From the NCBI RefSeq assembly GCF_006345805.1, contig NC_043010.1, positions 62,124,001 to 62,188,000 of the forward strand: 64,000 bases of DNA, read 5' to 3'. Each line of letters starts with the position of its first letter. Positions within the stretch are counted from its first letter, which is position 1. This DNA comes from Octopus sinensis. Its lineage: Eukaryota. This document shows, in pieces, positions 1-64,000 of this stretch. Made by a program: the position numbers and the translations under genes. The notes beneath the pieces are model-generated. The model was not told where the DNA came from. It made no database searches and was given only the letters and a program-made list of their open reading frames with translations.

Positions 1-984
1 TTAGAGATCCATCGAAGAACACACACAGGTGAGAAACCGTTCCAGTGTGATTTGTGTCCGCAGAGATTTGCTCGGAAAGATACCCGTGCAATTCACCGTC
101 GAATCCACACCGGGGAGAAGCCATTTAGCTGCAATATCTGTGGAGAGAGATATGCTCAGCGTGAGAGGTTACGTATACATACACACATCCACACAGGAGA
201 GAAACCTTACCAATGTGATTTTTGCCCCAAACAGTTCTTTCAAAAAAGCACGCTGACAATACACAGGCGCTGCCACACCAACGAAAGACCTTTGTTTCAA
301 TGTGACGTTTGTTTCAAGGAATTTGTCCAGCGGGATTATTTAACCGTTCACAAACGCATCCATACTGGCGAGAAGCCATATCATTGTGATATTTGCCTCC
401 AAAAGTTCTCCCGCCGAGACACTTTATCGACACACAGGAAAACTCACTCCGGCACGAAGGAGTTTCAGTGTGAAATCTGCTACAAGAAATTTGCCAACAA
501 AGATTATCTGCGAGTTCACCAGCGGACCCACACGGGAGAGAAGCCTTTCCATTGTGAAATATGTTTGAAAAAATTCGCTCGCAGGGACTACCTTCAGGTT
601 CACAAGAGATCCCACACCGGGGAGAAACCTTTCCAGTGTGACATCTGCTTCAAACAGTTTGCACAGAAAGACTACCTTTTGGTGCATCGAAGGACCCACA
701 CGGGGGAGAAGCCTTACCACTGTGATATGTGTAGTCAGAGGTTTGCTCGGCGAGATTCTTTGCAGAGGCATAAAAAGACTCACCAGCACATCGGAGGGTT
801 TGTGAAAATCAAAGAGAATTATTTGGACACAGACGACACAAACGACACGATCGAGACGTCTCCTCCTCCCCCGCCGCCGCCCCCTCCGCCTCCTTCACAT
901 CCACTTCCGGCCCCTGCACATCAGTTAGCCACAACTAGCAACACAGATGAGTTTCCTCCAGTCAGTAAATACTTGTGGTTGTGA
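1..984 (+). CDS. C2H2 zinc-finger protein, 3' part (5' end outside window): 1 partial + 9 complete fingers, acidic stretch, poly-Pro tail
   Basis: Frame 1 is open from base 1 (LEIHRRTHTGEKPFQCDLC...) to TGA 982-984; repeated CxxC-x12-HxxxH with TGEKP linkers. The ORF-track start at 52 is an internal TTG, not the true start. Confidence 0.97.
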   Translation, partial: LEIHRRTHTGEKPFQCDLCPQRFARKDTRAIHRRIHTGEKPFSCNICGERYAQRERLRIHTHIHTGEKPYQCDFCPKQFFQKSTLTIHRRCHTNERPLFQCDVCFKEFVQRDYLTVHKRIHTGEKPYHCDICLQKFSRRDTLSTHRKTHSGTKEFQCEICYKKFANKDYLRVHQRTHTGEKPFHCEICLKKFARRDYLQVHKRSHTGEKPFQCDICFKQFAQKDYLLVHRRTHTGEKPYHCDMCSQRFARRDSLQRHKKTHQHIGGFVKIKENYLDTDDTNDTIETSPPPPPPPPPPPSHPLPAPAHQLATTSNTDEFPPVSKYLWL

Positions 985-1800
985 AAGAGAAAAACATTTT
1001 AATAACTGGACCAACCAACCAGAGCCCCTGAACAATTTTCATTGCTGAACACTCAAACAACTTTGGTACTTTTATTAGGGGACAAATATTAATCCTAAGT
1101 TGTAAAACTATCTTTGACCCCTTTTTTTTTTCAGTCAATTTTGATTTTTCTCTCCACCAGATTTTGTCTTGCAACAAAAGAGGGCAAGCCTGTTTTTAAC
1201 AACTTTTTTTTCCTTCCGGAATGTTCTCTCTAATTCTCATGGCCCTCTTTTTATTTACTCAGCACCAAAACTGACCTAATTCTTGTCCCTTTATTTTCAT
1301 ACAATCTTGTTACATCCATTACGATTTTTTTTTTCCATGCTAGCATGGGTGGGATGGCGCTACAAATTTACATTCTTACATGAATTGTTGGAGAAAATGA
1401 TGTACTGTTTATTGCCCTTCCTGATATCAAGCAGTCAATCATGAAATAAATGATGGTAACACAGCTAAAAATGGACGTCTGTGTGGGTACTTTCAAGAAC
1501 AGGGTACCGTGCTTTAATAACAAGCTTCTATACCCTTCAGTGTCAAGTTTGGAGTTTAAAAGGAAAGAGACTGTAGAAGTAGTGGCTATATAATGGAATA
1601 GGATGGTGTTCCAATACCGCAGTTCTTTAGCGTGGAGTGAATTGAAGATTGAAGTCTGCTTTAAAAGATGGAAACACTGACTCAGAAAGAAAAGGAAAAA
1701 AATGTCACAGCAGACACTGATTCGTTACCTGTAAATAAATAAATGGACACATTCTTATTCATTATATCTCTGTGTGTGTATACATATATACATACATATA

Positions 1801-1843
<43 letters not shown>

Positions 1844-1855
1844 TATATATATTTT

Positions 1856-1886
<31 letters not shown>

Positions 1887-1916
1887 ACATATATATATGT
1901 GTATATATATATATAT

Positions 1917-1983
<67 letters not shown>

Positions 1984-2340
1984 TATATATACATAGATAT
2001 ACACACACACATACATATATGTATATACACATACATATATCTCTGTGTGTGTATATATATAAAGACATACATATACATATGTGTGTATGTATATATATAT
2101 ATATATGTATGAATTTATAAATGTATGTGTGTATGATTTATTTGTGCATGCACATGTATTATATAAAACGTGTGTGTGCTTGTGTGTATGTGTGCGCTTG
2201 TGAGTGTGTGTGTGTGTGTGTGTTCATATACAGCCCCCAAAACAAATGAACTGCCAGTTTTTAAGTTTTTAACATTTGAAATGTTAAATAAAAATATTCT
2301 AAGTTTTTCACTGAAGCATGTTTACAATATTTGAGTTTTT
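985..2340 (+). other. Putative 3' UTR of the + strand ZNF gene
   Basis: Unique U-rich sequence after the stop; AATAAA at 1445-1450, ~1734 and 2287-2292, the last followed by T-rich downstream sequence. True end not determinable. Confidence 0.5.
1770..2225. repeat. Compound (TA)n/(CA)n/(TG)n microsatellite
   Basis: Directly visible; source of YIYIY pseudo-ORFs. Confidence 0.97.
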
Positions 2341-2580
2341 TACTGATGTCTTACAAAGTATATAACTGATGAAGGCGGATGGTTTGTTGTTGTTGTTGTT
2401 GTTGTTGTTGAGGTGATGATGATGACAGCAGTGATGAGGACGAGAGGGAAGGTCAATGATGATGATGAGGATGGCATGAGATTGATGGTGATGATGACAA
2501 TGATGACGACAGGAGCAGGTCTGATGGTAATGTTATTGGGAATGCTGACGATGGTGGGGTGGTGAGGGTGATGTTATTAA

Positions 2581-2973
2581 GAAGGCGGCGAGCTGGCAGA
2601 AATGTTAGCAGGCTGGGCGAAATGCTTAGCGGTATTTCATCTGCCGCTTCGTTCTGAGTTCAAATTCCGCCGAGGTCGACTTTGCCTTTCATCCTTTCGG
2701 GGTCGATTAAATAAGTACCAGTTACTTGGGTCGATATGATCGACTTAATCCGTTTGTCTCCTCTATGTTTAGCCCCTTGTGGGTAGTAAAGAAATAGTTA
2801 TTAAGAGAGGTGATGATGATGATGATGGGTTCAAATTCCGCCGAGGTCGACTTTGCCTTTCATCCTTTCGGGGTCGATTAAATAAGTACCAGTTACTGGG
2901 GTCGATATGATTGACTTAATCCGTTTGTTTGTCCCCTCTATCTTTAGCCCCTTGTGGGTAGTAAAGAAATAGG
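2581..2973 (+). mobile_element. SINE family D (tRNA-like head, Nin/Deu-like domain), full copy plus tandem partial duplicate
   Basis: aaggcggcgagctggcagaa... head, B-box gagttcaaattcc, then gccgaggtcgactttgcctttcatcctttcggggtcga; more than 10 copies in window. Domain name from memory. Confidence 0.85.
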
Positions 2974-3224
2974 CATTAAGAGGGGTGACGATGATGATGA
3001 TGGGTGTTGTAAGAAAGAGTTCAATTTCTCACCTGTGTTCTCGCCTGTTGATGACAAAATGATAGAACGTGGTAGTGCGTGTGTCTCTCCTTTCAACTAC
3101 CACCACCACCACCGCCAACAACATCAAAACTAATGTATTAATCACCAGCAACGACCTAAGGGAACAATGAATTCTTCACGGATTGAAAAAAACAGAAGTG
3201 GTGGGGCCATTTTACTTAGCACCA

Positions 3225-3415
3225 GCTGGACCCCAGATCGAACAGATCTATCATCAAAGACACTCCATCCTCGACCACCCCATCGTATATCTATGTCATT
3301 GAAATAGTGTTGAACATTACAAACCCAGTGGGCTGTCATTTGGAAGAGATTTAGTTGCTATTTCTAGCAGTACATGCGACTTTCTGTGCCCCACCATAGA
3401 TGCTCCCTGTTGGCT
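3225..3415 (+). mobile_element. Old interspersed repeat family E
   Basis: gatcgagcagacctatgatcaaag...gagatttggttgctatttctagcag motif recurs at 43470-43690, 45783-46205, 46360-46545 and in fragments near 18.3-18.6 kb. Confidence 0.65.
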
Positions 3416-3705
3416 CAATGAAGGGAGATGTAAGGGGTGAAGGTGGTAGGGGAAGGAAGGGGTGCAGAGAAAAAAGGAAAGAAACAACAAAAGCATTTCT
3501 GTCTCACCCCATCCCTTACACTCCAGGTTTCTCTAGGAAAATGAGCAGTTTTGGGTACCCTTGTCAGCTGATGGGTCTCAGGTGTTTGTAGTTGTGGGGT
3601 AAATGCTTTCAGAGATTACAACTTTGTGTGTGTACATTGGTTTCTGTTTCTCGAAAAGTTTGTTACCTTAGGAATGTTGATTTTGCTTTTCCTGTCAACA
3701 AAGTA

Positions 3706-4110
3706 GCAGGAGTGGCTGTGTGGTAAGTAGCTTGTTTACCAACCACATGGTTCCGGGTTCAGTCCCACTGCGTGGCACCTTGCGCAAGTGCCTTCTACTA
3801 TAGCCTCGGGCCGACCAAAGCCTTGTGAGTGGATTTGGTAGATGGAAACTGAAAGAAGCCCTTCGTATATATGTATATATATATATGTGTTTTTGTGTCT
3901 GTGTGTGTCCCCCTAGCATTGCTTGACAACCGATGCTGGTGTGTTTATGTCCCCGTTACTTAGCAGTTCGGCAAAAGAGATCGATAGAATAAGTACTGGG
4001 CTTACAAAAGAATAAGTCCCGGGGTCGAGTTGCTCGATTAAAGGCGGTGCTCCAGCATGGCCGCAGTCAAATGACTGAAACAAGAAAAAGAGAAGAAAAA
4101 AAAGAGAAAT
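3706..4110 (+). mobile_element. SINE family A (tRNA-derived head, CORE-like accttgggcaagt segment, internal TA/TG microsatellite)
   Basis: A-box tggctgtgtgg, B-box ggttcagtccc, A-rich tail; about 20 full or partial copies in window. Confidence 0.92.
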
Positions 4111-4289
4111 CATCCACTTTGTGTCTTTGAAACTATGTAACCAAGGTTTGTGACTGGAAGAGCATCAACCTGTGAAGCAATGCCCCAAATAACATATTCA
4201 TCTAATCCATTCTAGCAGGACACCTATCCCTGCCCTTCTCTAATCTTTCATCAACTGGCACAAAGCCACCATTACTCCCTCCTCCCAAC

Positions 4290-4556
4290 TGAGGGTTTTT
4301 GGTCTTGCAAGTTCCATGGTGACCCTGTCAGTGCTGGTGCCATGTAAAAAGCACTGATGCTGGCTCCACATTGTAGGTTCTGGTGTTAGTGCCTTGTAAA
4401 AAGCTCTGCAAAGTAGTTGGCTTTAGGAAGGGCAACCAGCTGTAGAGATCATGCTGAAGTGGATAATTGGTTCCTGGTGAGGACCCTGGCCTTGCTAGCT
4501 CCTGTCAAACCATCCAGCCCATGCCAGCATGGAAAAATGGATGATGACGATGACAA
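4290..4556 (+). mobile_element. SINE-like family C, diverged copy with (GAT)n tail
   Basis: ttaggaagggca(t)ccagctgtag ... ccatgccagcatggaaaa ... gatgatgac. Confidence 0.8.
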
Positions 4557-4613
4557 CAAACCATGTTGAAAATGTATGCATGCATTTTTTTGATAGTAGT
4601 ATATACAGGCACA

Positions 4614-5044
4614 AGGCGGCAAGCTGGCAGACACGTTAGCACACCGGACGAAATACTCAGCAGTATTTCGTCTGCCGCTACATTCTGAGTTCAAATTCCA
4701 CCGAGGTCGACTTTCCCTTTCATCCTTTTGGGGTCGATAAATTAAGTACCAGTTACACACTGGGGTTGATGTAATCAACTTAATCCCGTTGTTTGTCCCC
4801 TCTGTGTGTAGCCCGTTGTGAGTAGTAAAGAAATAGGCGTTTCGTCTGGGGTCGATATAATCAACTTAATCCCGTTGTCTGTCCTTGTTTGTCCCCAGTG
4901 CATAACTGGTGCTTAATTTGTCGACCCCGAAAGGATGAAAGGCAAAGGCGACCTCGGTGGAATTTGAACTCAGAACTTAACGGCAGACGAAATACGGCTA
5001 CGCATTTCGCCCGGAGTGCTAACGATTCTGCCAGCTTGCCGCCT
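4614..5044. mobile_element. Two family D SINEs in inverted (tail-to-tail) orientation
   Basis: + copy 4614-4890 followed by - copy 4895-5044. Confidence 0.85.
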
Positions 5045-5363
5045 TTATATATAATATGTTCGTTTGTTTCCATCTTCATTAAAAAATTTTCAAGGGTAAA
5101 TTTTTAAGAAACCTCATGCTGTATTGCAATCTGTATAATTTCTGACATACATTTTATGTTGCGCTAAGAAGCAGTGAATGGTAGAAGAATTTTCAGCCTG
5201 AGTCAAATGTAACAGACTACTCCAAAAGCCATTGTTAGAATGTCCCCATAAATGGATCGTAGCCTGGCCAGCTGGTACTGGTGTCGAATCATATTAGTTG
5301 TAATAATGAAGCCAAACCAATTAGTGATGTTTTCAGATCATTTAATGCATATAGTTCAGGTTT

Positions 5364-5755
5364 AGGAGTGGCTGTGTGGTAAGTAGCTTGCTAACCAGCC
5401 ACATGGTTCCGGGTTCAGTCCCACTGCGTGGCATCTTGGGCAAGTGTCTTCTGCTATAGCCCCGGGCCGACCAATGCCTTGTGAGTGGATTTGGTAGACG
5501 GAAACTGAAAGAAGCCTGTCGTATATATGTATATATATGTATGGGTGTGTGTGTATATGTTTGTGTTTGTCCCCCTAGCATTGCTTGACAACCAATGCTG
5601 GTGTGTTTACGTCCCCGTCACTTAGCGGTTCGGCAAAAGAGACCGATAGAATAAGTACTGGGCTTACAAAGAATAAGTCCCGGGGTCGATTTTCTCGACT
5701 AAAGGCGGTGCTCCAGCATGGCCGCAGTCAAATGACTGAAACAAGTAAAGAGAGT
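5364..5755 (+). mobile_element. SINE family A, full length
   Basis: Near-identical to 12259-12646. Confidence 0.93.
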
Positions 5756-5857
5756 ATATAATAGGACAAGCATCCATTACATAAATCTTCCTCAGTTAAA
5801 GCATTTCAAAGAAAAGAGATTATATATATATGTATATATATAATGTGGGTTTATGTG

Positions 5858-6015
5858 GGTGCAGGAGTAGCTGTGTGGTAAGAAGCTTGCTTCCCAACCA
5901 CATGGTCTCGTGTTCAGTCCCACTGCGTGGCACCTTGGAAAAATGTCTTCTACTATAGTTTAACGGTGGTGCATCAGCATGGTCGCAGCTCTGAGCTGAA
6001 ACTAGAAAAAAAAAG
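5858..6015 (+). mobile_element. SINE family A, internally deleted
   Basis: Head to cttctactatag joined directly to the 3' segment cagcatggtcgcag. Confidence 0.8.
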
Positions 6016-6030
6016 TATATATATATATAT

Positions 6031-6505
6031 ATAATACAAAATGGGATAAGAATGCAAAACATCCAGATAGACGATACAAAGAAAAAAGGACGGGTTGTTT
6101 GGAGTTTTCTTTCCTCAGTTGAGTTCCAGATTATGTTTGCAATTTCAGCTGGTTATACTTGACATTGCTCCAATCTGGCCAGCCCCAAGGAAAAACTAAG
6201 CTAAAAGCATTAGATTCCTTGGAAGAAAGCAGCGAATGTATATGAAAACATGGACGGAAAAAAACAGAGAACGTTACACAAATACAAATAACATGCCATA
6301 ACAACAGGTGTCTTTCGACTAAGGATGACTTAATTAAGCTGGTGTGTGTAGAAGTAAAGCCTTATGGCGGAACTTGACTGAGGATAGAAGACTTCGAATG
6401 AGCCGTCGTTGTTTTCTTTGTATCGTCTGTCTGGATGTTTTGTTGTCCCTTTTTTTGTATCACCTAACTGTCTGGATGTTTTGCATTCTGGTCCCATTTT
6501 GTATT
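6031..6505. mobile_element. Non-coding element with ~100-bp imperfect inverted ends (Penelope-like non-autonomous candidate)
   Basis: 6031-6127 is the reverse complement of parts of 6370-6505 (aatacaaaatggga..gaatgcaaaacatccaga / tctggatgttttgcattc..tcccattttgtatt); embedded in (TA)n. Confidence 0.6.
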
Positions 6506-6564
6506 TTATATATATATAGTTGTGTACGTACACTTTGGTCTATATATATATATAGATATATATA

Positions 6565-6742
6565 TAGTAAGAATTTACAAAAAAACAAAAGACAAAGACG
6601 GGTGTGTAAACAACAAACAGATGTATTAGTTGAACGCTCAGGAAGTGTGAAAGTCTTTTATGTTTCAAGCCTACGCTCTTCGACAGAAAGGAACACAGAA
6701 ATAAACAGAGAGAAAATAGAAAACGGTTTAGTGGCTAGCGAT
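6565..6742 (-). mobile_element. Penelope-like terminal fragment with decayed minimal hammerhead (6655-6690)
   Basis: Minus strand CUUU-CUGUCGA-A-GAGC-GUAG-GCUU-GAAAC-AUA-AAAG; homologous layout to 59174-59342. Confidence 0.65.
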
Positions 6743-6750
6743 GTATATAC

Positions 6751-6822
<72 letters not shown>

Positions 6823-6863
6823 ATATATATATGTATATATTTATAGATATATGTATATACATA

Positions 6864-6935
<72 letters not shown>

Positions 6936-6974
6936 TACATATATATATATATATACATACATACATACATATAC

Positions 6975-7250
6975 CTCCATCAACTATTCTGCCTATATGC
7001 CTGTGCACACCTTTGAATGCAGTGTATGCCAAAAGGTTTGCAAATCTAATGGAGGCCTGAAAAGATATTTTAAGATCCACAAAGATCAGAACCTGCCTGC
7101 AGCTCTTGGTGGTCCAAATCGAAGGTGCAATCTATGTGGGTGTCTTTTCAATACATTGTCTGGTTTAAAAAGCCACATCAGATGCCATGATGGTGGTGAG
7201 GTGTAGGTACAGGAGGTGGTCAAACTCTGCATAAGGAGTAGACACCCACC
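6975..7250 (+). mobile_element. 5'-truncated RTE-like LINE 3' end encoding two C-terminal C2H2-type fingers
   Basis: [23 protein letters not shown] and RCNLCGCLFNTLSGLKSHIRCH, stop at 7204-7206, ~45-nt tail; no TGEKP linkers; inserted in (TA)n. The C..C...C.S..GL.SH pattern is typical of RTE ORF C-termini. Confidence 0.65.
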
Positions 7251-7259
7251 ATATATATG

Positions 7260-7551
7260 TCACTGTGACCGACCAGGCTATCAGATGTTGCTACACATCG
7301 CTGGTCACAATGCACTTCGCATTGTTTTAGCCTTCAAACGACGCCACCCCGCTGGCTAAGCGAGCAGGCCAATAGAAGAAAGAGTGAGAGAAATTTGGGG
7401 TGAAAGAGTACAGCAGGGATCACCACCATCCCTTGCTGGAGCCTTGTGGAGCTTTAGGTATATTTTGCTCAATAAACACTCACAATGCCCGGTCTGGGAA
7501 TTGAAATCGCGATCCAACGACGGTGAGTCCACTGGGCCATTGCGCCTCCAC
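7260..7551 (-). mobile_element. SINE family B (tRNA head gtggaggcgcaatggcccagtgg), tail type 1
   Basis: Head and body shared with 24462-24834 and 26136-26453; tail shared with 38100-38215. Confidence 0.85.
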
Positions 7552-7576
7552 ACACACATACACATATATATATATA

Positions 7577-7999
7577 TTCTTTTTTCTTTTCTTTTATTCT
7601 TTTACTTGTTTCAGTCATTTGACTGCGGCCATGCTGGAGCATCGCCTTTAGTCGAACAACTTGACCCCGGGACTTATTCTTTTTGTAAGCCCAGTACTTA
7701 TTCTATCGGGCTCTTTTTTGCCGAACCGCTAAGTGACGGGGACGTAAACACACCAGCATCGGTTGTCAAGCAATGCTAGGGGAACAAACACAGACATACA
7801 AACACACACACATACATATATATATATACATATATACGACAGGCTTCTTTCAGTTTCCGTCTACCAAATTCACTCACAAGGCATTAGTCAGCCCGGGGCT
7901 ATAGCAGAAGATACTTGCCCAAGATGCCACGCAGTGGGACTGAACCCGGAACCATGTGGTTGGTTAGCAAGCTACTTACCACACAGCCACTCCTGCGCC
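7577..7999 (-). mobile_element. SINE family A, full length
   Basis: Reverse complement of the family A consensus. Confidence 0.93.
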
Positions 8000-8072
8000 T
8001 ATATGTATATATATATATATACACAAGACATCATGAAAAAGAATGGAGAATTATACACCCCCAAAAACCTGT

Positions 8073-8360
8073 TTATTATGGTAGTATTCACAATACATTC
8101 ACATGAAATCCCTGTCCAACACGTGTTTCTGCTGCTTAGGTGTCCTAATGTCCCTTGGAGTAAGAGTTCACAAACAACCTGCACCGGTATAACCTTGAAT
8201 AAAGCTGCTTAGATCCGTATACCTTCGATGTACATGTACTGCAACTGAAACCACTGGATGCACATAAGTGCTACATTATTGGACATTAGGATGTCCATGC
8301 AGCAGAAACACATGTTGGACGGAAATTTAATGTGGATGTATAATGAATAACAGTGTAATA
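8073..8360. repeat. Imperfect inverted repeat (arms 8073-8153 / 8281-8360) around a 127-nt spacer
   Basis: gtccaacacgtgtttctgctgc..tcctaatgtcc pairs with ggacattagga..gcagcagaaacacatgttggac. Confidence 0.85.
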
Positions 8361-8758
8361 GGCGCAGGAGTGGCTGTGTGGTAAGTAGTTTGCAAACCAA
8401 CCACATGGTTTCGGGTTCAGTCCCACTGCGTGGCATCTTGGGCAAGTATCTTCTGCTATAGCCACAGGCCGACAAATGCTTTGTGAGTGGATTTGGTAGA
8501 CAGAAACTGAAAGAAGCCCGTCGTTTATATGTATATATATATATATGTATGTGTGTGTTTATGTGTCTGTGTTTGTCCAACTAGTATCGCTTGACAACCG
8601 ATGCTGGTGTGTTTACGTCCCCGCCACTTAGCGGTTTGGCAAAAGAGACCGATAGAATAAGTACTGGGCTTACAAAGAATAAGTCCTGGGGTCAATTTGC
8701 TCAACTAAAGGCAGTGCTCCAGCATGGCCGCAGTCAAATGACTGAAACAAGTAAAAGA
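8361..8758 (+). mobile_element. SINE family A, full length
   Basis: Starts ggcgcaggagtggctgtgtgg, ends tgaaacaagtaaaaga. Confidence 0.93.
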
Positions 8759-8771
8759 TATATATATATAT

Positions 8772-9372
8772 GTGACCATAACCTGTGGCCTATGCCAGTG
8801 GTGTATAACCAGCCCACTTATGAGTACCTTTCATTCATTGGACAATGAACTTAGTTTGTGAAGACCTGTTGAGGCAAGTGAAATCAAAATCACTGACGTG
8901 GCCGATGATAGTACAGCCTGATTGACCTTTGCGACAGTGGAACGTTAAAACCACCATCCAAGTGTGATCGTTGCCAGGGCCGCTGATTGGCTCCCATGCC
9001 GCTGGCATGTAAAAAGCACCATTCGAGCGTGATCATTGTCAGCATTGCCTTCCTGGCACGTGCCAGGAAGGCACAACATTTGAGCGTGGTCATTGCCAGT
9101 GCCGCCAGACTGGATCCCATGCAGGTGGCCCATGAAAAACACCTTTTGAGAATGGTTGTTGCCAGAACTACCTGACTGGCTCTCGTGCTGGTCGCACGTA
9201 AAGGCATCCACTACACTCTCAGAGTGGTTGGCATTAGGAAGGGCATCCAGCTGTAGAAACTTTGCCAGATCGATATTGGAACCTGGTGCAGCCTCCTGGC
9301 TTGCCAGTACTCAGTCAAACCGTCCAACCCATGCGAGCATGGAAAATAAAAGTTAAACAATGATGATGATGA
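8772..9372 (+). mobile_element. Family C long copy with internal tandem units and (GAT)n tail
   Basis: 5' segment aagacctgttgaggcaagtgaaatc shared with 56835-57290; repeated gcacgtaaaaagcacc units; 3' aggaagggcatccagctgtag domain. Confidence 0.88.
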
Positions 9373-9510
9373 TATACATGAATATGTATATATGTATGTA
9401 TATATATATACATATTGTTATATTTCGGAATGGTCATTTTGCCAGTTTAACCAATAAATGTATATATATACATACATATATATATATACACACACACATA
9501 TATGTATGTG

Positions 9511-9543
<33 letters not shown>

Positions 9544-10159
9544 ATGTATATGTAGATGCATGTATATGTGTGTATAGATATTTATACATATATGTATGAA
9601 TGTGTATATATATATATACATACATACATCATATATATATATATAATGTATGTATACAAATGTAAATGCTGCACACAAACTTAAATAATAATGTATGTAA
9701 CATTTTACAAATCCTCTTTGTATTTTGTTTCAAATTTTTCTCTTCTAAAAACTATATTTTATAGACATAGGTTTGACAAGAAATAATCGTATTATTCAGT
9801 AGAAATGCTTCACGTTCAGTTTGATTTCAGGGCAGAGCTTTACACACATTTAACTGTATCAAAAGGTAAAAGAACAGCCTGTTATCATTATCGTTTCATA
9901 CATCTTTTATCTGTCTCTGTTTTATGAAATATTTTGAATAAATCATTGAAAAATCAATGTTTAATAATGGGGAAAACATTGGCTATAAAAACATGGCTTT
10001 TGTAATCGACCTTTAGGTAGAGAAATATGTGCAGAGGTGTTGATGATGGAAACTGAAGCTGAACATTAAACTACTTAACCATGTACATTCAATTGTCTTT
10101 TACAGGAAACAGGCTTATGGTTCAATTCTCTCTCCCTCTCTTTCTCTTTCTCCCCATAT

Positions 10160-10435
10160 GTTTATTTATCTGTCTGTCTATCTATCTCTCTATATATCTA
10201 TCTATCTACCTACCTACCTATCTATCTGTCTCTCTCTCTCTATCTACCTACCTACCTATCTATGTATTTGTTTGTCTGTCTCTCTCTCTCTCTACCTACC
10301 TATCTATCTATCTATCAATCTATCTATCTATCTACCTACCTATCTATCTATAATCTATATCTATATCTACATATATACATACACACAGATCAGTATGTCT
10401 GTTAGTATATACTATATATATATATATATATATAA
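10160..10435. repeat. (CTAT)n/(CTAC)n/(CT)n/(TA)n microsatellite
   Basis: Directly visible. Confidence 0.95.
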
Positions 10436-10604
10436 CTTGATATGATCGGTCTTTTAAATAACGATCTTATCCTTATTTAATATATCAATATATATATAAA
10501 TAAATTTTTAAATGAATTGATCTGTGCAATGCCGTTCAACAACAAAAGCTCTCCATCTGGCGAGAGTAAAATATTGTTTTTTATGATCACCTCGCATGTA
10601 TAAA

Positions 10605-10644
10605 CCATGCTACTAATAGTTTCACGTACGTTCTTCAGGTGTGG
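10605..10644 (-). ncRNA. Minimal type I hammerhead ribozyme motif, core intact, stem I partly decayed
   Basis: Minus strand CCACAC-CUGAAGA-ACGUACGU-GAAA-CUAUUAG-UA-GCAUGG. Confidence 0.7.
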
Positions 10645-10734
10645 ACTATTTTACCAAACTAAGCAGTTTAAATAATGGACTGAACATAAAACAGCACAGT
10701 AACAAAAATAAATTAAGAAACATAGGAACATAAC

Positions 10735-10927
10735 TCCCTTTACTCTGTTTTACTTGCTTCAGTCTTTTGATTGCGGCCATGCTGGAGCACCGCCCTCAGG
10801 ACTTAGTCTTTGCAAGCCTAGTACTTATTCCATTGGTCTCTAAGTTGCGGGGACGTAAACACACCACCATTGGTTGTCAAGCGATGCTAGTGGGACAAAC
10901 ACAGACACACAAACATATATATGTATG

Positions 10928-10964
<37 letters not shown>

Positions 10965-11231
10965 ATATTTCGGATGGTGCTTTTTACATGGTATGTAAAA
11001 AGCACCATCTGATCGTGGCCATTTGCCAGCCTCGTCTGGCACCTGTGCAGGTGGCGCGTAAAAAGCACCCACTACACTCACGGAGTGGTTGTGGTTAGGA
11101 AGGGCATCCAGCTGTAAAAACACTGCCAGATCAGACTGGGCCTGGTGCAGCCTTCTGGCTTCCCAGACCCCAGTTGAACCGTCCAACCCATGCTAGCATG
11201 GAAAACGGACGTTAAACGATGATGATGATGA
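10735..11231. mobile_element. Family A 3' half (-, 10735-10950) plus family C 3' part (+, 10970-11231)
   Basis: Matches to the other copies in the window. Confidence 0.85.
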
Positions 11232-11304
11232 TATATATGAATATATATATATATATATAATGTGGTAATTTAGCAAAAATCAACATGTATCAATATACAC
11301 ACAC

Positions 11305-12965
11305 GTGTACAGGTATGCATACCTTAACAGGTGAAAACTCAATTTTCATCTCTTCTTAGATTTGACCCCTTACATATCATGAAGGGAGCAAGACTCAGCT
11401 TTGAAGAAGGGAAATTCATTCTAAACTGGAACTAGAAGTTTGAAAATGCAGTTGAAGTGTAAAGACAGTTTAAGAAGGTGTTAAAACTGACTTACCTGTG
11501 GCTTACCATCACTCGAATTAGGAAAGAGTTTTGAAGCAGATGGAACTGTTCAGAATGTTCTGGAAGACCACAGATATCCACAAGCCACACAAAGCAAGAA
11601 AGAGTATGAGAAACAAATTGTCAAGGTTCAAGAAAACTTATTTGTCAAGAAAATTGTGAGAGGAATTTCAAAAGCAAGAATCCATTGCATTCTGAAATGT
11701 TGTCATTGAAAAAGTTAATTTCCAAGAATAGTCCATGACTCCCATAAAGATGATCCGGACTGACAAGCGGTGATTTTGTGAGAGGTAATTGGTAAGTTGT
11801 GTAGAAGAGTTAATAGAGTCTCCGGATCTGGAAGAAGTGACCTGTGTTCACTGTAATTTATATACCTTTTTGACCTTTAATGGGACACCTTTGACACATT
11901 TTTAGTCACCGAAATAAATATTCAAGAGAGGAGTGGATTTGATCTCAAAACCTCCCAAAGACTGTTTGCTCAATCATGTCACAGCTGCACCCAGTGACAG
12001 ATGATTGAGCCATTTAATGTAAATGAGTATCCATATATTATAGAGGAACATCAAATTAATTAACCGGGAGTTACTGTGTAGTGTGGCTCATCATCAGAAA
12101 GATTAATTAGGCCATTCAATTATAACGATGCTGTGACTGCTTCCATTTTCTTGAACTTACTGTGATAGACTGTCAAGCGAAGGCACTGAAAAGGACTTTG
12201 AACATTTCCAGCAAAAAAGGGTACCTCCATAGTATTGGGTCTTGAGATTTTGTCAATGTGCAGGAGCGGCTGTGGTAAGTAGCTTGCTTACCAACCACAT
12301 GGTTCCGGGTTCAGTCCCACTGCGTGGCATCATGGGCAAGTGTCTGCTGCTATAGCCCCGGGCCGACAAATGCCTTGTGAGTGGATTTGGTAGACGGAAA
12401 CTGAAAGAAGCCTGTCGTTTATATGTATATATATGTGTGTGTGTGTGTGTCTGTGTTTGTCCCCCTAGCATTGCTTGACAACCGATGCTGGTGTGTTTAC
12501 GTCCCCGTCACTTAGCGGTTCGGCAAAAGGGACCGATAGAATAAGTACTGGGCTTACAAAGAATAAGCCCCGGGGTCAATTTTCTCGACTAAAGGCGGTG
12601 CTCCAGCATGGCCGCAGTCAAATGACTGAAACAAGTAACAGAGTAAGTGGATTAGATGAAGAGGCTTAGTAGAGTACCTTCCATGGGCACCAGATCTTGC
12701 ACCACAAGGCTTTTTATGGGGATACTTAAAAAGACAAAGTTTATGATACAAAACTAGCAAGAGTCAACAAATTGAGGGCAGCCATTGAAGAACAAAGTAC
12801 ACAAATCGTGAACGAAATGTTTCTTGATGCTTGCAATTCCACTGCTTTGCTTTATCAGAAGTACCTGCTCCAGAAGGGCCATCAGTTTGAAAACAAGCAT
12901 TTGTATGAAAATTAAAATCTGTCTGTAAGTTCTATTGAATTTTGAAAATGAAATGTAGTTTAACT
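11305..12965 (+). pseudogene. Decayed Tc1/mariner-superfamily transposase, interrupted by a family A SINE
   Basis: Frameshifted remnants: MKGARLSFEE.KFIL..FENAVEV (~11378), DDPD (~11750), PGVTV.CG....LI.PF (~12065), FQQ...PP.Y (~12207), PDL.P..FLWGYLKDKVY (~12690), GHQFEN (~12878); many stops. Confidence 0.8.
12259..12646 (+). mobile_element. SINE family A inserted in the transposase remnant
   Basis: Full-length match to the family consensus. Confidence 0.93.
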
Positions 12966-12979
12966 CTTTAGTGTTCACA

Positions 12980-13187
12980 TTATTCTACCAAAATTAATCT
13001 TTTATCCAAATTGTTTTGAACTAATCAGGCATTACCTTGTAGCTTTGAGATTTTGATGAGGTAGCTGTTAATTTTTAAAACGACATTGTAGGGTTGGTGT
13101 GAGAGACCAGATATAGCCAGTTTGAACATAAAACGGGCAGAATACTTTTGGCCGGATATGGGGGCCGGTTTAAATGCTAAAGGGTTA
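12980..13187. mobile_element. piggyBac-type MITE (family P2), partial
   Basis: Ends aaatgctaaaggg-TTAA; internal sequence matches 23030-23250 and 24183-24390. Confidence 0.7.
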
Positions 13188-13235
13188 ATAAACACTGACT
13201 TTATAATCATTCACTGCATCTGCAGGGGGGAAGGG

Positions 13236-13463
13236 AAGGCGTGGCCTGTGTAGAGAGGAGCTTTCTCCGTCCGGGTTGCGGATCCGTGGAACAAGCTGCC
13301 AGACGAGATGGTGAAGATGCCGACGACCGCTTTGTTCAAAGTCTCCCTTGACCTCAAGTGGCCTGAACTCTTTACATGAACACCACCCTGTACTTAATTC
13401 CATGTCCCTCTACATGGCCTTGCTTTTTGCTTTTGAGCCAAAAATTAACTAACTAACTAACTG
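13236..13463 (+). mobile_element. 5'-truncated CR1/L2-type LINE 3' end with (CTAA)n tail and long target-site duplication
   Basis: 13254-13379 encodes RGAFSVRVADPWNKLPDEMVKMPTTALFKVSLDLKWPELFT* (FSxRV..WNxLP..FK..LD signature); direct repeat 13194-13224 = 13464-13494. Confidence 0.88.
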
Positions 13464-13554
13464 ACTGACTTTATAATCATTCACTGCATCTGCATGGGGG
13501 GCAAGGGGGGGGGATGCAGCCAGTGCATATATACACACACACAGATTTGGGTAT

Positions 13555-13616
13555 ACAAAAAGAGAAAAAAAAAACAATTAAAAATAAGTCAACACATGGA
13601 GTAGAATTAATTTATT
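13555..13616 (-). terminator. Candidate poly(A) signal of the - strand ZNF gene
   Basis: AATAAA (plus-strand TTTATT 13611-13616) followed on - by tgtgttg and a long U-rich downstream element; preceded by ~800 nt of transposon-free UTR-like sequence. Confidence 0.55.
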
Positions 13617-15099
13617 CGTTCAAAGCCGATGGAACGAATGTTATACAAGCAAAAAACTGAGTAGCAGAAAGATGAAAGTTAAAGTCAATAATAATAATAA
13701 TAATAATAATAATATAATGATAATAATAATAATAATAACAGGTTACATAGGCAGGCACGGTAGCTCAGATTTATATAGAGGAGAGGGAGTGGGGTGGGGT
13801 GGGGGAGGAGGAGGAGGTAAGAAGTCCTGACAAGCCAAGCTGCCCTTTTTCTAATAAAAAAGTGAATAAGCGATATGAACTGGTAGAAACGACTTGGAAG
13901 ATGATATCGGAGGGGATTGGAGGAGGGTGGGGTGGGGTGAAAGTGGGGGCGGGGGAGGGGGTTAGTCGAGGGACAAACATTTGGATTAACAAAAAAGATT
14001 TTTTTTTTCTTTCAAATTCTAATTGTTCATTTGGCACATCTTCGTTAGACACAGAAACAGGCACTGTCCATCATCATCGTACAGATTATTGTCGCAACCA
14101 TTAGTCATCATCACTCGTCATCACCGTCACCATCATCATCATCATCATCACCATTCACATTTTAAAAATCATTTCAAGTTTGTTCGTTCTTCCTGTTTTT
14201 GTTGTTGTAAATCTTTTCTTCGTGGCCAACAGTTAAATCGAAGACACAGACTCACAGACAGACGGGGAAAAGAAAGACAACAACAAAACAAAAAGTAAAA
14301 AAAAAGAAAAACAAGTAAATAAATAGAAGAAAATCTGTCAACTTTGTCATTGTGTGACACGTAGGGGTGGGACAGTTCTTCAAATTTACAGATTAGCATA
14401 ATTAGTGACAACTGGCTGGTTGAACAGGGAGGGAGGTACTTTTGCTTGCCTTTAGTGTCTGCCTTAACCTAGTGAATCTAGGATTGAAGGCTTTCCGGCT
14501 GTGACCATCTTGTCATCCTATATTATCCTATGTATAGATAGAGTGTTTTGAGATAGAGCTGGTTAGTGATACTCCCATTCTGGTCTGCTAAATGAAAAGT
14601 CAGTGATGACACTGGGTCGAATACTGCAAGAACTGGACTGTGTCCAGCCCTGAACACAAACCCAAAACAGCTTATCTAAAGGCTAATTCTGTTCAACAAG
14701 CTGTGAATAGCTACCATGAGGAAGTACAAACCTCCATTAGCCAAAAGAGAAAGATGTTAACTTTTCCATGGGTCTAGGTCAGAGAGAGAGAGAGAGTTTC
14801 ATAGCCATTGTATGCCTCCTAGCATACCTGTAGGTAACTGGACCTGAGGATTAGCTAAACAGGTTTTATGTGTGTAACGAGGTATGTAATAAACATTGTT
14901 TAACTTTGAAACATATGTAGTTTCTATTTACCTTTTCCATTCATTACTCTATTGGATATATATATATATATATATATATTCATATATATTCAGAGATGTA
15001 CATGCCCAGCAAGTGATTTGATCTGTGCTGAAGCTAAAACAATTACAGTGTGGAAGATGTATGGTTTTGAAAGCTATGTGCCTCCCACTCTATAATTAT

Positions 15100-15250
15100 A
15101 TAGTGGTAGGAAGCTTCCTTCCAAACCAAATGGTTCCAGGTTCAGTCCCACACCAGGGCACTTTGGACAATTGTTTTCTACTATAACCTTAGGTCGACCA
15201 AAGCCTTGTGAGTGGATTTGGTAGACAGAAACTGAAAGAAGCTTTTCATA

Positions 15251-15291
<41 letters not shown>

Positions 15292-15520
15292 GCATATATG
15301 TGTGCAGATGTCTTTGTGTCCTGTTTGTACCCCATCACTGCTTGAGAGCTGGTGTTGATGTGTTTATGTCCCCATAACTTAGCGTTTCGTCAAAAGCAAC
15401 TGATAGAATTGTACCAGGATTAAAAAATAAAAAGTACCGGAGTCAATTCCTTCGATTAAAAGTTCAAAGCAGAACCCCAGAACAGCTGCAGTCTAATGAC
15501 TGAAATGAATAAACGAATAT
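15100..15520 (+). mobile_element. SINE family A, older diverged copy
   Basis: Same module order, more substitutions. Confidence 0.85.
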
Positions 15521-15777
15521 ATACATTCACACATAATTACATTACGCGTGTGAGTGCACCAGTGCAAACTGGTGCGTCGAGTTCCTTTACGGCAAAGTGT
15601 AAAATCTTATCAATCTGATAAATAGAGGTTGATAAAACGAGTTCTGGGGATGATACGATCGAGTGAAAATCTTCCAAGATGGTGCCCCAGCTTGGCCACA
15701 GTACAATGACTGAAACCAATAGCAGAAACAAAAAATAACCTATACATACACATAACACACAGACTACATATATATAT

Positions 15778-15841
<64 letters not shown>

Positions 15842-15846
15842 GTATA

Positions 15847-16392
15847 TATAATTTACAAGATAAGGGCAAAAGAAAAATTCTAATGCCAGATACGCCGAAA
15901 CAAATTTTATGCTATATCAATTATAAATAGATTAGTCTTCAACTTCCGGATTCTATCACTCTGTGAAAGTTTCTAGTTCAAATCACACGTGTCTCGAGGT
16001 GCGCCGAAGATTTTCCTATTTTGGATATATTTGGGGTACTTAAGTCTGCTCGGGACTTGGTGCTTGCTTCTTCCGTGGGTATGAATAAGTATTTCACTTA
16101 TATCTCGCGTATGTGCTGCTGAAGAGGGGAAAATTTCTTGTGAATTAACCCCGAAATTGGACCAATACGGTAATAACGAATTTTTTAGAGATTTCTATCG
16201 GTTTGTTTCGAGACGCATAAATTTAATAGTTATCGACAATTTTTTTGTTTTGGCGTATCAGGCATTAGAATTTTTCTTTTGCCCTTATCTTGTAAATTAT
16301 GTATAAATTTTACCTTTAAAGGCTTTTTTTAATATGCTGGCCATTGATAAAATTTTTTTTCCCGAAAATTTTTTTATCCTATATCAATTATA
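15847..16392 (+). mobile_element. Penelope-like/retrozyme-like non-coding element: inverted 5' segment, internal hammerhead, terminal direct repeat
   Basis: 15847-15905 is the reverse complement of 16240-16303; ttttat(g/c)ctatatcaattata repeated at ~15905-15924 and ~16372-16392; hammerhead at 16114-16172; embedded in (TA)n. Confidence 0.75.
16114..16172 (+). ncRNA. Type I hammerhead ribozyme motif, core intact
   Basis: UGCUG-CUGAAGA-GGGG-(19 nt)-CCCC-GAAA-UUGG-A-CCAA-UA-CGGUA; predicted cleavage after 16167. Confidence 0.8.
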
Positions 16393-16398
16393 TGTATG

Positions 16399-16436
<38 letters not shown>

Positions 16437-16443
16437 CACACAT

Positions 16444-16581
16444 ATACAAAGAAAAAGGAGGTAGTCAGAATTTTGGATAAACATTTATTATTTGGAGAAT
16501 TGCCTGATAATTATCTGAAATAAGATGTAAGCACCAAATAAATAATTATCCAAAATTTTGACATCTTCCTTTTTCTTTATA
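16444..16581. repeat. Fold-back element (arms 16444-16495 / 16534-16581)
   Basis: aaagaaaaagga..gtcagaattttggataa pairs with ttatccaaaattttgac..tcctttttcttt. Confidence 0.8.
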
Positions 16582-19219
16582 CACAAAATTTATACACCAC
16601 TCAAAATAATCTATACATACACACATATATACACACACACATATACATACATACATACATATATACACACACACTCATATATGTGTATATACACACATAT
16701 ACATTTATATATGTAGATTGTCAGAAGTTACAAAGTGATTCACAGGAAGAGAGTTTTGTGTATACCACTTATCCTACACACACACACACACACACAGAGG
16801 CAGATGGCAAACGTACACACACGTCTGTTTGCATTTTTAGCTCTGACTTGGATTCATTTAAAAAAGTTAAGCTGCAAAGAAGTTTTGGTTGAGGGGGGGA
16901 ACTTCGTTGGGGTGGGGTGGGGGGACGTGGAAATGTTCTGTACAAAATATAAAGGGCCCACCAGGACCCTACTTTTAAAAATGAGATGGGAAGAGAAGCA
17001 AGGGATGGCTGCCTCAACTTCACGCTTTTGGAGACTTGTTTTTGTGAAATAATGTCCTGACAGTGATGTGGTGGTGGTGACGGTGGTGGTGATAACGAGT
17101 ACTAATGAAATAATTAACACACATAATTAATAAAGTGTTTCAAGAAAAATATCTGTGTTGAAAAAGAAATTAAGAAAAAAAAAAAAGGGTCTCTGAAGAC
17201 TGGGAGAGGCATGCTAGCTTTAGGGATTTGAACAGATGATGAAGGGGCCAGAATATATGAGAAAATGGGAGATTTAAAGAAGATTAAATAGCAGAGATAT
17301 TAAACTTAACCCCTTCACAATCCACAATTAATTAAAGGGCCAATACATAATGAGGGTCCAGTTAACGATTAGCAGATGTTTTACACACACATGCACAAAC
17401 TGTAGAAGATTCTAGTTTAATCACTGGATAATTTCTCCAGATAAAATTGTAGTTTTGGTGAATTGTACAACTGGGGTTGAGTGTCTTGTTTAAGGGCACA
17501 ACCTCCTGAATGATGCCCTTGTTTAATCCACTCAACCACTGTACAGTAGGTCCCCACAAATCTTATTTACTGTTTGTGGCTTTAATTGACCCCTTTAAAT
17601 ATATAAATCTTCAACTAAACCCAGATGCAGTGACTCCCAACATAGACGGATGTCCCAAGAACCCTTCATTCGCAATGGAGAAGTGTTTCCAGCATGCAAC
17701 CCAATTCTGAATGGAATGGAAATTTGCTCTCAAGAAGATTTTTCCTTGAGGGAGACTGTCCTCAGGGCCAAGAGCTCTCCAGAAGTTTTAAACCCCAAAT
17801 CAACACAAAATGAAACCATTTTACAACAGGATTTCTGTCTTTTGAGGTAGCCATAGCAACAACCAAGATTCCAGCATCAACATGGGAAATGTAGATAATT
17901 CTCAAATCTTGAAGGGTCATTAAGGGTCAATGTTTATCTCTTGCTTTTCAGGAGAGAAGTGATTGATATTTATTTAGCCACTTACCAGACATAACTGAGG
18001 CAATGGAGATTAACACCAGATCTCCTGGGAATATTACCTGTGAGAGGCTGGCGTCTTATCCAGGAAGGGATTTATCTCTCATCTCCCCAGTGGCGTTTCT
18101 GCTCGAAGCATTTAATCTATATTACCTCAGCTCCTGACAGCTAGACAAACTGTGGTAATGTGTTCTGTCCAGAAATACAACAGACTAAACTCAATACCTC
18201 CCTGTATTGGCAACTTATTACCCTAACCACTTAGCCACCTCACTTTTACATTTGGACACGAATAAGAGGAGTCAGTGAGGGTGCAAAACAGGAACAGGGT
18301 GGAGAAATAAGACAACTGTATGCCTGAGAGGTCGTTGTTTAATGCAAGGTTAGCCATGGTCCAGTAGACCTATAATCAATCTAATGTTTGGGGAATTTGG
18401 TAGATGGAACCAACACGGAAGCTCATTGCCTGTAGAACTAATAACCGTTATGGTTCCACACTATTCATTGAGGCCATGACCGTCCCATGTCCCTTTCCTT
18501 TTTAAAGACAGAAGAGTGTCATGAATGACATTTGACTGCTGTTTCCAGCAAGTCAAATGATCACTCAGTGCCACTGATGGGCATAAGTTTGCTCGAGTTG
18601 AAGGGGTCACACGCAGACAATGGTATTAAACATCATTATCGTTGGGAAATCACAGCTTACAGGGAAATCTACCCTGGTCTTAATCCATACCCTCAGCAAG
18701 ACATAGGAGACCCAGAGGAAGTTATAAGGGACTTACAAGAAGTTAGTTTCAAGGATCAGATTAAAACTATAAGGTCAGAGAATCCCAAGAAACAGGTCAT
18801 CAGTGTGTACTGGTCCTTGAGAAGGGTTAACACATCACACAAATCCCTAAGACCCTGACAGTAACTTCTGTCCCCGTTAGATATTCCAAGCTTTTATTTC
18901 CCCTCATTTCACTGTAGTCGGACCCTTAAAAGGGTTGACATGCCACATGAATCTTGCGTAAAGTCTAGCAGGACAGGGACTTCTTTCCCTTCCAGTCATT
19001 CAAAGTCAGTTCTCCCTGACTGTGGTTTTCATTAGACATCAGGTAGGGACCGGGAAAGGGAGGACGTCGTTAATCAGCTTATCCACATCGTTTTAATTAG
19101 ATGACAAATTAATTGCTATGTTTAATTGTTCAATGATTTTAACGTCGACATTCAGAACCCTGGACAAACATTGTCATCGACACAGCCTGGCCAGAGATAC
19201 AAACATCAGTTCAAATTAG

Positions 19220-20060
19220 TCAGTAGAGTAAATAGACTAGTGTAGTAGTAGTAGTCGGTATGGTACAGGGGTTATAGTACTGTACAGTATAGAAGTAGTA
19301 GTGCTGTAGAGTGAAGTTATAGTAGAGTTGTGGAGTACAGTCTGTAGAATATAGTAGTACTGTACGGTACGGGACTGTACTGGCAATAATAGTGTCCAAC
19401 ATAAAACTGTTTGCTGCAACAATAGTTTCTCTCTTGAACCATGGGATTACCGTAGCAGTAGAGTGTGGTGTGGTCAGTGTAGCCATGTGTTGTGGTTTTG
19501 GTAGTGGCGTGCATCATAATGTTGTGTGATTATGGCTGGGAGTGTGGGCTATAGTATGGTTACTGCAGTAGTGTGTGTTGTTATTGTAGCAGTGTTGGTT
19601 ACTGTAGTGGTGCGTTGTAGCACACCGTGGCCACTGTAGCAGTATGGTGTATAGTGTAGTTGCTGTAGTAGTATGTGTTGTAGTGTTGCTACTCTGCCAA
19701 TGTACACTTGTCAAGTAGTTCACGATGTAGCTACTGTGGTAGTATATATATGTACATATATAATGTTTCGTAAGTGTGGTGTCCCACAGTTAGCCACCGC
19801 AACAGTATAGCATGTGTGATATGTTGCACTATGTCACTACTGCAGCACAGTTTAGGATGTAGTATATGGTGTGCAGTGTATCGCAACAGTATGCAACATA
19901 GTGTTCAGTTCGTTGCACCATGTGACAACTGCTGCAACGGTATAAAGTGTGTGGGGTTTCATCAGAATGCAACTAACAGAGGTGCAGGTTTGGGTTGCAT
20001 GTTGTGTGCACTGCGGCTATTGGGTGCCGCAGCAGTCTGTAAGAGAGGTTGTAACAATGA
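19220..20060 (-). repeat. Cryptic low-complexity (GTA/GTG/TGC-rich on +) tract in the proximal 3' UTR
   Basis: Dense tgtagtagt, gtactgta, gtgtgttg words without a fixed period. Confidence 0.7.
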
Positions 20061-20066
20061 TGCATC

Positions 20067-22196
20067 TTACTGCATCATGGATTGTATGTTGTGTGTAGCT
20101 TCTTGTGTTTCCATCTTTGGTTGGTCGACTGCGTAGCCCTGCGCGTTGGCCCAACCCGCGGTCCAGCCGGCGATTTGAAAGCCAGCCGGCCAGGTGAAGT
20201 GGTTGGCGTTGGCCATCACAGTCGGCTGCTGCAGCACCATTTGATGCGAGTAATCCGTCGGCATGGAAGCTGGGCTGACAAATGTCGAGGGGATCGTTTG
20301 TGCCATTAGGGGCTGCCTCAGTGCAGTCACCACCGGCTGGGAAATCACCTGGTGCACATTTGGTGGCACTTGTTGATGCTGTTGCTGCTGTTGATGGTGA
20401 TGGTGGTGGTGTTGCTGTGGGCTTGGCTGCTGCAGCGGTGAGCTCGACATTATGGGCGAAGCCTGGGGTTCCTGTTGCTGCATCATCTGCTGCGGCTGCT
20501 GCGGTTGCTCTTGATGCATAATCTGTTGCTGCTGGTCTTGTGAGTGCATCATCTGCTGTTGCTGTTGTTGTTGCTGCTGCTGGTCCTGTGGGTGCATAAT
20601 CTGTTGCTGTTGTTCTTGTGCGTGCATAATTTGTTGCTGTTGGTCCTGGGGGTGCATAATCTGCTGCTGCTGTTGGTCTTGCTGCAGCTCGTGTTGCTGC
20701 TGCTGCAGCATGTGTTGCTGTTGCATCATCTGTTGCTGCTGTTGTTGTTGATGGTGCTGCTGATGCTGTTGCTGCTGCTGCTCTTGCATCATCTGCTGTT
20801 CCTCCTGTTTCAACAACTTGTGCTGCTGCTGCTGTTGTTGTTGTTGCTGCTGCTGTTGTTCCCGTGATCGGTGTGGAGACTGCGATGAAGACGACGTCGA
20901 CGAGGGTGACGTCGGTGCATCACCAGCATGCATCTTTACGCCGGCGACACGCTGCAGCTCCTCCGGGGACATCTTCACATCTGCCGACTCCTCCTCCTCC
21001 CCCTGGCTGCTGTACTCAACCTTCACCTCGGGCAGACACTCCGGGTTGCTGTCTCTGCGGACATGGTGGTGGTGGTGATGATGATGGTGTGGATGCGGGT
21101 GCTGATGAAGGTGGGGATGGTGGTGATGATGGTGGTGGTGATGGTGATGTGGATGTGGGTGCGGATGATGAGGATGGTGGTGGTGGTGATGATGGTGGTG
21201 GTGATGGTGGTGGGGCAGCTTGGTTTGGTTGTGGTGGTTGCACCCGGCATTCGGTGCACCGTTGTTGTTGTTGTTGCAGTTATGGCTCTCGGCGTTGCAG
21301 CCGTGATTATCTGCATTGCAGCTGTGGTTATCGGTTCCGCAGTTGTGATTATCTGTGTTGCATCCGTGGTTATCAACCCCACAGCTGCTGTTGTCAGCCA
21401 CGCCCACGCACGCGACGGCAGCCCCAGCTGGGGCACCCGCAATGTGAGTACGCTCGTGCTTGGTAAGATGGTCCTTACGTGAGTACGCCTTCGAGCACGT
21501 TGTGCACTGAAACGGTTTCTCCCCGCTGTGTGTGCGCTGGTGCTTCTTTAAGTGGTCCTTCCTGGAGAATGCTTTGCTACAAACGCCACACTGGAAGGGC
21601 CTCTCCCCTGTATGGGTCCGCTGGTGTTTATTCAGATGATCCTTACGTGAAAAGGTCTTCTGACAAACTCCACACAAATACAGTTTCTCTCGCACCATAA
21701 ATGCAGAGCGCCGAGAGCGAGAGGTGCGCCGTTTGCCAGTGCTGTTACTTCCACCCACCCTGTAGTTCTTGTCAGTGTCATCATCGTCTTCTTCCCCTTC
21801 GCCAGACTCAAAGGTGTCGTTGTGGTGTACCCTCTCATGATTCTTCAAACGGTCCCTCTGAGAGAACGATTTCTCGCAGAACGAACAACCGTACGGCCTC
21901 TCGCCGGTGTGCGTACGCTCGTGGTTCTTCAGCTTGTCGCGCTGTGCGAACGCTTTACCGCACTCCTGGCAGTAGAAGTGCTTCTCGGCCTCGGGGGCCT
22001 GCTGGTGCCGGGTCAGGTACGCTCGCAATGTGAAACCTTTGCGACACACTTCGCATCGGTAGGGCTTCTTGTTGGCGCTGCTGTCGCCCATCTCGATGAT
22101 CTGCTTGGGTGGCTGTAATAGCACTGGTGCCTCCTCTTCAGGGTGACCATTCTGATGTGCTGTGTACATCACTGCTTCTTCCGAATTGTGTGGCAT
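20067..22196 (-). CDS. C2H2 zinc-finger transcription factor, 709 aa, single coding exon: 1 degenerate + 5 intact fingers in two clusters, His/Cys heptad repeat, poly-His, poly-Gln
   Basis: aaaATG with an in-frame TGA 9 nt upstream; fingers with TGERP/SGEKP linkers; GC-rich uninterrupted 2130-nt ORF; basic [13 protein letters not shown]-type VKVE. Confidence 0.96.
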
Positions 22197-22800
22197 TTTA
22201 GATCAAACTACTCATAAATATATATAAATATAACTAAAGACTGGTATTGTTGTAGATGTATTGTTGTCTGGCATTTGATATGTAATAATTATTGTTGTTG
22301 TTGTTGTTGTTGTTGTCTTAATTAGGGTTCTTTTCTTATTTCCTTCTTCTCTGTGCACTCATTTAAGGGCCAGGCCACTGCCATCTATTTGCTCTGCTTG
22401 GATAAAATAAATCTGCTTCAACACATGCCTACATACAGAGCGACAAAGGTAGGAAGATAGTCCTTGCAGTAAATATGTTTATACAAACGGTAGCAGCACC
22501 AAAGTGTTGTTTTTGATGCTATTTTCTCGATTGTCTATTTTTCCTTCATGGCAACAGGATCTATCGTTGCACAGGGAAACCGAAGAACTGTCAACAGGAT
22601 GTGACAGGAATAACAACACCAACAACAATGATGATGAAAGCAAAAGATGGTTAGTGTTTCTTCAAGTTGTCATCACGAGGTGACGATGAAGAAGAGTTGA
22701 AGATAGAATTTCTGGCAGGTCCACTGTGGAATCCAAATGCTTTATCTTCCATGAAGTGGGTGAGGACAGTGAGACATCTGAAAATAAAGCAAAGAATAAA
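22197..22800 (-). other. Putative 5' UTR part of the coding exon with splice acceptor (exon starts 22777)
   Basis: Minus strand tttattctttgctttattttcag|atgtctc: polypyrimidine tract + CAG; transposon-free between acceptor and ATG. Confidence 0.65.
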
Positions 22801-22932
22801 TGTCAGAACCAAGAAAGATAACAGAAAGAAACTGTAAAATTTGTTAACAACGACAACAACAACATGGTTTGGTACTTAATGATTTTGTTAATTGCTTCAA
22901 CCCAAACCAACCAAAGCATGACCAGAGATTAA

Positions 22933-23345
22933 CACTTTTGCTACCAAATTTCTATAGAAATTATATTCTTTGTTTCAATTAACGTTGAAAATAACGAAGA
23001 ATTCAATGAAATAACTTCGTCGTAATTAAGCCTTTAGCATTTGGATGATTCTGTCAAATGTATGGCTCCTTTATTCAAATTGTTTTCTGTTAATCAAGCA
23101 TTACAATGTAGCTTTGAGATTTTGACGAGGTGATTGTTTACTTATCGAATGACATTGTAGGATAGGTCTGAGAGGCCAGATCCAGCCAGTTTCAGCAAAA
23201 AATCAGGTAAAACATTTGGACTGGGTATGGATGGTCTAAATGCTAAACGGTCAAGCTGGTGTCTGGAACATAAATTAACAGGAAATTCTGGTGTAAAGCT
23301 TTAATTTATATTATTTTCAAACAGAAAGTTGGTGCCATAGAGAAT
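22933..23345. mobile_element. piggyBac-type MITE P1 with MITE P2 (23030-23250) nested at an internal TTAA
   Basis: TTAA-cacttttgctacc start; insert bounded by TTAA-gcctttagcattt ... aaatgctaaacgg-TCAA; host sequence resumes and matches 30495-30712 and the reverse of 57877-58097. Confidence 0.7.
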
Positions 23346-23517
23346 GTGCCAGAAGCATTTCACGGTCTCCCTCTCACTGTTTTCCTCATGATTTAATCTT
23401 TGTGCCTTAGAACAGGTCATTGTTGTGAAGATCAAACATCCATCTATCTATTCTATTATTGAAATATTCATAACTGAATTCCCAAATTTCTTTGTAAAAT
23501 TTTGTAACGATGTGTTC

Positions 23518-23975
23518 GCCCTGATGCAGTACCCGGCAGTGGCTCTCATGGCTTCTCATCTTAACTGATTGGAAGTGTTATCATGTACATTGTTTTGTCT
23601 TGGTGTAAAAGATGGGCTACAGTAAATATTCTGCTCAATACCACAGATTTGCTTGTCGGTTGTTTGATCTTAACCAGTTGAGCATGTCCCTTAGTGGCTG
23701 ACGATATGTGCATCTCTGACCACGAGCAGAAGTAGTGGGGGAGCATCATAGCCATGTGTTGAAAGGAATTCTTGGGGGTTTGGATAATTCACCTCTGGAA
23801 ACATGGGTGTTTCATTCAACATCCTTAAACAACCCTTATTCAGGGACCTTTTGAGTGGGATGGGTTACTCGACAAGAAGAAAATTCTAACCGGGCCCCAC
23901 CTGCAAGGTCATGTGCTGTTTATCTTGATATGAGATCACCATGTCGCGCACATGTGGCTGTGATGCATGTGCATT
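23518..23975. mobile_element. Probable non-autonomous retroelement fragment, unclassified
   Basis: Discrete higher-GC, repeat-like block recognised by eye; single copy in this window. Confidence 0.35.
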
Positions 23976-24182
23976 AAAGTTATGATGCTGATGATGATGA
24001 TGAGTGCACAGACACAGATTCTAGGATCTGAATGTCAGGCTGGTAAGAATTCAGATGATGTGTGTGTGCGCACGCGCATGCATACATGCATGTGTATGTA
24101 TAAATATAAATGGTAGTCTCTCAAATGCAGGAAGGACAGTTCAGCCATTTCTTGCAGAACAATCAGCACAGATAATTTGTTT

Positions 24183-24390
24183 CGCCCTTTAACATTTAAA
24201 CCAGCCCCTGTTTTATGTTTAAACCAGCCAGATTGGGCCTCTCACACCTACCCTACAATGTCATTCTAAAAACAAACAATCGCATCATCAAAATCTCGAA
24301 GCTACAAGATAATGTATGATTAATTAAAAACAATGTGAATAAACAAACATTATATTTGACCGAATGGTCAGAGTTAGAGTGGTCAAAGGT
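24183..24390. mobile_element. piggyBac-type MITE P2
   Basis: ccctttaacatttaaacc start; reverse-complement match to 12980-13187. Confidence 0.7.
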
Positions 24391-24461
24391 TTGTGCTGCA
24401 CCTGAGCTCACTCTGTCCATCGAATCGATATAACAGGTGCATGGTGTACCATGGGTCAGAT

Positions 24462-24834
24462 GTGGAAGCACTCCGTCGGTTACGACGACGAGGGTTCCAG
24501 TTGATCCGAATCAACGGAACAGCTTGCTCGTGAAATTAACATGTAAGTGGCTGAGCACTCCACAGACACGTGTACCCTTAACGTAGTTCTCGGGGATATT
24601 CAGCGTGACACAGAGAGTGACAAGGCCGGCCCTTTGAAATACAGGTACAACAGAAACAGGAAGTAAGAGTGAGAGAAAGTTGTGGTGAAAGAGTACAGCA
24701 GGGATCACCACCATCCCCTGCCGGAGCCTCGTGGAGCTTTTAGGTGTTTTCGCTCAATAAACACTCACAACGCCCGGTCTGGGAATCGAAACCGCGAGTC
24801 CGCTGCCCTAACCACTGGGCCATTGTGCCTCCAC
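24462..24834 (-). mobile_element. SINE family B, tail type 2, with 14-bp TSD
   Basis: TSD accatgggtcagat at 24448-24461 and 24833-24846. Confidence 0.9.
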
Positions 24835-25049
24835 CATGGGTCAGATATTGAAGTAAACAAAGAACAACATGTGATGAAGTGTTTTGCTCAAGAGTACAAC
24901 ACACTGCCTAATCCTGGAATAGAAACCACAACTTTTCAATCATGAGGGCATTACCCTAACCACTAGGCCATACACTTTCACAAATGTGTATGTGTGTGTG
25001 CATGTGTGTGTTTGAAAATTTGTTTTTCAGCCACAATCTGTCGGGTCTA

Positions 25050-25562
25050 CTCCCTCTCTTAGTTGAGGTCCTTATCTTGCGAGTTTGTGGGGAACTGGAG
25101 CCACATAAAAAGCACCTGTGCTGGTGCCACATATAAAGCACTGTTGCTGGTCCCATATAAAAAGCAACCAGTACACTCTGTAAAGTGGTTGGCATCAGGA
25201 AGGGCATCCAATTTATCTCTTTTTACTACCCACAAGGGGCTAAACACAGAGGGGACAAACAAGGACAAACAAATTAAGTTGATTATATCAACCCCAGTGC
25301 GTAACTGGTACTTAATTTATCGACCCCGAAAGGATGAAAGGCAAAGTCGACCTCGGCGGAATTTGAACTCAGAACGTAACGGCAGATGGAATACGGCTAC
25401 GCATTTCGCCCGCCATGCTAACGTTTCTGCCAGCTCGCCGCCTTAGGGAAGGGCATCCAATTGTAGACAATTGGAGCCCAGTACAGCTCCCCAGCTTGCT
25501 GGCTCCTGTCAAACCATCCAACCCATGCCAGCATGGAAAACGGATGTTAAATGATGATGATA
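25050..25562. mobile_element. Family C (+) interrupted by family D SINE (-, 25214-25446) with 16-bp TSD
   Basis: TSD ggaagggcatccaatt at 25198-25213 and 25447-25462. Confidence 0.9.
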
Positions 25563-26135
25563 TTTTCAGATTCAATTCCAGTGCATGGTATCTTAAACAA
25601 GGGTCTTCTATTTACGTCTTTAGACTGACCAACATCCTGTGAATTGAATCGGTTGGCAGATAGAAACTATGACGAAGCTTGTGTGGGAATAATTTTTAAA
25701 ATATTTACACTCAGGTAGCAAAAATCTGAATTCCGCGAAAGTATCAAAAATGTGAACAGGATGAGAAACGAGCAAGGAGTGAAATGTAAGAGGAAGCGAA
25801 TTAATGAAAGCTGTAAACGTTTAAATTAGACCCAGATATTGAAACGGGAGGCTTAAAAGAGAACCACCCATACAAGTAGATAAGAGAGAAACCAGAACGA
25901 AAGAGGAAGTCAGAAAGATGAGGAGTTGAGAAGAGGCAAGGTTACTGAACTCAGATGTAGAAATAAGAGCCGAGGCCATAAATACACTGGACATCTTTGT
26001 TTTTTCGGTATTGCAAATCTGTGTGTGGATGTTATATTCATGTGAGATACATATGCGAGTTGAAAATATTGGGAAAAATGTTTTTGTATTATTTATTCAC
26101 CATTACACATGTTTCATTTACTAATAGGAGTTATT

Positions 26136-26453
26136 GTGGGGGCGCAATGGCCCAGTGGTTAGGGCAGCGGACTTGCGGTCGGAGGATCGCAGTTTCGATT
26201 CCCAGACCGGGTGTTGTGGGTGTTTATTGAACGAAAACACCTAAAGCTCCACATGGCTCCGGCAGGGGGTGGTGGCGACTTCTGTTGTACTCTTTCGCCC
26301 CAACTTTCTCTCACTCTTTCTTCCTGTTTCTTGGGTAACACTGCAATGGACTGGCGTCCCGTCCAGTAGGGGGAACACATATGCCACAGAAACCGGGAAA
26401 CAGGGTCCATGAGCCTGGCTAGGCTTGAAAAGGGCGCATAAATAAATAAATAA
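26136..26453 (+). mobile_element. SINE family B, tail type 3 (V-domain-like ctgcaatggactggcgtcccgtccag), (TAAA)n end, 13-bp TSD
   Basis: Complete tRNA-like head with A box tggcccagtgg and B-like box gtttcgattcc; TSD aataggagttatt at 26123-26135 and 26454-26466. Confidence 0.9.
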
Positions 26454-26561
26454 AATAGGAGTTATTAAAAAATTGTCTGTAGGAAAGAAAAAAAAACATG
26501 TAAAATATCACTTCTAAGAAATTCTTCTGACAGGGAATCAAATAATATTATTGGATTCTCT

Positions 26562-27070
26562 CATCATCATCATCATTGTTTAACGTCCGTTCTCCATGCT
26601 GGCATGGGTTGGACAGTTCGACTGGGGTCTGGGAAGCTAGAAGGCGGCTCCAGGCTCCAGTCTGATGTGACAGTGTTTCTACACCAACCACTCTGAGAGT
26701 GTAGTGGGTGCTTTTTATGTGCCACTGGCACAGGGGCCAGAGGAGGCTGGCAACAACCATGATTGGTTGGTGCTCTTAACATGCCACCAGCACAGAAGCC
26801 AGTCCTCAGTCAAATCGTCCAACCCATGCTAGCATGGAAAGTGGATGTTAATTGATGATGTGTGTGTGTGTGTGTGTCCCATCACCACTCGACAACTGGT
26901 GCTGGTGTGTTTACATCCCTGTTACTTTTTGGTTTGGCAAAAGGGGCAGATAGAATAAATACCAGGCTCAAGAAATAAAAAAGGGTTTGTAGGGGAGGTC
27001 AATTCATTTGACTGAAAATGCTTCAAGGCAGTGCCCCAGCATGGCCACAGTCTAACGACTGCAACGAGTG
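26562..27070. mobile_element. Family C (-) with an inverted 3' duplicate (26803-26860), followed by a family A 3' half
   Basis: Matches to the other copies. Confidence 0.8.
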
Positions 27071-27620
27071 CAAGGCAGAAGAAATGGACTGTTTCCAAAA
27101 AAGACACTGATAAATGTTTGGTCAGTCCAAAGATATTGATTCACCTGGAATTGTAACATCATCCAAAAAACGTCAGTGGTTCAGACTGAATGAATTCCTT
27201 AAAAATGGAGAAAAAAATAACAAAACACATTTTTTGAATCTAAAATTAAATTCAACTTTTATGCAATCTTTTTCCTCTTTCAAACCACTCTACTAATTTA
27301 CATAATTATTCTAAATCAATTATTTTTCTAATCAGTAAATTTTTCCAATGTTTATTCCAGTGCCAGGATGGGAAATGTCTAATGACCTTGGGTATTTTGT
27401 TTTTCTGTCTGTCTGGAGCTAAAAAAGCAAATTTCAGACACAAACCGTACAACAATCAATGACTTCCTCTCCTTGTAAAGTTATGTCTCCATGAAATTTC
27501 AGTTACTCGGGCGTAAAACTGGAGTTTAGAACTTGCAACAGACATACATTTGGTTTTGCGTACCTTTCACATTTTCTATAATGTTTTACTTAATACTGTT
27601 CTATATTTAAGAAATGAGGA

Positions 27621-28017
27621 ATTATTTACATTATTTACATTTGACAGATATTTTGTCCTCATCTTGTTTGTTGTTAACACAACGTTTTCGGCTGATATAC
27701 CCTCCAGCCTTCATCAGGCAAATGGCATAGTGGTTAAGAGCACGGGCTACTAACCCCAAGATTCCGAGTTCAATTCCAAGCAGTGACCTGAATAATAATA
27801 ATAATAATCATCATCATCATTTAGCGTCCGCTTTCCATGCTAGCATGGGTTGGACGGTTCAACTGGGGTCTGTGAAGCCAGAAGGCTGCATCAGGCCCAG
27901 TCTGATCTGGCACCCAAAACACCTGATAAAGGCTGGAGGGTATATCAGCCGAAAGGTTGTGTTAACAACAAACAAGATGAGGACAAATATCCATCAAATG
28001 CAAATAATGTAAATAAT
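27621..28017 (+). mobile_element. Composite: inverted hammerhead-bearing arm, tRNA-like head, (AAT)n, family C fragment, direct hammerhead-bearing arm
   Basis: 27621-27718 is the reverse complement of 27922-28017; A box 27723-27733, B box 27766-27777; AACAC-CUGAU(G/A)A-A-GGCUG..CAGCC-GAAA(C/G)-GUU-GUGUU. Confidence 0.8.
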
Positions 28018-28388
28018 CTTTTACTTGTGTGAATCACTGGGCTCCAGCCATGCTGGGGCACCGCCCGGAAGAATTTTTAGTTGAATGACTTACACCAGGT
28101 ATTGTTTTTTTTCTCAGCCTGGCACTTATTTTATCATTCTCTTTTGCTGCACTGCTAAGTTACAGGGACATATAAAGAAGTCAACATCTGTTGTCAAGAG
28201 GGAGGGGCAAACACACGTACATGACGGGTTTCTTTTAGTTTCCATTATCCAAAGCTACTCACAAGGCTTTGGGTCAGTCTGGGCCAAGAGTAGAAGACAC
28301 TTGGCAAAGATGCCATGTAGTAGGACTGAACCTGGAACCATGCAGTCAGGAAACAAACTCCTTACCACATGGCCATGCTTATGCCTGT
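28018..28388 (-). mobile_element. SINE family A, old diverged copy
   Basis: Same module order in reverse. Confidence 0.8.
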
Positions 28389-29427
28389 ATTTATATTTCA
28401 TGCCAGGATGGCAAGTGGATGTTGAACAATGATGAGGGTACAATTGCAGGTACTGCTTATCACTCCTGAAGCTTCCCTGGATTGGTTTGAAGGGAACTCA
28501 CTGAATGGGAATGTTAATTTTGAGGAGAGGGGGAGTGTCTTCTTTGAGGCAATACATTCTACCAGAATTTTTTGACCTGGATCTGGTAAAACGTTCCTCC
28601 CTCTTAATCCTTAAAAATTCTGACATAACACTCAAAGCACACGTTTTGTGTGTATGTGTGTGCATATGTGTGTACCCCATCATCCACCCTGTTACCATTG
28701 TTTTATGCTCGTTTCCAGATGGTGATAAAGAGGGAGTAAAGAAATGCTATTAGACCACCCTGGAAAGAGAAGGACGTGTTAGACAATGTAATCCCAGGTG
28801 CGCAATGCCTGATAGCATATTGAGGGGTGGGGGTCATAGTTGGACTATCCTTGATCATAGGTCTGTTTAGTTGGGGTTAAACAACGACAGGTGTGACAGA
28901 TAGAAATGTAAACATAACCAGACCATATTACACAGCACTCTGAATGATCCACCATTGCAGGTTCATGTGGGCAGTCTGTCGCTTATTTTCCTGGGGTCCA
29001 GGGGTGGTAGAAGTGGAACGAAAGATGTGTAGGTCATCTCTAGTTGCTCAACTGTTTCCCTATCTCTGGCAGGGCTACTTGGTCAGGACCGACATGGGGC
29101 TACCCAACAACTGCAACAGCCACTGTTCAACATAGCCCCACGACCAGACCAGCTGATCGATGAGAATGGCTGAACAGTTTGTATTGAAGTGGCCCCAGGT
29201 TCCATTCACAATAACGACAGACCACCGACGAAGAGACAATTACCTCTTATTTCTCTGTCTACTGGCCCCTTTACTGGTCCTGCTCCTTAACCCTATGTGG
29301 TTTGTAAGGATACATACAACAGCCGTATTGTCTGGTTTAGTCTCCAGGAAGATTGGTGGGGTGTGGCCCATGGCCTTCCTTTGCACCTCCTCTCAGACCA
29401 GTGAGTGCAACACAGTTTACCATTTCT

Positions 29428-29660
29428 TATCTCTTTATTGCCCATAAGGGGCTAAACATAGAGGGGACAAACAAGGACAGACAAACAGATTAAATCGATT
29501 ACATAGAGCACAGTGTGTAACTGGTACTTAATTTATTGACCCCAAAAGGATGAAAGGCAAAGTCGACCTCGGCAGAATTTGAACTCAGAACGCAGCAGTG
29601 GATGAAATACCACAAAGCATTTCGCCCAGTGGGCTAACGTTTCTGCCAGATCGCCACCCT
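29428..29660 (-). mobile_element. SINE family D with 17-bp TSD
   Basis: TSD cacagtttaccatttct at 29411-29427 and 29661-29677. Confidence 0.92.
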
Positions 29661-29974
29661 CACAGTTTACCATTTCTGTTGCATGTCGACAACTGCACCA
29701 AAAGGGAGTTGGCAAAGAGATTATAAGAGAGAGCCAGCATCCTGAGGAGGAAACTGAAGTGAATCAGTTAAGGTGGAAACTATGGAAGAGTAATGTAAGT
29801 GATATATTGTCCCATAAGAGAGCTGAATGGATCAGGATTGCTTGATTAGAAGAAGGCAAGAAATCAGCCAGTTCCAAGGGCCAGAGGCCATTGCAGTAGT
29901 GGTAGGGGACAAGACAGAGAGGAGACATAGCGTGTTCATGGGTCAGATGGCAGATGATTGTGACAATTTAAAAA

Positions 29975-30346
29975 CACTATTCGAGTGTGATTGTTACCTG
30001 TGTCGCCTTACTAGCATTTGTGCTGGTAGCATGTGAAAAAAACATTCGAGCAAGGTTGTTGCCAGTGCCGCTGGACTGGCTCCTGTGCAGGTGACACATA
30101 AAAAGCACCATTTGAGCGTAGCCGTTGCCAGTACCACCTAACTGGCCCTTGTGCCGGTGGCACATAAAAAGCACCCACTACACTCTCAGAGTGGTTGGTG
30201 TTAGGAAGAGCATCCAGCTATAGAAACTCTACCAGATCAAGATTGGAGCCTGGTGCAGCCATCTGGTTCGCCAGCCCTCAGTCAAATCCTCCAACCCATG
30301 CTAGCATGGAAAGCGGATGTTAAACGATGATGATGATGATGATGAT
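29975..30346 (+). mobile_element. Family C with internal tandem units
   Basis: Near-identical organisation to 31195-31670 and 53124-53463. Confidence 0.9.
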
Positions 30347-30494
30347 CCTTGGTTCCAAGTATCTCTGTAACCTAGAGGTCGTTCAAGACAACAGTACGGT
30401 CAAGCTGACCTGCTGCTGTGTACCAGTGTATAACTTAAGCATACCAATCACACCTGCTCAACATCAAAGAGAGACACAGGTATGGTGTGTAATT

Positions 30495-30712
30495 AGCCCT
30501 TTTGTTACCTTGTTTCTGTTGAAATAAGCTACCTTTGTTTCAACTAGTTATGACCACAATAAAGAATTTATTCAAAGAACTTTTATGAAACTGGTGTTTG
30601 GAAACATAACATGAAGCCTTGATACAAAGCTTTAATTTAGACCACATGGAAAGAGGAAATCTGGAACACAGAAACAGGAATGGTCTGAAGCTAATTGGAA
30701 TCAAAAAGATAA
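30495..30712. mobile_element. piggyBac-type MITE P1, diverged
   Basis: cccttttgttacc start; similar to the reverse of 57877-58097. Confidence 0.6.
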
Positions 30713-31194
30713 AATGTTCAGTTGTATCGGTGTCGATATGAGTCTAGTAATTAATTTAACAAGACTAAAGAGATAACAGACAATAACGACTGATCGCTAT
30801 GTTATGTGAATCATTTAACAAGATACCCAGGTACAACAATCTTAGCCATTGCTATGACCCTTTTAACAACAACAACAACAACTACAAGATGTTTTCACAA
30901 AAAAAAAGAAGAAAAAAAAAAGGCAAGGTCTCATATTTATGGAAGAGAAAGAAGGGATGTTCATACATTTATCGAAGACATGTGACTGATGTGAAATGTA
31001 TGTCATCTAGAATTGAAACCCTAACTGCATGGGTTTGCTTCAGAAGAAGGGAGAAAATGAGAAGTGAGAAGTTCTAAGTTCCCTCATCAACACACTACAA
31101 CCACTGGTTTTATAGACATGCTATGTCTAATCCTGGTCCCTTCTAGATGCCTTCACTAACACACTACAGCCATTGGTCAATACACATACTGTTT

Positions 31195-31670
31195 CAAATT
31201 CGATGACTGGCATCCGTGCTAGTGGAGCGCTTAGAGCCCCATTCAAGCGTGATCGTTGCCAGAGCAGCTTAACTGGCTTCCGTGCCTGAAGCACGTAAAA
31301 AGCACCATTCTTGTGATTGTTACCAGCGTCGCCTTACTGGCACTTGTGCCGTTAGCACGTGAATAAAAACATTCGGGCAAGGTTGTTGCCAGTGCCGCTG
31401 GACTGACTCCTGTGCAGGTGGCACGTAAAAAGCACCATTTGAGCATGGCCATTGCCAGTACCACCTGACTGGGCCTCATGCTGGTGGCATGTAAAAACAC
31501 CCATTACACTCTTGGAATGGTTGGCATTAGGAAGGGTATCCAGCTGTAGAAACTCTGCCAAATCAAGATTGGAGCCTGATGCAACCATCTGGTTCGCCAG
31601 TCCTCAGTCAAATCGTCCAACCCATGCTAGCATGGAAAGCGGACGTTAAACAATGATAATGATGATGATG
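31195..31670 (+). mobile_element. Family C long copy
   Basis: Internal tandem units, 3' domain, (GAT)n tail. Confidence 0.9.
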
Positions 31671-31974
31671 TTCACTCCTGGTCCCTTCTAGATCCCCTTA
31701 CCAACACCACAACCACTGGCTTGTAGACATGCTGTGTCCACTCCCTGTCTCTTCTACTCTACAACAACAGCTGCTGCTCCTCTTAACTAACATCTTATGT
31801 TGACAATATATTCACTTGCCTTTTCTCCTCTCTTCATTCTTTCTGTGGTTTATTCTCCACACCCCTGCACTAAACACTGCCCAACCCCATCCACCTATCC
31901 ACTGCAACCCCTACTCGAACTCTGTTCCTTCTCATAGTCTTTCTACATTTTTTCAAACTGACTATTAACAATCT

Positions 31975-32370
31975 CCTTTTCCATTCTACGCACAAGGTCC
32001 GAAATTTTGGGGGAGGGTCCAGTCAATTAGATCAATCCCAGTATGCAACTGGTACTTAATTTATTGACCGCGAAAGGATGAAAGGCAAAGTCAACCTTGA
32101 TGGAATTTGAACTCAGAACGTAACGGCAGATGAAATACCTATTTCTTTACTAACCACAAGGGGCTAAACACAGAGAGCACAAACAAGGACAGACAAATGG
32201 ATTAAGTCAATTTTATTGACCCCAGTGTGCAACTGGTACTTATTTAATCGACCCTGAAAGGATGAAAGGCAAAGTCGACCTCGGCGGAATTTGAACTCAG
32301 AACGTAACGGCAGACAAAATACTACAAAGCATTTCACCCGGCGTGCTAACGTTTCTGCAAGGTCACCTTT
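31975..32370 (-). mobile_element. Family D tandem (full copy plus a second partial unit)
   Basis: Two gaaaggatgaaaggcaaagtc..gaactcagaacgtaacggcaga units. Confidence 0.88.
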
Positions 32371-32451
32371 TAACAATGTCCTCATACAGAATCTGGGACG
32401 ACACTGCTAATGATCATGGCTAACATCGTCATGGCAACCAATTAAGTAATT

Positions 32452-32832
32452 CTCTTACTCTTTTGTTCTTTTACTTGGCCCAGTCATTTGACTGCGGCCA
32501 CACTGGAGCACTGCATTGAAGGGTTTTAGTTGAACAAATCCACCACGGGACATATTTTTAAGTCCTAGTACTTATTCTATCAGTGGCTTTTGCTGAGCTG
32601 CTAGGTTATAGAGATGTAAACACACCAACACCAGTTGTCAAGTGATGATGGGGGGTGGCAGACACAGACACAAATCGATACACACACACAGTTTCCGTCC
32701 AACAGATCCACTCACAAAGCTTTGGTATGCTCGAGGCTATAGTAGAAGACACTTGCCCAAGGTGCCACACAATGGGACTGAACCCAGAACCATGTGGTTA
32801 GTAAGCAAGCTTCTTACCACACAGCCATGCCT
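32452..32832 (-). mobile_element. SINE family A
   Basis: Match to the family consensus. Confidence 0.88.
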
Positions 32833-33074
32833 GTTTGTTTATAATTTAGGAGCAAAGCCAGTAATTTTGAGGGGAGGGGTTAGTTAATAAAGTGAAAGTT
32901 TATAGCCTAGTGGTTAAGAAGTTGTACTCAATTTTTTTTCATTTGTTATTAGACTGTGGCCATGTTGGAGCACTCAAGTCTCTGGATTAAATATTTGCTG
33001 AGAGAGAGAGAGAGGAGGGAGAGTGAGAGATAGAGAGAGATTCTACCAAAGATTGTGGAATTAACTCACATTTT

Positions 33075-33246
33075 ATGGTACCCAGATGGTAGGGAGTGCA
33101 TATGTGTATGGTACCCAGTTTATATGCAGTAGCAAGTGTATGTATGATACCTCGACAGTAGGGTGTGTGTGCGTGTATGGTACCCTGAGAGTTGAGAGTG
33201 CATGTAAGGTACTCAAACGACTGGGAGTGCATGTAGATGGTACACA
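33075..33246. repeat. Degenerate minisatellite (gagtgcatgt..atggtacc, ~27-35 bp unit, ~6 copies)
   Basis: Recurring atggtaccc and gtgcatgt words. Confidence 0.7.
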
Positions 33247-33504
33247 AGATGATTTGCAGCAATACTGAACACATGAAATGTCTTTGAAAAAAACTGCCTC
33301 CTTCTTTAATGAGGTCCCCTATTTTAAAGATAACAGAGTTTGTGGAGAAATATTTGATTGAAAAGAAAAATAAATGAAATAACTACACACAAACAGCACC
33401 CTCCATTACTCAATGTGGTCTGTCAACCATTTTAAAAATGAAAGGGAGTTTGCAGGGGAGTATTTTGACTGCTATATTTAGCAGGTTGAGCTACTACACA
33501 GAAG

Positions 33505-33906
33505 CACTAGAGCTCGCTGAAACGTTAGCACACCGGGCGAAATATTTAGCAGCATTTTGTCTGCCGCTGCGTTCTGAGTTCAAATTCCACCGAGGTCGAC
33601 TTTGCCTTTCACCCTTTCAGGGTCGATTAAATAAGTACCAGGTATGCACTGGGGTCGATATAATCGACTTAATCCATTTTGTCCCCTCTGTGTTTAGCCT
33701 CTTGTGGGTAGTAAAGAAATAGGTATTTCGTCTGTTTTTACATTCTGAGTTCAAATTCTGCCAAGGTCGACTTTACCTTTCATCCTTTCGGGGTCGATTA
33801 AATAAGTACCAGTTACGCACTGGGGTCGATATAATCGACTTAATCCGTTTATCTGCCCTTGTTTGTCCTCTCTGTGTTTAGCCCCTTGTGGGTAATAAAG
33901 AAATAA
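33505..33906 (+). mobile_element. Family D head-to-tail dimer
   Basis: Second unit restarts at gtatttcgtctg (33723). Confidence 0.9.
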
Positions 33907-34515
33907 AGATTGGATGGAAAAGCAGGGAGTCTGAAGACAGCATTGAATGGCATTAGTTTCACAGTTCTGGAAGAATAACAAAGATGAGGAAGACAAAGAG
34001 TTTCCATCATACAGAAAAGATGACTGGATTCGCTGAGTCACTCAAAAGCACCCTCCAGCCTCTACTCCGCAACAGATGTACCGTCTCCTCTTTCTGCCTT
34101 TTTATATTGTACTGTAATGGCTTACGTCTTTCCCCGTATTTGTTGGATTTCAAAGTTTCGTATGGAATATTAATGACATCGATCTCACTGGTCTCTGAGG
34201 TACTGCAAAGGCCATGGTCCTTTAGATCCAGCTTCTGTGGAATTATGGCATTATACCGTTTCATAGTTATATGAAAGTGAAGAGGAGTTTTATGACACTG
34301 AAGCTGTGCTCCAGTTATGAAGGAGTGACAACATAAAGAATTGTAACAATTTCACAATTACATGGGAGCGGTGGAAGAGTTTTATGACACTGCACAGCTT
34401 CACAATCGTATAGGAGTGACAAGATGGAGAATTGTAACAGCTTCACAGCCATACACAGCTGGACACAAGGCTATGGCATTGTTCATCTACTCAAAACCTA
34501 GAGCCCAACAGAACC

Positions 34516-34741
34516 TGTTTCTTTACTACCCACAAGGGGCTAAGCACAGAGAGGACAAACAAGGACAGACAAACGGATTATATCGACCCCAGTGTGTAAC
34601 TGTTACTTATTTAATCGACCCCGAAAGGATGAAAGGCAAAGTCGACCTCGGTGGAATTTGAACTCAGAACGTAACGGCAGACGAAATACCACTAAGCATT
34701 TCACCTGGCGTGCTAACGATTCTGCCAGCTTGCCGCCTTCT
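34516..34741 (-). mobile_element. SINE family D with 14-bp TSD
   Basis: TSD agcccaacagaacc at 34502-34515 and 34742-34755. Confidence 0.92.
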
Positions 34742-35599
34742 AGCCCAACAGAACCATTGGTTGGTACAGATAAAGAAATGGTGTTTTAATATATAAGAGA
34801 TAATTGGCAACCTTTGCTGTTTCCTCGCCAGGGACGGGCTTCTCTGTGAAAATCCCTTCTGCCCTTCGACAGGTTTTATTTTGGGGTCACGACAAACCAC
34901 CATCATTATCATCATCATCACTATCATTTAATGTCCATTTTCCATGCTGGTATGGGTAGGATGGTTTGGTATGAGCTGGCAAGGCCAGGACCCACACCAG
35001 GTTCCATTGTGTTCTGCAGCTGGAAGCCCTTCCTGATGCCAACCATCTGACAGAGTGCATTGGGTGCTTTTTATGTGGTACCAGCACCAATGCTTTTTAC
35101 ATGGCACCTCAGTTTTCGGATATCAATTCTGTTGTGAAGGGCTTTTAACATGGCACCAGCAACCACTCTTTAACCCATATATGTCCATAAAAAAATTAAG
35201 TCTTAAAATTTCACTGTATTTAGATTAAATGTTATGGTAAGCGTTCGCAATCTGGAAGAGAGGGACAGTTTGCAACTGTTAGCTAAGGGTGTTGAGTAGC
35301 AACTGAACATTTCATAGGCTCAGTCAGATGTTTCCCAGTGAGTTCATGTCCAAACAACTAGGAGAAGGTTTTGCGTTGCGAAAACGCAACCAGGGGTATA
35401 TAAGGGTTAAAATTAATGAAGGAGATAGTCTTACTGTTGACCTCCAGGCCATGAAACACGGACATGACATAATACAGCTTGGCAAGCCATACAAGAGCAT
35501 TAAGGAGTACAATTTGTTGCATTGGTTGGGACGTAATACAGGGTGATGACTGATGTAGAATATGTGGTGTGTAGGTTGTGTTATAGGGTTGGGAGGTGA

Positions 35600-35920
35600 C
35601 TGATGGAGACCCCACTCCAGCCATTGACTTTTCAATGGGATATTTAAAAGAGGAAGTTCATGTCACAAAACAGGCAACGGTCGGTGGATTAAAAGGCAAC
35701 CACTGAATGCAAATGTGCACAAATATCGAATGAAATGTTTCTCGGCGCTTGTGATTCCATTGTTTTGTGTTTATCAGTAGAGCCTGGAGCAGAACAATTG
35801 TCAGTTTGAAAACAGGCAGTGATAAAAAGATTAAATTCTGTTTGTAGATCCTATTGAATTTTGGAAATAAAATGTATCTCAATAAACACTGATTTTATAT
35901 AAATTGCTGGGAGGGACACC
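35600..35920 (+). mobile_element. 3' end of a second copy of the Tc1/mariner element
   Basis: Aligns by eye with 12690-12965 (gggatatttaaaaga..gaaatgtttct..cagtttgaaaac..ctattgaattttg); ends gggacacc, like the TIR of 44153-44289. Confidence 0.78.
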
Positions 35921-36018
35921 ATATTTCATTTTATAACCATAATATATTATTATCAGAAAGCTATTAAATATATATACGTGTGTGTGTGTGTCTCTCTCTC
36001 TCTCTTTCTCTATATATA

Positions 36019-37015
36019 TCATCATCATCGTTGTCGTTTAACATCCACTTTCCATGCTGGCATGAGTTGGAAGGTTTGACTGAGGACTGGCGAACCAGAT
36101 GGCTGCACCAGGCTCCAATCTTGATCTGGCAGAGTTTCTACAGCTGGATGCCTGCCCTTCCTAACGCCAACCACTCCAAGAGTGTAGTGAGTGCTTTTAC
36201 TTGCCACCAGCACGAGGGTCAGTCAGGCAGTTCTGGCAATGGCCACGTTCAAAAGGTGCTTTTTACGTGCTACCTGCACGGGAGCCAGCCTGGGCAGCAC
36301 TGGCAACAATCAGGCTCGAATGTTGTTTTTCACGTGCCATTGGCACATGTGCCGAAATTGTGTGAATGTGTACAGAATAATATATCAGTTGAATAAGGTT
36401 AAATCATGGTCTGGTTTTCATGCTTTATACATATATATATAAAACGTACTGTTCTGTGATGGTAAGCTCAACAAAATAGTACTCCATCTAGTGAGAGATA
36501 AATATCATTTAATAGACATTGCAGGTGGCACGTAAAAAGCACCCACTACACTCACGGAGTGGTTGGCGTTAGGAAGGGCATCCAGCTGTAGAAACATTGC
36601 CAGATAAGACTGGAGCCTGGTGCAGCCTTCTGGCTTCCCAGATCCCCGGTTGAACCGTCCAACCCATGATATCATGGAGAACGGACGTTAAACGATGATG
36701 ATGATGATGATGAATTAATGTTTTGGACCTCACGGAGGCAGTGACCGAGACCTTTGGCATTATGTCATGCTGGAGAAGAAGAAGACCCATCAAGCAGAGC
36801 AAAATCACAATCATGGTAGATACAGGTGTCATGCCAGTGGCACATAAAAGCACCCATTACACTCTTGGAGCGGTTGGCGTTAGGTAGGACATCCAGCCAT
36901 AGAAAACCATGCCAAATCAGACTGGAGTCTGGTGCAACCCCTCAGCTTACCAGGCCTGGTCAAACTGTCCGACCCAATCCAGCACGGACAACAGACATTA
37001 AATGATGATGATGAT
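36019..37015. mobile_element. Cluster of three family C copies (- 36019-36350, + 36520-36712, + 36715-37015)
   Basis: 3' domain and (GAT)n tails. Confidence 0.85.
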
Positions 37016-37061
37016 ATACATGTGTGTGTGTGTGTGTATGTATATACACACATCTAGTACT

Positions 37062-37257
37062 ATGATTATCTGTACATATGATTATAAACAATCCTTGTCT
37101 TGTGCATGTCCCTTAATGCACACACACACAGTAAAGTTAATATAGATAAATGTGGTGTATGTGTGTGTGTAAGGAATTAATGACAAGGATTTTAATATAA
37201 ATGATCCTGGACTTTATAAGCATCGATGATGGCTTAACTAGCTGAAACTTCAAAGTC
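37062..37257 (+). mobile_element. Fold-back fragment ending in a decayed hammerhead (37223-37257)
   Basis: aatccttgtc..cctta..cacacac / gtgtgtgtaagg..gacaaggatt arms; UCGAUGA-U-GGCU-UAACU-AGCU-GAAA-CUU-CA-AAG-UC. Confidence 0.55.
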
Positions 37258-37260
37258 ACT

Positions 37261-37860
37261 CATCATCATCATAGTTTAACGTCTGATTTCCACGCTGGCA
37301 TGGGTCAGACGGTTTGACTGAGGACTGGCAAGCCAGGAGGCTGCACCAGGCTCCAATCGTGATCTTGCAATGTTTCTACAGCTGGATGCCCTTCCTAACC
37401 CTAACCACTCCAAGAGTGTAGTGGGTACCTTTTACATGCCACTAGCACGAGAGCCAGTCAGGTGGTACTGGTATCAACCATGCTTGAATGGTGTTTTCTA
37501 TGTGTCACCAGCACAGGTGCCAATCAGGTGGTACTGTCATCGGTCACAACAATGACTTCAGTTGACACAACAGGTCTTATTAAGCACAGTTTAATGCCCA
37601 ATGACTGAAGGACACTCTTAAATAGGCCGGTTATGCTGCACATATATATTTGTGTGTCTGTGTTTGTCCCCCTAACATCACTTGACAACCGATGCTGGTG
37701 TGTTTACGTCCCCATAACTTAGCGGTTTGGCACAAGAGACCGATAGGATAAGTACTAGGCTTACAAAGAATAAGTTCTGGGGTCGATCTGCTTAACTAAA
37801 GGCAGCGCTCCAGCATGGCCGCAGTCAAATGACTGAAACAAGTAAAAGAATAAAAGAATA
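37261..37860. mobile_element. Family C (-, 37261-37640) plus family A 3' half (+, 37645-37860)
   Basis: Matches to the other copies. Confidence 0.85.
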
Positions 37861-37876
37861 TGTGTGTATGCATGTG

Positions 37877-37964
37877 CAGTGTTTCTCAAACTGTGGGTCC
37901 CAACCTTCATTGGGTCGCGAATATAAATAAAAGGGGCCGTGATAAAAAAGTTTGGAAAACGCTG
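37877..37964. mobile_element. hAT/Charlie-like MITE
   Basis: TIR-like cagtgtttctcaaact / agtttggaaaacgctg; no clean 8-bp TSD. Confidence 0.6.
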
Positions 37965-38220
37965 GCCTCATGGTTAAGCTGTTGCACTCACGATTATTAG
38001 ATTGTGGGTTGGACTCCCTAATTGGGCAGGAAGTTGTATATTTGAGCAAAACACTTCATGTCACATTACCCCAGCCCCACTTCTGATCAAGGGGGGAAAT
38101 GTTGGCCAGCTCAACTAGCCAGTGGGGGGGGGTCATTTGAAGGTTAAAACAATGCAGAAGCACATTGTGACCAGTGATGTGTAACAGCACCTGACAGCCC
38201 GGTCGGTCACATAATCACAT
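37965..38220 (+). mobile_element. Old tRNA/CORE-like SINE carrying tail type 1
   Basis: ttgagcaaaacactt CORE-like segment; 38100-38215 matches the tail of 7260-7551. Confidence 0.7.
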
Positions 38221-38534
38221 GATGTATATTTATACATATATCACACACACACACACACACACACACAACGTACACATTTCAATGCACGCGGAGGTGTTGT
38301 CTAGAGTTTGATGTTAATAGCATTAATCTCACCGATTCCAGAGAGTCTACAGAGTCCATAGGTAGAGCTGTGATCACCAGACCTGGAAAATGATAGAATG
38401 AAATAATATAAATAAAGTGGAGAAAGAAGAAACTCAAGGACAGGAGATCGAATTCTTATTTATGAATTGTGTTGGTATATATGCATGTAAATAAGGCCAA
38501 GTGTGTGTTTGTGTATGATGCAGGGGTGTGTTCT

Positions 38535-39130
38535 GCAAGCTGGCAGAATCGTTAGCATGCCGGGCGAAATGCTTAACAGTATTTCGTCTGCTGCTATGTT
38601 CTGAGTTCAAATTCCGCCGAGGTCGACTTTGCCTTTCATCCTTTCGGGGGTCGATTAAATAAGTACCAGTTACGCACTGGGGTCGATGTAATCGACTTAA
38701 TCCGTTTGTCTGTCCCCTCTGTGTTTAGCCCCTTGTGGGTAGTAAAGAAATAGGTGTGTTCCCTCATCTTCATCATCACCAACACCACCACCACCACCAC
38801 TTAATACCCATTTCCCAACATGGTATGGATTGGATGGTTTGATAGGAGCTGGCCAGCCAGAAGACTAGGCTAAGCTCTAGTGTCTGCTTAGGCACGGTTT
38901 TCTACGGCTGGATGTCCTTCCTAACACCAACCACTTTACAGAGAGTGCTGGATTCTGTTTTATGTGGCACCAGCACAAGTGAGGTCGCTAAATAACTTGC
39001 AAGACAAGACCACCCCCACCTCAACTAAGAGGGGAGTAGTATTGAGGGAGGTAACTTTATCTCAGGCGATGAGAGGTTAAAGTACAACAAAGGGACAGGA
39101 ACAGGTACATTGCTATAGGGGAGATATATG
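38535..39130. mobile_element. Family D (+, 38535-38752, flanked by ggtgtgttc) plus old family C (-, 38790-39130)
   Basis: Matches to the other copies. Confidence 0.82.
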
Positions 39131-39319
39131 GTGACCCTAGCTGGAATAGAGAGAGGAGAGAGACAGACAAGGAGACAGAGAGAAAAAATGGCAGTGAAGA
39201 TGTGTTGGGGCATTTCCTCAAGTTACAGGAAACAAATGTGAAGTGGTCTCGAGGACTGGACCTGGTGAAGGGGGTAGGTAAGTTTGAAGAGTGTGAAAGG
39301 AGAGTAGAAAATAGAGGGA

Positions 39320-39700
39320 GAAAGTAGGTGTGTTTCTGTATGCAAATAAGGTAGGTGTGTATTTGTGTGTAAATGAGGCAGGTGTGGTTTTGTATGCAAA
39401 TATGGTAGGTGTGAGTATGTAAATAAGGTAGGTGTGTTTGTGTAGGTAAATAAGGTGTGTGTGTTTGTGTACGTAAATAAAGTAGGTGTATGTTTGTGTA
39501 AGTGGAAATATGTTAGGTGTGTATTTACGTATGTGAATGAAATATGCGTTTGTGTGTGTGTGTATAAGGTAGAAGTGTGTGTCTATGTCTAGCTGTGACT
39601 CATGTGGGTGCTTGTGCAAGTGAATGAGGTAAGCTTGTTTGTGTATGTATGTGAATAAGGTAAGTCTGTGTTTGTGAAACTAAGGTAGTTTTGTATTTTG
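39320..39700. repeat. Degenerate minisatellite (aaataaggtaggtgtgtttgtgt, ~24-28 bp unit)
   Basis: About 13 recognisable units. Confidence 0.85.
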
Positions 39701-39880
39701 TCTGTTTGAAGGTGTAGTTTACACAGACGATGCGTAGAGACAGAACGAGTGAATGAGATGTGTGTGTGTGTGTGTGTTACGTGTCTCAAAGAATGAGAGA
39801 TAATACAGCATTCTTGCTTGAGTGAGACGAAGTGTATGTACAGACGTGTGTGTGTCTATGTATCTGGATAAATACATGCA

Positions 39881-39916
<36 letters not shown>

Positions 39917-40379
39917 AACGCACGTGTGAACAAGGAAAATATGTATACAGTGAGAATGAGGGAGAAAGACATAATGCAACAGAGAGGGGGGGGGGCGAAC
40001 GGGTATTTGTTTTGAAAGGGGGGGGGGGGCATAGAAAATTGTAAAGAGGTGTGTGTGTGTGTATGAGTGAGTGTGTGTGTGTTCGGTTCCTAGACAAAAA
40101 AAAAACAAACTAAAGGAGAGATTTTGAATGAAACAAGATACGTAACCAGCATCAGATGGGAGTCGAGTAGAGAGCAAGCAAGCACTCGCCGTGTATTACA
40201 TCATGTAATAAAATGTCACACACACACACACGCACATATACACATACACATACACACATACAGTTGTAGGCAGTTGAAGATTCTCTTGAAACCCTTTAAT
40301 AGATTCTCAAAGCTAACACTACCGATTCTTTCGAAATTATACTCTCATGCACACAGGCATAATACGGCTTATTAAGTAG

Positions 40380-40528
40380 GTGTATACATACATACATATA
40401 TATATATATACAGATACATAAATATACATATATATATATATACATAAATATATCATATACATATATACATATACATAAATATACATACATATATATATAT
40501 ATACATACACATACATATATATACATAC

Positions 40529-40578
<50 letters not shown>

Positions 40579-40689
40579 ATATATACATACACATACATAT
40601 ATATATATATACATACACATACATATTATATATACATACACATACATATATATATACATACACATACATATATATATACATACACATAC

Positions 40690-40728
<39 letters not shown>

Positions 40729-41140
40729 CATATGTATATACATAAATATATATATACAGATACATAAATATACATACATACATGTATTATATATATACAT
40801 ACATATATATATATATAGATACATAAATATACATACATGCATATATGATACATATATTATACATACATATATATGCATACATACATATATACATATACAT
40901 ATAATTACATACGTATATACATATATATATGCATGCATATATATATATATACATACATATATACATACGTACATATACATATACACACGAACCCAAAATA
41001 TTTCAAATGCAAATCTATATGCATGCGTTGTGTATGTTGCATATATATATTATATATAATATATATATATATATTATATATATATATATATATACACACA
41101 CATACAATGCATGCATGCATGTATGTATGTATGTGTGTGT
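40380..41140. repeat. Long compound (TA)n/(CATA)n microsatellite
   Basis: Directly visible. Confidence 0.97.
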
Positions 41141-41156
41141 AGAAGTTGGCATTTAC

Positions 41157-41336
41157 CAGCCATGATGAAGGTTGACTGCGAGGAGGAGGTTCTTCAGTGT
41201 TTTAAAGAGAGAAAGAGAAAAAGCTTTTCGTTTCTTTCGATGCCCGTCTTTCTTCTTCCTTTCTGTTTTAACACAGCTCAATGTTACTCTGACATTTTGG
41301 CATCGTAGCAGCCTCAGCTTTGCAAGAGACATCGCA
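41157..41336 (-). other. Candidate 180-nt 5' UTR exon of the - strand ZNF gene
   Basis: Unique island between microsatellites, bounded on - by ...tgtggttgtag| and ctg|gtaaat. Confidence 0.5.
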
Positions 41337-41396
41337 CTACAACCACAACCCAAACACAAAACACAATCACACCATACTACACATACAGCTATATAC

Positions 41397-41433
<37 letters not shown>

Positions 41434-41524
41434 TATATATATGTAATATTTAATGTTTATATAGTGTATATATGTTTATAAGTGATTATATGTATAAATG
41501 AAAATGTATATAATTATATATATA

Positions 41525-41858
41525 TTCTTTTTAATTACTTGTTTCAGTCATTTGACGTCGGCCATGCTGGAGCACCGCCTTCAGTCGAACAAATCGAACC
41601 CAGGACTTATTCTTTGTAAGCCTTAGTAACTTATTCTATCGGATCTCTCTTGCCGAACCGCTACGTTACGGGGACGTAAACACACCAACACACACACACA
41701 TATACACAGTTTCCATCTACTAAATCCACTCAGAAGGTTTTGGTCGGCCCGAGGCTATAGTAGAAGACACTTGCCCAAGGTGCCACGCAGTGGGACTGAA
41801 CCCAGAACCATGTGGTTCGGAACCAATTTTTTTTTACCACACAGCCACTCCTGCGCCT
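41525..41858 (-). mobile_element. SINE family A with central deletion
   Basis: Match to the family consensus. Confidence 0.9.
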
Positions 41859-44152
41859 ATATACATATATATAAAAAACAAAATATTACATAAAATATAT
41901 ATATATATATATATATATATCTATACATATACAGGCGTGTGTGTTGTGTTGTGTCCTGGATTCTGGCAATGTTTATGAATTCTTTATACAAGAAACTGGA
42001 AAAACACATCCACACACACGCACAAACATTAAAACACCCGTAAACTTATTTGTTGTTCCACCTGAATTAAAGCCAAACCTTTCACCCTAACCCCCTACAC
42101 ACTCATACATGTATACACACACCACACAGTTTATATATATTATATATATATATATATAATATATATATATATCACAATTATCTCTTATCTTAGAAGCATA
42201 AAGCTAAAGGACTACTTCTTTCTATCTGAAATGTAGAAATGAAATTCATATAAATGTCAGCATGGCATAATTATACCACATACGGCGCAACGGTCTGACA
42301 TAGCAGTGTACATATACACATACATACACACACAAACATACATTCATGTGTTAGTATGTGTATACATATGTGTGTGTGTGTGTATGAATTGTGTTTCATA
42401 ACAATGCAATAATTTAGGTGTATAAAGTACGGGTGTGTAGAATTGGCTACACTGACAAACTGTTATACACGTATGTAGTATATAAACCACACAGGAAGTT
42501 TGTATCACAGAGCCACGGGTGGTCTCGGGTGGATAAGCATTAAAAGGGTCAATGGGTATGCAAGCTTTCAGTATTTTGTGTATGTATATGTGTGTGTGTG
42601 TCTATATACATATATATGCATTCGTATGTATTCATATACGCATTGGGGGGAGGGGTCTTGAAGAAATGTGAGAATTGAAAAATTGGTACCCGGATAGGGC
42701 TTATAGTGAAGATAAAATACACCCTCATTTGTGAACTAGTCTCGTCTTTATTTAGACTAAGTTAAACACACAGACATACACATATAAAGATAGATAGATA
42801 GATTATAAAGGTAAGTATTCGTGTGGAGGGAGAAATATGCTGTTAAATGCCAAAAAGATATCAGATAAACAAACGTATCATAAGTGGAGTGCTACATGCG
42901 TTTTATAATATATAAATATATATATACATACATACACGAGTATATATACATTGTTGCATGTGTACATGTATATTTAAACATACAAGTGTTGTCAAAACTT
43001 CGTTTCCAGACAGAAAACAAATCGACCTGGCTGAGTGTAATGAAGGGTGGTTTAAGGGAAGCTAAAGGTCAAGAGAGGTACTAAGTCGAGCATTTAACAG
43101 ACATTACAAAAAATACCAATAGATTATTTTCCACAAAGGCGACGTAATGGGGCAACATTGCAATTAGTAAATTAACCATCTTAAATTATTTAGTAATTAT
43201 AATGATTTCTCAGGTGTTACAGAATAGTTTGTTGGGTGTAAACACCTTTATGTTACTGGAGAATGACAAATATACAAAGTCGGTCGAGCAGGATTTGAAC
43301 TTACAAAAGGATAGAAGTAAATATTGTTTATGCATTCAACCGGGGCTAAATGGCTTCTAGGCCCTTAAGGCACAAGGTAAATAATTTTGAGTCGATTTCA
43401 CAGGATCCCAGATCTTGACTGATACTTTATTTCAATGACCCTAAAATAAGGCGAAAGACGAAGTTGACCTGATGGTGTTTAGCTCTAGGTCACTCCAAAT
43501 CAAGCAGACCTATGACTGTGGAGCCATTCCAGTCAGGACCATCCCATCTGTTTTCTTCGCAAAGTAACAAGGAATACATTATCCATTGTAGTATCCTTCC
43601 GTTTCATGACTGTAGTGTCTTAGTTTAGAGAGATTTGGTTGCTATTTCTAGCATGACGAACGACTACGTAAAGGCACCCTCGTGAGCAAATATTTTAAGG
43701 TAGGGAGCAGAATAGAAACAGTTTATGGGACACGGCTGTATTCGTTTGAAACGATGCATATGAACCCCAATACACCACTGGTATTTTTAACCATCACATC
43801 TGTAGTATAGCCCAGATATCGGCATGAAGAGGAAGATCGCGAGTTCAAATCTCAACCGATCAAGATCCCCTCACCCACTTTCAATTTTACGAAATCCAGG
43901 TACCTTTTGACACAAATCAGTCATAAAATAAGGCAATGGGAGGTTGTGGCATTCATGCTGTTCTCTATTCTTTATGATGAAATCAAGTCTTAAATATTAA
44001 CCGGGAACTATATCAACTAAAATACATTAGTAGCCGGTTCTTGTTTCCAAAAACATTTCCAGTTGACAGGAAACAGACCAGCTTGGTGATCGAAGTTATT
44101 GAAAAGTTGTTATTGTAATCGATTTACTAATATATATATATATATATATATA

Positions 44153-44289
44153 CAGGGTGTCCCCCAAAAAATGTATACACACCTTAAATAATTGTAAATT
44201 TGTTATTCTTTGTAAGCCTACCTAGTACTTATTCTATCGTTCTCTTTTGGCCGAACCACTATGTGTATACATTTTTTTGGGACACCCTG
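44153..44289. mobile_element. Tc1/mariner-type MITE in a (TA)n tract, interior derived from SINE A
   Basis: TIRs cagggtgtcccccaaaaaatgtatacac / gtgtatacatttttttgggacaccctg flanked by TA. Confidence 0.88.
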
Positions 44290-44310
44290 TATATATATAT
44301 ATATATATAC

Positions 44311-44351
<41 letters not shown>

Positions 44352-44892
44352 GAGTGAGAGAGTGAGAGAGAGGAGAGAGAGCACACATGTACATACACAT
44401 ACAGAAATATATCTACATTATGAGCTTCGTACATATGTAGACGTGTATGTATATGTGATATATATATACACATACAAACATACGTGAGTGTGTATTTGTG
44501 TGCCAGGGGGGAATCTGTTTGCAAGTCAGATAATTCACCGAATTTAACAATCTAGTAGTCAGGACTACCGACGTATAAGATCAAATAACAACGACAGCAA
44601 CTCCCACCAAGGGGCTGGAGAAAAAGAAATTCTAAATTCTCACAACAGATTTAAGCTATACATGTATGTGTGTGTGTGTGAGTATCTAAATATGAGCTTG
44701 AAAGAGACACTCCATGTATATATATATATATAGATATATATATATATCATAGTATTATAGGTATTTATGTTTATACTTGTATGTAAGTTTGAAGTTAAAG
44801 CTATGCAATTGTTGTGTATGTGTATTTATCTGTACGGGTGTTTTCGGGGTGGAATATCTAAGTAATGTGTTTGAAGGAGACAGGCTATGTAT

Positions 44893-44937
<45 letters not shown>

Positions 44938-45782
44938 AATACTATATATATATATATATATATGCATTCTTCGGTATATGGTATTTATATGTGTGTATTT
45001 TTGTACCTGTACGTGAGTATTTTTGAAGGTAAATCTATATATGTGTGTATTTAGTAATCACTATGCTAGTGCGTTTGAATGAGGCCTGTGTGTGTGTGTG
45101 TGTGTGTAAACATGTGTATCTCTATGCGAATTCGAAGGAGAGACTCAATATTTGTGTGTCTTATAAGCAAGGGTGTTTATAAAGAGTGTCTAGGCGTGCG
45201 TTTGTTAGAGTATGTGTGTATATATTTAAAACAACAAACAAAAGAAAAAAGGTCCGATCAGCAATGAGAAGAAAGGAAACAAAAAAAATAAAAAGAAAAG
45301 AGACGGAACATGTAAACAGATATGAAACGAAAGGGGAGAAGCTAGTGAAAAGTTTTAAGATTCTACAGTTAGGCAATTGGGACGGGAGGAAGTTGGAGAG
45401 AAAAAAACAAGGTGAGGTGTGGTGTCACACGTACACACATACATACATGCATCCACACACACACACATATATATGTAAGTGTGTGTATACCTATGTGTGT
45501 GCGTAAATAGTCAAGAAATGCTAATTAAAAACAAATTTTAAGAATATCTCAACATTTTCTGATGGTGCATAGTCAGTCATATGGATCAATTTGTATGGGA
45601 CTTCAATGTATGTGTGTGTGATTATATATATATATATAGAGAGAGAGAGATAAATAGATAGATATATATAGTGCCCCAGCATGGTCACAACCTTTGGGCT
45701 GGAACACATAAGGGAATAAATATATTCGTACACACACACACATATATATACACACATACATAGACACATGCATATATACACT

Positions 45783-45911
45783 GTTGTTGTTTAACCCCCA
45801 AGTCAATCTTGATCGAGCAGACCTAGATCAAAGGCGCTCCAGCTGTGACCATCTGTCCTTTTCTAAACAAAGCGTATCTAGGACAACATTATCAAATGTG
45901 TCTTCTATATC

Positions 45912-45944
<33 letters not shown>

Positions 45945-46545
45945 TTATATATATATATATATATATAATGACTGTACAATGTGATGAATAAAATCTGTTA
46001 TTTCTAGCAGGTCGAACAACCCTGATCGAGCAGACATATGATCGAAGACGTTCCAGCCAGGACCATTCTATCTATCGAAGATTATCAACGAATATATTAT
46101 CTAGTATGTCATTCTTTTTCACAAGACGTTAGGGCGATATTTGAGTGAGATTTCGTTGCTATTTTTAGCAAATCGAGCGTCCACGTAGAGGTTCCCCTCG
46201 TTATCTCGTCTGATACACATGTAGTGTGTATAGCTATTTGAGCACAAACACTGTCAATTTACGTGTATGAATGTTTATGTGAATGTCTATATAAACATCT
46301 ATCACTATATAATTATATAGATTCGTTTATGCATCATCATATACAGGTCTTCTGCCTGTAATTAGTTTTTTAACCCCAGGTAAGCACAGGATAAACAGAC
46401 CGATGATCAAAAGCGTCCAGCCGTGATGATCCCGCTTTTTTTTGTGTGTGTAGTTTTGGAAATACAGTATAGTGTATCCTTTCCTTTTTCAAGACGGTAC
46501 GGTGTAATCTGGGGAGATTTAGCTCCCATTTCTAGCAGGCTCCCC
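45783..46545 (+). mobile_element. Three family E copies
   Basis: tttaaccccaggt..gatcgagcagac..gatcaaag..atttctagcagg repeated. Confidence 0.75.
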
Positions 46546-46874
46546 TCTCTGTCTACGTGACGTTAATAATATATACAATGAAATACACACACACACACAT
46601 ATATATATATTATATATATATACAATGTAAAATGAAAACTTACAAGAAAAATTACAACCAACAATGTACAGTAAATACATACACACAAATATAGATACTT
46701 AAGGTAAAATATAACAAGACAATTATTATATATTTGAGTGTGAGTGTATATAATATATATATATATAATATATATAATGAATTTACATATATATATGTAT
46801 ATATATATGTCTTAAAATGGACCCATGGTCTTATAAATTACAAATAAAATGTGCCCTAGCATAATCAGACACCG

Positions 46875-46932
<58 letters not shown>

Positions 46933-47152
46933 TATATATATATATGTATATATATGTGTATATATATATACAATATATATATGTATATATATATATATAT
47001 TATATATATATGTATATATATATGTATATATATATGTATATATATAAAGTGAATGTGTGTATAATGGATATATGTTTATATGTGCGTGTATAATATACAG
47101 ACATATATATTTGCGTGTATAGGTATACATAAGAAATCTTTATACATCTTAC

Positions 47153-47950
47153 AATGTCTTCTGTTGACTCTGGTGTTTAAAAAAAAAATGTTTTAAAAAG
47201 AAAGAATGAATCCACCGGTCGATCTGTGTTTATGAAACAGCAAAAACAGCTTTCCTTGATGTCGATCTCTGTTGCTAGAGACAAGCAACGAAGTTGTGGA
47301 GGAGAAGAAGATCCACAGAAAAACAGATGCTCAATTAGTGTCTGGAGACAGGACAGAGGAGACTCGAAGACAGCCAAGACATAGAGAGAGGGCACTTGGC
47401 GGATATGGGACTGTTGTGGATTTTTGGTGGCTGACGGGGGCAGGGGATTGGTGCTTTTTCGGCCCGATTTCTGCTGCTTCTGGGGGGAAAGAGAATTTTT
47501 GTGTGTGTATTTTATTTCCACGTTGATTAAAGAAGTTCTTAAGACATCCGTTCAACTTTTGTGCTGCCGTTGCCGATGGCTGCTCAGATATGGCTCGTTC
47601 CCGTTCTTCCTCATTGTTGTAAGAGAGGCGGCTAATGTCAGAGTTAGGAGAGAGAGAAACGGATAGACAGATGGATGGATGGATGTGTGGATAAATAGAG
47701 ATTCTAGCTGGATGCACCTAGGGCTGTGTGTGTAGATATAAAAATATATATATGTGTGTTTAGTAATGACGGTGGCATCAATGTGCTCCTCGCAGTCAGC
47801 AGCTTAAGGAGTTTCAGTGTCGTCTCGGTAGAGAAAGAAAGAGAGAGAGAAAGACGGAGATCAGAGAGAGAGAGGGAGGAAGTGAGAGATATAGATATAA
47901 AGAAGGTGGGAGTGGGGGGAAGGCTGCTTTGTATTAGAGCGGCTTGTAAA
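47153..47950 (-). other. Candidate first non-coding exon of the - strand ZNF gene
   Basis: Transposon-free, GC/CpG-richer block with CT-rich 5' part on -; donor-like att|gtaaga at 47153/47152. Confidence 0.45.
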
Positions 47951-48345
47951 CACAGGGGGAGATAACCCGTTCGCAAGACTATCAGGGGAAGAAAAAGGAC
48001 TTAAAATATGAAGTCGGGGGGGGGGGAATGTATATTTATTCGGTTCATTTGTTTGCGTTTCTTTTTCTCTTAAATAAATATGAAAAATCTAAGCAAATAT
48101 TTGTCACGTTGATAAAATTTGTCAATTGAAGAAAATATTAGGAAGTAAAAATAAAACATTTCAAAATGAACCGATATGAAGTTCCATAGGTAGGCGGTGT
48201 TGTTTTGTGCGGTTACTTTTACACCGGCGACACCGTTTCTTCCTATTGTTTCTTGGAGTAGATACAATGAATTTTTGTTGTGTCTGGGGAAGGGTGGAAC
48301 TTGAGCAGCAATTTTGTGACGCATGCCGTCTAGCTCAGGCTTAGA
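47930..48345 (-). promoter_or_regulatory. Candidate promoter
   Basis: Locally CpG-retaining unique sequence; forkhead motif GTAAACA 47946-47952, GATA words, poly-G run. No expression evidence. Confidence 0.35.
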
Positions 48346-49178
48346 GCAAGCATTTACTTCATACCTCTCTTTCTCTCTCTCGTTTTCTTAGGATAGGTGT
48401 AACATAAAGAACGATTCTTCCCTTCTACATCTCATAGACTTCTTCCCACTTCATTTTGATGAGCCAAAACAATAGTTGAATAATTAATCATTTTTATTAT
48501 TACAACAACTATTGATTAATTTTGCAATTTTCTTCAAATTTTTAATGGAACTAATGCTTGTGTACGAATTAAAACTTTATTCTGTATTTGACAGATGCTG
48601 CCAACGTATGACTCAAGTTACATCTCGCTGCCAGGAAGATTTTAAAATAAATATTCTACTTCGAGTTATATTATCTTTCCAATAAGTTATCTCCACCAAA
48701 CTCTGACCCAGTTTCTCGACTGGTTCCTTTTAAAGGCTCCATTTTTTTTTTTTTACTTAAAAAAAAATTTTCGAGCTAAGTTATATATATATGCACGGTG
48801 CTGGATGTCTACACATACGCAAATGAATGCATATACATACAGTAAATGTATATGCATTTCTATACAATCTACTTATATATATACGTGTGTGTATTATGCG
48901 AATATTTATATAATTTATATGAAAACAAAAGTTCGCCCACAAATAATATAGAATGAATTTATTTCAATATATATCTATATACAGAAATGCAAAATTTTTA
49001 GTACATCTGTATAAATGAATACAATGTTTACATACAAGTATACCAGAAATATGTCGGTATGTGTGTGTGTGTGTGTGTGGTTCGCATGAAAGAATATATC
49101 TCTGGCAGAAAGACCACACGTGGCGGGAAACAGCAGCAACAGAGTGAATAATCAGCTGTTTGTATGTGTGTGAGTGTG

Positions 49179-49219
<41 letters not shown>

Positions 49220-49723
49220 TGACGTATTTTTGCCATTTCAATATGGCTAACCCCTAAGGGTGGATGCTACTGTAGTTTTTAGCCCCAGGAGGACACACTC
49301 CTCCAGCTGGCCATAGACACACTATATATATATATATATGTATGTATATATGTATGTATATATATATATATGTGTGTGTGTCCATGCGTGTATATATACA
49401 TACATACGTACACATACCTATGCGTATGTATGCGTTCATATACATATATATATATACATACATATGCACATCTATCTTTGTGTGTATGTATGTGTCTCCA
49501 TGTGTTGACATCGTGATAGCTGTAAATGAGTGTCACTGTCATACAAGCAGTGTCGTTGATTTCCAATATTCTGCAGAAACATGTCTGATCATGGAGGAAA
49601 CATTACTGTGCTTGGGAAAAGGTGAAGGTTGGCGATAGGAAGGGCATTCAGTTATAAAGAATTTGATTCAATTAATTCTGTCTGACCTCTGCAAGCAGGA
49701 AAAGTTGACGTTAAAATGACGAT

Positions 49724-50097
49724 ATTCTTTTATTTGCTTCAGTCATTTGACTGCGGCCATGCTGGAGCACCGCCTTTAATCAAACAAATCGACCCCAGTA
49801 CTTATTCTTTGTAAGCCAAGTACTTACTCTATCGGTCCCTTATTACCGAACCGCTAAGTTACGGGGACATGAACACACCAACATCGGTTGTCAAGCGATG
49901 GTGTGGAGACAAACACAGACACTCACACATATATATATATATGATGGGCTTCTTTCAGTTTCCGTCTACCAAATCCACTCACAAGGCTTTGGTCGGTCTG
50001 AGGCTATAGTAGAAGTCACTTGCCCAAGGTGCCATGCAGTGGGACTGAACCAGGAACCATGTTGTTGGTAAGCAAGCTACTTACTACACAACCACTC
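49724..50097 (-). mobile_element. SINE family A
   Basis: Match to the family consensus; preceded by an old family C-related copy (49500-49722). Confidence 0.9.
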
Positions 50098-50404
50098 GCT
50101 TAAATAATGTTCAAAGTGGTTTATATGATGAGAAATATAATTTCAAAGTGTTTCTGGTGTAATGGTGAGGATCTGATCAAAGACTTTGCCATTAAAAAAA
50201 CCTAAGAGAAAACTTTGAAATAATAAATAAAAGTGGAAGCATACAAAAATAAACATTATTTTCCATCTTATTGTTACTTTTGTTTCGTTTTGAAAAATAG
50301 AAATTTATTTTATGGTATATATTTTGAATTACATATATATGGGGGGGGGGGCACCAAAATCTTTTAATTGCTTAGGGCCTCTATGGCTCTTTATCCGGTC
50401 CTGC

Positions 50405-50830
50405 CTGTGGGCAAGAGGTTGGAACATGTCTGTGAGTGATTTAATGCCAATTAGTCGAGTAGCCTTTCTCCAGATTTAGTCTAGGAAGTCTATAACAGAA
50501 AAAGCACTGTCCCAGATGTGAGAAAAATGCTCCATTTTGGGCCTCATCTGAGCTTTGTAGAGGGTTAATTGAGTAGGTAATTGAGAGTATTTTCTGGTCC
50601 TGAATAGAAGGGCTAGTGGTTAGGATGTGGTCCTAGTTATATTAAGGATATACATTTGGCCAGAGAAATCTTCAGTCATAGTGAGGGATAATGTCTAGAT
50701 TGATTATAAGGGATCTTGTTAAATGCTGTTCATGTTTAAGGGGATGAGGTGAGATGTTTTCTTCTTTAAAAAAATGCTTGAGTTTTTTGCTGTTGAAAGA
50801 AACGAGATTGACTTCTTATTGGAGGATGCT
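50405..50830 (-). mobile_element. Decayed CR1-clade LINE ORF2 fragment
   Basis: Minus strand LTLYKAQMRPKMEHFSHIWDSA (~50505-50570) matches the LYKAQ.RP..EY.S.IW post-RT motif; later RKATRLIG. Confidence 0.7.
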
Positions 50831-50850
50831 TTCAAAATGTGTGTGTGAAA

Positions 50851-51087
50851 GCAAGTGGTCCAGTGGTTAGGTTATTTGGCTCACAATCGGAAGGTCATAA
50901 GTTCGATTCCCAGTGCAATGTTGTGTTTGAAGCAAGGCACTTTATTTTACATTGCTCCAGTCCACTCAGCAGGCTTAAATGAATTGTACTTGTAATTCAA
51001 AGGGCCAACTTTGCCCCATTCTGTGTTATGCTGAATCTCTCTGAGAACTACATTAAGGATACACGTACCTGTGAAGTATTCAACCAC
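50851..51087 (+). mobile_element. Old tRNA/CORE-like SINE carrying tail type 2
   Basis: A box tggtccagtgg, B box agttcgattcc, gcaaggcactt; tail ttcaaagggcc..gctgaat..gagaactac..ttaagg..acacgt matches 24462-24834. Confidence 0.78.
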
Positions 51088-51336
51088 ATCATCATCCTCA
51101 TCATCGTTTAACGTCCGCTTACCATGCTAGCATGGGTTGGACGATTTTGACTGAGGGTTGGCAAACCAGATGGCTGCACCAGGCTCCAATCTTTATCTGG
51201 CAGAGTTTCTACTGCTGGATGCCCTTCCCCACTCCAACCACTCCGAGAGTGTAGTGGGTGCTTTTTATGTGCCACCGGCATGGGGGCCAGTCAGGCGGTA
51301 CTGACTGGCCCCCATGCCGGTGGCACGTAAAAAGCA
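51088..51336 (-). mobile_element. Family C with a 5' fold-back hairpin (51259-51336)
   Basis: 36-nt arms, 6-nt loop, one G-T mismatch. Confidence 0.9.
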
Positions 51337-51395
51337 TTATCTGCTATAATGAATCCATAAACACATGTATAAAATATCCAAGGGTATATATATTT

Positions 51396-51477
51396 TCTCT
51401 CTGATGATATTATGCTCAGGTCATATGAATTTAATATTTAATATTTACTAAGTATTAATTGAAACAGCTGTAAGGGA
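51396..51477 (+). ncRNA. Type I hammerhead ribozyme motif, core nucleotides intact, long AU-rich stem II
   Basis: UCUCU-CUGAUGA-UAUUAUGCUCAG..CUAAGUAUUAAUU-GAAA-CAGCUG-UA-AGGGA. Confidence 0.72.
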
Positions 51478-51728
51478 TGATGAAGTGATTTTTTTGTTAA
51501 TAATAAACAATTATTAACTTCCCAATCTCCATTTTCTTTTTCTTCTTTTATATGAATATAAACTATATGTTTATATATATATATATATATATCTTATATA
51601 TATATATATACCTATTATTTTAAGGAAATAATTCCCCCAAAATATTTGGTATTTAACCAGTATTTCCTTGGATGAAACCAATCCCTTCATGAGGCTAACC
51701 AAACCTCTATTTTGTGTGTATATATGTA

Positions 51729-52010
51729 TCATCATCATCATCATCATCGTTTAACGTCCGCTTTCCATGCTAGCATGGGTTGGACGGTTCGACCGGGATT
51801 GGGAAGCCAGAAGGCTGCACCAGGCTCCGGTCTTATCTGGCAATGTTCTACAGCTGGATGCCCTTCCTAACGCCAACCACTCCGTGAGTGTAGTGGGTGC
51901 TTTTTACGTGCCACCTGCACAGGTGCCAGGCAGGCTGGCAACGGCCACGGTCGGATTGGTGTATTTTACGGATACCGGCACGGAAGCCAGTCGAGGCCAG
52001 CGCTGGCTTG
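51729..52010 (-). mobile_element. Family C
   Basis: (CAT)n start and 3' domain in reverse. Confidence 0.9.
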
Positions 52011-52639
52011 CAGTTAATCTTTGTGAAGGCTACAATGCTCTTGTTCGGGGCACAAGTTGTAACGGTATATTTTTATTAGACTATTTGTAACGATAAAATT
52101 TTTAGTTGAAGTTGAGGTCAGTATTGTAACGTAAAAATTGATTAGTAAACAATATTACGATGTGTCGATTGTCAGCATTTGTGACGATGAAAATTTGCTG
52201 TTATATTGCATACTGTAGGATGTGAAAGAGGAACAATGCATGAAGTTTTAGGAAATATTTATTTATTGTTACATTACAATACTTGCATCGACGGGCAGGT
52301 TTTGAAAAATCCATAAAGCATGCAAAGTAAAGTTTGTGTTGTATCCTCTTCATTGTTTAGTAGTAAATACAGAGAAAGATAGAATGATGTTTGTATGAGA
52401 ACAGAATTAGAGCTAGAGAGATTTGTAAGGTGTGGGACGTTGTCTCACAGTTGCTGACAATAAACTTCATTTCTCCCTCTGAACAAGGTTCTAGCTGTCA
52501 GCCAGACTTTGTTCTCACTGTAGTGGCTAACTGTTGAGTTATCACCAAAGTGACTGAACTTGTTGAGTCATCACAGGAGTTGACTTACTGATTTTTTGCT
52601 TGGGGTGTTCTTATATATATATATATACATATATATACA

Positions 52640-52679
<40 letters not shown>

Positions 52680-53123
52680 AATGAGTATATGTATATGTGT
52701 GTGAGTGTGTGTATATGTATTTATCTATATATAAGAACGTGTGTGTGTGTGTGTAAATATATATTTGTATGTATACATGTATAATTGAATATATATAATG
52801 TACTTAGCTAACAATTTATAGAATCACCCTTGTGGAAAGTTTCAGAAGGCTGTGTGTTCGAATTACGTTGGGGTCACCAGTTTTAACGGTAATTGGGATA
52901 ATAATTGTTACCAATTGTAACAGTATTTTAGGTCGAGTCAGTGGTCACCTTTTGTAACGGGTGTTGATGCTGCAGATGTGCAAGATGAAAGGAGGACAGG
53001 GATCAAAGTTGAAAAAGAAATATTTATTTACCGTTGCTTTGTATATAGGCAAGACCATGATTGGCTGGTACGATATAATTTGTAAAGCAGGCGAGGTAAA
53101 GAGGGATATCATAGATTTTTCTT

Positions 53124-53463
53124 GTATTCGAGTGTGATCGTTACCGCGTCGCCTTACTGGCACTTGTGCTAGTGGTGTGTGAAAAATTCGAGCGAGGTCG
53201 TTGCCAGTGCCACTGGACTCCCTCCTGTGCAGGTGGCACATAAAAAGCACCTTTTGGGCGTGGCCATAGCCAGTTCCACCAAAGTGGTCCTCGTGTCAGT
53301 GGCATGTAAAAGCACCCACTACACTCTCGGAGTGGTTGGCGTTAGGAAGGGCATCCAGCTGTAGAAACTCTGCCAGATCAGATTGGAGTTTGGTTTGCCA
53401 CACCTCAGTCAAATCGTCCAACCCATGCTAGCATGGAAAGCAGACGTTAAATGATGATGATGA
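53124..53463 (+). mobile_element. Family C
   Basis: Internal units and (GAT)n tail. Confidence 0.9.
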
Positions 53464-54654
53464 CGTGTGCTTCTGTTCTCCTCATTATGTTATAGTAAAC
53501 CACAGATAGAGATAGGCTAATTTTGTAGAGAAGAGACAGTGAGAGTGGTGGGATGAACCGACTGCTTTGTTGATGAGTGACCACAGTTGTGTCTCTGTGC
53601 CTTTTCATTCAGAGACAGTGTTTCATTTTGGTTCTCACTAACTGACTTTGGCTTACAGAGTTCTTGTATTTTTAACTATACAAAACCAGTCAGAAGGAGA
53701 AACATATTGTAGAGAACAACAGATTTCCTTGGGGATACCTCTTATCTCGATTCTAACTTTTCTTGACCTAGAAGAGGTCAGGAGGGTCAAGTGGTGAAGA
53801 CATAAATCGGCTTGGCAAAGCCATATGCTAAATGTAACTGCTGTCACTATAGTTTTTCTGTGAGAAAAATGCTGTTGAACTGTTATGGGAAATTTGCTGA
53901 TACAGGTTCGAATCTACTCTATGCCTAAATGAAGTCACTACAACCTTGTTATTCCCATCACACAGAGAAAAATAAAGCAGATAACCCTCTCTTAAATGTT
54001 TTCTACTAATTTTGTATAAGTCTAAGACCCTTGGCTATAGGTTATAAAATAGGATAAAATGTTGGGCTGATGACACCAAATGGGGCAGAAACAAGCGCCT
54101 ACACCTGTCCCTTTCACAATAAACGTCCTTTTCTTGAATGGTGTGTCAGCTTTGGAGAAGCTTCGAGTCGTTAGATTACCTCCCCTTCTTATATGGAGCG
54201 GGCCTTAATTACTATTTGGTAATTATGGTACATCCCCTGTCAAGTGGAAGAGATAATTTCACGAAATCTAGACTTCATATTGTATGGTAATTGGTATACC
54301 TGTATTTATGTTGGTCAAATACATGCCAGTGGCTACTTTGAGCTATTTCTATTAGCTCATTTTGTTCATACACTCGCTCTCGAAAATGTACGTATGCAGG
54401 TGTGTATAGCACCCCAAATTACGTTTTGAATAAACCAGATTGAAGACCAATCATATTTGGCCAGGTAAAATTAATTCATAGGTGAAAAGTTCTTTCGAAT
54501 TGAAGCTATTTTTCGATTCTTTAAGTCGTTAAAGAATTATTTACCCGCCCACCTCTCCACCAACACCTTGCCACCTAGCATTAAAAAGAAATATTACAAA
54601 GAAATTTCTCATAAACTTCGTTTCGTGGCTGAAGGTACATTTTGTTACACCAAG

Positions 54655-54895
54655 TCGCACGCTCACACACACTCTCACACAAATACATACATACACCCCC
54701 CCACACAGACACACACAAATACATACATACACCCACACAAGCACGAATACATACACTCACCCACTCACTCACACACACAAATACATACATAGACCCACAC
54801 ACTCACATACACACACACACAAATACATACATACACTCACCCACACACAAATACATACATACCCTCACCCACACTCTCGCGTACGCACACACACG
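54655..54895. repeat. CA-rich minisatellite (cacacaaatacatacatacac units)
   Basis: About 6 units visible. Confidence 0.85.
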
Positions 54896-55939
54896 CGCCG
54901 TTTGAATAACCAGCACCACTAAAATCCCGAGTGATTCAAGAATGTACGTAGATCCGTATACCCATGCACACACAGGGACATATACACACACACACACACA
55001 CATACTTGTAACAATCTGTATAATACATACAGACAGTCAGGCAGGCAGACTGGTTCCCAGTGGAGCTTCGGTCCCAGGCTGGTCCGTTTCCCAACTGCAT
55101 ATTTCAATATACTTCACAAGTCTTATATATATATAATCCAGATTGTTGCAAATGCTTAGATAAACGAACAACTGTAACAGATTCACAGATGTGATGAGAT
55201 AAAAGACGGACCAGGATGGAAATTGTTAAAAGACAATACAACATATCGAAGTTGTTGCCAGATTTGAAGTTTTAATAAACTAAACATCATATAAGCATGG
55301 TTTTTTTCGTTTTAATTTTGTTTGCAACTCTTAAACTAAATTTTCATTAGATTTCCAGCCTTACTCTTTACCTGACACCCGCTTAAATTAATCTTCATTT
55401 GTTAATTATCACGAAGTTTTGTACAAGAATGCTGTTCAATGTCCCAGGTGTGAACAGAGATGACAGTCCGGCGTCACTTTTTCCTCATATGAAACATTAA
55501 AACTGTATCGTCCTTCGTCAACAATGACAAAGCAATTATTCGAAAAATAGAATTCTTACATAGCCATAAAAATATTAATCTTGGGGCACAGTTATAGACA
55601 ATAATATAGAATACAGGGGAAAAATCACGGAAAATGTCCCACGAAAACTTCTATTAAAATGTCTCGTTCAATGAGGTGGTTTTTCTTCTATTATCTAAGA
55701 TAATGAATAAAAAGTGATATTTCTTCGCATGTATATGTCATGGTTTCGTGGTTAATTAAGTGGTTTAAAATTACTTTTCATTTATTAATGATATTTGAAT
55801 AATATGACATTCTTTACGTGACATTTTTGTTTTTTCCGGCCAAAAATAATGAAATTTATCACGGTGACTTTTTTTCACTATTAACGTCGTCCTTACTATT
55901 TCCCAGCATTTTCTGTTTTTTTTTTTTATCCATCTCCCA

Positions 55940-56550
55940 AGAACGAAAGGCAAAGTCGTCCTCGGCTGGCGATAGCAACACCAACAACAACAATATTAAT
56001 TTCAAATTTCGGCCAGCAGTTCTTTAGGGGAAGGGGAAATCGATCTCATCGATCTCCAGTTTTCGACTGCTACTTATTTTAACGACTCCCTGAAAGGCGA
56101 AGTCGACCCCGGTGGAATTTTGAACCCAGAACGTAAAGACGGGACGAAATGCCGCTAAACATTTTGTCAAGTGAGCTAACAATTCTGCCTGCTGGTCGTC
56201 TTAAACAATTTCAGATTTTCACACAAAGCCAGCAGCTTTAAGGCGAGGGATCAAGGCTATGTAAACATCGACCCTCTCCCCCAGCGCTCAACTGGTACTT
56301 ATTTTATCGACCCTGAAAGGATGAATGGCAAATTCAATCGTGGCGGGATTTGAACTCCTAATTCTTTCTACTTTTGGCAGAAAGGCCAGCAATCTAAGAA
56401 GAGGAGGGCAAATTGATGTCATTGATACTAGCACTTGACTGAAACTTTATTTTAATGAACCTGAAAAGATGAAAGTCAAAGTTGACCTTGGTGAGATTTG
56501 AACTCCCGATGCAAAGAGAGGAAATCCGCAATGGAATTCTGCCAGTTTGT
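55940..56550 (-). mobile_element. Array of 3-4 old family D-related units
   Basis: Repeated tacttatttt..gacc..gaaagga..aaagtcgacc..gatttgaact; similar units at 57300-57760 and 58410-58560. Confidence 0.72.
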
Positions 56551-56834
56551 GGGGCCTGGTGCATTATGACCTACTGTTTTTTCAGCAGGTGGATGCACCA
56601 CCAGGTTTGTCTGGTATGTTACGACCTGCCTGACTCAGTGGGTCACCATGACACCTGTTCTTGGCATCTGGTGTGTTATGACTCACTGTTTCGGGTGTGT
56701 GGATGCACTGCCAGGCTTTACCCTTATGAACACTAGCGGTGCCAATTTATTTGGAGGGGACAACAATAATATTCCTTTCTAATATAGGGCTCAAAGCCTG
56801 AAATTTGGTGGGAGGAGGCTAGTGAATTTCATTA

Positions 56835-57290
56835 TTAACCCCTGTAGCCAGTCCACTTATGCATACTTTTCCTTCTTAGGGCACAAAACTCTGCTTCCAA
56901 AGACCTGTTGAGGCAAGTGAAATCGAAATCGATCAAATAAAATCAATGGAAATTTTAGTTGTGATACCAGTGCTGGTGGCACGTAAAAGCACCATCCGAA
57001 TGTGGCCGTTGCCAGTACCGCCTCGACTGGCCTCTGTGCCGGTGGCACATAAAAAGCACCACTCGATCATGGCCATTGCCAGCTTTGGCTGACACCTGTG
57101 CCGGTGGCACGTAAAAACCACCCACTACACTCTCAGAGTGGTTGGCATTAGGAAGGGCATCCAGCTGTAGAAACACTGCCAGATCAGACTGGAGCCTGGT
57201 GCAGCCTCTTGGCTTTCCAGACCCTGGTCATACCATCCAACCCATGCTAGCATGGAAAACGGACGTTAAACGATGATGATGATGATGATG
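56835..57290 (+). mobile_element. Family C long copy
   Basis: 5' segment shared with 8772-9372. Confidence 0.9.
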
Positions 57291-57876
57291 TCCTCAACTG
57301 TTATCAATCCCAGCAGGATGAAGGACGAGGTTAACGTTGAGAGGATTTGAATGTAGAGTGTAATGAGTGGGAAGACATGGTGCTAAGCATTTTGTCTGAG
57401 GCTCTCACCATTTTACCAGCTGACCACCTTTTCAGAATATATAAGGGTTTCAAATTTTGACATAGAATCAGCAATTTCAGGAGGAGGGGCTAAGTCAATT
57501 ACATCGACCCCAATACTCGACTGGTGCTTTTATTATTGACCCCAAAAAAGGCAGAATTGTTAGAACACAGGGCGAAGAGCTGAGCAGTGTTCCGAGTTCA
57601 AATTCAGCCGATGTTGACTTTGAACTTTCATCCTTTTGGAGTCGATTAATTAAGTACCAGTTATGCACTGGGGTCGATGTAATTGACTTAATCCCTTGAG
57701 GCCTTGCGCTACCAGTAGAAAGGATGAAAGGCAAAGTCAACCTCGGCGGAATTTGAACTCGTAATTAATTAATAATAATGATGATGCATTCATGCTATGG
57801 AAGCATTTAATTCAGAAACGTGAAAATTCTGTAATTCTATTAGTTTTAGTGCACATATTTCCTGCAGTCATATTAA

Positions 57877-58097
57877 CCCTTTTTTTACCAACCTGGCTGA
57901 AACCAGCTCTGGCTCTGAGTACAAATGTCTTGTTTTCATAAGTTTTGAATTAAAATCTTCCATCAAATCTTAGTCACAATTTATGTTCCTAACACTAGCT
58001 GAATGATAGCTAAGTTATTTTACTAAATTCTTTGTTATATTTAAAATTAATTGAAAGAAACACAGAGCATCTTAATAGAAATATGGTAACAAAAGGG
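57877..58097. mobile_element. piggyBac-type MITE P1, copy 1
   Basis: TTAA-ccctttttttacca ... tggtaacaaaaggg-TTAA. Confidence 0.88.
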
Positions 58098-58128
58098 TTA
58101 AAATATATAATAGAGAAACAATTCTTAA

Positions 58129-58345
58129 CCCTTTTGATACCAACCTGGCTGAAACCACCTCTGGCTCTGAGTAGAAATGTCTTGTTTTCAAAAGTTTTGA
58201 ATTAGAATCTGCCACCAAACCTGAGTCACAATTTATGTTCCTAACACTAGCTGAATGATAACTAAGTTATTTTACTAAATTCTTTGTTATATTTAAAATT
58301 AATTGAAACACAAAGCATCTCAACAGAAATAGGGTAACGAAAGGG
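58129..58345. mobile_element. piggyBac-type MITE P1, copy 2
   Basis: TTAA-cccttttgatacc ... ggtaacgaaaggg-TTAA; highly similar to copy 1. Confidence 0.88.
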
Positions 58346-59137
58346 TTAAACCAGGTGAACTGTCTCTGTTCACTATCTCCATCACTTTTAGTTACCTGCA
58401 AAAGATATTCATTTCAAATTTCAGCACAAGGCCGGCAATATTAGTGGGAGAGGGGTTAGTCAATTACATTGAACTCAGTACTCAAATGGTACCTTATTTT
58501 ATTGAGCCTGAAAGGATGAACGACAAAGTTGGCCCTGGTGTGATTTGAACTCAGAAGTTCAAAACTCTTCTGTTCAATGTTCAAATGGTTCTTCCAGCCC
58601 AACAATATTGATTCAGAAAATACCCTTCTCAAACTTCTTTTCTTTTTTTACTATTATAGGGCCCTTACATGAAGAAACCAACTTGGGTAACTTATAAGAA
58701 TATATTTACCAGAGAATTGGAAGGGATTAAGAGATGCTTGCAGGATCCCAGAGTTTAGTCCTGATGGAACTGGGCTTTGAAAAGGGACCAGAATGAGCCT
58801 ATGTCAATGGGTATTAATTAGTTACGAATATATATGAAAAAAAGGGATGAATGTATATGAAGTAAGGCTCTACTCCCTTATTCCTATGTGTTTCTGCGCA
58901 TGTGCATGGGGAAGGGGCAATATGTGTGTATGTATGTATAAAAAACTGAGGGTCTATCTGAGACAAGGAAACTTTAATAAAAAGGATTAAATTAGAACAT
59001 AGTCATGTTTTCAATGCATGCTTAAAAGAAGAGCTAGTCCTCATACATACACACACATATTCATATAATTTATACTCATGTTTTCCGCATGCATATGTAT
59101 ATATGTATGTATATATATATACCGTATCTATCTGTCA

Positions 59138-59173
<36 letters not shown>

Positions 59174-59174
<1 letters not shown>

Positions 59175-59342
59175 AAGTTAATCCAAACAAGAAAGCACAA
59201 AAAAACACAACAACGTGAGGACGTGGGATAAAAATTTAGTATTATTGGATACTCAGGAAAGAAGGAGGGTTTCACGTTTCGAGCGGAGCTCTTCGTCGGA
59301 AACATAGGAGAAGGGAAGACAGAGGAAAAAAAATCGCCAAGC
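59174..59342 (-). mobile_element. Penelope-like terminal fragment with decayed minimal hammerhead (59269-59303), inserted in (CTAT)n
   Basis: Minus strand GUUU-CCGACGA-A-GAGC-UCC-GCUC-GAAAC-GUG-AAAC. Confidence 0.68.
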
Positions 59343-59755
59343 CATCTATCTATCTATCTATCTCTGTGTTACCAATTTTGACCCTCCGCAAAAATCCCCA
59401 ATTTTATTTAATTTGCTTTGCAGGAGCAACTGTTTGATCAAAAGCATATATTGTTGTTAAATGCTCGAAATACAAGAGTAGAAAAACAGCCAACAACTGA
59501 TGAAGAGTCGTTCTTTATGTTGTTTGTCTTGTTCACCAATAGTTTATATTCCATGTATTCGTATTTCCTATTTTTTTGTTGTACACGTTTCGTGATGTCC
59601 TGCACCCACATATGCATGTATATATATATGTATAGATGTATGTACATATACGTATGCATATATATATTATTTATATTATATATGTGTGTGCGTGTGTGAA
59701 CGCGTGTGTGTGTCTGTCTATGAATATATGTGTATTTGTGTGTATATATGTATAT

Positions 59756-60160
59756 ATTCTTTTGTTTCAGTCATTTGACTGCGGCCATGCTGGAGTACCA
59801 CCGTTAGTTGGGCAAGTCGACCCCAGGACTTATTCTTTGTAAGCCTAGTACTTATTCTATCGGTCTCTCTTGCCGAACTGCTAGGTGACAGGGACGTAAA
59901 CACACCAGCATCAGTTGTCAAGCAATGTTGGGGGGACCAGCACAGACGCACAAACATATGCATACATACATACACTCACACATACATACATATATATATA
60001 TATATATACAACGGGCTTCTTTCAGTTTCCGTCTGCCAAATCCACTCACAAGTCTTTGGTCAGCCTGAGGCTATAGTAGAAGACACTTGCCCAAGGTGCC
60101 ACAGAGTGGGACTGAACCCGGAACCATGTGGTTGGTAAGCAAGCTACTTACCACACAGCC
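59756..60160 (-). mobile_element. SINE family A
   Basis: Full-length reverse match. Confidence 0.92.
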
Positions 60161-60789
60161 GCTCACCAATGCTTGTTTTCCATGCTGGCATAGGTTGGAC
60201 ACACACACACACAAACCTACACTTCCCGCATAGATACAGAAATGTATATACATCCACTTAGACATCATTCTTCATCTCTTCCCGTACCTCATGAAAGAGA
60301 AGGATGAAGAAACAAGAAGAAAAAACTCTCTGAAACCATTTTTATCTTATTTTAATGAAATTTAAAATTCTAAATAAATGATGATTCAACATTTCCAATT
60401 TTCTTCAAAAAAAAATTCCTTATATGTCAGCTGTTTTCCTTAATTATTTTTTTAAATGTTATTTCCACTCACAAACGCAATTTTTTTTAGAGGGGGGGGG
60501 CTGATGAAATGACGTGATGTTCGCTTAGAAAAGGATGTTAGTTGAATGAGCCCCCCCCCCCCGGTTCTTAAGACATCGTTTTAGGGCTGAAGGGAAGGGG
60601 TTGGGGGTTGGGGTGGAAACTGAAGAATACTGTGGAAGTCATGCTAACTTGCAGCAGCTTCCATTACTGCAGGTCGGCTAGTCAGGGATGAGAGGGCTGT
60701 GGGTGGGGGTGAGGGGTTTGGTGTGTGTGTGTATGTGTTCTCTGTGTGTATATGTGTAGATATATGTGTGTGTGTGCGTGTGTGTGTAT

Positions 60790-61180
60790 TTCTCTCTCTC
60801 TTTTACTCTTTTATTTGTTTCAGTCATATATATATATGACTGCGGCCATGCTGGAGCACCGCCTTTAGTTGCGCAAATTGACCCCAGAGCTTATTCTTTG
60901 TAACCCTAGTACTTTTTTCTATCGGTCCCTTTTGCCAAACTGCTAAGTTACAGGGACGTAAACACACCAGCATCGGTTGTCAAGCAATATTGGTGGGGTG
61001 CAAACACACACACAAACATATACATATACATATATATACATATACGTCAGGCTTCTTTCAGTTTCTCTCTACCAAATCCACTCACAAGGCTTTCGTAGAA
61101 GACACTTGCCCAATGTGCCATGCAGTGGGATTGAACCCAGGACCATGTGGTTGGTAAGCAAGCTACTTACCACATTGCGG
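60790..61180 (-). mobile_element. SINE family A
   Basis: Reverse match with small deletion and a TA insertion. Confidence 0.9.
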
Positions 61181-61374
61181 CTATATATATATATATATGT
61201 AAGACATGGTAAACGTTTTTATTTTTCATTCCCTTCAAATTTGCTCTTAAGTGTGGTTTGGACTTTTTGACTGCTCCTTCTAGTATGTAAGGCGACCTGT
61301 TAAGGCTCACCTCTTTCGTGTTTAAATGTACACCAATTTTTATATGAAAAATATGCATATATATGTGTTTGTTG

Positions 61375-61745
61375 TGTGTGTGTGTGTGTATGTATATACA
61401 TATATGTATATATACGTATATATATGTATGTATGTATGTATGTATGCATGCATGTATGTATGTATATATGTATGTATGCATGTATATATGTATGTATGCA
61501 TGTATGTATGTATGTATGTATGTATGTATGTATGTATGTATGTATGTATGTATGCATGTAAGTATGTATATATGTATGTATGTATGCATGCATCCATGTA
61601 TGTATGTATCTATGTATGTATGTATATATGTATGTATGTATATATGTATGTATATATGTATGTATGTATGCATGTATGTATGTATGTATGCATGCATGCA
61701 TGTATGTATGTATGTATATATGTATGTATGTGTGTGAGTGTGTAT
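61375..61745. repeat. (TATG)n microsatellite
   Basis: Directly visible. Confidence 0.97.
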
Positions 61746-62081
61746 AAATGTATGGATATATGTGTGTTATTCCTACTGGCTGCTGTGTTTTGAGGCAGGT
61801 GAGTATCTGGAGGAGGTCATTAGCTTCATCCTACACAGCAGGGCTGGAGGTGGTGGTGGTGGTGGTGGTGGGACTGTAGGCAAGTTCTTAAGGGCGGATG
61901 AGCATCCTGGCTGATATACATACATTCATACAAAAATACACACATAGACACATACATAAATATATACAAGCATATATATGTATATGTATGTTTGTATGTG
62001 TATATGTGTTTGTATGTATATTTGTATATGCATATATAAATATGTAAGTATATAGATGTATATATAGTTACATATCTACCT

Positions 62082-62117
<36 letters not shown>

Positions 62118-62139
62118 CCTATCTATCTATCTATCTATA

Positions 62140-62578
62140 TCATCGTCATCATCATCATCGTTTAACGCCCATTTTCCATGCTAGCATGGGTTGGATGATT
62201 TTGACTGGGGACTAGCGAACCAGATGGCTGCACCAGGCTCCAATCTTGATCTGGCAGAGTTTCGACGGCTGGATGCACTTCCTAACGCCAACCACTCCAA
62301 GAGTGTAGTGGGTGCTTTTACTTTTATGTGCCACCAGCACGAGGCCCAGTGGGTGCTTTTTACGTGCCACAAGCACGGTGGCCAGGTCAGGTGGTACTGG
62401 CAACGACCTTGCTTGAATCTTTTTACACATGCCACCGGCACAGGTGGCAGTAAAGCGATGTTGGTAATAAGTCACACTCGAATGGTGCCCTTTTACATTC
62501 CACTGGCATGGAAGCCAGTTGGCTGCTCTGGAAACGATCATGCTTGGATGGTGCTCTTGGCACCCTACTACCACGGGC
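62140..62578 (-). mobile_element. Family C long copy
   Basis: Reverse match to 31195-31670. Confidence 0.9.
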
Positions 62579-63179
62579 ACACACACATATACACACTCAC
62601 GCACATATGTATATGTATATATATATATATATATGTATGTATATAAACATCAAAATGTTTTGAATGCACTATAATACAGACAATGGGTTATATACCTTTT
62701 GTAATTTAGTCATCCATAGTCTCATATGATATTTCGGAATATCATATATATATATAAACATACATGAATACATGCCTACCTACCAACTTATCTGCCTACG
62801 TGCATACATGCATACATACACACACACACACACACACATGTATATATATATATATTGTGTGTGTGTAGTTTTAAGGGGTAGGCTGGATGACTGCAGTGTA
62901 AGACACACAGGAATCAGGGTCCATTAGGTGTGGCTGACAGTATTTCTACCAGGGTAACTCTGTAGGGTACCATTACATTTTGTAGTGGAGCTAGAGGGTG
63001 GGGTGCAAATTGACCCCAGAGGCTATAGTAGAAGACACTTGCCCAAGGTGCCACGCAGTGGAAATGAACCTAGAACCATGTGGTTGGTAAGCAAGCTACT
63101 TATCACACATAATTCTATGTTCTGTACGTGCACCTTTGATGAGTTGTAGTGCACCTGAGTACCATACCCAATAATTTCA

Positions 63180-63557
63180 TTATTGCCTCTGCCTTAGCGA
63201 AGGGGCGGAGGTGTTGTTTTTCAGTTATGTTTGTTTGTTTGTTTGTCCATGGATAAGATATCTCAAGAACTGCTGGATAGATTCGGATGAAACTTTCAGA
63301 GATGTTTGGTCTTATGACTGGCACAAACTGATTAGCTTTTGGGATCAATCTGGTACTGGACAAGGATTCTGGATTATTTTACCTGTTCTTTTACTTCATT
63401 TTTGAGAGTGGTCGTATTCATTATTAGCATTCTCATTTGTGAGAGCAATCGAGTTTATTTCAGATATTCTCATTTTAAAAATCATCTCCGGCTAATTGTT
63501 GAGAGGACGTTATTGTTGCCTTGGTGGAGGTTTGCGCTCTCTGAGTGCTCTTGTAAT
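63180..63557 (+). mobile_element. Non-autonomous Helentron-like element (HINE/DINE-1-like)
   Basis: 5' ttattgcctctgcc subTIR, (GTTT)n, gaaactt core, 3' ccttggtggagg subTIR followed by hairpin gcgctc..gagtgc, T-rich flanks. Confidence 0.78.
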
Positions 63558-64000
63558 TATTATTATTATTATTATTATTATTAATAATAGTTTATGCAAC
63601 TCCTATTAAATGTTTTGAGTCTTTCTTTCATTTCTCTACTCACCCCCCCCCCCACCCACTCACATACACATGGATATATGTATAGGTAGGTACATGCTTA
63701 TAATGTGTGTGTGTGTGTGTGTTGCATGTGAGTTTCAGTCATTGGACTGTGGCCATACTGGAGCAGCAGCAGCCTTAAGTGTTTCTGTCAATGATGCTGA
63801 AGTGTGCACTTCGTCTTGTGTGGTTGTTTCCAGCTGCCTCATGGCATGAAAGATGGAGGTCGATGTAAAGGGAGATAACTCTGTCAGCCGTTAATACCTG
63901 CAGGGCGTTTCTGTTTGAATGTACTGGTTCTCAGTTAACACACACACACACACACACACTCATACATAGATATATAGATAGAGAGAGAGAGAGATAGATA

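What the first reader, a model, noticed from the sequence alone, without database searches (positions are those of the whole stretch)
15847..16392. Best-preserved hammerhead inside a circularly permuted-looking element with an inverted 5' arm
Seen: all core nucleotides present (CUGAAGA 16119-16125, G-C closed stem II GGGG/CCCC extendable by AAUUU/GAAUU, GAAA 16153-16156, AUA triplet ending 16167, stem I UGCUG/CGGUA with two G-U). Stem III UUGG-A-CCAA has a 1-nt loop and would need dimer pairing. The ~490-nt unit starts and ends with the same ~20-nt sequence (ttttat.ctatatcaattata), has the ribozyme in the middle and a ~60-nt inverted duplication at its 5' end. Inference: reverse transcription of a circular or multimeric RNA template, as proposed for retrozymes. 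It lies antisense to the inferred 3' UTR of the - ZNF gene, so it would not cut that mRNA, but its arms could form dsRNA in it.
Basis: partly seen in the sequence, partly recalled or inferred. Interest (0 to 1): 0.75.

Follow-up and report, generated by a model that had tools for sequence, protein, structure and literature searches.

The report
Small Penelope-type retroelement insertion with hammerhead
A real self-cleaving hammerhead RNA motif sits inside a short, protein-free mobile element that was pasted into a TA repeat in the way already described for Penelope-like retroelements, so it is a tidy new example of a known kind rather than proof of a circular RNA.

Summary
The anatomy is confirmed: a complete type I hammerhead at 16114-16172 (0 of 300 shuffles match it), a 467-nt unit preceded by a 21-nt copy of its own 3' end, and a 57-nt inverted 5' arm, inside a (TA)n array with a weakly supported 16-nt target duplication. 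This is the published layout of Penelope-like element (PLE) insertions in miniature. The 1-nt loop on helix III is common in Hydra-clade PLEs, including one from Octopus bimaculoides. New here: the arm starts at the unit's only near-perfect (TA)4 match (1 of 460 sites), pointing to second-strand priming by the target, and the ribozyme folds far better as a dimer. Best reading: a young non-autonomous PLE derivative, working like a retrozyme monomer, copied from a template longer than one unit. A circle is allowed but not needed; the unit shows no viroid-like fold. The 3' UTR claim is unsupported. No second copy could be found, so family-level tests remain open.

The parts
15835..15850 (+). Left candidate target-site duplication (16 nt, compound TATG/TA repeat); its last 8 nt overlap the outer end of the inverted arm
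   Evidence: Identical to 16391-16406. Weak: 7.4% of 30624 random array pairs give an overlap of 16 or more, 1.5% for non-pure repeats; the 16-mer occurs 17 times in the window.
15848..15904 (-). Inverted 5'-truncated copy (reverse complement of 16244-16300), head-to-head with the main unit
   Evidence: 2 mismatches in 57 (15888, 15897); register continues to 15843 with one more mismatch at 15847.
15905..15925 (+). 21-nt direct copy of the unit's 3' end (miniature pseudo-LTR / partial tandem)
   Evidence: 20 of 21 identical to 16372-16392, period 467; a further 6-nt in-register match at 15895-15900 may be junction microhomology.
15926..16392 (+). 467-nt non-coding unit, 34% GC, CpG not depleted (o/e 1.35 vs 0.54 window-wide), hence probably young
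   Evidence: No Pfam match in 4 of its 20 frames tested; no homologue of the longest plus frame by word search; one borderline unnamed hit at E 8e-4 by full scan, not examined.
16114..16172 (+). Type I hammerhead ribozyme; predicted cut between 16167 and 16168; helix I can extend across a 3x3 loop by 3 pairs (16108-16110/16176-16178)
   Evidence: Cleavage itself not tested.
16156..16166 (+). Self-complementary helix III (5 bp + 1-nt loop)
   Evidence: Intermolecular duplex -8.9 kcal/mol vs +1.8 as a hairpin; 1-nt loop III in 17 of 26 Hydra-clade rows of PMC8557442 File S2.
16244..16300 (+). Source of the inverted arm inside the unit; pairs with it in any transcript across the whole insertion
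   Evidence: Mean pair probability 0.97; accounts for the z of -8.9 of the whole insertion since the unit alone has z about -0.5.
16298..16305 (+). Inferred second priming site: the only 8-mer in the unit matching the target's (TA)4 end at 7 of 8
   Evidence: 1 of 460 positions with the primer end at 15850; 2 of 460 and 4 of 460 (6 of 8) with the end shifted by 1 or 2 nt.
16372..16392 (+). 3' end of the unit, inferred first reverse-transcription start; 87-92 nt beyond the arm's start
16391..16406 (+). Right candidate target-site duplication at the start of the right (TA)n array

Best explanation
A single, young insertion of a short non-autonomous derivative of an endonuclease-bearing Penelope-like element (PLE), working like a monomer of an animal non-LTR retrozyme. 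Steps: (1, inferred) a donor with head-to-tail 467-nt units was transcribed, giving an RNA longer than one unit, either a linear multimer or a circle made from it by hammerhead cleavage and ligation; (2, inferred from known PLE biochemistry) the reverse transcriptase/GIY-YIG protein of an autonomous PLE, plausibly Hydra-clade or Neptune, nicked both strands of a (TA)n array; (3, shown as layout) one cDNA began at the unit's 3' end and ran one unit plus 21 nt, straight through an uncut or religated ribozyme site; (4, layout shown, priming inferred) the other strand's TA end annealed to the TA-like 8-mer at 16298-16305 and primed about 57-62 nt, giving the inverted arm (twin or dual priming); (5, inferred) the two cDNAs were joined, losing 66-71 nt of the upstream unit and probably leaving a target duplication. 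The lone ribozyme is intact because the copy is young; alone it probably cleaves poorly, needing a partner copy or a protein to form helix III. No host function is implied.
For: Complete type I hammerhead beyond chance. Inverted truncated copy + short direct repeat + unit, in a TA array, as described for PLEs (PMC8557442 passages; A. vaga Pen2a with inverted pLTR and 9-bp TSD, PMC3846280). Hydra clade: 1-nt loop III in 17 of 26 rows, (TA)n preference in 26 of 27 families, one family annotated with a 5'-truncated inverted copy, one from Octopus bimaculoides with the same 7-nt core and a 1-nt A loop. Host is probably an octopod: two octopod proteins rank first (59%) of 120 against the window's first ZNF array, next 51%. 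A PLE protein nicks and extends both strands, prefers AT-rich DNA and uses uncleaved RNA (PMC11167929). Arm begins at the best TA match in the unit, 1 of 460, as twin priming predicts (PMC2837659). Double hammerhead -29.9 kcal/mol, within 1.0 of the unconstrained cofold. Animal retrozymes are related to PLE pLTRs and often occur as monomers (bioRxiv 10.64898/2026.07.22.740005). At 1.9% drift per copy, 41 ribozyme positions stay unmutated with probability 0.46, so no selection need be invoked. Other PLE-like hammerhead remnants lie in the same window.
Against: Only one copy: none elsewhere in the window, so the unit boundary 15925/15926 rests on one junction. No sequence link to any autonomous PLE: an 18-nt ribozyme stretch is absent from the PMC8557442 supplement, and by eye the 3' end of Hydra-1_Obim is unrelated and ends about 50 nt after its ribozyme, not about 220. 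Helix III here is 5 bp and opens A-U; all 26 Hydra rows open A-C and have 3-4 bp. The 87-92 nt offset between the two starts exceeds the 30-40 nt PLE tail, and the characterised PLE starts at sites not homologous to the target. TSD support is weak. No reverse transcriptase or GIY-YIG remnant in 131 frames of the window tested. Rfam finds no hammerhead. In local context the monomeric active fold is only 1.4 kcal/mol above the minimum, so strict dimer dependence is not shown.
Confidence: 0.6

Rival explanations
1. 5'-truncated 3' end of an autonomous PLE: the 467 nt are 3' UTR plus pLTR, and the 21-nt repeat arose when the enzyme re-initiated on a second RNA; no short non-autonomous family exists.
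For: Most PLE hammerheads occur as single truncated copies (PMC4209133). The layout of truncated direct and inverted pieces is routine for PLEs. The 188 nt upstream of the ribozyme are short enough to be 3' UTR only (compare Hydra consensi, by eye).
Against: In described partial tandems the downstream copy is the full-length one; here it would have to be truncated too, needing an extra template jump. No ORF end in the frames tested.
Confidence: 0.24
2. DNA MITE with 57-nt terminal inverted repeats inserted at TA.
For: Long near-perfect inverted repeats, about 455 nt apart end to end, TA context, no ORF.
Against: The right repeat ends 92 nt inside the element, and the true 3' end is duplicated just inside the left repeat, tying the 'flank' to the element; the candidate TSD encloses everything; a hammerhead is unexplained.
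Confidence: 0.04
3. Non-autonomous Helentron (HINE/DINE-1 type) with subterminal inverted repeats and a 3' hairpin.
For: One repeat is terminal and the other subterminal; a weak hairpin is predicted near the 3' end.
Against: HINE subTIRs are 12-15 bp, 38-60 bp from the 3' end, at TT sites without target modification (PMC4067079); here 57 bp, 92 nt, TA array, plus a direct repeat and a ribozyme.
Confidence: 0.03
4. Host-recruited regulatory element: the arms form dsRNA in the ZNF 3' UTR, or the ribozyme cuts an antisense transcript.
For: ZNF ORF at 22196-20070 on the minus strand is real (Pfam zf-C2H2); arms pair at 0.97 if transcribed.
Against: Three AATAAA and seven ATTAAA lie between the stop and the element; the last AATAAA is followed by a U/GU-rich tract and would end the mRNA just before the element. 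Youth of the copy explains the intact ribozyme. No transcript data.
Confidence: 0.04
5. Local DNA repair or template-switch rearrangement of an older insertion made the arm and the 21-nt repeat after integration.
For: Junctions lie in A/T runs and microsatellites; 6-nt microhomology near the inner junction.
Against: Pieces end exactly at the element's 3' end and at the best target-matching site, and reproduce a known insertion layout.
Confidence: 0.05

Closest known systems
EN+ Penelope-like elements, insertion layout (Penelope/Poseidon, Neptune; A. vaga Pen2a, PMC3846280; PMC8557442 Fig. 2)
   Same: Head-to-head inverted 5'-truncated copy, partial tandem, sense type I hammerhead in the 3' part, microsatellite target, possible TSD.
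   Different: No ORF; direct repeat only 21 nt; offset between the two starts 87-92 nt instead of a 30-40 nt tail; no autonomous partner identified.
Hydra-clade PLEs, incl. Hydra-1_Obim of Octopus bimaculoides (PMC8557442 Files S1, S2, S7)
   Same: Helix III closed by a 1-nt loop (17 of 26 rows), (TA)n target (26 of 27 families); Hydra-1_Obim shares the 7-nt core and the A loop.
   Different: Helix III 5 bp and opens A-U rather than A-C; longer stem II with a 2x2 loop; no visible sequence likeness to Hydra-1_Obim's 3' end (by eye).
Animal non-LTR retrozymes (PMC7229834; bioRxiv 10.64898/2026.07.22.740005)
   Same: Non-coding, type I hammerhead, low GC, unit of a few hundred nt, no LTRs, dimer-favoured cleavage as in axolotl, PLE-linked; monomer copies are common.
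   Different: One unit plus 21 nt, not a tandem array; slightly above the 150-450 bp range of PMC7229834 (within 51-972 of the preprint); not strongly self-paired; circular RNA not shown; carries a 5' inversion.
L1 twin-priming inversions (PMC2837659)
   Same: 5' inversion with internal deletion, started where the target overhang matches the RNA, within TSDs.
   Different: No poly(A); the inverted piece overlaps the forward unit, which needs a template longer than one unit or two RNAs.

Membership tests
Type I hammerhead ribozyme | Conserved core C3-A9, G12-A14, A15.1-U16.1, H17 not G, G10.1-C11.1, three helices with helix I open | tested here: met
Type I hammerhead ribozyme | Match to an Rfam hammerhead model | tested here: not met
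   (best 150 of 316 rows seen). The 1-nt loop III and long stem II may fall outside the models; that is inference.
Type I hammerhead ribozyme | Self-cleavage at 16167/16168 | not testable with these tools
   Folding only: stem I probability 0.01 in the unit and full insertion; active monomer 1.4 kcal/mol above minimum locally; dimer favourable.
EN+ PLE-mobilised insertion | Partial tandem forming a pseudo-LTR | tested here: met
   21-nt copy of the 3' end precedes the unit.
EN+ PLE-mobilised insertion | Inverted 5'-truncated copy adjacent at the 5' end | tested here: met
   15848-15904.
EN+ PLE-mobilised insertion | Sense type I hammerhead in the 3' part | tested here: met
   orientation agrees with the arm being 5'.
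EN+ PLE-mobilised insertion | Microsatellite or AT-rich target | tested here: met
   (TA)n arrays at 15768-15850 and 16389-16432.
EN+ PLE-mobilised insertion | Optional 30-40 nt tail at one end | tested here: inconclusive
   A one-sided extension exists but is 87-92 nt; the tail is described as optional.
EN+ PLE-mobilised insertion | Target-site duplication | tested here: inconclusive
   16-nt candidate; chance 1.5-7.4%.
EN+ PLE-mobilised insertion | Sequence homology to the pLTR of an autonomous PLE in the same genome | not testable with these tools
   No animal genome collection available; exact 18-mer absent from one supplement.
Autonomous PLE | ORF with telomerase-like RT and GIY-YIG endonuclease | tested here: not met
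   Longest frames inside the unit 73 aa, no Pfam match; none in 131 window frames.
Hydra-clade PLE | Helix III of 3-4 bp opening A-C with 1-3 nt loop | tested here: not met
   1-nt loop shared, but 5 bp and opens A-U. Works like, not filed as.
Hydra-clade PLE | Protein motifs (RWK, DKT, no CCHH) | not testable with these tools
   No ORF.
Animal non-LTR retrozyme | Tandem array of two or more ribozyme-bearing units | tested here: not met
   One unit plus 21 nt at this locus, no other copy in the window; arrays elsewhere in the genome unchecked.
Animal non-LTR retrozyme | Non-coding unit of a few hundred nt, GC below 45-50%, type I hammerhead, no LTRs | tested here: met
   467 nt, 34% GC; PBS/PPT not searched.
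Animal non-LTR retrozyme | Highly self-paired monomer | tested here: not met
   z -0.48 to -0.78 against 40 shuffles each, 52-56% paired, linear or circular, both strands.
Animal non-LTR retrozyme | Expressed as circular RNA | not testable with these tools
   No RNA data.
DNA MITE | Inverted repeats at both termini | tested here: not met
   Right repeat ends 92 nt inside. Definition from general knowledge.
HINE / Helentron | 12-15 bp subTIRs, TT target, no TSD | tested here: not met
   57 bp arm, TA array.

The most novel reading that the evidence does not exclude
The locus is a frozen record of a 467-nt circular RNA of an unreported octopod retrozyme family being reverse-transcribed past its ligation junction and primed twice by a nicked TA array, with a Hydra-like ribozyme. 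That would give junction-level evidence that retrozyme circles are the actual template mobilised by PLE (possibly Hydra-clade) machinery, a step the papers read here propose but do not show.
Probability: 0.2. Interest if true: 0.6.

Novelty: new member of a known kind. Interest (0 to 1): 0.3.

Why it matters
Hammerheads in PLE-derived repeats number in the thousands in many animal genomes (PMC4209133), so one more is ordinary. Its value is as a compact test case: 546 nt hold both priming sites, the inversion junction, a read-through ribozyme and a candidate TSD. With more copies it could tell whether PLE inversions come from twin priming on one multimeric RNA or from two RNAs, whether short hammerhead units are copied from circles, and which PLE clade moves them. 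Searches for 'Octopus + hammerhead ribozyme' (5 papers, 4 listed), 'retrozyme + cephalopod' (2 papers, 1 listed) and two related ones returned only the PLE survey PMC8557442 as relevant, so a cephalopod retrozyme-like family seems undescribed in the library searched; repeat databases were not searchable.

Tried and rejected
Rfam: no hammerhead family hit; all listed hits in the region are microsatellite artefacts or chance. Second copy in the window: none by blastn, best outside match 14 nt. Exact 22-nt ribozyme pattern in bacterial/archaeal genomes: 0. Coding potential: 4 of the 20 frames overlapping the element scanned against Pfam, 0 hits; plus-strand 73-aa frame gave no candidates by word search and 1 borderline unnamed hit at E 8.4e-4 in the full scan, taken as chance and left unexamined because its origin is unknown. 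Host identification through the neighbouring ZNF failed; the octopod call rests on a local comparison with the other ZNF array and on my recollection that the window's repeats look like Octopus SINEs, so it is probable, not proven. RT or GIY-YIG remnants: 0 of 131 filtered frames of 75 aa or more (low-complexity and shorter frames were dropped). Alignment with the 10638 hammerhead remnant showed no homology. Viroid-like rod fold rejected. MITE and HINE rejected on anatomy. Selection on the ribozyme not needed. Unchecked: any animal genome or read collection, viral and metagenome contigs, and the supplements of the bioRxiv retrozyme preprint, which might list related sequences (its species are mostly vertebrates).

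Full report
Setting. The window is AT-rich animal DNA dense in microsatellites and interspersed repeats with two C2H2 zinc-finger ORFs, at 1-981 (+) and 22202-20070 (-). The host is probably an octopod: Octopus vulgaris and Argonauta hians proteins ranked first (59% identity) of the 120 proteins when compared with the first ZNF array, the next being 51%. Direct look-ups of the nearer ZNF named nothing close. No animal genome was available, so everything below rests on one copy.

The ribozyme is real as a motif. It is the only strict type I hammerhead in 64 kb on either strand; 0 of 300 block shuffles reached its stem lengths, though 21 of 300 gave some loose hit, and 0 of 500 reached its score under a second descriptor. 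Rfam does not report it. Helix III is an 11-nt near-palindrome that costs +1.8 kcal/mol as a hairpin but gives -8.9 as a duplex between two molecules. Two copies of 16110-16176 fold as a double hammerhead at -29.9 kcal/mol, against -17.4 for two monomers and -30.9 for the unconstrained cofold. In the unit and in the whole insertion stem II forms (0.86-0.88) but stems I and III do not (0.01). Against strict dimer dependence: in 16100-16185 the monomeric active fold, with helix I extended by 3 pairs past a 3x3 loop, is only 1.4 kcal/mol above the minimum, whose rival pairing 16108-16112/16165-16169 covers the cut site. Cleavage is untested.

Anatomy of the insertion, 5' to 3': (TA)n array; 57-nt inverted copy of 16244-16300 (2 mismatches); 21-nt direct copy of the 3' end (1 mismatch); 467-nt unit; (TA)n array. 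A 16-nt string is shared by the end of the left flank and the start of the right flank, but such overlaps arise in 7.4% of 30624 random array pairs, 1.5% if only compound repeats count, so the TSD is suggestive only. The internal duplicates differ at 3 of 79 positions (3.8%, 95% interval 0.8-10.7%) and CpG is not depleted (o/e 1.35 vs 0.54), so the copy is young; at that drift 41 ribozyme positions survive unmutated with probability 0.46. 'Best preserved' therefore reads as 'most recent', not as selected. The strong fold of the whole insertion (z -8.9) comes from the arm; the unit alone is unremarkable as a line or a circle on both strands (z -0.5 to -0.8).

How it was made. The outer end of the arm falls on 16298-16305, the only one of 460 8-mers in the unit that matches the target's (TA)4 end at 7 of 8, the odd pair being a possible G-T wobble; the result weakens to 2 or 4 of 460 if the primer end is shifted by 1 or 2 nt. 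This is what twin priming predicts: the second nicked strand anneals inside the RNA and primes an inverted cDNA with an internal deletion (PMC2837659, passages). On one RNA this needs a template of at least 616 nt, from 16244 of an upstream unit to 16392, with 66-71 nt deleted; all of it lies 3' of the upstream unit's predicted cut and includes one uncut or religated site. A linear multimer, a circle, or two separate RNAs (dual priming) all fit. These steps are inferred; only the layout is shown.

Comparison with what is known. PMC8557442 (passages, section on Hydra, and supplement parts 2, 52, 53 of 59) describes PLE insertions as partial tandems with an inverted 5'-truncated copy at the 5' end, an optional 30-40 bp tail and a bias for microsatellites. 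[quoted passage not shown] PMC11167929 (parts 1-2 of 4) shows that a PLE protein nicks and extends both strands of AT-rich DNA, starts at fixed internal sites on the RNA, and does not need ribozyme cleavage; its start sites are not homologous to the target, unlike the arm here. PMC4209133 (parts 1-2 of 4) reports thousands of mostly single PLE hammerheads per genome, dimer-dependent and weak in vitro, and already proposes circles as templates for more-than-unit copies. PMC7229834 (passages, mussel section, discussion) defines animal retrozymes as tandem 150-450 bp units expressed as circles and suggests PLEs move them; bioRxiv 10.64898/2026.07.22.740005 (parts 1-3 of 5, supplements not seen) ties them to PLE pLTRs, finds many monomers, and saw cleavage in 1 of 9 dimers tested. 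But all 26 open helix III with A-C and have 3-4 pairs, whereas this one opens A-U with 5, and no sequence likeness was seen. So it works like a retrozyme monomer moved by PLE machinery and has a Hydra-like ribozyme; it is not filed as a retrozyme (no array, no strong fold, no circle shown) nor as Hydra. It is filed as a non-autonomous PLE-type insertion.

Context makes it ordinary. The window holds other hammerhead-like remnants of unrelated sequence: a head-to-head inverted pair at 27647-27718 (-) and 27922-27991 (+) with a one-sided extension, the 'dual minimal hammerheads on opposite strands' of PMC4209133; a Hydra-like one at 10638 (-) ending at a TA array (39 of 500 shuffles give one such hit, 0 of 500 give two); and a weak variant at 59299 (-) (29 of 500 shuffles reach it).

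The UTR idea. The ZNF stop is 3675 nt away; 10 poly(A) hexamers (3 AATAAA) lie between it and the element on the minus strand, the last 92 nt before the element with a U/GU-rich tract behind it. The mRNA probably ends earlier. If read through, the arms would pair (0.97), but nothing here shows that.

Verdict. Observation confirmed; interpretation partly supported. Best reading (0.6): young non-autonomous PLE derivative copied from a longer-than-unit RNA with second-strand priming. Main rival (0.24): truncated autonomous PLE with re-initiation. Circular template specifically: about 0.2. New member of a known kind; interest 0.3. The MITE definition and the likeness of the window's repeats to Octopus SINEs are recalled, not from calls.

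Noticed in passing
window 27647-27718 (-) and 27922-27991 (+), homology extending to about 27623 and 28017: Head-to-head inverted pair (94% over 72 nt) each with a minimal type I hammerhead-like motif (extra A before stem II); the left copy runs on beyond the right one like a PLE tail; other repeats sit between them. A second, older PLE-type family.
   Followed up: partly
window about 10433-10650 (-), core at 10638: Degenerate hammerhead with 4-bp helix III and 1-nt loop like several Hydra-clade rows; ends at a (TA)n array; no homology to the focal unit.
   Followed up: partly
window 59299 (-), within about 59175-59345: Minimal hammerhead-like variant with two core departures in an element between TATC arrays; near chance level (29 of 500 shuffles).
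   Followed up: partly
window 59465-59510 (+): A GAAA box precedes a CUGAUGA box with short complementary flanks, the order of a type II/III hammerhead, in an element ending at a TA-rich array; helices I and III not evident.
   Followed up: no
window 57873-58102 and 58125-58350: Two direct copies (91%, 230 nt) of a small element, each apparently with short terminal inverted repeats; MITE-like tandem pair.
   Followed up: no
window 22196-20070 (-): 709-aa C2H2 zinc-finger ORF with long His and Gln tracts; its C-terminal 85 aa had no homologue in the word search and the exact protein is not in the collection.
   Followed up: partly
window 1-981 (+): Tandem C2H2 zinc-finger array, best matched by two octopod proteins at 59%.
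   Followed up: partly
window 51259-51336 and 16449-16577: Local palindromes (90% over 78 nt; 71% over 133 nt), the second just right of the focal insertion and covering the AATAAA at 16484.
   Followed up: no
window 7605-7999 / 8361-8751 and many other pairs: Abundant SINE-like interspersed repeats, up to about 23-fold self-coverage, often as nearby inverted pairs at 72-92% identity.
   Followed up: no
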